Source: Mobula birostris
Taxonomy: Eukaryota
Direction: 5' to 3'
Assembly: GCF_030028105.1 (NCBI RefSeq)
Contig: NC_092370.1
Span: 220,702,005-220,766,004, forward strand
DNA length: 64,000 nucleotides
Positions within the stretch are counted from its first letter, which is position 1, and each line of letters starts with the position of its first letter. Shown here one piece after another: positions 1-64,000 of this stretch. The notes under the pieces were generated by a model. It had not been told where the DNA came from. It saw only the letters and a program-made list of their open reading frames with translations, and ran no database searches. A program made the translations under genes and the position numbers.

Positions 1-1120
1 AAGTCAACGAGCTCAGCATGTGTGCAGGAAGCAGCGCCAATGCAGTCGTCGATGTAGCGAAGGAAAAGTGGGGGACAGATACCACAATAGGTACGGAACA
101 TAGATTGTTCCACAAAGCCAACAAAAAGGCAGGCATAGCTAGGACCCATACGGGTGCCCATAGCTACACCTTTAGTTTGGAGGAGGTGGGAGGAGCCAAA
201 GGAGAAATTATTGAGAATAAGGACTAATTCCGCTAGACGGAGCAGAGTGGTGGTAGAGGGGAACTGATTAGGTCTGGAATCCAAAAAGAAGCGGAGAGCT
301 TTGAGACCTTCCTGATGGGGGATGGAAGTATATAGGGACTGGACATCCATGGTGAAAATAAAGCAGTGGGGGCCAGGGAACTTAAAATCATCGAAAAGTT
401 TAAGAGCGTGAGAAGTGTCACGGACATAGGTAGGAAGGGATTGAACAAGAGGGGATAGAACCGTTTTGAGGTATGCAGAAACGAGTTCAGTGGGGCAGGA
501 GCAAGCTGAGACAGTAGGTCTGCCGGGACAGGCAGGTTTGTGGATCTTAGGTAGGAGGTAGAAACGGGAAGTGCGAGGTGTGGGGACTATAAGGTTGGTA
601 GCAGTGGATGGGAGATCCCCTGAGCGGATAAAGTCGGTGATGGTGTAGGAGACAATGGCCTGGTGCTCCTTAGTGGGGTCACGATCGAGGGGTAAATAAG
701 AGGAGGTATTTGCGAGTTGTCGCTGTGCCTTGGCGAGGTAGAGGTCAGTCCGCCAGACTACAACAGCACCCCCCTTATAGGTGGGTTTAATAGTAAGGTT
801 AGGATTAGTGTGGAGGGAGTGGAGAGCAGAGCGTTCGGAAGGAGTGAGGTTGGAATGGGAACAGGATGCGGCAAAGTCGAGACGGTTGATGTCCCGTCGG
901 CAGTTAGCGATAAAGAGATCCAGAGCAGGCAGAAGACCAGAGCAGGGTGTCCATGAAGAAGAGGAGGGTTGAAGACGGGAGAAGGGGTCATCGGTGGGAG
1001 TGGAAGAGTTCTTGCTGAAGAAGTAGGCTCAGAGACGGAGACGGCGGAAGAAGAGTTCCGCATCGTGGCGAACAGGGAACTCGCTGAGGTGTGGGCGATG
1101 GGGGACAAAGGTGAGGCCTT
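1..1120 (-). mobile_element. Penelope-like retroelement (PLE), reverse transcriptase fragment in a NEK9 intron
   Basis: Minus strand reads PKIHKP..PGRP, FTMDVQSLYTSIPHQEG, KGVAMGTRMGPSYACLF and RYIDD (~45-60), typical PLE RT motifs. Runs off the window start. Confidence 0.85.
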
Positions 1121-1170
1121 TAATGATGTTCTTTAATGATGTTCTGGTTAATGATGTTCTTCTGCCATAG

Positions 1171-1332
1171 GTGGACGTGCCAGTGAGCCTGAGCGTGGTG
1201 TCGGTGCAGTGTGGGTCTGATGGCACTTTCTTCGTCACCCAGAGTGGGAAGGTGCTGGCCTGTGGCAACAACGAGTACAACAAGCTCGGCCTCAACCACT
1301 ACATGAGGGGTCTCAGGACCCAGCACAGCAAG
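1171..1332 (+). CDS. NEK9: NEK9 internal exon (RCC1-repeat domain)
   Basis: ccatag|GTG acceptor, AAG|gtgagg donor, 162 nt, phase 0-0. [42 protein letters not shown] resembles human [42 protein letters not shown] (recalled). Confidence 0.95.
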
Positions 1333-1782
1333 GTGAGGGTGGGCTCAGCCCAGCCCATATCACCCCTCCGCTATAACCCCTCCCTGATACACGCACCTTC
1401 CCCTCCGTTTCCCTGATACCTTCTTCCACCCCGAAATACCACCTTCCCTGTCACCCTACCCTTGATGCATCACCCCTCCCCCGACACGTGCTGACATTGG
1501 TATTTCGGCTGTTTACACTGCGGGGGCTGATATGGGTGATAATGAAGGGGGGGTCATGGTGGGAAACCTCCCTTTTCCCCTGTGCCTTCTAGTATAAGCC
1601 CACGGCAAGGGCTGGGTCTTCAAGTGACGGGTGGGGTATCTCTGCCATGCGCTCTGCGTCCCGGAAGGTAGGGACAGCGAGCAGGTTAGAGGTGCGGTGG
1701 TGACCCCAGGGGAGGGGGTTAGCGAGCAGGTCAGAGCCAGCAGTGGTGACCCAACTACTCAGCTGCATTGTTCACTCTACAG

Positions 1783-1891
1783 CCTGACCAGGAGGTGCCC
1801 TACATGACAACACTGACCTTATCCAAGCAGCTGGCCATCTACAGGGTGAAGACCATCGCTGCAGGCAAGACCCACACTGCAGCCATTGACG
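1783..1891 (+). CDS. NEK9: NEK9 internal exon (RCC1 repeat)
   Basis: ctacag|CCT ... GAC G|gtgagc, 109 nt. [36 protein letters not shown]. Confidence 0.93.
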
Positions 1892-2299
1892 GTGAGCAAG
1901 TGGGAGAACGATGGGTGAAATGATCAAATCACAAGGAGATCCATGTAAAACCACATGGAGGTCCGTGTATCCCTCAGTCCAATGGGAATAGTGACAAACA
2001 AGGGGAACGTGAGGGGAAACTTCTTCACTCAGAGGGTGCAAGTGTGGAAGTGGTGGATGAGGATTCGATTGTAACATTTAAGAGATACTTGGATAAGTAT
2101 ATGGATGAGAGATATGGAGGACTATGGTTTGGGTTTGGGTCAGTGGGACTAATCAGAAGATTAGGCCAGCTCAGACTAAATGGGTTGAAGGGTCTGTTTC
2201 TTTGTTGTAGTGCTCTATGACCCGAACAGCAGAAATAAAAACTGAATATGTTAGAAGCACTGAATGGATCAGGCAACATCTGTTGATCCTGGAAATAAA

Positions 2300-2800
2300 A
2301 ATCAGGAGGTCCTTGCAGCTGTATAAAGTTTTAGTAAGACCATATTTGCAGTATTGTGTCCGGTTCCGGTCACCCCTCTATAAGAAGGATGTAAAGGCTT
2401 TGGAGAGGGTGCAGAAGAGCTTCACCAGGATGCTGCTTGGATTAGAGGGCATGAGCTTATCAGGAGAGGTTAGATGAACTTGGGTTGCTTTCTGTGGAGC
2501 AGCAGAGGCTTGGGGGAGAACTTACTAACTTGTATAAAATTATGAGAGGTACAGGTAGAGCAGACAGCTAGTCTTCTCCAGGGTGGAAATGTCAAACACT
2601 AGTGGACACAGCTTTAGGTGTGGGGGAGAGTTCAATTGGGGTTTATGAAGCAAGTATTTCACACAGAGAGTAATGGGTGGCTGGATTGTGCTGCTGAGGA
2701 TAGTGGATGAGGCTGATAGGATAGAGAATTAAAAGGCTCTTAAGCACATGAACTAACCTGGGTGGGGGAATGTTAGTTTAATTTGGCATCAAAGTCAGAA
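2300..2800 (+). mobile_element. CR1 LINE 3' fragment
   Basis: LYKVLVRPYLQYCVRFRSPLYKKDVKALERVQKSFTRML, the CR1 ORF2 C-terminal motif; degenerate. Confidence 0.8.
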
Positions 2801-3128
2801 CGGATCCTTGCTTAGAATTGTGACGAAGGTTTCTTCCTCGCCCATCACCGTACCTCATTCTGTCTCCATAGACACTGCCTAACCGGACGGCTGTTTTCAG
2901 CGCTACACCCACGCATGGCCTCCTACGCCAACCGACCCATGGAAGAAATCGTTAGGGAACTGGGGTGGGACAGGATCAACGTTACCCAGTGGTTCAGGGG
3001 TCAGTTGGGGCACACAGTTAACATCATCCTTGGATCAGGGCTGGAGAAGGGCACAGTCAACATTACCCCTGGGTCCAGGATCGGGGTGGGACAAGGGGTG
3101 ATTTAATGTGTCTGTGTCTGTTACATAG

Positions 3129-3290
3129 AACGAGGGCGCCTGTTGACGTTCGGCTGTAACAAGTACGGGCAGCTGGGTGTAGGAGACTACAGGAAACGAG
3201 ATGGCATCAACGTTCTGGTGGGGGCCCTTGGAGGGAAGCAGGTGACCAGAGTGTCGTGTGGAGACGGGTTCACCATCGCATCCACTGATG
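3129..3290 (+). CDS. NEK9: NEK9 internal exon (RCC1 repeat)
   Basis: acatag|AA ... GAT G|gtacgt, 162 nt. [54 protein letters not shown]. Confidence 0.95.
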
Positions 3291-3528
3291 GTACGTTAGG
3301 GAAAGTCGGATTTAGCCTACTCCTACATATGCATGTGCACGCACACATCTCACACACCCACACAGAGCATCACAAGTGTGTGCCTGCATACACAACATCA
3401 TGCATGAGGTTTCTGTGCTCCAATCCATGATCCCGTCTGGCATCCGTGCCCCGATCTTCGGGCTGCCTCCATCGAACCCCCCCCCCCCCAGTGTTGTGTC
3501 AGTGCTGATGACTCTGAATGTTTGGCAG

Positions 3529-3699
3529 ATAACCAGATCTTCGCCTGGGGTAACGGAGGGAATGGTCGGCTTGGAATGACAGTCAACGAGAAAGGGTTCG
3601 GCTCAGAGATCTGCACCTCATGGCCGCGGCCCATCTTCGGTTCACTGCACAACGTATCAGACTTGTCCTGTAGGGGCTGGCATACCATCCTCATAGCTG
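3529..3699 (+). CDS. NEK9: NEK9 internal exon (last RCC1 repeat)
   Basis: tggcag|AT ... GCT G|gtgagt, 171 nt. [17 protein letters not shown]...[29 protein letters not shown]. Confidence 0.95.
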
Positions 3700-4146
3700 G
3701 TGAGTGCCTGCGGCTGGCCGATACCGTCTCCCCCTGGTCACCCCGCCCCCAACAGCCCAAGGCTCCTTCCCCTCCCACCATGCAATACTCCCTCAGTACT
3801 GCTCCCTACCGCAATGTGACCCTTCCTCAGTACCACCCCCCCCCCCCACAGTGGGATGCTCCCTCAGTACCACCAACTCCCAGGTAGTCTACATTCCCAG
3901 TGTAGGATGGAGTCTTTCCCTGCTCTCTGGTCTGGATTGGTGGCACTGACGGATGGGTGCCTGTATTCCCAGTTAGTGCCCAGGATGTGCAGAGTATGGT
4001 TCACCTGTACTGCTAGCAGTCTCAGTGAGGTCTGCGGATGTGGGTGAGATCCTGTCTCCCGTCTCAAGGGCACCCGGTACTCTGCAGGGTGGGCATGATG
4101 CATGGAACAGTCTCCAGAAACCCACTCCCTGGTCTTGCCATTCCAG

Positions 4147-4206
4147 AAATCGTGTTTGTGTCCAAAACCATTCGCTCCAACAGCAGTGGGCTCTCCATTG
4201 GAGCTG
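4147..4206 (+). CDS. NEK9: NEK9 internal exon
   Basis: ttccag|AA ... GCT G|gtgagt, 60 nt. EIVFVSKTIRSNSSGLSIGA; human has SKTIRSNSSGLSIGT. Confidence 0.93.
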
Positions 4207-4815
4207 GTGAGTACCGCGTAGCATCGCTGAACCCAGCAGACACTGTCAGTGTTGGTGTGCGACTGACGTGTCATGTGGAACGAGTGTCGTACTGTGTGTG
4301 CTACAGTCAGTGTGCACCGTCACATGTGATAGGGTGAATGTGTGTTAGTGGCACTTAATTTAAAATGTGTGATCACGGAGAATAACAGGATATGTTGTGT
4401 GTAACATTGTGTTTAATACTGTGTGTGTGTGAGATACTGGGTGTAATATATGTAGGGGAGTGAACTACAATCAGTGAATGGGTGTAATTGTCATGTGTGT
4501 ACTGTGTGTGTATGTATTCACTGTCCAGGGTTTGGGGTGAGGGTGGTCAGTGTCCAGTGGCTCTTCCCTTAAGATCAGTGGATGGGGCTTTAGGAGGTTG
4601 TAACTGGTTTCCTGATCCTTCCCTTCACCCTGGATACCTCTCTCATCCCTCCCTCCACCCTGGATACCTCTCTCATCCCTCCCTCCCTTGCCCTGCCCCT
4701 GGGACCCTCCCTCCTTCACCCTTCCCCTGAGACCCTCCCTCACTCACCCTTCCCCTGAGACCCTCCCTCACTCACTCGCTTTCCCTTCCCTGGGCTGACC
4801 CTGTGGTGTGCCCAG

Positions 4816-4976
4816 TTACACAGGGCTCTCTGCCAGAGGACGACGCCGTCTCTGAGTGTGAGCGGCAAAACCGGATGAAACGAACGGCTGAGGACAGACG
4901 AGGCGTCGGCCTCTTCAACCGGCTCACCACCTCCAGCCAGCTGACTGACACCTCCTGCCCCCAGTGGCTACTACAG
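4816..4976 (+). CDS. NEK9: NEK9 internal exon (linker ending in SCPQWLLQ, first half of NEK6/7-docking region)
   Basis: gcccag|TT ... CAG|gtaggg, 161 nt, phase 1-0. End resembles human SCPGWLRK. Confidence 0.88.
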
Positions 4977-5241
4977 GTAGGGTGGAGCCTGGGGGTGGGG
5001 GAGGGGTCCACGTATGCATGGGTGTGGGTGTGGGGTGGAGGTGGATAGCTCATCTGGAGAAGATTGACTCTCTGTTTCCCCCAGAATGACTGCCCCACAC
5101 TCCCTCTCCACACAGACTGACCTTCCTCTCTGGGCATATGTGTCTGTGGTGTGCATGTCTGGGATATACGTGTGTGGGTGCACACCTGGGTGTATTCGAG
5201 TTGAGAAGTTGGTTTAATGCCTGCGCCCTATCATTCTGCAG

Positions 5242-5412
5242 GAACTGGAGAATGCCGAGTTCATCCCAATTCCAGAGAGCCCAGCTGAAGCACCTAGGCA
5301 GCCATCCAGATCAGAGGCGGACACCCTTCCTTACGGGCAGCTGAGGGCGATGAAGGACAAGGAGGGTCAGCTGCTAGAGACAGATGTTTACTCTTCAACC
5401 CAGCATCTCTCG
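5242..5412 (+). CDS. NEK9: NEK9 exon copy A (ELENAEFIPIPESP...DTLPYGQL)
   Basis: ctgcag|GAA ... TCG|gtgtgt, 171 nt, phase 0-0. Resembles human ELENAEFIPMPDSP...DTLPYEEL. Donor position less certain than acceptor. Confidence 0.88.
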
Positions 5413-5654
5413 GTGTGTGTGTGTGTCCCTCTCCCCTCTCCTGTCTCCCCTCTCCCACTCCTGAGCACCTCTTGGTATGTGTCTCTCTCTCTTTGAACAA
5501 TGTCTCTCAGTGTTCTGCATGTGTGTCCACTGTCTCCTGCTCTGTGTATCAGATCCCATGTTTCCCTCAGTCTGTCCTGGTGAGTGTTGCTCAGTGTGTC
5601 CATGTGTGCCCGGTGTGTATGTCGAGGGACCAAAGGAGGGGTGGGTGTGTGTTC

Positions 5655-5685
<31 letters not shown>

Positions 5686-6156
5686 TGTCGACGTATCCAT
5701 GGGGTGGGTGCATGTATGTGTGTCCAGGTATCCATGGGGTGTGTTGTGTGTGTATCCGTCCACAGGCCACAGGTGTGTGCGTACACATCTGTGGCTGAGC
5801 CTGCCCAGTGTGCTTCCATGTGGTTGTCTACCTGTGTGTTCATGCTGTGCGTCAACCTGTGCAAAACAGTTTCTGCACACCCCGTGTACACCTCAGTCAT
5901 AGAACCACAGAGTCATACAGCATAGAAAAAGGCCCTTCAGCCAACTCATCCAGGCCAATACCCATGTAAGTCAGTTCCATTTGCCGGCATTTGGACCAGA
6001 TCCCTCTAACCTTTTGTGTCCATGTATGTGTCCAAGTGCCAAGTCCAAACTGTAGTTTCACCTCCCTCCATCACCCTCTGTGTGGAAAAACTTGACCCCT
6101 AGTTTCCCTTTAGATCTTTCCCCTTTCATCTTAAACCTGTGCCTCTTGGTTTAGAG

Positions 6157-6475
6157 CAAAACACACAAAGTGCTGGAGGAACTTAGCAGGTTAGGCAGCA
6201 TCTGTGGAAAAGGAAAAAAGTCGACCTTTCGGGCTGAGACCCTTCTTCAGGACTGGAAAGTAAGAGGGAAGAAGCCAGAATAAGACGGTTGGGGTGAGTG
6301 GAAGAAGGACAAGCTAGAAGGCGATAGATGAAGCCAGCTGGGGCAGGGAGGGTGGATGAAGTAAGAAGCTGGGAGGTGATAGGTGGAAAAGGTAAAGAGC
6401 TGGAGAAGAAGGTATGTGAAAGGAGAGGAGAGGAGACTATGGGAGAAAGGGAAGGAAGAGGGACATCACTCTAGA
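6157..6475 (-). mobile_element. Penelope-like terminal fragment with hammerhead-like motif
   Basis: Shares the ACACACAAA.TGCTGGAGGAACT..GCAGG..AGGCAGCATC end and purine-rich tract with 14530-15165 and 59660-61030. Confidence 0.7.
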
Positions 6476-7184
6476 TTTAGACACTCTTTGCCTGACACCT
6501 CAGCTTCCTTCACCCCAGGGAAAACATCTCCAGTCTATTCAGGATGCTGCCTGGTTTACAGAACACGTCTTATGAGGAGAGGTTGAGCAACCTGGGTCTT
6601 TTCTCTTTCGAGCAAAGGAGGATGAGAGGTGACTTGATAGAGTTGTATAAGATGCTAAGAGGCACATTGAGTGGATAGCCAGAGAATTTTTGCAAGGGAG
6701 GAGATGGCTAATACAAGAGGGCATAATTTTAAGGTGATTGGAGGAAAGTATAGGGGGGATGTCAGAGGTAAGTTCTTTACACAAAGCGGTGGATGCATGG
6801 ACCACGCTGCCAGGGTGGTGGTAGTGGTAGTGGCAGATACATTAGGACATTTAAGAAACTCATAGATAAGCACATGATTGATAGAAAACTGTAGGGCTAT
6901 GTGGGAGGGAAGTGTTCGATTGATCTTAGAGTAGGTTAAGGGGTCAACACAACATTGTGCTGTAATGTTCTATGCTGGACTCAGTGCCCTGACTGATAGA
7001 GGCAATTGGACTGACACCTCCTTTATCTCCCCCACCTCAACTGTCTCCCGTGTCTACGCAGACTGCATGTGTATCTGGGTATGTGTGTACATGTCACTCT
7101 GTGTTTCTGGGGCTCATGGGTTTTGCTGCATACTGTATGCGAGTTGAGAAACCAGTTTAACATCTGCGTCCTGTCACTCCGCAG

Positions 7185-7340
7185 GAACTGGAGAACACCG
7201 AGTTCATCGCAGTCCCAGAGAGCCCAGTGGAAGCAGCTAAGCCGCCATCTCGATCGAAGGCGGAAACCCTTCCCTATGGGCAGCCAAGGGCAATGGAGGA
7301 GAGGGGTCAGGCAGCGGGCTCGGCTGATGTGCCAGCTGTG
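7185..7340 (+). CDS. NEK9: NEK9 exon copy B, tandem duplicate of 5242-5412 (ELENTEFIAVPESP...ETLPYGQP)
   Basis: ccgcag|GAA ... GTG|gtaagg, 156 nt, open frame, phase 0-0. 27 of the first 37 aa identical to copy A, and the upstream intron is homologous too. Confidence 0.72.
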
Positions 7341-8570
7341 GTAAGGAGAGATGCGCTGTGCTTGAGTCTGTCAGTAGACAGGGGTTAGGGCTCAGGACTG
7401 TGTATGGAGAATGGGGGGTGGGTTCCTCAGTTTGTGGGCCCATGTCACTATGGGTGGGGCGGCTGGGCAGGGCACTGGGTTAGAGCAGCTACATTTTGTC
7501 CTCTGTACTGAGAGCTGCACAACCACCCTATGTCACAGGTCCAGGTCAGGAGCAGGGAGCACTCACTGCAGCAGAACCATGACAAGCAGGGAGAGATGGG
7601 AGCTGGGACCTGCGCCGTACATAGGGATCAGTTTTGGTACCTGATGAGCCCCTTATCTAAGAAAGGATGTGCTGACATCAGAGAGGGTCCAGAGGAGGTT
7701 CACAGGTGACACAGTAGCCATTGGATGTGCTGATGATGAGAGACAGGATAGGCTAGGTCTGTTCTTCTGGTACTGAGGATGGGGAGGTGTGTTGGTATTA
7801 CAAGAGGGTGAATGACTTGAGTGGTGAGATGTGTTTCTAGATGGCAGGGATATTTAATATCAGAGGAATGGACACAGATCTGGTATGAGGGAAGGCTGTT
7901 GTTATGAGGGAGTAGATCAGCTGGATGGTGAGAGATATTTCTACATGGAGAGCTGTCTGATGTCAGAGAGACATGGGTCTGATGTGTGAGGGAAGAGCTC
8001 GGAGGAGCTCTGGAGATTTTCAGCCGAAAGGTGGAGGGTGTCTGACTGTGCTCCCCGAGATGGTGTGGAGGCAGAGACTCCCAACCAATATAGGGGAAGT
8101 AACGGGAGCAGTTATTTATTGAAACATCTAGTGGGACCACACCCAAGAACTGCCTTAAAAGGGTGGGGTGGGGGGGGGTAGTGGACACAGTTACTAATGG
8201 GGAGTGGAGAGGAGATGGTGCGGGTGATGGTGTAGGGTGAGGTGGTTGTCATGGTTACCAGAGGGTGGAGGAGTTTTGAACCATGACCCACTAAGTGCCT
8301 CTGGTGACAGCAATCCCACAGACCATTGAGGGGAAGGGAGGTTGGGTTACAGCAGGTGGCTAAGACACTCACCAATAGGGTTGGGCATATATCTGGTTAA
8401 CGGGGTTACCTGTGGGTAGGGGATCTGGTTACCTGGTCCCTGGTCACCGGTGATGGGGACGGGGAGAGGAGGGGTGAGATGACTGGAGCTGGGAGGGATG
8501 CCTGGTGCAATTGATTGAATGTGTTCCCCCCTGCACCCCGGGTGTCTCTCCCCCACCCCTCCCCATGCAG

Positions 8571-8768
8571 GTGAATGGAGCAGACTTAGGGGACGGTTCC
8601 ACATTTCCCAGGCAACGGTGTGTGTGTAGTGAAGTACAGGCAGAGCTCGGACAGCTGGAGCAACGACTGACAGAGTGCGTCAGGCGGCAGCAGGCATTGG
8701 AAGAGGAGAACCGGCACTCTGGGGCTGAGATCCACCGCCTGAGTGAGGTGCTGGAGTTACTTTCCCGG
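8571..8768 (+). CDS. NEK9: NEK9 exon (coiled coil)
   Basis: atgcag|GTG ... CGG|gtatgt, 198 nt. CVCSEVQAELGQLEQRLTECVRRQQALEEEN resembles human [31 protein letters not shown]. Confidence 0.9.
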
Positions 8769-8904
8769 GTATGTGTGCGTTCGCTATCACCAACGCCTTC
8801 CTATACGAACCGCCCCACAGCCTCATCCTTAGCACAACAGGACTGAGAGAGAGATGCAGGGTGACTAGGCTCTCTCCAGCCTGCGCCGCTACCTGCAACG
8901 CACG

Positions 8905-10320
8905 GAACTCCCACCCCACTCCCTGCACTCCATGCTGCCTCACTCCCTACACCCACGTCCTATTCCCTCCAGCCCACCCCATTCTGCCTCACTCCCTACA
9001 GCTCCGTCCTGCTGCCTCCAGCCCACCCCATTCCCTGCACCCCATTCTGCCTCATTTCCTCCAGCCCACCCCACTCCCTGCACTCCATGCTGCCTCACTC
9101 CCTACACCCACGTCCTGTTCCCTCCAGTCCACCCCACTCCCTGCACTCCATGCTGCCTCACTCCCTACACCCACGTCCTGTTCCCTCCAGCTCACCCCAC
9201 TCCCTGCACTCCATGCTGCCTCACTCCCTACACCCACGTCCTGTTCCCTCCAGCTCACCCCACTCCCTGCACTCCATGCTGCCTCACTCCCTACACCCAC
9301 GTCCTGTTCCCTCCAGTCCACCCCACTCCCTGCACTCCATGCTGCCTCACTCCCTACACCCACGTCCTGTTCCCTCCAGTCCACCCCACTCCCTGTACTC
9401 CATGCTGCCTCACTCCCTACACCCACGTCCTGTTCCCTCCAGCTCACCCCACTCCCTGCACTCCATGCTGCCTCACTCCCTACACCCACGTCCTGTTCCC
9501 TCCAGCTCACCCCACTCCCTGCACTCCATGCTGCCTCACTCCCTACACCCACGTCCTGTTCCCTCCAGCTCACCCCACTCCCTGCACTCCATGCTGCCTC
9601 ACTCCCTACACCCACGTCCTGTTCCCTCCAGTCCACCCCACTCCCTGCACTCCATGCTGCCTCACTCCCTACACCCACGTCCTGTTCCCTCCAGCTCACC
9701 CCACTCCCTGCACTCCATGCTGCCTCACTCCCTACACCCACGTCCTGTTCCCTCCAGTCCACCCCACTCCCTGCACTCCATGCTGCCTCACTCCCTACAC
9801 CCACGTCCTGTTCCCTCCAGCTCACCCCACTCCCTGCACTCCATGCTGCCTCACTCCCTACACCCACGTCCTGTTCCCTCCAGTCCACCCCACTCCCTGC
9901 ACTCCATGCTGCCTCACTCCCTACACCCACGTCCTGTTCCCTCCAGTCCACCCCACTCCCTGCACTCCATGCTGCCTCACTCCCTACACCCACGTCCTGT
10001 TCCCTCCAGCTCACCCCACTCCCTGCACTCCATGCTGCCTCACTCCCTACACCCACGTCCTGTTCCCTCCAGCTCACCCCACGCCCTGCACTCCATGCTG
10101 CCTCACTTCCTACAGCTCCGTCCTGCTGCCTCCAGCTCACCCCACTCCCTGCACTCCATGCTGCCTCACTCCCTACACCCACGTTCTGTTCCCTCCAGCC
10201 CACCCCATTCTGCCTCATTTCCTCCAGCCTGCCCCCACGCCCTGCACCCCATGCTGCCTCACTCCCCACAGCTCTGTCCTGCTGCCTCCAGCCCACCCCA
10301 CTCCCTGCACCCTATCCCAT
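8905..10320. repeat. 63-bp minisatellite (about 17 near-perfect units at 9071-10140 plus degenerate flanks)
   Basis: Unit CCACTCCCTGCACTCCATGCTGCCTCACTCCCTACACCCACGTCCTGTTCCCTCCAG(CT/TC)CACC recurs every 63 bp (9071, 9134, ...). Confidence 0.97.
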
Positions 10321-10384
10321 TCCCTACCCCTCAGCTCACTCTGATGTTCCCCACTGAAACCCCTTGTCTCTTCTGTTATGACAG

Positions 10385-10438
10385 ATGGAACAGAGGCTGA
10401 AGGTTAATGAGGAGACGGTGAATCATTTGGAACAGCAG
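10385..10438 (+). CDS. NEK9: NEK9 probable small coiled-coil exon (MEQRLKVNEETVNHLEQQ)
   Basis: Pyrimidine tract + tgacag|ATG ... CAG|gtcagt, 54 nt, phase 0-0, heptad-like composition. No recalled human counterpart. Confidence 0.65.
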
Positions 10439-10594
10439 GTCAGTGGACACCTCCCCCCACCACTAACCCCAGGGTGCGGGACCATGTTCCCCAGGGCTTT
10501 TAGTGGAGTCCCTTCCGTGCTTGGGTTCTGTCAGAATGCTGTGCCAGTGGCATGGGTTTGAGTCCCAGTTTGCATGTACAGTTCTGTATGTCCA

Positions 10595-10967
10595 CTGTCC
10601 ACCTGTACTCTGTGTTAAGTGATGGTGCTCCCTGTCTCCTATTCTGTCTGTACTCGCATTGGGTGGTGATGCCCTCTGTCCTCTTGTCCCTCTGCATTCT
10701 GCACTGGGTGCCCTTTGTCCACTTGTCCATCTGTACTCTGTACTGAGTGACGATGCTCCCTGCCTATTAGTCCACATAGTCTTGCATTGGGTGACTGTGT
10801 TCACTGCCCGCCTGTACTTTGTGCTTGATGACGATGCCATTTGCCTACTGGTCAGCCTGTACTTTGCACTGGGTGACTAGTTTGCCTGTATTCTGTGCTG
10901 GGTGACAATGTCCTTTACCCACTAATCTGCCTGTACTCTGCGCTGTGACGATGCCCTTTGTCTACAG
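10595..10967. repeat. Degenerate ~45-bp tandem repeat (about 9 units)
   Basis: Recurrent CCTGTACTCTGTGCTGGGTGACGATGCCCTTTGTCCAC-like unit; the last unit ends at the NEK9 acceptor. Confidence 0.75.
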
Positions 10968-11138
10968 GTGCAGAGTCAGGAGGAGGAGAATCGTCGGCTG
11001 TGGGCTGCTGTGCGTGCCCTGGGAGAGCAACGAACGGGTAGCAGTGGGGAGAGGGTGACAGAGGCTGAAGCAGGACCTTCCCAGCCCCCCAGTCCTGCCT
11101 CACCCCCAGGCTCCGGCTCCTTCTGCCACATCGAGTAG
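10968..11138 (+). CDS. NEK9: NEK9 probable terminal coding exon (VQSQEEENRRLWAAVRAL...SGSFCHIE*)
   Basis: ctttgtctacag|GTG, open for 56 codons to TAG at 11136-11138, continues the heptad pattern. Confidence 0.65.
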   Translation: MQSQEEENRRLWAAVRALGEQRTGSSGERVTEAEAGPSQPPSPASPPGSGSFCHIE

Positions 11139-11378
11139 TGTGGGCTATCTGCCTGCCCTTACTTCCTCTGCCTCCATCCAAGTTGACACAGGACACTTCC
11201 CTGAGTGTGTCAGTGTCATGCAGCCTTCTGTGTGGCTCCCTCTCTCTCACATACACACACACATACACACACTCACTCTCACGCACTCTCTCGCTCGCAC
11301 ACACACTCGCTCACACTCTCCCGCTCGCACACACTCATTCGCTTGCACTCTCTCGCTCGCACACTCGCATACCCTTTC

Positions 11379-11561
11379 NNNNNNNNNNNNNNNNNNNNNN
11401 NNNNNNNNNNNNNNNNNNNNNNNNNNNNNNNNNNNNNNNNNNNNNNNNNNNNNNNNNNNNNNNNNNNNNNNNNNNNNNNNNNNNNNNNNNNNNNNNNNNN
11501 NNNNNNNNNNNNNNNNNNNNNNNNNNNNNNNNNNNNNNNNNNNNNNNNNNNNNNNNNNNNN
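11379..11561. other. Assembly gap (183 N) next to CA/CT simple repeat
   Basis: Run of N. Confidence 1.
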
Positions 11562-13919
11562 CCGGGATTATGAGAAAACCCTTACTACAGCAGGCTGCCA
11601 TTGGCCATGGAAGTGTTTAGCACCCAGGGGTGAGGCAGTGTGATGGTGTGTTATGTATGCGGGTGTCGACGTTGACTGGGAATGGTGTTGGAACATTTAC
11701 CTGTTCACTCCTCGCGCTGTACATGGTGAGTTTGCTTCAGTGTATATCTTTCCCAGAGGTGATCCAAGCCCACTATTTGTAGATTACGGCTTGGGTCACT
11801 TTTAAGTTCGGTGCCTTAAAGTAGTTCAGATCCACCCCGCGCTCAGCGCACTCCTGTGCCTTAGAACCAAACACCCTCAGTGAGTTTACAGTGTTGAGCA
11901 GCGCTTTGCACAGATGCCTGGGTTCGGCAGGAGAAGGGTTGGGTCTTCTCCCTGCTTCACCCCCTCTTCCCCAGCGCTGTGGGAAAAAGCAGCTAGTCGA
12001 TGGAGCAGAGTGATGGAGCAAAGGTGCAAGGAAGCCACAAATTTTCAGGCACCTTGCTAGCTGTGTGTGGGATCTCATGAACTCATGCCGTCTCTGCTGC
12101 CAGTGCGCCTGGTGTTCCTGTGTCTGGCTCAGGGCCCCAGGGAGGGTCAGTGTGACCAGGAGCAGCCCAGTGATCAGTATGAGGCATGCTGCTCCCTCCT
12201 GTTCCATCAATCCCTATGCTCTTTTTCCCACTTCACTGCGTGTCCTGGGAATATTCCCGGCTGCTGACTCGTGGGGGCCAGGAATGTTTGGAGCTGCCTC
12301 CCTCCCCTCCGTTCCCAGGCTCACATACACTCCACAGCACAGTGAGCTGAGACCTCAGACGCTAAAAGTTTGAACACTAATTTTTTTTTATGCTCATTGT
12401 TACTTTGAGAAAGGGTGTAATCAGAATTAAACAGTTTGAAATCTGCCATACTCCACCAAGCTTGTGTGACTCGGTGAATTAAAGGTGTCCTGAGTAGATG
12501 AAACTCAGTGAGGGCTGTTCGCAACAGTGAAGACATTCAGCCCATTGAGAGTCCTCCACCACTCCATCATAGCTGATTTATTATCCCTTTCAACTCTATC
12601 CTTCTGCCTTCTGCCCATAACCTTTGACACCCTTACTAATCAAGAACCTATCAACCCCCACTTTAAATATACCCAATGACTTGGCCTCCACAGCTGTCCA
12701 TGGCAGTGAATTCCACACACCCTGCACCCTCCAGCTATAGAAATTCCTCCTCATCTCTGTTCTAAAGGGGTCTCCTTGTATTCTGAGGCTACCCTCTGGT
12801 TCTAGACTCTCCCAGCTTTGGAAACGTTCTGTTCACCAGACGAGGACTCGTTCCTACTGGGGCAGGTGAGGGAGTGTGTGCAGCATTGAGGGACGGAGGG
12901 AGGGAGAGGGTGGGGAAGGGCGGCTGCACTCTGTGCCCTCACTCCTCGGAGCTGGATCCAGGGTGACGTGGCATTCTTACAGAACACTGCCAGGCTCAGC
13001 ATACACCTAGGGGACAACAGGCACTGGCGTCAGGCAAGTAGGTTGAAGCCAGAGAATAGACGGTGAGGTAGAGGTGCAGAGGTTTCTCTGGGAGCGAGAA
13101 GGTTCCCTGTGTTCCGAAAGTACAAACAGTTCATGCAGATAAGAACAGTTGTTGGCTTCACTGGTACTGGGACGGAGGGAAAACATTGGGGTTAAGTTTG
13201 AAAGTGAGTGCGAGAGAGATGGATAGGACAGAGTGAGTCTGTGATGGGGAAAGATGAGGTTGCTCAGATGATCCCAGGGCTCTGGAGCAAGGTCCATGAG
13301 GGGCAGAGAAGTCTTTCATTGCCATAAGTGGGGTAATAGATAACTAGATAGCCAATAAAGGGCACCTGGGATACGGCAGGTAATTCCCGTCCTATGAATC
13401 CAAACTTAGTGGGAGCAGCTCGCTGGGCAACATGGTCAGCATAGATGAGTTGGGCCGAAGGGCTGTTTCCATGCTGTAGGACTCTAATAAAAGATGCTCT
13501 GAGGCAAACTATCTACTGGTAGGGGTTGATTGGGATAGTCAGCCTGGCTCTGCTGGTGCGTGGCTGTGTTAATTTGCTTAGAGATAGTGAAGATCCCCAT
13601 CTACTGCCCTGCACTCATCAATATACTAATAATTCCACACAAAAAAGTAGTCCAATTCATCACACCAGGTCGGCCCTTGACACTATTCTGCTGTCAGTCT
13701 CTGATCATTCCCTGTCGAAGCAGTGTTTAATACTACAGAATATATCCCAATAACTTCTCTATTCTGACATTAGGCTCAAAGCCTTGTAATTGTCAGGCTC
13801 TATAGTAGTGACGGTACTCTACTCTACTATAGTGTTCCTGACTGTGATGGATCTTTGAAGGACTGACACAGTTGAGACGCTGTTCCTTTACGGCTACTGC
13901 CATTTGATAATACTATTTC

Positions 13920-13933
13920 TTTATTTAAATAAA
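13920..13933. terminator. Poly(A) signal for ZC2HC1C (AATAAA on - at 13920-13925); palindrome also gives AATAAA on + (13928-13933)
   Basis: TTTATTTAAATAAA is a perfect palindrome, about 130 nt beyond the ZC2HC1C stop. Confidence 0.6.
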
Positions 13934-14054
13934 TGAAGTGATACATTTTGATAAATCTCTCCTTTTGCTGGGGCTGGTGTTTTCAGCCTGGGAACAGCTC
14001 CCTCCTCCCCGCTCCCTGCTTGGTCCACTGCCCAGGGCTGGGTGAGTGGTTGAG

Positions 14055-14291
14055 CTACCTCTTGGAAGGGCCAGGCCAGCTGCGCAGACTCATGCACTTG
14101 GAGATGTGTCCCTCAGCAACGCTGTGCTCAAAGCGGCGGCTGCAGGAAGGGCACTGCATGAAGTCCGGGCGGTTTGCGCCCGCTGGTGCCGTTTGAGCTG
14201 CCTTCCTGCGGCGGTACACCTCCAACTCGGCCTGCTGGGCAGCGTGCAGCATCCGGATAAAGGAATCGTGCTTCTTCTTCCAGTTGACTTT
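14055..14291 (-). CDS. ZC2HC1C: ZC2HC1C last coding exon (second C2HC zinc finger)
   Basis: ttggcacag|AAA, 237 nt to TAG. KVNWKKKHDSFIRML...PDFMQCPSCSRRFEHSVAEGHISKC resembles human SNWRQKHESFIRTL...PDYIQCPHCSRHFAPKVAERHIPKC (recalled). Confidence 0.92.
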   Translation of the reverse strand, partial: KVNWKKKHDSFIRMLHAAQQAELEVYRRRKAAQTAPAGANRPDFMQCPSCSRRFEHSVAEGHISKCMSLRSWPGPSKR

Positions 14292-14529
14292 CTGTGCCAA
14301 GGATGAATGGGAAAAGATCTATTTCACTACCCTCCACAGTGAGCCAAGACCACCCGTCCCCACACACACAGGCAGCAGTTTACAACATCATGTGTCTATC
14401 CTGGCAACCAAGACTGTCCTGAAGGACGGGCCTGGACAACACTCCAATACAGAGTGTAGAGAATACTGGGATCAGTACTGGTGGAGACGTGTCTGTCACT
14501 GTATAACACCAGGTTACAGTATCAGTGGG

Positions 14530-15165
14530 TCATGAACAGAAACAAATCTGCAGATACTGGTGGAGGTCTTGAGCAGCACACACAAAATGCTGGAGGAATT
14601 CAGCAGGTCAGGCAGCATCTATGGAGGGATATGAACAGTTGACATTTTGGGCCAAGACCCTTCACCTGGATTGGAAAGGGAGGGGGCAGAAGCCAGAATA
14701 AGAGGATTTTGATAGGAGAGAACAGTGGACCATGGGAGAAAGGAGAGAACAGACACCAGAGGAGGGTGATGGACAGGTAACGAGAAGGGGTGAGAGGGTA
14801 ACCAGAATGGAGAATGGGAAAAGAGAAGTGGGAGAGGAGAGGAAATCGATGTTCATGCCATCAGGTAAGACAGAATATGAGGTGTGGCTCCTGAAACCTG
14901 AGAACGACCTCATTGTTGCATTAGAAGCCATGGACAGACTTTGTCAGAATGGGAATATGAAGTGAGTGACCGTTGGAAAATTCTGCCTTGTATAGTGGAC
15001 AAAGTAAAGGTGCTTGACGAAGAGGTGCCAGAAACTACATCAGGTCGTAATGATGTAGAGGAGGCCACACTGGGAACTGCAGGTATAGTAGATAACCTCA
15101 ATAAACTTGCAAGCGAAATGTTGCATCACCTGAAAAGATTATTCGGGACCCAGAATAGTAGCGAA
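14530..15165 (-). mobile_element. Penelope-like element 3' remnant
   Basis: PDGMNIDF C-terminal motif plus the shared terminal sequence at 14575-14670. Confidence 0.7.
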
Positions 15166-17700
15166 GGAGGAGGTGAATAGAGGGCCGTTCTTCTGGTTGG
15201 CTGCTGGTGGCCAGTGGTGTTCTGCAGGAGTCTGTATTGGGACAGCTTCTCTTCGCAATATAGGTCAATGATTTGGAAGATGGAATTGATGGCTGTGTGG
15301 CCAAGTTTGCAGACGATACAAAGATAGGTGGAGGGGCAGGTGGCGTTGAGCAAGCAGAGAGTCTACAGAAGGACTGATTATGAGAATGGGCAAAGAAGTG
15401 GCTGATGGAATATAGAGTAGGAAAATGTATGGTCATGCTCTTGATAGAAGGAATAGAGGCATAGACTCTTCTAAACGGAGCAAATTCAGAAATCCAGCGA
15501 TCTCTGCGGAAAGTGAAATGCGTGTGCGGGGGAGGGGGTGGTTGCTGTGGAAGATGAACTTGCTGGCAGGATCCCGTTGGAGATGGCGGAAGTTAGGGAG
15601 AATATTGTGCTACTCCGGCTTCTGCCCTCCCCCCACCTTCTAGGCCTGATGAAGGGGCTCAGCCCTAAACGTCGACTATTCATTACTCTCTATAGATGCC
15701 ACCTGACCTGCTGAGTTCTTCCAACATTTTGTGTGCGTTCCACGGTGTCGGTGGGACCGGGTCTGTTACTATATAACACCAGGGCATAGTACCGGTGGAG
15801 ATGGCATGTCTCTATGACATCGGGTATAGTGCCGGTGGAGACGGCCTGCCACTGTATAACACTGGGGTACGGTACTCCAGTGCATTTTTTTAACCAGCCC
15901 TTTGAAACTTGATTCAAGAGCTTGTCAGAGTATTTCTGAGACCCGCTCCCAACACACTCCTGTGCCATCCTTTGGGTGGAAACTGGTTAGTTTGGCACAA
16001 TGAGAGGGTGGAACAGCCTGTATCCTCTCTAACATTCACTTCTGCCCTCAGTTCTTGTTCTAAGCCTCTGCATTTCGGGTTTCTAACAACCCCAGAGTTC
16101 CACAATTTTTGCAATTCCCACAGAGAGATGAGAGACAGCCTGAGAACTGAAACACTCCATGCCAGACTTCTCTGCATCCTGTCCAGCCACTGGGCAGAGA
16201 TCTTCGCCTGTGGTCTAGCCAATGTTTACCAACATGTTTACTCAGACATTTTCTGCTCTGGCTCACACACAAAATGCTGGAGGAACTCAGCAGGTCAAAC
16301 AGCAGCTATCGAAAGTTGACGTTACCGGCCGAGACTGATGAAGGTCTGACCGGCTGATTTTCTCCAGCTTTTTTTGTGTGTTTTACTCTGGATTTCCACC
16401 AACTGCAGAATCTCTTGTGTTTATGACTCTGCTCTGACTCATTAAGCAAGTCGTCTTCACCTTTAGAGTACCCTCTGGGGCCCCAACACCAGTGAGACTT
16501 TCCAAAGTGCAAAACCTCCCACAAGTTGAGGCCCTTCCGTCCCGTGCTGACCTGTTACCCTGCCTAGTCCCATCGATCCGTACTTGGACCATGCCCCTCC
16601 CATCCACGTACCTATCCAAACTTCTTATCAATGTTGAAACCGAACCCGGATTTACCACTTCCGCTGGCAGTCCTTCCACACTCTGACCACCTTCGGAGTA
16701 AAGATCCCCTTCATCTTCCCCTTAAATATTTAACCTTTCACTCTTAACCCCCACTACCTTGAGTTCTAGTCTCACCCAAGCTCAGTGGGAAAAGCCTGCT
16801 TGCGTTTAACCTATCTATACCCCACCTAATTTTATATACCTCTATCAAATCTCCCCTCATTCTCCAACCCTCCAGAGAACAAAGTCTTAACCTATTCAAC
16901 TTTTCCTTGTCATCTCGGGTCCTCAAGTCCCGGTACAATCCTTGTAATTTTTCTCTATACTCTTCCAATCTTATTGACATCTTTCCTGTAAGTACGTGCC
17001 CAGAACTGCACACAATGTTTTCTTTTCTTTCGCCAAAGTTGGAGTATTGTGTGCAATAATATTCCACGCTGTATACACCCCACCTACATCCAAGTCGCTA
17101 ATATGAATCACAAACCAGAAGGGCCCTAGCCGCGATCTGTGCGGTGTACCACTGGTCACAGACTTCCGGTCAGCGAGATCTCCATCCATCGCCACCACCC
17201 CGCCTCCGGTTACCGAGGCCGTGTTGTGTCCATTTAACCAGCATGCCCACCCACTACAGTATACGGTTTCAGCAGGTGGGGTAAACCAGGTGAGGGTAGC
17301 CGGCGGGCCCCATACCCCGGTGAGATGGGGACATTTTTGCCCTGGCATGTGACGTCAGCTCCAGCGCCGTGGACGGATGAGATCCACCGGCCAGGAAAGC
17401 GGTTCTGCAACGCTTCGTTGAAAGCGAAGCGCCTGACAAGGCACAGAAGTCATGATCTTCCACTGCAACCAAGGAAGCCCCCAGTTGTGACGATTACTCG
17501 TACCACTGGACCCAGACCTCTGAGGTCGAGAGAGAATTGTCCTAATGCAATGGCGTTTCCATTTCAGAAGGACTCTCCCGCGCAGGTTTCAAAAACTGTC
17601 GGACAATCAATCACTCTTAGGCAATGGACTCCTGAACAGGTTTGTTTTGTCACATCCTCCCGTCCCCCTGTACACCTTCTGGGGAAGCCCCTTTCCTCAC

Positions 17701-19281
17701 CGGTATCGGAACAATCTTGTGGCTGCATTGATAGTTCTCCAGATCCGTCCCCTTGGCCCTCTTTTGCGCAGAGTCGTATATTTTCCGTTTCCGCTTGTAC
17801 ACCTTCTTGCAGATCTCCATGTGTGTGTCGAGTCGATCCAGAACGAATCGGCGGCCGCAGTACGAGCAGTGAGACTTCTCCTCGGGGGAGTAGTGTCCGT
17901 CCCAGCCCACATCCCCGCTCTGCACGCCGTCTCCGCGCTCTGTCTCATCAACTTCCGTGTTCCGTGAGTTCTGCTTCACTTCGGCTGGACTCTCGGTGTA
18001 ACCTGCAAAAGGGTTTGAGTGGTCGCAGTCGTCTTCTGCGACCTGCGGGCTCTCGTCTCTGACTGCTGCCCCTGTGTCGCTCCCTCCTTCCCTCCTGTCA
18101 CTCTCTCCTCCCGCCCTGTGGCCATTTGCACTCTCCCAGTTTCCACCACCCACTTGACTCTCTCCCCTCACCCTCACTCTATCCCTCAGCCTCACTTCTC
18201 TTTCTATTTCACCCAGCCTTTCTTTCTCCGACCTCTCCCACTTCTCCCTTTTGATCCTCTCCCTCGCCCTTCCTCTCTCTTCCCTCTCACTCCCCATTTC
18301 TCTTTTCGCTCGCTCGCCCTCCGACCAATGTCTCCCTGACTTTTCCCCTTCTGATCTTTTTGACCTGTCCCCTGTTCTTCTTGACCTTTGCCTCTCTGAT
18401 CGCCTTCTCTCTGATCTCTCCCTATCCCTTTCTGACCCCTCTCTCTCTGACCTCTCCCCCTCTGAACTTCCCCCCTCTGACCTCTCCCCCTCCGACCTGT
18501 GCCTCCCCAAACTGTCCCTCCTCTCCCACCCCCTCTCCCTCTCCCACTCCTTCTCCATCCTCATTATCTCGACGCCTTCTGCCCCCTCTTCGTCCTCCTT
18601 CTCTTCCTCCTCCTCCTCCTCAGCCTCCCGCTGCCTCTGGATGTCCCTCAGCTCCGCCTCGATCCTCCTCAGCTGCTGCTCGATGAGGTTCTCCCTGCTG
18701 CGTCCCTGGTCTGCCAGTGAGCAAGGCTGGGGCCGCTGCCCTGCCCGACCTCGGTGGCGAGGTCGCGGCGGCTCGAGCTCCGTCTCCCTGGCCTTGTCGC
18801 TGGGGGCTTTGTGTGGGGAGGGACGGTAGGTGACGCCAGGCCATGGCGGGGCTTCCTGTCGCAGGAGCCTCTGCCGGTCCGATCCAGGGCCCCCTGGGCT
18901 GACGTCGCTGCAGGGTCCGGCTGCTCTGTCGATGGGCTTCAGGGGCTGGGACCTGTCGATTCCCGGGCACCGCTTGGACCCAGGTAACCAACTGGGCTGT
19001 TGCTCTTCGGCGCGGTAAGGCTGTGGCGGGCGGGGAGCCTGGGGGAGGCAGGTGGCCCGTAGTCGGAGCAGAGCCTGGTGGTACTGCTGTCGGTATATGG
19101 CCGTCAGTTTCGCCTGTCTCTCCTTCTCCAGCCTCTGCTGCAGCCGCTCCCTCAGCACATCCAGTTTGGAAAAGCCGGGGGTTTCAGAGCTGATGGGGGG
19201 CAACTTGCTGGAGCCCCTCCCCCTGCCGATGGGGGACAGTGGGTCGATCTGTAGATAGGGGCCCATGGGCCAAACGGCCAT
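17701..19281 (-). CDS. ZC2HC1C: ZC2HC1C large first coding exon (coiled coil, charged repeat, first C2HC zinc finger)
   Basis: Acceptor ctcacag (exon starts 19297), ATG 19281, CCG|gtgagg donor at 17700, 527 codons. CSYCGRRFVLDRLDTHMEIC...KRKIYDSAQKRAKGTDLE. Tail-to-tail with NEK9 as in human. Confidence 0.92.
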
Positions 19282-20859
19282 TAACTGGCCCAGTGATCTG
19301 TGAGGGTAAGGAGAGCGAAATTATTGTTGGGTGGAGAGGGGATGGGAGGTGGAGGAGCCGGGGCAGAGGAAGTGGGACGGGGAGATAAGGCAAGGGCGGG
19401 GGTGGGGGGGGAGCGAGGAAGGGGAGACCTGACAGAAGAACCTTCATTCACAACCCCCTGCCCAACGAGGTCAGCCATAGTGTCTGTGTGGAAACAATCT
19501 CCAGAAACCCTTGGGATCCATGGCACATTGGTATCTAAGGAGAGTCGTACTGTGGGAAAAGCAGCACTGTGGCTTACACTGAGGGAGGGGTGGTAATGAA
19601 GGAGCGTCGGTACAAATGGGGATCACACTGCGGGAGAAGCGATGCTGAGGGAGCGCCGCACCCTAGAAGTAATCAGTACTTAGAGAGGACCACACTGTGG
19701 CAGGGACGGTAATGAGGTTGCGTCGTTCGTTCAGAGGGTCGGTAGTGAGGGAGTTTACGACAATGCCAGAGCACACGGGGGAAGTTAAGGTACTCAGGTA
19801 ACCCACTGCCCTTCCATCTTGCTAACGTTGGCGACATCTGTCCCTCCAATTCACTTTGACCATTGACTGTATAACCCGGCGCAGAGATCCGTTCTGCTTC
19901 TGTAGTCTCATTGGAAGATCCCTGCATCCGCCCCCGCCCCCCCCCCATGAATCTCTATATTCAGAGCTGTGACTCCCGCTCCTGACTTAAATCCTCCACG
20001 TCACACCTGAAACTTGTACAGCTCGGATCTTTAAGCTCCCAACCCTCTGTAACACCATAACCGTCGTAGGGATCAGCTGACGTCCCCGACAGCCTCCCTC
20101 ATCACCCTGGTCCCGAACCGAACTCTCTGCCCTGCCCATTCGACCATTTGTCCTTTAGATCTGGCTCAGTCTCCCCATCTGCGGCCCAATGCTCCAGTCG
20201 CCATCGACTCCTGTATACTGTATATCCATTCCCCAAGTCTAACTGATATGCGGAGAAATTTCTTTAGCCAGAGGGTGGTGAATTTGTGGAATCTGTTACC
20301 ACAGGCAGCTGTGGGGGCCAGGTCGTTGGGTGTATTTAAGGCATCAAAGGTTACGGGGAGTGGGGCTGAGGAGAGGGAAAAAGGGAACAGCCATGATTGA
20401 ATGTCGGAGCAGAATCGATGGGCCAAATGGCCTATTTCTGCTCCTATGTCTTATGATATAACTGCTCACCAGTTACTTGGTGAATGCCGTCCTCAATTTG
20501 AAACCCCGGGCAAAGTCATTCCTTTCTGGGGGGGGGGGGGTGGCGGGGAGGTTGGAGTGAATGCAAAAGATCAACTGTTGTTAGTGCCCTGGGGGGCATC
20601 TGGGCCCAGCGCGTTATCCACTTTCTTAGGTGCTGAACTTCCGCATCTCCCGACCTCCTCCCAAAATAGACAACCCCTCTTTAATATCCCCAATTGACTA
20701 CTAATTTCACTTCCCTCACCCCCACCCCTTCTCTCCCCCATCCCACCCCTTCCCTCTCTCCATCGCACCCCCCATCCCTCTCTCCAACGCTCACTCCCCC
20801 AAGGAAATTTTTCTCGGAAAGTAGTTTTACAGACCTGGGACCTATTCCTTCTGCAGCTA

Positions 20860-21115
20860 CATCGGGTCTGGATACCGATCCGGTTTCTCTCAGATTCCCC
20901 GTGTCTCTGATCTGGTTACACCCACATACGTTTTCCCTAACCCTGTTTCTCTCTGCGATCCGGTTTATGTGCTTCTGTTTCTGTGATCAGGTTACACTCC
21001 GATACTGTTTCCTTGACCCGGTTTCTCTTTCCGATCCGATTACACTCTGAATCGGTTACACTCCGATCCGGTTACACGCAGATACTCTTTCTCTGACTCT
21101 CCGATCTAGTTACTC
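20860..21115. repeat. Degenerate GATCCGGTT(T/A)C short tandem repeat
   Basis: About 12 variants of GATCCGGTTTCTCT / GATCCGGTTACACTCC. Confidence 0.7.
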
Positions 21116-21124
21116 GGGTCTCTG

Positions 21125-21180
21125 TCAGTTTCCTGTTGTTTACACCGGTTGCCGGGATACTGCATGATGTCACCTGACCT
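21125..21180 (-). promoter_or_regulatory. Candidate ZC2HC1C promoter module: forkhead site, RFX X-box, CRE-like site
   Basis: TGTTTAC 21137-21143, GTTGCCGGGATAC 21148-21160, TGATGTCA 21165-21172; 1.9 kb upstream of the ATG and just before repeat DNA begins. Confidence 0.55.
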
Positions 21181-21239
21181 GTTGCTGCTTTCAGAAGCAA
21201 CGGAAAGAAGCGGCAAAGATGCGTACCGAACGATACATC

Positions 21240-22255
21240 CCATAATGATTTTCAGAAGGCTGTTGACAAGGTGCAGCATATGAGGCTGCTAAATAAGACA
21301 TTATATGGTAATACAGGAAAGATACTATCATGAATTGAAGATTGGCAGAAGGGAAAGAGTGGGGAGCCTTTTCTAATTGGCTGCCGGTGACGAGTGGTGT
21401 TCCGTGGGGGGATCTGAGTTGGGACCGTTTCCTTTCACATTAAATGCCAATGATTTGGATGACGGAACTGATGCCTTTGTTGTCAAGTTTGCGGACGATA
21501 CGTAGATAGGTGAAGGGGCAGGTAGGGTTGAGGAACTGGGGAGTGTGCAGAAGGACTTAGGTTAAGAGAATGGACCATGAAGTGGCAGACGGAATACAGT
21601 GTAGATGAAGCACTTTGGTAGATTTTCTAAACGAGGAAAAAATTCAGAAATTAGAGGTGCAATATTCCCTAAGGGTTAACTGCAGCTGGAAGGTAAGTGC
21701 AATGTTTCCATTCATTTCGAGAAGACAAATATGAACGCAGGGATGTAATGCTGAACGATTGGTCATACCCCACGGAGTATTGTGAGCAGATTTGGGCCCC
21801 TCATTTAAGAAAAGATGATCTGCATTGGTCCAGAGGAGGTTCAGGAGAATAAACCCAGAAATGAAAAGGTTAACGTATGAGGCGCGATTAGTGGCTCTGG
21901 GCCTGTACTCGTTGGAGTTTAGATCAATGAGCGAGGATCTCATTGAAACCTATTGAATATTGAAAGTCACGGAGAGGATGTTTCCTATACTCAGGGAGTC
22001 TAGAAGCAGAGGGCACAGTATCAAAGTCATCCCTTTAGAACAGAGATGAGGAAGTTCGTTTAGCCAGAGGGTGGTGAATCTGTGGAATTCATTGTCAATT
22101 TAAGCGGGGTTTAATTGGTTCTTTATTTGGGTGCCAAAGGTTACGGGGAGAAGACAGGAGAATGGAGTAGAGAAGGATACTAAAGCCATGATAGAATGGC
22201 GGAGCAGATTCGGTGGGCCAAATGGCCTAAATGGCTCCCGTATCTTATTGTCTTT
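21240..22255 (+). mobile_element. CR1 LINE 3' portion, degenerate
   Basis: Remnants of DFQKAFDKV, SGVP.G and KFADDT, then the CR1 3' end shared with other copies. Confidence 0.85.
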
Positions 22256-24814
22256 TAATATCAGAGCGAGCCCTACACCAAACCCGGGGGCGTCCGCGCT
22301 TTGAGGCGTGGAGGGATTATTACCCCAGTGAGGGTCAGCACTCTGGGGCAGAGATGAACCCGTCCTTCAGTAAGGAACATCTCCCTGGGGTGGCGACAAG
22401 ATCTTTGCGAAATGGGTTTAGTTTTGTTTACCCCATAATGACAGTCCCGGCCCACCCCGGACGTTCTCTCTTCTCCCATGGGGGCAGAAGATACAATTGT
22501 CTGAAAAGATGTACCACCAGACCCAAGGACAGCTTTCTATCCTGCTGTTGTCAGACTGGTAAACAGCTCCCTTGTACGATAAGTTTGACTCTTATCCCCA
22601 TTATCTATCCCTTTGTGATCCTGCACGTTATAATTTACCTGCACTTTTTCTGATAGTTTTACACTATATTCCGTATTGTTATTGTTTTACCTCAGTGCCT
22701 TGTATGCCAAGACAAGCTTTTCACTGTATCTCGATAGATGCTACAATAATAAATCAATTCAAGTTCCTCTGAAATGTGGACTGAGTTGCAGGCCTGTTGC
22801 AAGGGTGCTTAGCGGCCAGTAGTTTTGTGGATGAACCTAACACAGGCGGTGTGGTGGGCGGTACAGACGGGTGTCTAAGATCACCGCAGCAGCCAGGTGA
22901 AGTGGGAGCCGGACGAGGAATAGCTGGTGGAGTGTGAGAGGCTGAGCGGCGAATGCACCGTCTCATTCTGACACTGATGCAGACCCTGTTCCTCCACCTG
23001 GACTGCATATCCGGTGACCTTTCTTCGGTCTCGAACCCCTTTCAACCATTGTCCACTAGTTTGTGTTTTTTTAAATTTTTTAAAATAAGTTTTGATCAAA
23101 AAGTCACACAACGTGGAAACGGGCCCTTCGGCCCAACCCATCCATGCTAACCAAAATGTCTATCTGAGCTACTATTATTTGCCCACATTGCTGCACACTG
23201 CGAACAAACCTGCCATTAGCCCAGTATTCTGCCTTCGAATTCGACCTTCCAACGTGAATCACTTCACGCTTTTCCGGGTTGAACTCCATCTGCCTCTTCT
23301 ATGCCCAGCTCTGCATCCTGTCAATGTCCCGCTGTTCCCTACAACTTGAGGACCTAAGTTATAGAGAAAGGACTTCATTCACTGGAGCGCAGGAGAATGA
23401 GAGGAGATTTGATAGGGGTATACAACATTATGATGAGGAGTGTGGATAAAGTAAACAGTCTTTTTCCACTGAGGTCGGGTAAGACGAGAATTAGAGATCA
23501 TGGGTTAAGGATGAAAGGTTAAATGTTTAAGAGGGATCTCTTCACTCAGGGTGTGGAACAAGCTGCCACCGGAAGTGGTGGATACAGGTTCGATTTCAAC
23601 ATTGAAATATGAATAAATACAAAGATGGAAAGGGGTATGGAGAGAACTATGGTCTATGGGACTAGACTGAACAATTGTTCTGCGCGGACTAGATAGGCGG
23701 TATCTCCTACTTCTGCATTGTACTTCTCTACGACAATCCTTTGCGCAACTCCACCAAGCTTCGAGTATCTGCAAACTTGTTGCCATGTTGATTCCCAAGA
23801 GGACCTACTCTCTCCCTAATTATTCTTTTGCTTTCAATATACCTGTGGAATTTCTTAGGGATTCTCTTCTTGTCTTCTTTTTGCCTTCCTGGTATTCCCC
23901 GTCGGTACCATTACAATTATAATTCTACAGAGATCCACTTAATCCCAGCTGCCTGTAGAGTCAGAAAGCACACCTGATCTAGTCTGGGCCGAACTGTTAT
24001 TTTGCCTGGTGCCAGCTCCTGGATTCGGTTCCCGTCAGGTGAAGGTTTGTCCAGATCAGACCCACTTGCAGCCGTTTCTCCCAACGCTCCATGCGATCCA
24101 TGTCCCGTTGCATCTTTAACGTGCCTCCTTCAACTGCTGGGTCGGCTGCAGAATCGATGATCGCACCTGCCCACATTCCCAAACTCGTTCCCGACTCCGG
24201 AGTTGTTGGGACTCACGTTGTCGCTGTACAAAAGGTTGGTGACACGGACTTGGGGGTATTGTGTGTGGTTCTGGTCATAACGGTGTTACCCGGACTGCAG
24301 GGCTTGAGCTTTCAGTGGAGACTGGACAGACAGGCCGGGACTATTTTCCCACTGAGTGAAGGAGGCTGAGGGGTGACCTTATAGAGGTTTAAAAAATCAT
24401 GAGGTGCGGAGGAAAGGACGGCCATTGTTTTCTGCGGGAGCGGGAATTTACAACTAGAGGGCGCAGAATTAAGATGAGAGGGGAAAGATTAAAGCAGAGA
24501 TTGATAGATTCTTTAATAATAAGGGTTCAAAGGTTACAGGGAGAAGGCAGGAGAAAGGGGCTGAGAGGAGTAATAAATCAACCATGGTGGAATGACGGAG
24601 CAGACTTGATGGGACCGAATGGCCTAATTCTAGTCCTGTGTCTTATGGTCTTATTTAAAGGGCGTGTGGAACGAACTGCCGGAAAAGGCACAATTACTAC
24701 GATTAAAATACACTTGGACAGGTACATGAATTGGCAAGGGTTAGAGTGGATATGGGCAAATGTGGGAAATGGGAAAAAGAAAGAAAGAAATGAGCTTTAT
24801 TTGTCCAATACTTC

Positions 24815-25090
24815 GAAACATCGAAACACACCGTGAAATGCGTAGTTTGCGTCAATGAGCAACACAATCCGAGCATGTGCCGGGGGTAACCCACAAGTAT
24901 CGCCATTCTTCTGGCGCCAACATAGCAAGCCCAGAACCTAACCTGTAGGTCTTTGAAACGTGGGAGGGAACCCACTCGGTCACGGGGAGAACGCACGAAC
25001 TCCTTACGGACAGCAGCAGGAATCGAACCCATACAGTATCTATAATCTGTGGTGCTGTTAAGCGATTACACAACCCTGCGCTATCACGCC
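24815..25090 (-). mobile_element. tRNA-derived SINE
   Basis: Minus strand has B-box GGTTCGATTCC then GTAAGGAGTT.GT.CGTTCTCCCCGTGACC body; related copies near 25570, 31170, 43130, 48555 and 62620. Confidence 0.7.
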
Positions 25091-27299
25091 TTCCCCGACA
25101 ATAAGATTTCATTGTGGGCATCATTTCTGTGACATTATGTCAAGGAAATCGGGCAAAGGCAATACAGTTTGTGAAAGAAGGTGTTTGTTCAACTCCTGCG
25201 GGGCGGTGGGGGAGGGGGGGTGTTTCTGCTATGCTCCGGATAAGAGGACAGTGTTCTATACCAGAAGGCATATGATAAGGTACCACATCAAAGGCGATTG
25301 TAGAAAACGTACTCATGGTGTAGGAGGGAACAGGTAACTTTATCTGGGTAACAGAGTAACACATAATATTTTGGAGGAATTGAGCAGTGGAGGGCTAACG
25401 GGAAACAGAGGGTGGCCATAAGCAGGTTTGGAATAACTAGAACATGAGGAAAATGTGAAATTATCAGTTTAGGGTGGAGAATTCGGGCTGGTGAAAGATG
25501 GTCAGACAGATGTGGGTATCCTTGTGCGTGACCTACAGAAGTGAGTGTGCAAAGCAACCTACCGATCTAAATTCGATTCTGACCGAAGTCTGCAAGGAGT
25601 TTGTGCATTCTTCCCGTGACCGGGTGGGTTTCCTCCAGGTGCTCCAGTTTCTTCCCATATCCCAAAGATTTACAGGTCAGGATTAGTAAATTCTGGGCAT
25701 GCTATGCATTTACATACTGTATATACCATGGAGAACATTCTAACTGGTTGTATCACTGTCTGACATGGAGTGGTCAATGTACAGGATTGGAAAAGCTGCA
25801 GAGGGATGTAAACTCTGCCATTTCCACACTAGCCTCCCCACTATTGAAGATATCTTCAATAGTTGATGCCTCACAGAGCAACATCCATCATGAAGGAACC
25901 TTGTTATAACCATCAGGAAGAAAGTACAGGAGCCTGAAGACCCACACTCCAAATTTTAGGAACAGCCATCAGAACTCCAAATGGTCCATGTACCTAAGAA
26001 GGTGGCATCATTATTTTTGCCCTCATATATATTTCTGATTGTAATTTATAGTATTTTATGTCTTGCACTGTACTGCTGACACAAAACAACAAATTTCACA
26101 ACATATGCCAGAGATAATAATTCTGATTCTGACATGATGTCCCAACTCACATTCTGTGCCCTGAGCTGTGGGGATATATACCTTCCCCACCCTTCTCTCT
26201 GTGTCACCACTTCCAGGAGCCTATGGATCTCTCCATCAACATTCCTCAGTGCCTTACTTTAAAATGTATCACCTTGTACCAGCCGCATCTCCACCTATGT
26301 ACCTTTCCAGCTGGTCCATATACTGCTGTACCCATGGGCAACCTTCCTCACCATCCACACCACCAGCAAGTGCAGTGGGGTGAAGCATTGCAATGTGGAA
26401 GGTCAAATGTAAGAGGAAAGAAAAATAGCAGGACACAAAGGAGCATTGATGTACAGAGGGATCTGAAGTGGCTATGTAGATGGATAGGGTGGTAAAGAAA
26501 GGTATATGGGATGCTTTCCTTCATTGGTCAGGGCACTGAGAATCAGGAAGTATAAAATTTTGGTTAGACTATACTTGGAGTATTGAGAGAGTTTTGGTTA
26601 CCCCATTACAGGAGGAATGTGGAGGTTTTAGAGAGGGTGCAGCAGGTTCGCCATGATGCTACCTGGATTAGCGAGCATGTGCTATAAGGAGAGGTTGGGC
26701 AGACTTGGGTTGTTTCTCTGCAGTGTTGAATGCTGAAGGGAAATCTAACAGAGGTTTATGAACTTATGAGATATACAGTTAGACATAGAACATACAGAAG
26801 AACAGAACAGCACAGGAACATGCCCTTCAGCTCACACTGTTGTGTCACAACAATTAAATTAGCAATCAAATGGCCAACTAAACTAATCCCTTCTGCCTAC
26901 ACAATGTTCATATGCTTCCATTTCCCTCACATTTATTTGTCTATCTGAATGTCTCTCAAAAATATCTAATACTGGAGTTCTCAACCATTTTGTATGCAGT
27001 GGAGACTTACCACTAACTGAGGGGTCAGTGTACCCCAGGCTGGGACCCCTGCAACGTATCTGCCTCTACCACCACCTGAAACAGCATCTTCCAGGCACCC
27101 ACCGCTCTCTGTGCAAAAGTCTTGCCCCACATATCTCCTTTGAACTCCCTCCTTCTCACCTTACATGCGTTAGACTGGTTTCAGACAATTCAATCCTGGA
27201 AAAAAGATGTCTACCCTATTGATGCCTTTCCTAATCTTATAAATCTCCCCTCAGCCTCCCCCACTCCGGAGAAAACAACCCATTTGTAGAACCTCTCGT

Positions 27300-29360
27300 T
27301 ATAGAAACATACATAGAAACATACATAGAAAATAGGTGCAGGAGTAGGCCATTCGGCCCTTCGAGCCTGCACCGCCATTTATTATGATCATGGCTGATCA
27401 TCCAACTCAGAACCCTGCCCCAGCCTTCCCTCCATACCCACTGACCCCCGTAGCCACAAGGGCCATATCTAACTCCCTCTTAAATATAGCCAATGAACTG
27501 GCCTCAACTGTTTCCTGTGGCAGAGAATTCCACAGATTCACCACTCTCTGTGTGAAGAAGTTTTTCCTAATCTCGGTCCTAAAAGGCTTCCCCTCTATCC
27601 TCAAACTGTGGCCCCTCGTTCTGGACTTCCCCAACATCGGGAACAATCTTCCTGCATCTAGCCTGTCCAATCCCTTTAGGATCTTATACGTTTCAATCAG
27701 ATCCCCCCTCCAATAGCCCAGGACTGATTTATTATCCCTCTCAACTCCATTCCCCACCCTTCTCCTCAACCTCCGCCTTAAGTATACACAGTGACATGAC
27801 CTGCACAGCTGACTGTGACAATGAATTCCACAGATTCACCACCCTCTGGCTAAAGAAATTTTTCCTCATTTCTTTTATAAATAGATGTCCCTCTATTCTG
27901 AAGCTGTCCCCTCTGGTCCTAGACTTACCCACAATCGAAAACATCCCCTTCACATACACTCTAGACCTTTCAATATACAATAGGTGTCAATGAGATCCCC
28001 CCCCCCCCATTCTCCTAAACTCCAGTGAGTACTGGTCTAGAGCCATCAAACACTCCTCATATGTTAACCCTTTAGTTCCTGGAAACAATCTCGTGAACCT
28101 CTTCTGGACCCTCTCCAATGCCAGTACATCTTTTCTTAGATAAGCAGTCTAAAACTGCTCACAATATTCCAAGTGCTGTTTGACCAATACCTTATAAAAT
28201 CCCAAAATTACATCCTTGCTTTTGCACTCTAGTCCTCTCGAAATTATTGTAAACATTGCATTTGCCTTCCTTACCACCAACTCAACCTGCAAGTTAACCT
28301 TTAGGGAATCCTGCATGAGGACTCCTAAATCCTTTTGCACCTCGGATTTTTTAATTTTCTCTCCATTTAGAAAATAGTCCATGCCTTTATTACTTTGCCA
28401 AAGTGCATGACCATACACTTCTCTACACAAAATTCCATTTGCCACTTCTTTACCCATTCTCTGAATCTGTTTAAGCCCCTTTGCAGATACCCCGCTTCCT
28501 CAACACTACCTGGCTCTCCACTTATCTTCATATGTCCACAAACTTGGCCACAAAGTAATCAATTTCTTCACTTTTTGCTTCCTGCCAGTTATCCAGTCTT
28601 CTATCCATGCTAATATCTTCCTGTGATACCATGTGCTTTTATCTTGTTAAAGACCTTCTGACAATTCAAATAAAGAACGTCCACTGACTATCCTGTCTAT
28701 CCTGCCTGTTATTTTCTCAAATAATTCCAATAGGTTTGTTAGGCAAGATTTCCCCTTAAGTTCAAAGTTCATTTACTGTAAAAGTATGTTTACATTATAC
28801 AACCATGCTGACTTTGGCCTTTTTTGTCATGTGTTCTAAGTACCCTGAAACCTCATCCTTAATAATAGACTCCAACATCATTCCAATCAGTGAAGTCAGG
28901 TTACTATAATTTCCTTTCTTCAGCCTCCCTCCCTTTTTAAAGAGAGGAGTGACTTTTGCAAATTTTTAGTCCTCAGGAACCATTCTAAAATCTAGTGACT
29001 CTTGGAAGATCATTACTATTGCCTCCACAATCTCTTCAGATAGTCCTTTCAAAAACACAGGGGCATAGTCCATCTGGTCTTGGTGACTAATCTACTTAAG
29101 ACTTTTTAGCTTTCCAAGCACCTTCTCCTTAGTAATAGCAACAACACACACTTCTGTTCCCTGACACTGTTGCATTTCTGGCATTCTGCTAGTGATTTCC
29201 ACTGTGAAGACTGGTGTAAAATACTTATTAAATCTATCTGCAGTTTCTTTGGTGCCCTTCTCCAGCATAATTTTCCAAAGGTCCAATATCCACTTTCATC
29301 TCTCTTTTATTCTTTATACATCTGAGAAAACTTTTTGTGTACTCTTTTATATTATTGGCT
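27300..29360 (-). mobile_element. Nested CR1 LINE fragments (young 3' end at 27310-27710 plus older ORF2 pieces)
   Basis: RGDLIETYKILKGLDRLDAGRLFP...FFTQRVVNLWNSLP; (TTTCTATG)n-type tail. Confidence 0.85.
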
Positions 29361-30444
29361 TCTCCCAAGTTGCAGTTCTTTTGCAGATGCATCAGGTTTC
29401 CTCCAGGATTTCCCTGTACTTTGCTGCATTCATTTTACCTTCTACCTTCATAAGCCTTCCAGGACCTGCTGAAGTGAAGCAATCCCACAGCATGATGCAG
29501 TCACCACCATGCTTCATGGTAGGGATGGTGCGTTTTTGACGTTGTGTGGTATATAGCTTACACCAAACATAGCATTTAGTCTGATGGCCAAAAAAAAGCT
29601 CAATTTTGCTTTCATCAGACCACAGAACCTTCTTCCAGCTGACTTCAGCATCTCCAACTTACCTTCAGGCAAACTCTAGATGAGATTTCATGTGAGTTTA
29701 TTTCAACAGTGGCTTTCTCTTTGCCACTGTCCCATAAAGCTGCAACTGGTGAAGTACCTGGGCAACAGCTGTTGTGCGCGCAGTCTCTCCCATCTCAGCT
29801 TCTGAAGCTTGTATCTCCTCCAGAGTTGTCATAGATCTCTTGGTAGTCTCACTCACTAGTCCCCTTCTTACACGGTCACTCAGTTTTTTAGGACAGCCTG
29901 CTCTAGGCAGATTTACAGCTGTGCAATATTCTTTCCATCTCTTGATTGACATAACTGTACTTCAAGGGATACTCAGTGACTTGGAGATTTCCTTGTATCC
30001 ATCTCCTGACTTGTGCTTTTCAATAACCTTTTTGTGGAGTTGCTTGGAGTGTTTGTTTGTCTTCATGGTGTAGTTTTTGCCAGGATACTGACTCACCAGC
30101 AGTTGGACCTTCCAGATACAGGTGAAGCACCTTGAAACACCTTGACTGCACACAGGTGATCTCCATTTAACTAATTATGTGATTTCTAAAACTAACTGTC
30201 TGCGCCAGTGATGACTTGGTGTGTCATATTAAAGGAGGTGAATACTTATGCAATCAATTATCTTGTTTTATATTTGTAATTAATTTAGATCGCTTTGTGG
30301 AGATCTGTTTTCACTGTGACACGAAGGAGTCTTTTTCTGTTGATCAGTATCAAAAAAAAACAAATTAAATCCACTGTGATTCAATGTTGTAAAACAATAA
30401 AACTCGAAAACTTCCAAGGGGGTGAATACTTTTTATAGGCACTG
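29361..30444 (-). mobile_element. Tc1-family DNA transposon, truncated
   Basis: Minus-strand end TA-CAGTGCCTATAAAAAGTATTCACCCC at 30444; transposase pieces MKTNKHSKQLHKKVIEKHKSGDGYKEISKSL and LPRAGCPKKLS...LYGTVAKRKPLLK. Other TIR missing. Confidence 0.9.
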
Positions 30445-33400
30445 TATGCTCTATGTAATCACAGAGAATATCACTGGGCAAGTGGTTGCAGTGTCTGTGG
30501 AGCAGTGTTTTGGAGATAACCACAACTCTGTAGGCTGCAAGGAAGGTATGGAAAGGAATAAGGTTGGAAAATTAAGGCTGTGAATTGCAGGATGAAGAGA
30601 GATCGCAATATCATTCAAGAGAACATGATAAAGGTAGTGTGGTAGGTAGTCTGACATTGGGTAAGTGGGAAATTCAGGGCCAGTGTGCTCATACAGTGAT
30701 GTTGGGGAAGGGACAGAAAGTGTGTGGCAGGTCCAAAGGTCAACCCACTGAAGTCCCTCCATTAAAAAAGCAGTTTCAATATGCCAATCTTGACGCCATC
30801 AAACCTCTTAAGACAGCATTGCATTGAACCACTTTTGAGAATCTCAGTGTGTACTGCTGTGTTAGGAGTTTTTAAAATGTGGGTTTTATTATTTAAATTT
30901 GTTCCAAATATCAATTCTGTGTTTCCTGGGACTTGGTGAGAAGAGAATGGCAAAAATATGGTGAGAAAGGGTCAAATGAACTGAGTACAAATGTCCTGCC
31001 CATTTGTGTGAATATCATTTTAAACACTTTGAAGATTTGAATGTTTGATCAGCATTTTGGATCTTAAATCAATTAGATCAGAACAGATGCTGGTTCCATG
31101 TGTTGCTCTGGATCTGGAGATGAAGACCAAAGTGACCACTGACAGCAGCAGCGATTGGAGCAGCTGGAATACGGGAGGAAACTGGATCATCTGGGAGAAA
31201 TCTACACAGTCATGGGGAAAACATTCATACTCCCTACAGACAGCAGCAGGAATTGAACCCAATCACTGGGACTGTAAAACATTAAGCTGACTACCACACT
31301 ACTGTACCATCCATTGTCCTGCCTCTCGGGTTTCTTCCAAAAACTTGCCGTTCACTGATGTTTGGATCGTGTCAAAGATAGGAGAGAGAAGTACAGAGGA
31401 AAGGGAGTCAGAACAGAGCAAAGGGGAGAAGAATGGCAGGGGGGAGGGGGGAGGGGAAAGGGGAGTAACGCAGAAAGGGAGAGAGTGGGAAGGGGGAGAG
31501 AGGGGAAAGAGGGAGAAAAGTGGGAGAGATTCAAAATTCAGGATTGTTTAATGTCATTTCGAGTACACGTGTAAATGAGAAAAAAATAATTTTTATTATG
31601 GATCCATTGCAGCCCAAAAAATACACCATAAAATAAAGAACACAATAATCACTTTAAAAACACAATCTAAATACATAATTTAGCTTATATACATAGATTG
31701 ATTTTATGTTCATAAAGTGATGCTGTGTACAGGAGTGCCTGTACTCAGTTCATTTGGCCCTTTTTCACCATATTTTTGCCATTCTGACTGACAGGAAATG
31801 ATAAAGTAGTGGTGACTGGGGTGTGGAAGGATTGGTTAGTGGTGGAGGTGTTGATCAGCCTTACTGCTTGGGGAAAGGAACTTCTTGATCCTGGTGATCT
31901 TGGTGCAGATATTATGTAATCTCTTTCCCAATGGGAGTGGGACAAACAGTCCATGAACAGGGTGGGTTACTGCCCCTTTTCCAGCACCTTTCTGTACATA
32001 TGTCCTTGACATATGAGGGGAGAGAGAAGGAGATGGGAGATAGGGAAAGAAGGAAGGGGAGGAGATAGAGGGAGAGGGGAGGGGTGGAAGAAAGGAGAAA
32101 GGCAGGAGAGGGTGGAGAGGGGAGTGGAGGGAGGTATAAAAGGTCATATGTTCTGCCCTGATTCATTGTTGGAAAACCTGTAATGTGGAGCATAAATTCT
32201 GGTCTGATTTAAGGTAATTTCGGTTATATGGACGAACAGTTTTCAATCAAAAAGATATTCAGAATGATATATTGCGAGATAATTGCGCCCAACCCATCCA
32301 GGTAAAGATGGTATCGTTGTATTAATCTAGGAGAAAGCCTGCCACTTGGTGATCAATCAGCATCAGGGTAAAAGATGAATCTTTGTAAATACCCGCGAGC
32401 CGGCGGCAGCTGCCCCAACCCTTGGGCTCAGCACAGGCAGTCAGGCGCTCATTAACACACCGAGACCAAACACTTTAATGACATTAGCCGGCCGATAGAC
32501 CAATGATGCAAGCTTGTTGAATCCAGTTAGGAACTTAATGGGGACATGATTACATCGGGGACCGGAAAGTAGTAGCACTGACACCCCTGTACACAATAGA
32601 GTAGTAACAGGGAAAACAGCAGGGGACGGACGGATCGATTGGATTGGGGAGCTGAGCACCAGGGCTCCGCTCCGGGTGTGCGCACCCTGCCCTCCCTGAG
32701 GACTGATTATGGCTGTATATGTGTTGGGGACCGGGGGTGTGGGTGGGAGGTGAGTAATAAGGATCCTGCGCCCGTGTCCTGTACGTACACTGTTTTCTCG
32801 ACACCTTCCATCGGCACCAGCTCCGCCCGGCGTCTCATCATCCATCACCGATGGCGGGGGATGGTCTGTTCCTCTCGGGGATCCGTCGCTCCCTCCATCC
32901 ACGGGAAAGTGCTCAGAGGCTGCAGCTTGCTGCAAACAGCATCTCTGCCCACCCTAGGGTGCCCTTGCCTCCCTCCCCCCCCCCCCCCCCCACCGCCCCA
33001 GGATGCTGAGCCTCACTGGTTCAGGTCCGTCTTGGTGAGTGTTGTAGAACAGAGAGACCTTGGAGTACAAATACATAGTTCCCTAAAAGTGGAGCAAAAG
33101 GTGGACAGGGTGTTTGACACACTGAGTAGAACATAGAAAACTACAGCGCAGTATAGGCCCTACGGCCCGCGTTGTAGTGCCGATCTTTTAACCTAACCTA
33201 GTCTCCCCTCCCACATAACCTTTCATTTTTCTATCTATGTGTCTATCTAAGAGTCTCTTCAATGCTGGTAATGTATCTATCCTGCCACCATCCCTGGCAG
33301 CGTGTTCCACACACACGCCACTGCGTTTAAAACCCTACCTCGGACATCTCTATACTTTCCTCCAATTACCTTAAAATTCAGCCCCTCGAATGAGCCATTT

Positions 33401-35173
33401 CAGCCCTGGGGAAAAAGTCTCTGGCTATTCAATCTGCCTCCTGTCATCTTGTACACCTCTGTCAAGTCACTTCGCTCCAAAGAGAAAAACCCTAAAAGAC
33501 ACAGCCGTCAGATTTCTGAACCGACAATGAACACTTCCTCCCTATTTTTGAACTACGCATTTAATTTTAAAAGTTTATTATGTGTTTCTTATTGTAATAT
33601 AGTAATTTTATACAGTCCACTGTCCCAAACAACTTTCACGACATGTCATTGACGCATGGTCTCCATCCAGACTGGATTCCGGAGTAACTCATTGAGGACC
33701 GTAGCGGTTGTACAGGACGCTAGGGAGGGGAGACATATGTACGTACAAAACTCACCGCAGTTACTTACCCAGGCTACTCCGTCAGCCCCTTCCACACCCC
33801 AACTCGCCCTCCCTGACGGACGTGGGCAGTGGGCGCAGGGAACACCACCACCTTCAGGTCACCCCTCTCCCCCCCACCCCCACCACAATCCCACGCCATC
33901 CTGTCTTGGGGTACAAACCTGGGAAACTCCCTCCCCACCAGCGCCGTGGGCGTCTCTTCACCAGAAGGATTACGAATCTCCAAGGGGTAGGGGTTGTACC
34001 CCACCTCCAGCTTCTCAGAGGCAGTCAGGGATGGGTGATCAGGAGTGAAACGTGTCAGAGGGAACCCTCACCGTCCGGGTCTTCCAACACCACCACACCA
34101 GCATCAGACGGAAGCTAATTCGGCAGAGGTGTGGGAACTGGGGTGATCATGCTGAGGACAGAGAAGTTGGTTTACACAGACAGGCAGTGCGTAGTGAGAC
34201 TGCTAGCAAGGAGAGGCTGATGATAGGGCAAAATTGTAGTCAACGGGATGAGTTGCAATGTAAATGGCGGACAAAATCGAAAGGGGTGATGAATACAGGG
34301 CTGAAAGTGTAACGTTTGAATGCTCGCAGCATACGGAATAATTTAGAGCACGGTTACGGATTGCCATGAATGACGTAGTGAGCGTCACTGAATCGTGGCT
34401 GAAAGATTATAGCTGGGAGCTTAACGTCCAAGGATACACATTGCATCGTAAGGACAGGGAGGTAGGCAGAGGGGGTGGGGTGGATCTGATGGTAAAAATA
34501 ATGAAATCAAATCATTAGAAAGAAGTGAAATAGGATCGGAAGGTGTAGAATCGTTGTGGGTAGAGCTAGGGAAATGCAAAGGTAAAAAGACCCTAATGGG
34601 AGTTATATACAGACCTCCAAGCAGTAGTAAAGATATGGTCTACAAATTACAGCGATATATAGAAAATTGATGTCAAAAGAGTAATGTTACAATAGACATA
34701 GGGAATTTCAATATTCAGGTATTGGGAAAATCAGGTTGCTACAGGATCTCAAGAGGGGGAATTTCTAGAATGCCTATGAAAAGGCTTTTTAGAGCAACTT
34801 GTGGTAGAGTCTAGGGGATTGGCCATTGTGGATTGGGTGTTGTGCAATAAACCAGAATTGATTAGAGACCTTACTGTAAACCCTTAGGGCCAGTGATCAT
34901 AATATGATAGAATTTACCCTGCAGTTTGAGGAGAAGTTAACGTCAGATATATCAGTATTGCAGTGAAGTAAAGTGAATTAGAGGCATGAGAGAGGAGCTG
35001 GCTGAAGTTGATTGGAAGGGAACTCAAGTGGGGATGACAGCAGAGCAACAATGGCCGTACTTTCTGGGAGCAATTCAGAAGGTGCAGGACGGCTACATCC
35101 AAAAGAAGTATTCTAAAGGCAGGATGATACAACTGTGGCTGACACGGGACATCAAAGCCAACATAAAAGCCAA

Positions 35174-38100
35174 GGATGGTTTGTTGCCTCCCGGGTGCTA
35201 GGGTCAAGGATGTCTCTGATCGATTGCATGACATTCTGAAGTGGGAGGGTGATCAGCCAGATGTCGCGGTGCACATCGGTACCAATGACATAGCAAGGAA
35301 GAGTGAGGAGGTCCTGGAGAGTGAGTATAGGGAGCTTAGTAGAAAGTTGAAAAGCAGGACCTCGAAGGTGGTAATCTCAGGATTGCTACCTGTGCTACGT
35401 GCCAGTGACGGTAGGAATAGGATGCTCTGGAGGATGAACAAGTGGCTGAGGAACTGGTGCAGGGGGCAGGGTTTCAGATTTCAGGATAATTGGGACCTCT
35501 TCTGGGGCAGGTGGGTCCTGTACAAGAGAGACGGGTTACACTTGAACTACAGGGGGGCCAATATCCTTTCAGGGAGGTTTGTTAGTGCTATTGGGGAGGC
35601 TTTAAACTAGATTTGCAGGGGGATGGGAACTAGAGTGCCAGAGCTGACAGTGTGGCTGGGGTGAAAATAAATGATGTTAAAAGTTCAAGCAAACCCGCTA
35701 ATAGAAAGGTTGTGAGTGGTGGTAAAAATCTTCTGAGGTGTATATATTTCAATGCTAGGAGTATTGTGGGGAAAGCGGGTGAGTTGAGGGCGTGGATTGA
35801 CACTAGAATTATGACGTTATAGCAATTAGTGAAACTTGGCTACAGGAGGGACAGGACTGGCAGCTTAATATTCCAGGGTTCCAATGTTTCAGCTGTGATC
35901 AAGGCAGAGGAATGAAAGGTGGGGGAGTAGTATTGCTTGTTAGGGAAAATATTACAGCAGTGCTCAGGCAGGACAGATTAGAGGGCTTGTCTACTGAGGC
36001 CTTATGGGTGGAGCTGAGAAACAGGAAAGGTATGGCCACATTAGTGGGATTGTATTACAGACCACCCAATAGTCAACGAGAATTGGAAGAGCAAATCTGT
36101 GAGAGATAGCAGGCAACTGCAGGAAACATAAAGTTGTGGTGGTAGGGGATTTTAATTTTCCATATATTGATTGGGACTCCCATACTGTTAGGGGTCTAGA
36201 TGGTTTAGAGTTTGTAAAATGTGTTCAGGAAAGTTTTCTAAATCAATATATAGAGGGACCAACTAGAGGGGATGCAATATTGGATCTCCTGTTAGGAAAC
36301 AAGTTAGGACAAGTGACGAAAGTCTGTGTCGGGGAGCACTTTGGTTCCAGTGATCATAACACCATTAGTTTTAACTTGATCATGGACAAGGATAGATCTG
36401 GTCCTAGGGTTGAGGTTCTTAACTGGAAGAAGGCCAAATCTGAAGAAATGAGAAAGGATCTAAAAAGCGTGGATTGGGACAGGTTGTTCTCTGGCAAGGA
36501 TGTGATCGGTAGGTGGGAAGCCTTCAAAGGAGAAATTTTGAGAGTGCAGAATTTGTATGTTCCTGTCAGGATTAAAGGCAAAGTGAATAGGAATAAGGAA
36601 CCTTGGTTCTCAAGGGATATTGCAACTCTGATAAAGAAGAAGAGGGAGTCATATGACATGTATAGGAAGCAGGGAGTAAATAAGGTGCTTGAGGAGTATA
36701 AGAAGTGCAAGAAAATACTTAAGAAAGAAATCAGGAGGGCTAAAAGAGGACATGAGGTTGCCTTGGCAGTCAAAGTGAAGGATAATCCAAAGAGCTTTTA
36801 CAGGTATATTAAGAGCAAAAGGATTGTAAAGGATAAAATTGGTCCTCTTGAAGATCAGAGTGGTTGGCTATGTGCGGAATCAAAGGAAATGGGGGGTATC
36901 TTAAATAGGTTTTTTGCGTCTGTGTTTACTAAGGAAACTGGCATGAAGTCTATGGAATTAAGGGAAACAGGTAGGGAGATCATGGAAACTGTACAGATCG
37001 AAAAGGAGGAGGTCCTTGCTGTCTTGAGGAAAATTAAAGTGGATAAATCCCCGGGACCTGACAGGGTGTTCCCTCAGACCTTGAAGGAGACTAGTGTTGA
37101 AATTGCAGGGGACCTGGCAGAAATATTTAAAATGTCGCTGTCTACAGGTGAGGTGCCGGAGGATTGGAGAGTGGTTCATGTTGTTCCGTCGTTTAAAAAA
37201 GGATCGAAAAGTAATCCGGGCAATTATAGGCCAGTAAGTTTAACGTCGGTAGTAGGTAAGTTATTGGAGGGAGTACTAAGAGACAGAATCTACAAGCATT
37301 TGGATAGACAGGGACTTATTAGGGAGAGTCAACATGGCTTTGTGTGTGGTAGGTCATGTTTGACCAATCTATTGGAGTTTTTCGAGGAGGATACCAAGAA
37401 AGTGGATGAAGGGAAGGCAGTGGATATTGTCTACATGTACTTCAGTAAGGCCTTTGACAAGGTCCCGCATGGGAGGTTAGTTAGGAAAATTCAGTCGCTA
37501 GGTATACATGGAGAGGTGGTAAATTGGATTAGACATTGGCTCAATGGAAGAAGCCAAAAAGTGGTAGTAGAGAATTGTTTCTCCAAGTGGAGGCCTGTGA
37601 CTAGTGGTGTGCCACAGGGATCAGTGCTGGGTCCATAGTTATTTGTCATCTATATCAATGATCTGGATGATAATGTGGTAAATTGGATCAGCAAATTTGC
37701 TGATGATACAAAGATTGGAGGTGTGGTAGACAGTGAGGAAGGTTTTCAGAGCCTGCAGAGGGACTTGGACCAGCTGGAAAAATGGGCTGAAAAATGGCAG
37801 ATGGAGTTTAATACAGACAAGTGTGAGGTATTGCACATTGGAAGGACAAACCAAGGTAGAACATACAGGGTTAATGGTAAGGCACTGAGGAGTACAGTGG
37901 AACAGAGGGATCTGGGAATACAGATACAAAATTCCCTAAAAGTAGCATTACAGGTAGATAGGGTGGTAAAGAGAGCTTTTGGTACATTGGCCTTTATTAA
38001 TCAAAGTATTGAGTATAAGAGCTGGAATGTTATGATGAGGTTGTATAAGGCATTGGTGAGGCCGAACCTGGAGTATTGTGTTCAGTTTTGGTCACCAAAT

Positions 38101-38612
38101 TACAGGAAGGATATTAATAAGGTTGAAAGAGTGCAGAGAAGGTTTACAAGGATGTTGCTGGGACTTGAGAAACTGAGTTACAGAGAAAGGTTGAATAGGT
38201 TAGGACTTTATTCCCTGGAGCGTAGAAGAATGAGGGGAGATTTGATAGAGGTATATAAAATTATGATGGGTATAGATAGAGTGAATGCAAGCAGGCTTTT
38301 TCCACTGAGGCAAGGGGAGAAAAAAACCAGAGGACATGGGTTAAGGGTGAGGGGGGAAAGTTTAAAGGGAACATTAGGGGGGGCTTCTTCACACAGAGAG
38401 TGGTGGGAGTATGGAATGAGCTGCCAGATGAGGTGGTAAATGCCGGTTCTTTTTTAACATTTAAGAATAAATTGGACAGATACATGGATGGGAGGTGTAT
38501 GGAGGGATATGGTCCGTGTGCAGGTCAGTGGGACTAGGCAGAAAATGGTTCGACACAGCCAAGAAGGGCCAAAAGGCCTGTTTCTGTGCTGTAGTTTCTA
38601 TGGCGTCTATGG
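35174..38612 (+). mobile_element. Young 5'-truncated CR1 LINE: ORF1 SGNH/GDSL esterase C-terminal part plus near-complete ORF2 (APE + RT) with a few stops and frameshifts
   Basis: CLPGARV..VHIGTND..DGLHLN (35176-35610); VVGDFNFP, SDHN, NYRPVSLTS, SGVPQGSVLGP, KFADDTK; TTCTATGG-type tail. Confidence 0.95.
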
Positions 38613-39039
38613 AGAAGGCATAGAACAGAGCAAAAATTAGTGGGAAATTAGAGGACTGGGAAGTTTCTAAAAACCAGCAGGAGGCAACTGAAAAGACATA
38701 AAGAAGAAAAAGATGGAATTCAAGGGTAAATTAGCTAAAAATATTAAAGAGGATACCAAAAGTTTCTTGAGATATGTAAAGTGTAAGAGTGGAGAGTAGA
38801 TATTGGACCACTGGAAAATGGTGCTGGAGAGGTAGTAATGGGGAACAATGAAATGGCAGATGAAGTGAATCTGTATTTTGCACCAGCCTTTGCTGTGGAA
38901 GGCATTAGCAGTATGCCAGAAGTTTGAGAGTGGTGGGGGGCAGAAGTGGGTGAAGTTGTCATTACTAGGGAGAAGGTTCTTGGGAAACTGAAAACTGTGA
39001 AGGTAGACAAGTCACCTGGATAGATGGACTATACCACAG

Positions 39040-39789
39040 TGGTGACCATTCATCAACGAAACTCACTATACAATGTTTAATTAATCAAAGCTCGTACTTT
39101 ATTGTCTCTGCACAAACAACATAACTATGTTGTCCCCAGGTCAACAACTTAAAACCTTAATTCTTCTGATTCCTCTGTACCAATACTCACTCAGACCATT
39201 TTCCCAATTTATAACACCAAAGTGGGGGATCTCCGCAGGCCAGACGATTGACCCTTTCTTCTCCCAGTTCCTGGCGTGGGGATCTTTCCTTGCAATGGTG
39301 GGTCTCTTGAGAGTTACTGCTGATAGCACACTTAAAGCATCCGCTTTTATCAAGTATCACCTTTCAGTGTCATTGGCCACGTCACCTTAAACGTATTTTT
39401 ATTGGCTCTAATCCAAAAGTGACAACTGGTAATTTATGGCACCTTGTTCTCTTTAGTAACCAGCTCCAATCACTCCAGTCAGGCACAATCCCCAATATTC
39501 TGAAGCTTGCATGTTATATTATATCAAAGAACACCTCACAGATAGCTTATTTGGAATTTTTCTTTAGTCCAACAGATAACCTGAAGCATCATTGTGTCTA
39601 CTTTAAAACACAGATAACCAAGCAACTTCACCTCACAAAATGGCAGACGTAAAACAGTTTCACTGAATGGCAGCCTCCATCTCCAAACACATGGCAGGAA
39701 CAAAGACAATTGATCTGTCTGCTTCCACTGTCCTTGACCCATTTGAGTTTCACGTTATCTTCCATATTTTAAATACATCATGGCCAACA
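39040..39789 (-). mobile_element. Solo LTR (750 bp) inserted in the older CR1
   Basis: TG...CA ends with imperfect inverted termini (TGGTGACCAT / ATGGCCAACA), ACAG/GCAG 4-bp TSD-like flanks, host CR1 rejoins across it. On -: CCAAT at 39405 and 39376, GATAAAAG near 39350, AATAAA at 39103. Confidence 0.75.
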
Positions 39790-41302
39790 GCAGGGCACTG
39801 AAAGAAGTGGTTGAAGAGATTATGGAGGTATTAGTAATGATCTTTTATTATTCCGATTCAATTCAGAATCAATCGTTCTGAAGTAGTGGAAAATTGCAAA
39901 TGTCACTCCACTCTTCAAAAAAGGAGAGGCAGAAGAAAAGTAATTATAAGCCAGTTCGTCTGACCTCAGTGGTTGGGAAAATGCCGGAGTTAATTGTTAA
40001 AATGTGGTTTCAGGGTACTTGGAGGCACATAATAAAACAGGTCATAGTCAGCATGGTTATCTTAAAGGAAAATCTTGCCCGACAAATCTGTTGGAATTCT
40101 TTGAAGAAATAACAAGCAGGATAGACAAAAGAGAAATGGGTGGATATTGTGTACTTGGATTTTCAGAAGGTCTTTGACAAGGTGCCACCCAAGGCTGCTT
40201 AACAAGTTAAGAGCCCATGGTGTGACAGGAAAGATACTAGCATGGATAGGTCATTGGTTGATTGGCAGGAGGCAAAGAGTGGGAATAAAGGGAGGTTTTT
40301 CTAATTGGCAGCCAGTGACTAGTGATGTTCCACAGGGGTCTGTGATGGAACCACTTTTTAAAAAAAAAATTATATCCCAATGATTTGAATGACAGAATTG
40401 ATTGTTTTGTGGTCAAGTTTGCAGACAATACGAAGACAGGTTGAGGGACAGGTAGTTTTGAGGAAGTAGTTGCTAAATAAGGACTTAGATTAGGAGAATG
40501 GGCAAAGAAGTAGCAGATAGAATACAGTGTCAGGAAGTGTATGGTCATGCACTTCGGTAGAAGAAATAAAAGGGTAGACTATTTTCTAAATGGAGAGAAA
40601 ATTCACAAATCTGAGGTGCAAAGAGACTTGGGAGTCCTCATGCAGGATTCCCTAAAGGTTCATTTGCAGGTTGAGTCGATGGTGCGGAAAGGCAAATGTG
40701 GTGTTAGTGTTCATTTTAGGGGACTAGAATATAAAAGCAAACATGTAATGTTGAGACTTTATAAGGCACTGGAGAGGTCTCACATGGAGTATTGTGAGCA
40801 GTTTTGGGATGTGCTGACATTGGAAAGAGTTCAAAGGAGGTTCACAAAAATGTTTCTGAGATTAAAAGGCTTGTCACATGAGGAGCATCTGATGGCTCTG
40901 GGCCTGTACTAACTGGAATGAGGGGTGACTTCACTGAAACCTATTGAATGTTGAAAGGCCTGGATAGAATGGATGTGGGGAGGATGTTTCCTATGATGGG
41001 GGAGTCCAAGACCAGAGGACACAGCCTCAGAATAAAGGGGTGCCCTTTTGGAACAGAGATGAGGAGGTGTTTCTTTAGACTGAGAGTAGTGAATCTGTGG
41101 AATTCATTGCCAAAGGTGGCTGTGGAGGCCAAGTCATTGGGTATATTTAAGGGAGAGGTAGATAGGTTCTTGGTTAGTCAGGGCATGAAGGGATATGGAA
41201 AGAAGGCAGGAGATTGGGGCTGAGAGGAAAAATGGATCAGCCATGATGAAATGGAGTAGACTCGATGGGCTAAATGGCCCACTTCTGCTCCTATACCTTA
41301 TG

Positions 41303-42176
41303 CGCAGAGTCTTGTCATCTTCAGAAGTTTTCGGATGACTCTGCCATAGTTGGATGTATCAGCAAGGGAGATGAGGTTGAGTACAGGGCTACGGTAGGAA
41401 ACTTTGTCACATGGTGTGAGCAGAATTATCTGCAGCTTAATGTGAAAAAGGCTAAGGAGCTGGTGGTAGACCTGAGGAGAGCTAAGGTACCGGTGACCCC
41501 TGTTTCCATCCAGGAGGTCAGTGTGGACATGGTGGAGGATTACAAATACCTGGGGATACGAATTGACAATAAACTGGACTGGTCAAAGAACACTGAGGCT
41601 GTCTACAAGAAGGGTCAGAGACGTCTCTACTTCCTGAGGAGACTGTGGTCCTTTAACATCTGCCGGACAATGCTGAGGATGTTCTACAAGTCTGTGGTGG
41701 CCAGTGCTTTCATGTTTGCTGTTGTGTGCTGGGGTAGCAGACACCAACAGAATCAACAAACTCATTTGTAAGGCCAGTGATGTTGTGAAGATGGAACTGG
41801 ACTCTCTCACGGTGGTGTCTGAAAAGAGGATGCTGTCTAAGTTGCATGCCATCTTGGTCAATGTCTCCCATCCACTACGTAATGTACTGAGTGGGCACAG
41901 GAGTACATTCAGCCAGAGACTCATCCCACCGAGATGCAGCACTGAGCGTCATAGGAAGTCATTCCTGCCTGTGGCCATCAAACTTTACAACTCCTCCTTT
42001 GGAGGGTCAGACACCCTGAGCCAATAGGCTGGTCCTGGACTTATTTCATAATTTATTGGCATAATTTACATATTACTATTTAACTATTTATGGTTCTATT
42101 ACTATTTATTATTTATGGAGCAACTGTAATGAAAACCAATTTCCCCCAGGATTAATAAAGTATGACTATGACTATG
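41303..42176 (+). mobile_element. Rex1/Babar-type LINE 3' fragment
   Basis: HLQKFSDDSAIVGCI, LQLNVKK.KELVVD, YKYLG.., RLYFLRRL.SF; ends AATAAAG + (TATGAC)n. Confidence 0.85.
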
Positions 42177-43973
42177 GTCTTACGGAGCTGTAGCCAAGCC
42201 TGAGTTTACGAGGACTTAGAATGTGGTCAAAGTATGAAGGGCTGTCATAGATGGTGCAACTGTCCGAGGGAGTGCAGGACCACCAGTTCGAGGAAATGTC
42301 ACACTGTGCAAGGCACTAGCCTTCAGTGAGAGCCCAGCTCTTGTCACTGGGTGAAGAGATCCCACAGGCACTACAACCGGATACACTCACAGCTACAGGG
42401 ATGTGTGAGGGGGGGGAGCACCAGGAAGGTGAGAGTGGGGGGGGGGGGGACTCATTGAGCAGCAGAAATGTGCGAAGGAGGGAGCAGTAGGGGTGGGTGC
42501 TGATGGCGGAGCAGCCACCAGTTTATGGAACGATTGCTATCTGCCAAGAGGATGTTTTAATCCTATGAAGGGCAGGTATGGTGACCCAGTTGGACAGCAT
42601 AGATCCAGGCCTTTTGGCTCACCCTGTCCATTCATAGAAACATAGAAAATAGGTGCACGAGTAGGCCATTCGGCCCTTCCAGCCTGCACCGCCATTCATT
42701 ATGATCATGGCTGATCATCCAACTCAGAACACCGCCCCAGCCTTCCCTCCATACCCCCTGACCCCCGTAGCCACAAGGGCCAGCAACCATCTATACTAAT
42801 CCCATCGACCAGCACTTTCTTGCAGCCCTCCAAGCTTGGTCCAGATACTTCAATGTGACACACTCTGCTTGCAATACCCCCTCAGGGAGCAGGTCCCCCA
42901 TGTCCAATGAAAACCCAACAACCCCTTGTAACTGGAGTTCAGCACCCAGTGACCCCCAAACTTCCCCACCCTCGCCAGCACATTCGCATGCTCCCCATTG
43001 TATGAAGACCACAACTGTGCACACTGCTCCAGCCAACATTGTACTACCTGCGCCCTGCTCTGATTTTCTGTATTCTGCCCAGTGAAGGGCACTTCACCAC
43101 CTCACTAACACGTCTGCCCCCTCCAGGCAGCATGGTAGTGTCGCGGTTAGCGTTAGCATGACACTGCTACAGCACCAGCAACTCAGGCTCAATTCCACTG
43201 CTGTCCCCGTGACTGTGTGGGTTCATTCCGGTGCTCTGGTCTCCTCTGACATTGCAAGGACATACAGGCTAGGGTCAGTAAGTTGTGGGCATGCTATGTT
43301 GGCATCAAGAGGATGGCGACACTTGAGGGCTGCCTCCCCCACTAGCCCATCCACAGACGCAAATGATGTATTTCACTGTATTTCAATGTACCTGAGACAA
43401 ATTAGGCTGATCTTTCTTTGGATGTGTCCACTAAGGTTCCTCTGTTCAATGCCCCCTGCAGACCGCTACTCATTGTGTGTCACACCTCAGTTAAACCCCC
43501 CAAAGGGCATCACCTCAGACTGATGAGCTAAATTCTACTATTCTGCCTAACTTACATTTCTATTGCTGACCGTACCCTCGTCACCTTTCTCAGTCACATC
43601 TACCTGGTCTGCAAAACATTCAGTCAACGCCAGCTCCCAGCGTGCTAGCACTCCATAGGGATCTTCAGGGACAAAATGACCCCATGAGATGTGTCCTGGG
43701 ATCAAAGGGTATGTTCATACTCCCATTACAGCCAGCATTTGGGTGACACATCACACCATATCCACTTCCTTCCCAGTCCTGATGAATGGTCTCTGGCTGA
43801 AACATTGATTGTTTATTCCCCTCCACAGATGCTGCCTGGCTTGCTGAGTGTCTTCAGCGTTTTGTGAGAGTTGCTCAGGATTTCCAGTCTCTGCTCAATG
43901 AGACACACCAGGAGAAACACTTTGGAAACTACTCAAAGACACATTCCAAAGGAGTTGGGAAATATCAAAATAT

Positions 43974-43979
43974 TTTAAT
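43974..43979 (-). terminator. Candidate GPATCH2L poly(A) signal (ATTAAA on -)
   Basis: About 720 nt after the stop, at the end of non-repetitive AT-rich 3'UTR-like sequence. Confidence 0.4.
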
Positions 43980-44696
43980 TTAAAATTTTCTTTCTAAAAC
44001 GTTACTCGGGACATTAGAAATTCCAGAGACTGTGGAACAAATGGCATCTCGACTGCCTTCCTGAAAGCACCAAGAAATTTTGGAGGGGCAGGTAATATTG
44101 CAAATCAGAGGAATAGACCAAACAATAAAACACAGTACAAATAGCGTACAGATTTCACACTGAAACAGTGGGACGTAGAACATCTGAATTGAGATATTCA
44201 CCACACACTTGCAACAGATTGAGTTGAGAACATCAGTACATTTATATTAATAATGGGTCTAACACCCTTGTGATGTATGAAACAATCATATGAGTGGGTG
44301 TAACTTCCTGTATGCACTGCAACACCCTCTGTGTATTGTATTTTATAATACAACCTAGGTTGCTGGTAGAACCCTCCAGTATGTTATGTCACCAGTGCAG
44401 GGCTGGGTATAACGTGTGCTGTTTGTAGCACAACGTGTTATTAGGTATGATGGTCAGTGTCTCGCCGGAGTACACGATGTAACACTGAGGTAACCGAGCC
44501 TTCAAATGGGATCCTGACTGGGCCAGGGCGCCCACAGCTCAGCAAGATCCCACAGGATGGAGCAGGCATGTCTCTGTCCTTACGGAGTCTGAGTGTCTGA
44601 CAGCCAGGCAGCAGTCGGTACGTGGGGACCAGACAGGGCAATGCACGTCCTCACTGACGCTGCCAGAGGTCGCTCTGCTGGGGTCCAGCCGTCTCG

Positions 44697-44881
44697 TCAC
44701 AGCTGGGCAGACACTACGGGGGGCAGAGACACCAGGGAATTCACACACTTGCCAGTGCCTGGGCTCTCTGCTCCCGGTCCAGCTCTGGTCTCGCCCTCAG
44801 CCCACTCCATGCAGGCAGACGCCTTGTTCCCAGCCCCCTCTGGGCTGCCCCCTTCACCCTCACCGTGGGGACACGAGGTGG
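44697..44881 (-). CDS. GPATCH2L: GPATCH2L last coding exon
   Basis: (TC)n tract + cacag|CC, phase 1, open to TGA at 44697. Poorly conserved tail, but completes a 1437-nt CDS. Confidence 0.7.
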
Positions 44882-44882
44882 C

Positions 44883-44918
<36 letters not shown>

Positions 44919-45619
44919 GAACTGAATAGAGCCATACTGCGCCCACAACAGTCTGGTATTCAATACACTGTACACCCACAGAGTGCAGTTCACCACCCAC
45001 CCACGCAACACTATTCTCCATGCTCTATACACCCACGGAACACCATTCATTGTACAACCACAGTACACCACTCACCATACACTGTACAACCACAATACAC
45101 TACTCACCAGAGTAGACACACCTTACACCATTCAATGTAAAAAGTACATCAACACATCATAAACTGTAAACAATACACTAAACTATTCATCTACAGTATA
45201 CCTACTGTACTGTGTACAGTACACCCAAACACCATTTAATATACACTATTCACTGCATGCTGCACATCCACTCTACACCTTAACTCACTCCGCCCTGCCA
45301 GGCACCAGGACTAGCTGCCATGCATCACAAGATCCCACCTACAGGCTGCTAGTCCCTCCCACAGCCATTTTTCAATCCCAAACTAATTCCACTGCTCCGC
45401 TCTCTCCCCATAGCCCTGCATCAATCCCCAAAATGATCCCACAGACCCACTCTCCCCATAGCCCAGTGTCAGTCCCCAAACTGATCCCACAGACCCACTC
45501 TCCCCCACAGCCCTGCGTCAGTCCCACACTAATCCCACTGACCCTGTCTCTCCCTACAGCATTTTGTTAGTCCTCAAACTAATCCCATTAACCCTCTCTC
45601 TCCCCCCACCGTCCAGTCA

Positions 45620-45871
<252 letters not shown>

Positions 45872-46210
45872 TCAGTGGCCACAGGAACACAGCAGCACGC
45901 TGGGCAACGTCCACAGGGCAAAACGCAGCAGGACTTCACGGCAAAGGGAGCCTGACCGGACACACTGCTCAGGTCAGGGTTCGGGAGCAGAGCCCCAAGC
46001 TGACCTCACTCTGACCCAGGGGTCAGGAGCTGACCCTGATTTGGGGTAGGGAAGTGCAGGTGAGGGGAGAGTCTCAGGAAATGGTATAGATACTATCCGG
46101 TGCCAGGCAGTGGGGAGGGGGGGAGGGGAGAAGGGAGACCCAGGGCAGATCATGGTTTGGAGGGAAAGGTGAGAGGAGATCCTGTGCCAGTAGAGGGGTG
46201 GGGAACTCAC

Positions 46211-46296
46211 CGTGCCTTGGTCTGCAGGTTGGAGCACTTCCTGTGGGAGCCATCAGTCAGCACTGCCAGTGGGCACAGGGGCATCAAAGGGTTAAA
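46211..46296 (-). CDS. GPATCH2L: GPATCH2L coding exon 7
   Basis: ttgcag|TTT ... CG|gtgagt. FNPLMPLCPLAVLTDGSHRKCS resembles human [22 protein letters not shown]. Confidence 0.9.
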
Positions 46297-46630
46297 CTGC
46301 AAATGCAGGAGTAGGAGTCAGTGAAGGAAGCGAGAAGGACAGGGGCGATCTCTGACCTAACCACAGCCCAACCTGTAACCACCCCCCCACCCCTTAGCGC
46401 TGCCTTCACTGCGCCACTCCACACCCCCTCCCCAGCCCAGCAGTGGCCATTGAAGATCAGTGGGCGTTCGAACCACTGACCACCTTCCTCCCCGTCACTT
46501 CAAAACACGTCTCTGACTGTAGTGTCCCAACATGCAACGCAGATCCTTCCCCCCTCCCCACAGAGAGACACACACACCCCCCACTCCACACGCACAACCC
46601 CCAGCCACGTATCAGCGGGAGTTTACTTAC

Positions 46631-46700
46631 CCCGAGGCGCAGGGGCTGTAGCATGCTCCACTCGCGGTACTGACCCCTCACACACACGTCCCGACGTAGC
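46631..46700 (-). CDS. GPATCH2L: GPATCH2L coding exon 6
   Basis: ctgcag|G ... GGG|gtaagt, 70 nt; phase 2-0 is what its neighbours require. LRRDVCVRGQYREWSMLQPLRLG. Confidence 0.75.
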
Positions 46701-47176
46701 CTGCAGTAAGAGCAGGTCACACACTGACCAGTAACCCCACCATCCTCGTCCCCCCCTCCCCCCAGCCCAGTGTGACCGACCCTCCCTTCCCACTCCTGAC
46801 ACCCTCCACCCTCACGCGACGTAACCTGCCGTAAGAGAGGGTCACACACCGACTGTACTCTCACCGTCCAACCACCCCCAACAATCCTCTCCCGCCCCGT
46901 CACCCCCTAATCCCAATGAGGGGCCACTGTTACCCTTCCCCAACATCATGCTCCTCACAGCCCACCCCCACTGCTCGGGGTCACCTGCCCCCCCTCCCCA
47001 CCCCTGGGTCACCCAGTGAAGAGGATCCCACTGACTCCCATATTCCACACGCCTTACCTTCCCTGACCCGAGGTCTCCAATCCCCATGTCACTACCAAAT
47101 GCAACCCCCCCACCCCCCGGGGTTTATCCAGTGTTGTGTGTGAGTAGGGGAAGATTTCGCTGTTATCAGTACTTAC

Positions 47177-47244
47177 TCCCTGCGGTAAGGGTCCTGCCCA
47201 AAGTGATTCACCCTCTCGCTGGGGACGACTCCCACCGGCCCCTC
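47177..47244 (-). CDS. GPATCH2L: GPATCH2L coding exon 5
   Basis: caacag|GAG ... GA|gtaagt. EGPVGVVPSERVNHFGQDPYRR. Confidence 0.82.
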
Positions 47245-48286
47245 CTGTTGGCACACACAGACATGTTGGGGGGCGGGGGGGGTGCCAGAGAGAAGAGGGG
47301 GTTACTACAGTATCATGGTGCCAAAGGCCACTCAGCCCATTGTCACATGCTGGTTCGGTGCCACAGCACTCAGTCAGCCAGCTGCTCACCCAGTAAAATC
47401 TCCCCTACCACAGGCCGTCCCAACCAGGGACGCCTCCTGAGTTGGAGACCTCAGGGGCTACCCCGGACAGTGACTCTCGCATTCCGTCCCTTCCCTCCCC
47501 CCACTGACCCATCCCTCCATCAAACCTCCCCTCCCCCTCCAACAACCCTCCCACCCCTCATCCACTGCTCTATCCACCCCCCACCCCAGCCAGATGTGTC
47601 ACCCTGGGACAGCAGCTGTAGGCCTCAGATCAATGACCAGATTTGGGGGGGGGGGGGGGGAGGGGGGAGGGGCGATAACAAAGGGTGATGGGTCTGGAGC
47701 ATGCGGCCACACAGGGTAGGGGACAGAAACCCCCACACTCAAACCTGACAGGGTGTGAATGTGGAACGGTGATCCTGTGACGTGGTGTGGGTAAGGATTC
47801 AGCTGGGGGGAGGGGGGTCACACAAACTGGTAGGGCTAAATGGCCTTTGATGTGGTGAATTTCTTCACTGAGGACTATCCTGGGCCAGGGAGGGTTAAAC
47901 TGGGGTGGGTGGGACAGCAGTTACCGATCCCACTGCACTGCCAGGGTGGATGTGATTGCACACCAAGCTGCTGACCCCTGGGACTGCACCCCGTCACCGG
48001 CAGCACAACCGGGGCAACCGTCATCACTGCGGATGTGCAGGGAGGGTCTCACCACAGGGTCAGGGCAGAGGGAATGGCGTTGAGCCCAGAGGGAAGAGGG
48101 AGGGTCAGGTGCAGAGAGGGAGGGCTGAGGATGGGAGGGGGGAGGGAAGAGGAGGGGTGGGCATAAGGCTAGGCGTGGGACATTGATCAGAGGAGTGGTG
48201 GGTACGGATCCCACAGTCCAGCACAGCCCCTGACCCAGTCCTGGGACCTGTGTAAACCCACTGCCCTCCCTATACTGGACCATTTA

Positions 48287-48457
<171 letters not shown>

Positions 48458-48733
48458 TCAGGGGCAGCGCGATGACGTGTGGAGAACTCGGGGAAACGCA
48501 CTGACAGCGCAGGACGTGCACACGGAGGGCATTGCATACACGCCGGACGGCACGGTGGCATAGCGGTCAGTGCAATGCCAGAGACCTGGGTTCAATCCCT
48601 GGCACTGTCTGTACGCTCTCCCCACGACCACGAGGGTTTCCTCCAGGTGCTCGGGTTCCACAGGGATGCACGGGTTACCAGGTTAATCGGTGATACAGAC
48701 AGTGTGGTGTACACAGACCAGCCCCACTCTCAC

Positions 48734-48907
48734 CTCTCTGTGCGGGCCGTGTCGGCAGGAGGAAGGGGGGAGAGGGGTATGTACCCACCCCCTGGTCCCC
48801 ATCGGCCAGCGGAGCCTTCAGGCCGTCCCAGTGCGGCAGGAGCTTGGGCACGCGGAACCCCTGCTCGCAGTCTCCCTCGTAGAACCAGTCGCTCTGCTCG
48901 TCGTCAC
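48734..48907 (-). CDS. GPATCH2L: GPATCH2L coding exon 3
   Basis: ccccag|GT ... AGA G|gtgaga, 174 nt. GDDEQSDWFYEGDC...FLLPTRPAQR. Confidence 0.93.
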
Positions 48908-49179
48908 CTGGGGACGGAGGCAGCAGTCAGTGTCCACCCCGTCCATCGAACACCCACGTCACGCCAAACCCTCTGCCTCGCCCCGCCCCATCCACTCACC
49001 AACCCCGCCACCCCACACCTGGGCATGGAGGCAGCAGTCAGTGTCCATAGTACCATCAGCCCCAGCCCTACCCTGTCCACCTCAGCCCATTCACCCACTG
49101 ACCCTACCCACCCTTCCACACCTGGGCACACAGGCAGCAGCAAGTGTCCACAGCGGCACCACCCCTTGCCCCATCCTAC

Positions 49180-49438
49180 CCACCTCCCCCTCCGTATCCC
49201 CCTCCACCCGTCTCTCCCTCCGTATCCTCCCCACACCCACCTCTCCCTCCATATCCTCCCCCACCCACCTCTCCCTCCATATCCCTCCACCCACCTCTCC
49301 CTCCATATCCTCCCCCCACCCACCTCTCCCTCCATATCCTCCCCCCACCCACCTCTCCCTCCATATCCTCCCCCCACCCACCTTTCCCTCCATATCCCCC
49401 CACCCACCTCTCCCTCCATATCCTCCTCCCCCCCACCC
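49180..49438. repeat. ~27-bp C-rich minisatellite (CCCACCTCTCCCTCCATATCCTCCCC), about 9 copies
   Basis: Direct tandem repetition; explains several spurious ORFs. Confidence 0.9.
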
Positions 49439-50590
49439 GCTTCTCTGAGATCCACACTGGGGAAGAGACGGTCAGCTGATTGGGACCAGTGAGACAGGAT
49501 CCACCCTGGCCTCGGGGAAGGCACAGCTGCGTCTTCCGCCCACCCCCTACCCGGCTGCTGAGAACCAGGGAGGGAGTGGGAAGGACGGAGTGCTGCTGTC
49601 TCACAGGTCAGAGACCTAGATAGATCCCGACCTGTGTCTGTGGAGTCTGCATGCTCCCCGTAACCTCGCGGGGCACCCTAGGGTGGGTTAGCTGGTTAAG
49701 GGGCCACTTGTAGATTGTCTCAGGGGCAGAAGGTATGGGAGTCAAAGGGGAGCAGGGGTGAGAGAATAAACAGGGTAAGTGTAAGTGGGTGGTCTACCAC
49801 TGAGACACAATGGGCCGAGGGTCTCCCATGTGACCCCAGGGCCAGGGCCACCAACTGAACTGAGGGTTTCAGACAACCCCAGCAATGCAGGGAACAAGGC
49901 TAGTTCCACACCTACACCACGGCCTGGGTGTCCGGGGAATATCACAGGTGCTGCTTAAATCCAAGTCGATCCCCATTCCTGACCCTCACTCCCAACACAG
50001 AGTGTAACTCACCCCCTCACTCCCAACACAGCCCGTCGCTCGTACCCTCATGGCGTCACTCACCCCTTCAGTCCCACCACCTGGCCTGCCACTCACCGCA
50101 CTGTCTACCGCTCACACAAAGTGTTCTGACAACTGTTCAATTGTTGCCTCTTGCGGAGCCAATGTGATGAGAAAACATTTTACTCCCGATCAACTCAAAC
50201 TGGCCCGGTCACAGGAGACACGGCTCCACAACAGCTCAAACGTGTCCCGACACACCACACTGCCGGAGCTAGCCCAGGTCACAGGCACAGGGGCACACAG
50301 CCCCACCCTCCACAATCACAGCAGACTGAAGTGCACGTGGGGGACACCCCGGGGAACCAGCTAAAAGGAGAGTGACACACCGAGTGTTCCTTCTGCACTG
50401 CACCATCCCACGCGCCATCCCGTCACGCGCTCCCACCCTCCCACACTGTACTGTCATGTGCTCTCGCACCCCCCCCCCCATCACACTCACACCATCCCGT
50501 CTCGTGTGATCCAAGACATTTCCAGCGACTAGGGCAGGGAGCCATGACTGCTTACACTTTCACGCCCTCCCATAACCCATGCATCCATAC

Positions 50591-50649
50591 CTTGTCGTCC
50601 CTCGTCGTTGGTGAAGAGTCCATCGCTGCTGCACACGCTGCTGGCGTCA
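50591..50649 (-). CDS. GPATCH2L: GPATCH2L coding exon 2
   Basis: ccgcag|T ... CAA G|gtatgg, 59 nt. DASSVCSSDGLFTNDEGRQ. Confidence 0.93.
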
Positions 50650-51049
50650 CTGCGGTCAGAGCAGAGTCAATGAGCTCCACCCGTACAGCACCCCAAACCC
50701 ACCCGAGCACGAGAGATCAACCCCCCCCCCCCACCCCCACCCACTGAGCTCCGGGTCTACCCCAAGACCGGTCCATCACTGCTGCACATGCCACTGGCGT
50801 CACTGGGAACAGAGCAGAGAGTCAATGAGCCCCGTCTGAACACCATCTACCCAACCCCTCCATCCCAACTCCAACCAGCCTGCACATTGAGTGACGCTCC
50901 CTCCACACCATCCCATCACACGCTGCAGGGTCAGGGGTTTGAGGGGGGTAGGGGATGGAATGGGATGAGGGGCGAGTCAGGGACCAGACTGAGGGTGTGG
51001 TGCTCTGGGAACCAACCTCACTCCCCCCACCCTGCTGCCTAGCAGTCAC

Positions 51050-51678
51050 CTGTCGGTCATGTTTTCGTCCGATGCCTTGTGTTCCTGGCTGCAGTCCATG
51101 CCTTCACCGGGGGTGGCAGGGGGCCGGGAGCCGCGCTGGCTGCCCCCTCCCTCAGGCAGCCGCTGCTTCTTGTGTTGGCAAGGCCCGGAAGGGCTCCAGG
51201 GGCAGGGAGGGGCCGCCGGCTCAGACACCTTCAGTTTCTTCTGCAGGGAGGAGGTGACATCGGCGGGGGGCTTGGCCCGGCGCCTCCTGCGGCCCTGCCC
51301 TGGGCCCTGACCTCCCTCCGCCGGACCGTCGCCCTCACCCCAGGCTGACTGCCTGCCCTTCAGCGTCACATTGAGGGAGGAGAGGCGCTGAACGACCGCC
51401 CGATCGTCGTCCGAGTCACTGGGAGCTCCCGCCGCGGCGCCCCCTCCGGCCGCCGTCTCCTCCTGGCTGGAACCAGACGCCTCGCTAAAACAGCGGCCAT
51501 AGTCGAGCGGCCGGTTCGAGATGGAGCGCCGTTTCCGGCCCCGGCGCTTGCGGGTCTGCCGCCGCTGGGGCTGGCGGGGGCTGGGGCACGGCCCCTCCCA
51601 CCCCTCCTCGTCCAGACGGTTCTGCTCAGATGTCTCGTCCAGCGCAGACGCCAGGTCATGGGCCAGCTCGTCCATCAT
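51050..51678 (-). CDS. GPATCH2L: GPATCH2L first coding exon
   Basis: Acceptor ttcccag (exon starts 51702), ATG 51678, AG|gtgact donor. MDELAHDLASALDETSEQNRL...RKRRGRKRRS...SLQKKLKVS...SDENM. No G-patch domain in the model, fitting GPATCH2L rather than GPATCH2. Confidence 0.93.
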
Positions 51679-53491
51679 CGGAGGGGTGGGTGGGGTGCGT
51701 ACCTGGGAAACAGAAATGAAGGGTGGGCAGGAGTTAGACGGGCAGGGGACTGGAACTCCACAGACTCTGTCTGAGTTCCAACGAAAGCTCTCAGCCCAAA
51801 CAGTGACTGTTTATTCCCCTCCACAGATGCTGCCTGACCTGCTGGTTTCCTCCAGCATTTTGTGCGTTGGTTCTTGCTGCCTCAGTAGAGGAGGCAAAAG
51901 AAATTCATGTCCTTGTTGACTCTTACCAATTTATAATAATGTGCTACAGAAAGCACCCTATCCGATGCATCATGGCTTGGTATGGTGACTGCTCTGCCTG
52001 TGACTGCAAGAAACTGCAGAGTTGTGGACACAGCTCAGCACATCACAGAAACCAGCCTCCCCTCCACTGACTGTCTAGATTTCTCACTGCCGCAGTAACG
52101 CAGTGCAATCAAAACCCCACCCACCCAGACAATCTCTCCCCCCACCCCCCACTTCCATCAGGCAGAAGATACAAAAGTCAGAAAGCACAAAACACCAGGC
52201 TCAAGGACAGCTTCTATCCTGCTGTTATAAGACTATTGAATGGTCCCTTACTACAATAAGCAGGATTCTTTGCTTCACAATCGACCTTGTTATTACCTTG
52301 CACCTTATTGTCGGCCGCCACTGCACTTTCTCTGTAGTTTTCTGCATTCTGTTACTGTTCTCCCTTGTACGGGCTCAATGCACCATGTAATGAAATGATC
52401 TGCATGAATTGTATGTAAGACAAGCTTTTCACTGTATCTCAGTACAGGTGACAATAATAAACCAGCCACACAAATCCCAAGCAACAAATGAGGAACAGCA
52501 ACCCACCCCTGCATCCACCCCCACCCCCACCCAACCAGCCATTCACAGCCCCCCCGACTCACCCTACTGAGATAACCAGCCCACCCAGCCCTGTGCTGGA
52601 GCAGCTGGTTCCGCTGACGGGGACTTATCCTGTCCCAGTCACGGAGACAGACAAGGTCTCCGATGCTGGAGTCCTGGACCAAACACAGACTGCTTCAGGG
52701 ACGACCAGGTGGAAGATCCTAACTGTGCCTTCCTCTGCACAGAGGCTGCCTGACCCACTGAGCTTCTCCAGCAGCTGATCTTCCTCCTGGAACATTAACC
52801 CTGTCTCTCATCCCACGGATGCTGCCCAGCGTGCTGGGTATTTCCAGCACTTTTTCACTTCAAACTTCCAGCAATTGCTCACTCTCCCCAGTACAGCCCC
52901 AGCTCCCACTCTCCCCTCATGTCATCCATTTTCTCTGGTGCTCCACTCTTTTAGCTCTGTGCAAATGATGGGTTTGGATTTCATCCTTGATCTGATGAAA
53001 GGCTCTCTGTTGCAGCCCCCACAGCTGCTGCCTGACCCTCAGCATTTGATGGGACAACTGGTTTACATTCCACTCCAGTTTTGCAGACAACCTTGACCCA
53101 CTGCAATAGGTCTAAGGCAGACACCAGTTTCGTCACCCAGCACTCATCTCTGGAACATCTAACCTGCGAGATTAACTAGCAGTCGAGTTGATGGTCAGGA
53201 AGGAAAATGCAATATTAACACTCATTTCGAGAGGACTAAAATATATAAAGGCAAGGATGTAATGCTGCGGCTTTATAAGCCATTGGTCAGACTGCACTCG
53301 GAATATTGTGAGCAGTTTTGGGCGTCCGCACTTTACGTTAACGTGTCTTCAGGCCATGCCACGCAGGGTCTTGTGCTAATATTATTTTGAGACTGCAAGT
53401 GCTGCACCATAACTACATGTGCTGTGTGTGACTATATGAACTGTGTTTTGCACCTTAGCCTCAGAGGCATGTTGTTTAGTTTAGCTGTATA

Positions 53492-55077
53492 CAGGTTTCC
53501 CCCGCCATCCGAAGGTAGGGCGTTCCTATGAAACGGTTCGTAAGCCGAAATGCCGTACAGCAAAGAAGCAATTACCATTTATTTACATGGGAAAATTTTG
53601 TGAGTGTTCACAGACCCAAAAATAACCTACCAAATCATGTCAAATAACACATAAAATCTAAAATAACAGTAACATATAGTAAAAGCAGGAATAATATGAT
53701 AAATACACAGCCTATATAAAGTAGAAATACTTCTCTACAACGATTGCCTGCACAGATCTCCGTAGCGAAAATCTCACGCAAGTGCTCTTGGCAGAAAATC
53801 TCACGCAAGGGCTGTTGGCATAAACGCGCTCTCCAGTAATCTTTAAACTATGAAGCTGCCAAATCTACCAAATAACACGTAAAAATACACAGCCTATATA
53901 AAGTAGAAATAATGTATGTACAGTGTAGTATCACTTACCGGAATTGGGAATACAGTGCCGAGCACACTGATGATGGTGTGTTAGACTGAGTCGTCGCAGG
54001 CTGGGTGGTGCAGTGGCCTCCACCCTCCGGGCCGTCGACCCGATACATTGCCGTGCAGAACGCAGCAGTAGCCGGGAGGCACACAGCACATCTTTAAGAA
54101 AAAAGCCTAAATGAACATGCTAATTAATTAGGTGCTGCCCAGCATGTAAATGTCGGCACAGATCAGAGCAGATTGCATCGCCTCTGATCTGGGCCGACAA
54201 TTACATATCGGCGGCACCTAATTAATTAGCATGTTCATTTAGGCTTTTTTCTTAAAGATGTGCTGTGTGCCTCCTGGCTACTGCTGCGTTCTTCGCGAAT
54301 CGGTACAGTATCTGTCCGGGGCCCGGGTGTTGGGGTGGTGGGACATGGGGGTGTCATCTCATCGTCGATCAAGGCAGGCAGCTCTTCTTCTATGACTGCC
54401 TGCCTCGATGTCGAAGGTCGAGATTCGTCGTCTGCTGTGGCTGATGTGGAAGGCTTGCTTGACTGCTGAGCTTCGCGCATTTTTCTGTCATACAGTTGTT
54501 TGTAGGCACTCAAACCATCCTGCAAATATCCCCCAAACCTACGTACCCTTTCAAAATTAAAGTCGTACTTTACCATTGCAGCGAAAATCTCACGCAGTTG
54601 CTTCACTTTCTGCATTTGGTTTCGATTGTTATCCCTTCCTCTTCCAATTGCATCAGCTCTTCATCTATCAATTCTTGGTCATGGGATGCCAAAACCTCTT
54701 CAACATCATCTTCATCAACTTCCACAAGCCAAACTCACTTTGTCCTTGCTTCGTTCACCACGATCGAAACGCTTAATTATGTCTAGTTTTACGCTAAGTG
54801 TAACACCCTTACTCTTTCAGGCTTTTCCGACACCTTAGAACTCATCTTGCTAACGGCTGCTCAATGCAACGTGTTTCAGCAATGCCGTTCCGAATCCGGG
54901 GCAGAGTAGCTGCTCGGGGCGCGCGCTGCCTTTTATAGCGCGCTGATTTTTTATCTCACGCTACCTTTCTTCGTAACAGTGAAAACACCTTCTGAAAGTG
55001 AAAACAGGGTACTAATGTAGGTCTTTCGTAACAGTGAGGTTTCGTAAAGCGAACGTTCGAAAAACGGGGTACACCTG
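53492..55077 (-). mobile_element. Tigger/pogo-like non-autonomous DNA transposon with internal deletion
   Basis: TA flanks at 53490-91 and 55078-79; imperfect TIRs CAGGTTTCCCCCG / CGGGGTACACCTG; minus-strand remnants KGVTLSVKLDIIKRFDRGE and VDEDDVEEVLASHDQELIDEELMQLEEE. Confidence 0.85.
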
Positions 55078-56964
55078 TACATATGTATGGTTGAGTGATA
55101 ATAAACTTGAATGTGAACTTATTTATGAAAGGATGTGCTGGCATTGGAGAGGCTCCTGAGGAGGTTTAACATATGATGAGTGGCTGATGGTCCTGGGCCT
55201 GTACTTGCTGGAGCTTAGAAGAATGAGGGGTCATCTCACTGAAACCTAGCGAATACTGAAAAGCCAAGATAGAATGGAAATGGAGAGGATGTTTCCTACA
55301 GTGGGAACAGCCTCAGAATAGAAGGAGGTCACTTTAAAAAGAGAGATGGGGATTTTCTTTAGGCAGAGAGTGGAGAATCTGTGGAATTCATTACATTTAA
55401 AGCAGAGGTTGGTAAGTTCCTGATTAGTAATGACGTCAAGGATTACAGTGAGAAGGTAGAAGAATGGGGTTGAGAGGTGTAATAAATCAGGTATGATGGA
55501 ATAGCACAACAGACTGGGTGGGCCAAATGGCTTAACACTGCTATGGCTTATGAAATGTAGACACCAACATCTTTCTGGCTATTCTTACCTGCTCCTTTAC
55601 TCCAGCTCAGTCCGACCCCGGGTTCAAGGCCCCTCACATTCACGCTGTTTCTATGCCTGCTGACGAGACCAATGTTGGAGTCACGGGTGGGCAGGAGGTG
55701 CCTGAAGGATGAGCAATTCAGTGGGAAGACAGAGAACTGAAGCCCCATTGTCACACAGCATGGAAACAGGCATTTCAACCCAACTTACCCTTGCTGGTCA
55801 AACAGTCTACCTGAGCTCGCTCTAAACCCTTCGCATGTATATATGTGTGTATCTGTCCAAGTGCATTGTCAGCGTTGTTGATGTACTCTCATCTACCACT
55901 TTCTCTGGTAGCTCATTCCCTATGTTCATATCAGAATCAGATTTATTGTTGCTGACATATGACATGAAATTTGTTCAGTAGCAGCAAAACCTTTGGTATC
56001 CTCTTTTATATTATTGGCTAGCTTATCTTCATATTTAATCCTTTCTCTCCTCATGGCTTTTTCAGTTCCCTACTGATGGCTTTTAAATACATCTCAATCC
56101 TCTATCTTCCCACTTTTTTTAATGTAATACTCCTTCTCTTGCTTTCATGCAGCCTTTGAGTTCCCTCGTCAGTCACTGGTGCATCATCCTCCCTTTAAAA
56201 CACTTCTTCATCTTCGGGATGTATCTCTCCTGCGTCTTCCAAACTGCTCTCTGAAACTCCAGCTATTATTGTTCTGCCGTCATCCCTGCTAGAGTCCCTT
56301 TCCAATCATCTTAGACCAGGTACTCTCTCATGCCTCTGTAATGCCCTTTACTCCACTGAAATGCTGATACGTTATCTACTCCTTTTTAAACCTCAGGGTG
56401 AATTCCATGCCTTTTCTATCTCCCTTTGTAATTTGTACCCCTCATCCTGGCTACTATTCAGAGGATGTATACAATTCCCATCAGGGTCTTTTTACCCTTG
56501 CAGTGTCTTACCTCTATCCACAAGGATTCTACATCTTCTGACCCCATGTCACCTCTTTCTAAGGATTTGATTTCATTTTATCAAGAGTCACCCCACCCTC
56601 TCTGCCTACCCATCTGTCCTTTTGATACAAATGCGTATCCTTGGATATTAAGCCTCCAGCTATGATCTTTCAGCCAAGATTCAGTGATGCCTAGAAGTTA
56701 TACCTGCCAATCTCTAACTGCACTACAGATCACCTACCTTATTCCATATACGGCATGCATTCAAACGTAACACCTTCAGTCCTGTATTCATCAACCTTTA
56801 CAACTTTGCTCCATGTTACACTTCAACTGATCCCACTGACTGCAATTTTGCCTTGTCATCTGCCTGTCCTTCCTGCATCTATTTGTATACCAACTGTCCC
56901 ATCCTCCACCCTATCACCCCAACGCCCTTCACCTCCTGCTAAATATGTTTGGCCCAGGATATAT

Positions 56965-57202
56965 ATATATAGGCAAGACCATGGATTTGATTTGCACCTT
57001 GGAAGGTTTCCAGGGTCTCCCCTCTCCATGCCACCGATGTTGTCCAAGGAAAGGGCACTATGGCCAATACAGCTTGGCACCAGTGTCGTCACAGAGCAGT
57101 GTGTGGTTAAATGCCTTGCTCAAGGACACAACAAGCTGCCTCAGCTGAGGCTTGAACTAGCGACCTTCAGATCACTAGACTGATGCCTTAACCACTTGGC
57201 CC
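56965..57202 (-). mobile_element. tRNA-derived SINE (V-SINE-like)
   Basis: Minus strand GGCCAAGTGGTTAAGG (A box), GTTCAAGCC (B box), then GTGTCCTTGAGCAAGGCA.TTAACC core. Confidence 0.7.
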
Positions 57203-59398
57203 AGGACAGATCCTCTGAGATGTTGATGCCTAGGAACTTGAAGCTGCTTACTCTTTGCATTGCTGACCCCTCTTATATGGTCCTCTGGTCTCATTAAAAC
57301 CTTTCCCCTCTCTCCTTAAACTTCTATACTCCCTCACCCTTGGAAAAAGACCGCGATGCCCGTCATGATTTTATCAACCTCTATCAGGTTACCTGTCAGC
57401 CCCCTTCACCCCACCCCCACAGACCCCTTGCCTTATGGTATTGGCCCATGGCATATAAAAGGTTGGGAACCCCCACTTTAGAACACAGCACAGTGCAGGC
57501 CCTTCAGCCCACAAGGTTGTGCCAACCCTTTAACCCACTCCAAGATCAATCTCACCCTTTCCTACTACATAGCCCTCTATTTTTCTTTCATCCATGTACT
57601 TTCTAAAAGTCTCTTAAATCTCCCAAAGTACCTGCCTCTACCACCACCCCTGGCAGTGTGTTCCACACACTCTCCACTGTGTAAAAAAGACACTACACTG
57701 ATATCTCCCCTATTTACCATCAATCACATAAGAATTATGCCCCTTTGTATTAGCCATTTCTGCCGAGATAAAGTTTCTGTCTATCCAATCGTTCTATGCT
57801 TGTTATTTTGTATAGCTCTATCAAGTCCCCTTTCATCCTCCTTCACTCCAAGGGAACAGCCCTAGCTCACTTAACCTATCCTCGTAAGAAATATCCTTTA
57901 ATCCGGGCAACATCCTGGTAAATCTCCTCTGCACCCTCTCTTAAAGCCTACACATCCTACCTCTAATGAGGCGACTAAAACCGAACACAATATTCCAAGC
58001 ATGGCCCAGCCAGGGCTTTATAGGGCTGTGGCATTACCTTGTGGCTCTTTAACTCAATTCCCCCCTCTAATGAAGACCAACACACCATACGCCCTCTTAA
58101 CCACCCTATCCATTTGCAGGGCAACTTGTGCAGAATAATCCCTTAAGGCTGTTCTATCACTGAAGAAGTTTGATCAAATCCTTTACAGTTCAGACGAATG
58201 AGGAGAGATCTGACTGAAACTTACAGGTGCTGAGGGAGCTTGACAGGGTAAATGTGAGGTGTTTCCAATAGACAGAGAGTCAGCCAGTGGGGAGGCACAG
58301 ATACAAGATAAGGGGAGGTTATTTAAAACTGAAGTGTATAGAGATTTGTTCTCAGAGGCTGGAGAGTTTCTAAATTCTCTGCTGCAAGGGGAGAGTACAC
58401 TACAGCATTTATGATTACAGAAGTGAACAAATATCAAAAGGCTGGACGAAGTGAGACTCGGATCCACAGGAGGAGCCAAGCCTGGCACAGATCTTTCACA
58501 GCTTCCTCGTATTATCTTGTATACTCCGGCATTTGTATTAGTCCGACATTGCTTGCCCCAACCCTGCTTTTTCCCCTCCACCCAACCAATCCTCAATATC
58601 AACCTCCGAATCCTATCATGCCCCAACTCCATCATACCCCCATCCCAACCTTCCCATCCTTCTAACTCTTCACCATCTCACATCCAAACCCTTCCATACT
58701 GTCAACACCACCCCACCCAATGACTCCCCACAGACCTACTACAAACTCTCCTCCCAAATTGTCCCAAACATCATCAGCAATATTCTCCTCAGTCTGAATC
58801 CTCACCACAACAATCCCAACCCACATGCCAGCCATTCCCCCTTCCTCCTAAACCTTCAACATCACCCACAAACCCACATCATCCACATCCCAACCCTCTC
58901 CTCTGCATATCTGACTCAACCTCCACAACCCACAAATTACAACCATCTTCTCCCATCCCAACCTTCAACAGACCCCAAGCCCCACAACAGGTTACCCATC
59001 CACCAGCCTCTCATCTCCTCCACCCAACACACCTCTCTCCCTCAGCCCAAACCCAAACATTCCACTCCAACACCCCCTCCCATTCGCTTCCCTCCCTCCC
59101 CTCAGCCCAAACCCAAACATTCCACTCAAACTCCCCCTCCCCTTCACACTCCCACTTCCCTCCCCTCAGCCAGACCCACACATCCCATCCCACCCCACCC
59201 AGTTCACCAACCTCTCCTCATCTCTCTCCCCTCAGCCCACAACCCACCAACACCCACCTCCTCCTCCTCCATCAAATCCGCCCGCTCGTCACCTTCCTCA
59301 CCTCCTCCTCCTCTTTCCCCTCACAGATACTCCTCCCTCCCCCTCAGTCCCTAAACCCCACTCCACACTTCTCCCCGCCCTCCACTACCAACTCCCTC

Positions 59399-59520
59399 AC
59401 TCACCCAGAGCTCCGGCCGCCCTGCACCAGCGCAATGGCGTCACTTCCGACCCGCTGGGGACTCCACAGAGAACGCTTCCGCCCCACTCAATCGTCATTT
59501 CCGCTCTCCGCCGTGTCGCC
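59399..59520 (-). promoter_or_regulatory. GPATCH2L: Probable GPATCH2L promoter and non-coding exon 1
   Basis: CpG-dense patch; composite ETS-CRE CGGAAGTGACGC (59449-59438) overlapping YY1-like CGCCATT; GC box; TGG|gtgagt donor at 59404 pairs with the unmatched acceptor at 51702. Confidence 0.7.
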
Positions 59521-59659
59521 AGAGCAGGAGTCTCCCGTTAAAGATTCCGAGCCACAGAAACCGGCCCTTCGGCCCCATGAACTATTACTCTCCCTAGTCC
59601 CATCCAAATACGCATATATCCGGTCCCTTAGAATAACTGCCAATAATTTACCTACTAGT

Positions 59660-61030
59660 AATCACACAAAATGCTGGAGGAACTCGACAGGTCAGGCAGC
59701 ATCTATGGAAATGAATAAACAGTCGACGTTTTGGGCCGAGACCCTTTTTCAGGTCTGAAAAGGAAGAAGCCAGAATAAAAAAGATGGGGAAGTGGAAGGA
59801 GGATAGGCAGAAGGTGATAGGTGAACCCAAGTGGATAGGAAAGGTAAAGGGCTGGAGAAGAAGGAATCTGAGAGGAGAGGAGAGTGGACCATTTGGAGAA
59901 AGGGAATGAGGAGGGGACCCAAGGGAAGTGATAGGCAGGTGAGAAAAGGTAAGGGGTCGGAGTGATGAATAGATGAAGGGGGAGGGGAGGGATTTTTTTT
60001 ACCAGAAGAAGAAAGTGATATTCATGCCATCAGGTTGGAGGCTACCCAGACAGAATATCAGATGTTGCTCCTCCACCCTTGGGGTGACCCCATCATGAGG
60101 AGACCATGACCATATGTGGGGATGGCAATGACAATGGGGCCGGAAAGTTCTGCTTTTGGCAGATAGAGTGGAGGTGCTCAATGAAGCGGTGTCCCAATTT
60201 ACAACGGGGTTTCACCAATGTAGAGGAGGCTGCATCAAGAGAACCAAACACAAAAGCAGACCCCAGCAGACTCGCAGGGGAAATATTGGCTCACCTGGAA
60301 GAACTGTTTGGGGCCCTGAATGGAGATGAAGGAGGAGGTGTATGGGCAGATGTAGCACTTGCAGGGATAATTGGCGGGGGAGGGGGACATTAGTTGGGTG
60401 GGATGAATGGACAAGGGAATCACAGAGGAAGCGATCACTGTGGAAGGTGGAGAGGGGGAGAGGTAAAGATAAGTTTGTGGTAGGATCCCTTTGGAGATGG
60501 CAGAAGTTGCGGGGAATGATGTGTTGGATGCGGAGGCTCATGGGGTGGTAGTGAGGACAAGAGGAACTCTATCACTGTTAAGGTGGCGGGAAGATGGTGT
60601 GACCTGGCTGCTTGGGAAATGGAGGAGATGTAGGTGAGGGCAGCATCAATGGTGGAGGAAGGAAAACCCTGTTCTCTGAAGAAAGAGGATACCTCTGATG
60701 TCCTGGAAAAGAAGATGGGAACAGATGTGATGGAGACGAAGGAACTGAGAAAAGGGAATAGCACTTTAATAGGAGACAGGATAGGCAGAGGTATAGTCAA
60801 GATAACCATGGGATTCAGTAGGTCTGTCTCAACAGATGGAGACAGAGGGATCGAGAAAGGGGAGGGAGGTGTCAGAAATGGACCAAGTGAATTTAAGGGC
60901 AGGGTGGAAGTTGGAGGCAAAGTTAAGGAAATTGACGAGCTCAACATGGGTGTATGCAGCAGTACCAACGTAGTGTTGGAAGAGTTGGGGAGCATTACTG
61001 GGGAAGGCTTGGAACATGGACTGTCCTAGG
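59660..61030 (-). mobile_element. Penelope-like element 3' portion (RT end, GIY-YIG region, terminus), degenerate
   Basis: NFHPALKFTWSISDTSLPFLD and EEQHLIFCLGSLQPDGMNI, plus the shared terminus with a decayed hammerhead motif at 59720-59757. Confidence 0.85.
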
Positions 61031-62939
61031 TAGCCAACAAGTGACATCAGGCTCACCAGCCTACAATTTCCCGGCTTATTCTTACAGCCTTTCTTAAACA
61101 AAGGAACATTAGCTATCCTCCGACACCTCACCTGGGGCTAAGGACATTTTAAATATATCTGCTATGGCCCCTGCAATTTTTGATCGCACCTCCCACAAGG
61201 TCCGAGGGAATATCTTGTCAGGCTCTAGGGACTTGCCCCCAATTTACCTGAAGACAGCAAACACCTACACCTCTGTAATCTATACATGGTCCATTATCTC
61301 ACTGCTGCTTTGCATCATTTACCTCAGTAAATACAGATGCAAAGAAGATCCATTTAAATCTCCCCTATCTTTTTTTGGCTCCATGCATAAACTCTGAAAT
61401 TCCAGAAGACCAATTCTCTCTCTCACTACCCTTTTGCTCTGTATATATCTGTAGGAGCCCTTGAGATTCTCCTTCACTTGGTCTGCTAAAGCAACCTCAT
61501 GCCTTCTTTTAGCCCTCCTGATTTCTTTCTTAAGTGCTTTCTTGCATTTCTTCTACTCCTCAAGTACCTCATTTGTTCCTACTTGCCTATCCCTGCTATG
61601 CACTTCCTATTTTTTCTTAACAAGGGCTTCAACATTTTACAACCTCCTACTTACCAAGTACACCTTTGACAGAAAACAGCCTGTCCCAATCCACACTTGC
61701 CAAATCCTTTGCGATACCATCAAAATTGGTCTTTCTCCAGTTTAGAATCTCAACCCAAAGACCAGAACTATACTTCTCCATAATTACATTGGAACTAATG
61801 GAATTATGATCACTAGATCCAAAGTGCTCCCCTACACAAACTTCTGTCACCTATCCTGGTGTGAGAAACATCTCACACTTGCCTGTATCCATCCACCATT
61901 TTAAGCCCATTTTTCCAGCTGGACAAGATCCTTCTGCAAGCTTTGATAACCTTCCTAGCTGGCCACTACACCCTCAATCTTGGTACCTTCTACAGTCTAG
62001 GTCCAGGTCTTCACACAATCCACACTCCAGGGCTCTTTTTGACACCAGTGGGCAATGTCAGGGCCGATCTGCATCCAAGGTACGGAGAACGATATTTTAA
62101 ATAACATTTTTTGTTGATGTTTCAATAAATTTCTTTTGAACCAAGAATCAATTAATTTATTTTGATTCATAAAACAAACAAGGAAACAGTAGTGGGTACG
62201 CTATCAATGTCTGGCATTTGATTGCTCTGCTGCCACAGTCCAGGTCAATTACAATATCCGATCCAGGTGCCTGGGCTTTCCATGGTGCCAGTCAGTCCTG
62301 AGCTGCCTGCTGATGATAAAGAAAGCGGTATCCGTCAAGGTCATGTCTCAGAGTTAGTTAATTTTAAGGTTTGTAGGGATGGTTTAGGGACAGGGATGTG
62401 GGGGATTTGAGGTCAGGCTGTAGCCTAAGCTTCCTTGATGTACGTGTGATAAATAAATCTGAATCTTGAATCTCGAAAGCTGAGAACTGCTGAAGCAAGT
62501 GTGAGCACAGAAAGCCAGGGGAAGATTTGGATCATTAGTTACATACTTCCCCAGTGTCTTACAGAAGCGTACAATATAACCTGTCCGATGGTGCTTTTAT
62601 CAGAATGAAATACCTCAAGGCACTTCACACAGTTCATACTCCAGTTTCCTCCAATATTGTAAAGGCGTACGGATTAGGGTTAGTAAACTGTGGGCATGCT
62701 ATCTTGGTGCTGGGAGAATGGTGTTACTTGCGGGCTGCCCTCAGTGCATCCTCAGGCTGTGTTGGTTGTTGACATAAACGACGCATTTCACTGTATGTTT
62801 CAATGTACACATAACAAATAAAGCTAATTTAATCTACCCAGTGCTCTCTTTACTTTCACTCCACCCAGCTTCATACCTTCCGAGTACTTTGCACCGTGTG
62901 CACAAGATTCAGGTTGTCAATGCACGAACTTCCCAAGAG

Positions 62940-63880
62940 AGTTATAGAGCCATGGAATACAGTACTGCAGCTGAGAAACAGGCCCTTCAGCCCATCTAGT
63001 CAATGCCAAAGTATTAATCTGCCTAGTCCCATCTACCTGTGCCCAGACCATAGCCCTCCATATCCCTCCCATCCACGTACCTGTTCAAGTGTCTCTTAAA
63101 TGTTGAAATCAAACCAGAACCCACCACTTTGCTGGCAGTTCATTCCACACTCTCATCATCCTCTGTGAAGAAATACCACTCATGATCCCCTTAAACAGTT
63201 CACCTTACACCCTTAACCCATGACCTCGTTCTAGTATCACCCAACCTCAGTGGAAAAAGCCTGCTTGCATTTACCCTTTCTATACTCCTCAAAATTTTTT
63301 ATACCTCTTTCAAATCCCCCCTCATTCTCCTAGGCTCTAGGGAATAAAGTCATCACTTATTCAACCTTTCTGTATAACTCAGGTCCTGACAACAGTCTTG
63401 TAAATTTTCCCTGCACTCTTCCAATCTCATTGATATCTTTCCTTTAGGTATGTTCAGAAGAGCACGCAATACTCTAAATTATGCCTCACCATCGTCTTAA
63501 TACAACTTTAATATAACATCCCAACTCCTGTACTCAATTATAGTTAATTTGATTTCTGAAGGTAAATGTGCCAAAAGCTTTCTTCATGACCTTATCTACT
63601 TGTGACACCACTTTCAAGGATTTATGAATCTGTATTCCCAGACCCCACTCTTCTGCCATGCTCCTCAGTGCCTTATGCTTACTGATTAAGTTTTACCCTT
63701 GTTTGTCCTCCTAAAGTGTAACACTTCATTCTTGTCTGCACTAAATTCCATCTGCCATTTTCAGCCCATTTTTCCATCTTGTCCAGATCCCATTGTAAGC
63801 TTTAATAGCTGTCCCAGCTGTCCACTACGCCCCCTGTCTTGGTGTCAGCTTCAAGTTTGCTGATCCAGATCATTGATGTA
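62940..63880 (-). mobile_element. CR1 LINE 3' portion
   Basis: Reverse-complement similarity to 37650-38600. Confidence 0.8.
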
Positions 63881-64000
63881 GATGGTCTGTTGCCTCCCCA
63901 GAGCCAAGGTCCGCAATATCTCGGATCGAGTTCTCAGTATTCTCAAGAGGGAGGGTGAGCAGCTAGATGTCGTGGTCCATGTAGGGACCAATGACGTGTG
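63881..64000 (+). mobile_element. CR1 ORF1 esterase fragment (runs off window)
   Basis: MVCCLPRAKVRNISDRVLSILKREGEQLDVVVHVGTND, homologous to 35176 onward. Confidence 0.85.

Follow-up and report, generated by a model that had tools for sequence, protein, structure and literature searches.

The window analyzed here is a stretch of 64,000 nucleotides of Mobula birostris DNA (contig NC_092370.1, positions 220,702,005 to 220,766,004) that carries NEK9 exons on the plus strand. Protein mapping placed the exons for the RCC1-like domain and the start of the tail at positions 1171-1332, 1783-1891, 3129-3290, 3529-3699, and 4147-4206, the last three of which were also present in assembled contigs. The next exon (4816-4976) ends in CPQWLLQ, the equivalent of human residues 808 to 814, and provides the N-terminal half of the NEK6/7 docking motif. 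Two homologous exons follow on the same strand, copy A at 5242-5412 (171 nt, 57 amino acids) and copy B at 7185-7340 (156 nt, 52 amino acids). The downstream exon at 8571-8768, located by protein mapping and in the contigs, encodes the end of the linker, a CxC element, and the presumed start of the coiled coil, which was placed there from its position in human NEK9. The last two coding exons were mapped to 10385-10438 and 10968-11138, stop codon included.

A protein search with exon A returned a single protein, NEK9 isoform X1 of Mobula hypostoma (P0003), in which A and B stand in tandem; the amino acids of both copies are identical to those of the window over the stretches compared. Alignment of P0003 to the window exons and the 20 kb upstream gave an exon-by-exon match, with 85 to 100% identity on most exons; the six residue differences from the window lie in three exons other than A and B. 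P0003 contains a Pkinase domain (residues 43 to 295) and a WD40_RLD domain (residues 344 to 711). On these sequence grounds, the gene is a NEK9 ortholog with a predicted N-terminal kinase, an RCC1-like propeller, and a C-terminal tail, which confirms the initial annotation.

Both copies are free of stop codons, bounded by AG and GT, and in phase 0-0; their lengths are multiples of three, and all four exon combinations keep an open frame. The intron between them measures 1,772 nt and is of the GT-AG type. The positions, frames, and boundaries given for the two exons in the initial annotation were exact, and its two similarity counts were reproduced: alignment showed 27 of the first 37 amino acids to be identical, as are 39 of the 51 nt preceding the acceptors. 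In a control comparison, the same 51 nt matched the nine other acceptors of the gene at only 11 to 22 positions. The local alignment score of A against B was 236, compared with a maximum of 39 among 200 shuffles. The upstream homology noted initially is therefore real over those 51 nt but reaches farther, since 5070-5190 and 7021-7133 are identical at 71 of 110 aligned positions, a score equaled by none of 300 shuffles. The homologous intron flanks thus span 5070-5241 before copy A and 7021-7184 before copy B. Identity is lowest in the far flank (65%), higher in the near flank (76%), and highest over the first 114 bases of the exon (82%), and each segment outscored all 300 shuffles. The exon tails (5356-5400 and 7299-7340) revealed no significant likeness, as 27 of 300 shuffles reached the same score. 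The duplicated unit is the exon together with about 170 nt of the preceding intron. A DNA search of the genome (G000) found no copies of the exon besides A and B. In Mobula, the donor of copy A coincides with the opening GT of a (GT)n run. Copy B had been credited with the stronger donor; a crude consensus count gave 6 of 9 for each, the lowest values in the gene.

The intron after position 4976 splits the docking motif between residues 814 and 815 (human numbering, from Haq et al. 2015, PMC4632185), and copy A completes it. CPQWLLQ followed by copy A contains the whole stretch from C808 to P825, with no change at 815 to 825, which supports the assignment of exon A to the C-terminal half of the motif and of the upstream exon to the CPxWL half. 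According to the accessible part of Haq et al., residues 810 to 828 of human NEK9 are the minimal NEK7 site, and W811, L812, and L816 fill a groove. The same part of that paper reports that NEK7 binding is ablated by P809A, W811A, L812A, L816A, F821A, and I822A and reduced by M824A and P825A. The upstream exon and copy A match human NEK9 at all essential residues (P809, W811, L812, E815, L816, F821, and I822). Batoids differ from human NEK9 in adding one or two copies of the stretch that begins at 815, none of them with the anchor at 809-812.

Splicing was followed in assembled contigs of four out of eight available presumed-RNA runs, two per organism and study, over the region 3100-8900. The GT..AG joints 4976>5242, 5412>7185, and 7340>8571 were present in all four. 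Three runs (X3, X5, and X7) yielded a single unbroken contig from 3128 to 8768 through both copies, and run X1 yielded one contig reaching the end of B and another with the 7340>8571 joint. Exon-skipping joints were absent from the 15 best-supported joints, besides which 208 less supported ones exist; assembled contigs lose rare forms, and the inclusion result applies to the dominant form. In that form, A and B are spliced into the same mRNA. In these exons the second organism is about 1.5% divergent; the differences listed for A and B number three, all of them synonymous, and one further difference lies in B. Public gene models already include both exons. Copy B, for which the initial annotation had considered the fate of a neutral pseudo-exon, is present in transcripts and intact in relatives.

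That the pair is an assembly artefact or a silent pseudo-exon has a practically negligible probability. Near-identical doubles of the exon in two hypothetical bony-fish models (described below) are what such an artefact could look like, but the core identity of A and B is only 82%, orthologous A and B exons occur in two dasyatids (support 92/91 and 97/98), and splicing of both copies in the contigs of two organisms refutes this reading.

An exon profile was run over 141 NEK9 proteins, mostly predicted models. A single copy was detected in 123 of them and two copies in 13; 3 proteins contained three, and 2 partial sequences contained none. Every batoid protein (14 of 14) had more than one copy, always in tandem. 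Two copies were detected in Mobula, Hypanus, Hemitrygon, Pristis, Leucoraja, Amblyraja, and two skate-type Logan proteins derived from 4-kb contigs, and three in the electric ray Narcine. The extra copy is thus present in seven of seven named batoid species, which we take to represent all four batoid orders. The number of orders follows the portion of the Squalomix preprint that could be accessed (10.1101/2025.06.08.657570). A single copy was found in 10 proteins of six sharks (Heterodontus, Stegostoma, Hemiscyllium, Rhincodon, Cetorhinus, and Carcharodon) and in three proteins of the chimaera Callorhinchus. The sharks sampled belong to three galeomorph orders, a set that lies apart from Carcharhiniformes and squalomorph sharks, and a protein search with a shark query gave no further lineage. 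The initial proposal of a lineage-specific trait therefore holds, but its scope is wider than one species, covering all four batoid orders and none of the six sharks or the chimaera. Return to one copy was seen in none of the seven batoids, though copy number did change, as the three copies in Narcine demonstrate.

Doubled exons also appeared in two bony-fish models. In Acipenser sinensis (P0033, residues 742 to 837), the copies are identical, the hypothetical model is flagged UNVERIFIED_CONTAM, and A. ruthenus has one copy. The double in the hypothetical model of Conger conger (P0111, residues 795 to 887) is near-identical, and its second copy starts inside the motif. Both may be artefacts or independent recent duplications and were set aside.

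The initial annotation had proposed exclusive splicing, in which the CPQWLLQ exon would join either A or B in some tissue or stage and the docking peptide would change. Several features would suit such a switch: the shared 0-0 phase and four open combinations, the donors that score weakest in the gene by the crude count, and the presence of W811, L812, L816, F821, and I822 in the product if copy B of this species were joined directly to the upstream exon. The order 4976>A>B>8571 in 4/4 runs and the tandem arrangement in 14/14 batoid proteins nevertheless speak against it; no batoid protein is single copy, including three Mobula, two Pristis, and three Narcine isoform sequences. Joint inclusion also keeps the frame, and the A-B intron is 1,772 nt long and GT-AG, so that neither a short intron, a U12 site, nor a decay-based mechanism would force exclusion, and Hypanus B carries L816P. 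Inverted repeats that could act as docking and selector elements amounted to nine pairs of 14 to 19 nt, 79 to 93% complementary and mostly purine/pyrimidine rich, a number that carries no chance control; nothing convincing as selector-type RNA pairing around the exons was found among them. An exclusive switch is judged highly improbable. NEK9 resembles the exclusive-exon class of Martinez-Gomez et al. 2022 in that the two internal exons are homologous neighbors, alike in phase and close in length, and that the pair is old and conserved. It departs from tandem duplicated exon substitution because its copies co-occur in one transcript, which the strict definition excludes (PMC9741552, as far as available; the term "NEK9" is absent from the available main text).

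Joint inclusion had also been predicted to add a second half-motif. Inclusion does occur, but the added half-motif lacks equivalents of P809, W811, and L812. In the joined protein, the residues directly before copy B are the tail of A, which places S, Q, and H at positions 809, 811, and 812. Copy B of Mobula keeps E815, L816, F821, and I822 and differs from A by A819T, P823A, and I824V. Among the eight downstream copies of the named species, W811 and P809 occur in none and L812 in one. Changes at 815 to 825 (one to four each) were found in seven of these eight copies and in none of the seven first copies. Among the 133 first or single copies, whose rows include isoforms and related species and are not independent, none deviates at A819, I822, or P823. 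L816 is changed in three of the eight downstream copies and I822 in one; the skates show L816M, P823S, and P825 changes. Retained in 8/8 are E815, N818, E820, F821, and TLP[YF], and in Pristis B and Narcine B the half-motif has one change or none. The TLPYxxL element, conserved in 119 of 139 proteins, is TLPYGQL in copy A of the window and TLPYGQP in copy B; its final L is replaced by P in five of the eight downstream copies, stingray and skate B among them. An S-P pair at 827-828, to which we presumptively ascribe a CDK role in its duplicated form, is found in six of eight; a literature search for phosphosites S827 and S869 found none. Complex prediction with a stand-in NEK7 kinase domain (P0239, residues 100 to 386) and copy B in its context (P0003, residues 830 to 875), run as a single prediction free of controls, gave no answer (score 0.00, uncertain peptide fold) and carries no weight for or against docking. 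Kinase docking by copy B is most likely absent, because the W/L/P anchor needed in the human mutagenesis is missing.

A tree of 21 copies, built under LG+G4 from an alignment of their first 56 residues (58 columns), came with a long-branch warning; the Acipenser, Conger, Lepisosteus, bird, primate, and Logan skate rows were left out. Stingray A copies grouped with A (92/91) and B copies with B (97/98), which indicates, as judged from this tree, that the duplication is older than the Mobula-dasyatid split. The skate copies clustered together (100/100), as did those of Narcine (91/99). A single clade of all last copies was rejected (p-AU 9e-6). A clade of Pristis B with stingray B was neither recovered nor rejected (p-AU 0.25), and the same holds for stingray A plus B (0.43). 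The tails of Mobula A and Pristis A (LETD) scored 26 against each other, compared with 9 to 17 for cross pairs, and this very short stretch hints at a shared origin. The grouping of copies by order implies homogenization or repeated duplication. A single origin on the batoid stem, with later gene conversion or unequal crossing-over inside the individual orders, appears somewhat the better account, and one old origin would be simpler than two to four separate batoid duplications. Internal protein repeats that arise by co-included exon duplication and evolve in concert form a general class. NEK9 resembles such repeats in having a symmetric exon in a disordered region, a copy number of two to three, and likeness within lineages; it differs in that the repeated unit is half of an intron-split kinase-docking motif, of which the first copy alone is complete.

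Between the docking motif and the CxC that precedes the coiled coil lie 107 to 157 residues in batoids and 65 to 76 in sharks, chimaera, coelacanth, bird, and primate, which makes the batoid linker 1.4 to 2.4 times longer. Residues 750 to 891 of NEK9 lie within a predicted disordered region, as stated in the accessible part of PMC8172835. The end of copy A is unstable, as dasyatid models stop 17 residues earlier and Pristis has two donors. The changes in B, the loss of TLPYxxL, the linker lengths, and the unstable end of A would fit a spacer with little sequence dependence.

Taken together, these results point to a phase 0-0 exon that, with its upstream intron flank, was duplicated in tandem and became fixed in batoid NEK9, both copies entering the same mRNA in the dominant form. 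Because copy A follows the CPxWL exon, the protein retains one complete NEK6/7 docking motif, and copy B, placed after the tail of A, would chiefly lengthen the disordered linker between the motif and the coiled-coil start. The longer linker may be tolerated because NEK7 activation would need dimerization, not a fixed spacing. In the part of Haq et al. that could be consulted (PMC4632185), activation needs NEK9 self-association, and GST replaces the coiled coil, less efficiently. We consider this combination of a co-included batoid exon duplication, a lengthened linker, and no switch of partner to be the likely reading as a whole.

Several observations speak against an extra copy that only adds length. 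The A/B comparison over 37 codons (10 synonymous and 10 nonsynonymous differences) gave a dN/dS of 0.27 (Fisher p 0.009), which indicates selection on one of the copies or on both; constraint on A by itself accounts for part of this ratio. Among stingrays, exon B has changed no more than the exon after it: it differs from dasyatid B copies at 2 and 5 of 52 amino acids, compared with 7 and 9 of 66 in that exon. The residues kept in all eight downstream copies, the near-intact half-motifs of Pristis and Narcine, and the failure of any sampled batoid to revert point the same way. These data would suit an extra copy selected for a function of its own, such as weak additional binding of NEK6/7 that acts through avidity or rebinding, an extra S-P phosphosite, or a second partner site at TLPY. 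Its retention throughout the four orders, the S-P pair in most downstream copies, and the synonymous nature of the three listed differences in the second organism favor such a function. Against it stand the absence of W811 from every downstream copy, the L816P of Hypanus and the skate changes, and docking-stretch changes (9 of 44 positions, one branch) that are no rarer than variable-stretch changes (28 of 96, two branches). Moreover, homogenization from copy A alone would keep the motifs apparently intact. Selection for a separate function is therefore considered unlikely, though worth keeping in view.

A broader proposal is that no batoid has had fewer than two copies since the ancestor of the group because selection favors the longer, repeated linker, which would retune the pairing of NEK6/7 by the NEK9 dimer or add a weak second site, with the copies homogenized in each order. 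We regard this as speculative and rather unlikely. If true, a core mitotic kinase cascade would have been rewired throughout the clade, setting rays and skates apart from sharks.

Duplication of an exon within a disordered linker, with both copies included, is a known kind of event and not a new splicing switch. A literature search, whose coverage mostly excluded subscription papers, found no description of a doubled NEK9 exon. The noteworthy part is the batoid-wide retention with homogenization at the level of orders. The doubled exon cleanly separates batoids from sharks as a marker within a conserved mitotic kinase, and it offers a natural experiment on the spacing tolerance of the model of NEK9-induced NEK7 dimerization, with linkers of 65-76 versus 107-157 residues and one to three half-motifs. 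Its importance would be greater if the extra copy proved to be selected for binding or activation.

The tail of the window NEK9 ends in SFCHIE, without the tetrapod-type WCLL LIR, and contains no TQT. KxTQT, which we take to be the LC8 motif, was absent from every chondrichthyan protein checked. Orthology stands despite the missing WCLL and LC8 motif because neither is vertebrate-wide (PMC8172835, seen in part). The accessible part of that paper confines the NEK9 LIR to land vertebrates and the coelacanth, and the word "shark" is absent there. Nine shark and ray NEK9 proteins (P0003, P0005, P0007-9, P0011, P0012, P0134, and P0138; 11118-11138 in the window) end in FC[HQ]IE, an LIR-like aromatic-x-x-I; the tetrapod counterpart near the end is WCLL. 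In skates and Callorhinchus, the F of this site is replaced by S, and the two lamniform models end differently. If FC[HQ]IE is functional, the LIR would be older than stated and would have been lost in ray-finned fish.

Other features were observed around the gene. The NEK9 intron after exon 8571-8768 holds a minisatellite (9058-10207) with a 63-nt unit, 18.3 copies, and 96% matches. A two-finger C2HC zinc-finger gene lies convergent with NEK9 on the minus strand (14055-19320); its two zf-C2HC_2 matches both fall marginally below the curated cutoff, and its long exon has a low-complexity R/S/E-rich stretch that stems from a pyrimidine-rich repeat. Human NEK9 is presumably adjoined by a convergent C2HC zinc-finger neighbor as well, ZC2HC1C. 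At 35167-38439, ordinary remains of a LINE-type retroelement were recognized by eye from esterase-like and reverse-transcriptase-like frames. An open frame on the minus strand at 51046-51810 gave no Pfam match; we assume that it resembles the start of a GPATCH2-like protein. Elsewhere in the genome (L003:1039-2364; G000 C12), a single open frame of 442 codons encodes a NEK-like kinase domain that is 63% identical to the NEK9 query stretch and belongs to an intron-poor member of the NEK family.
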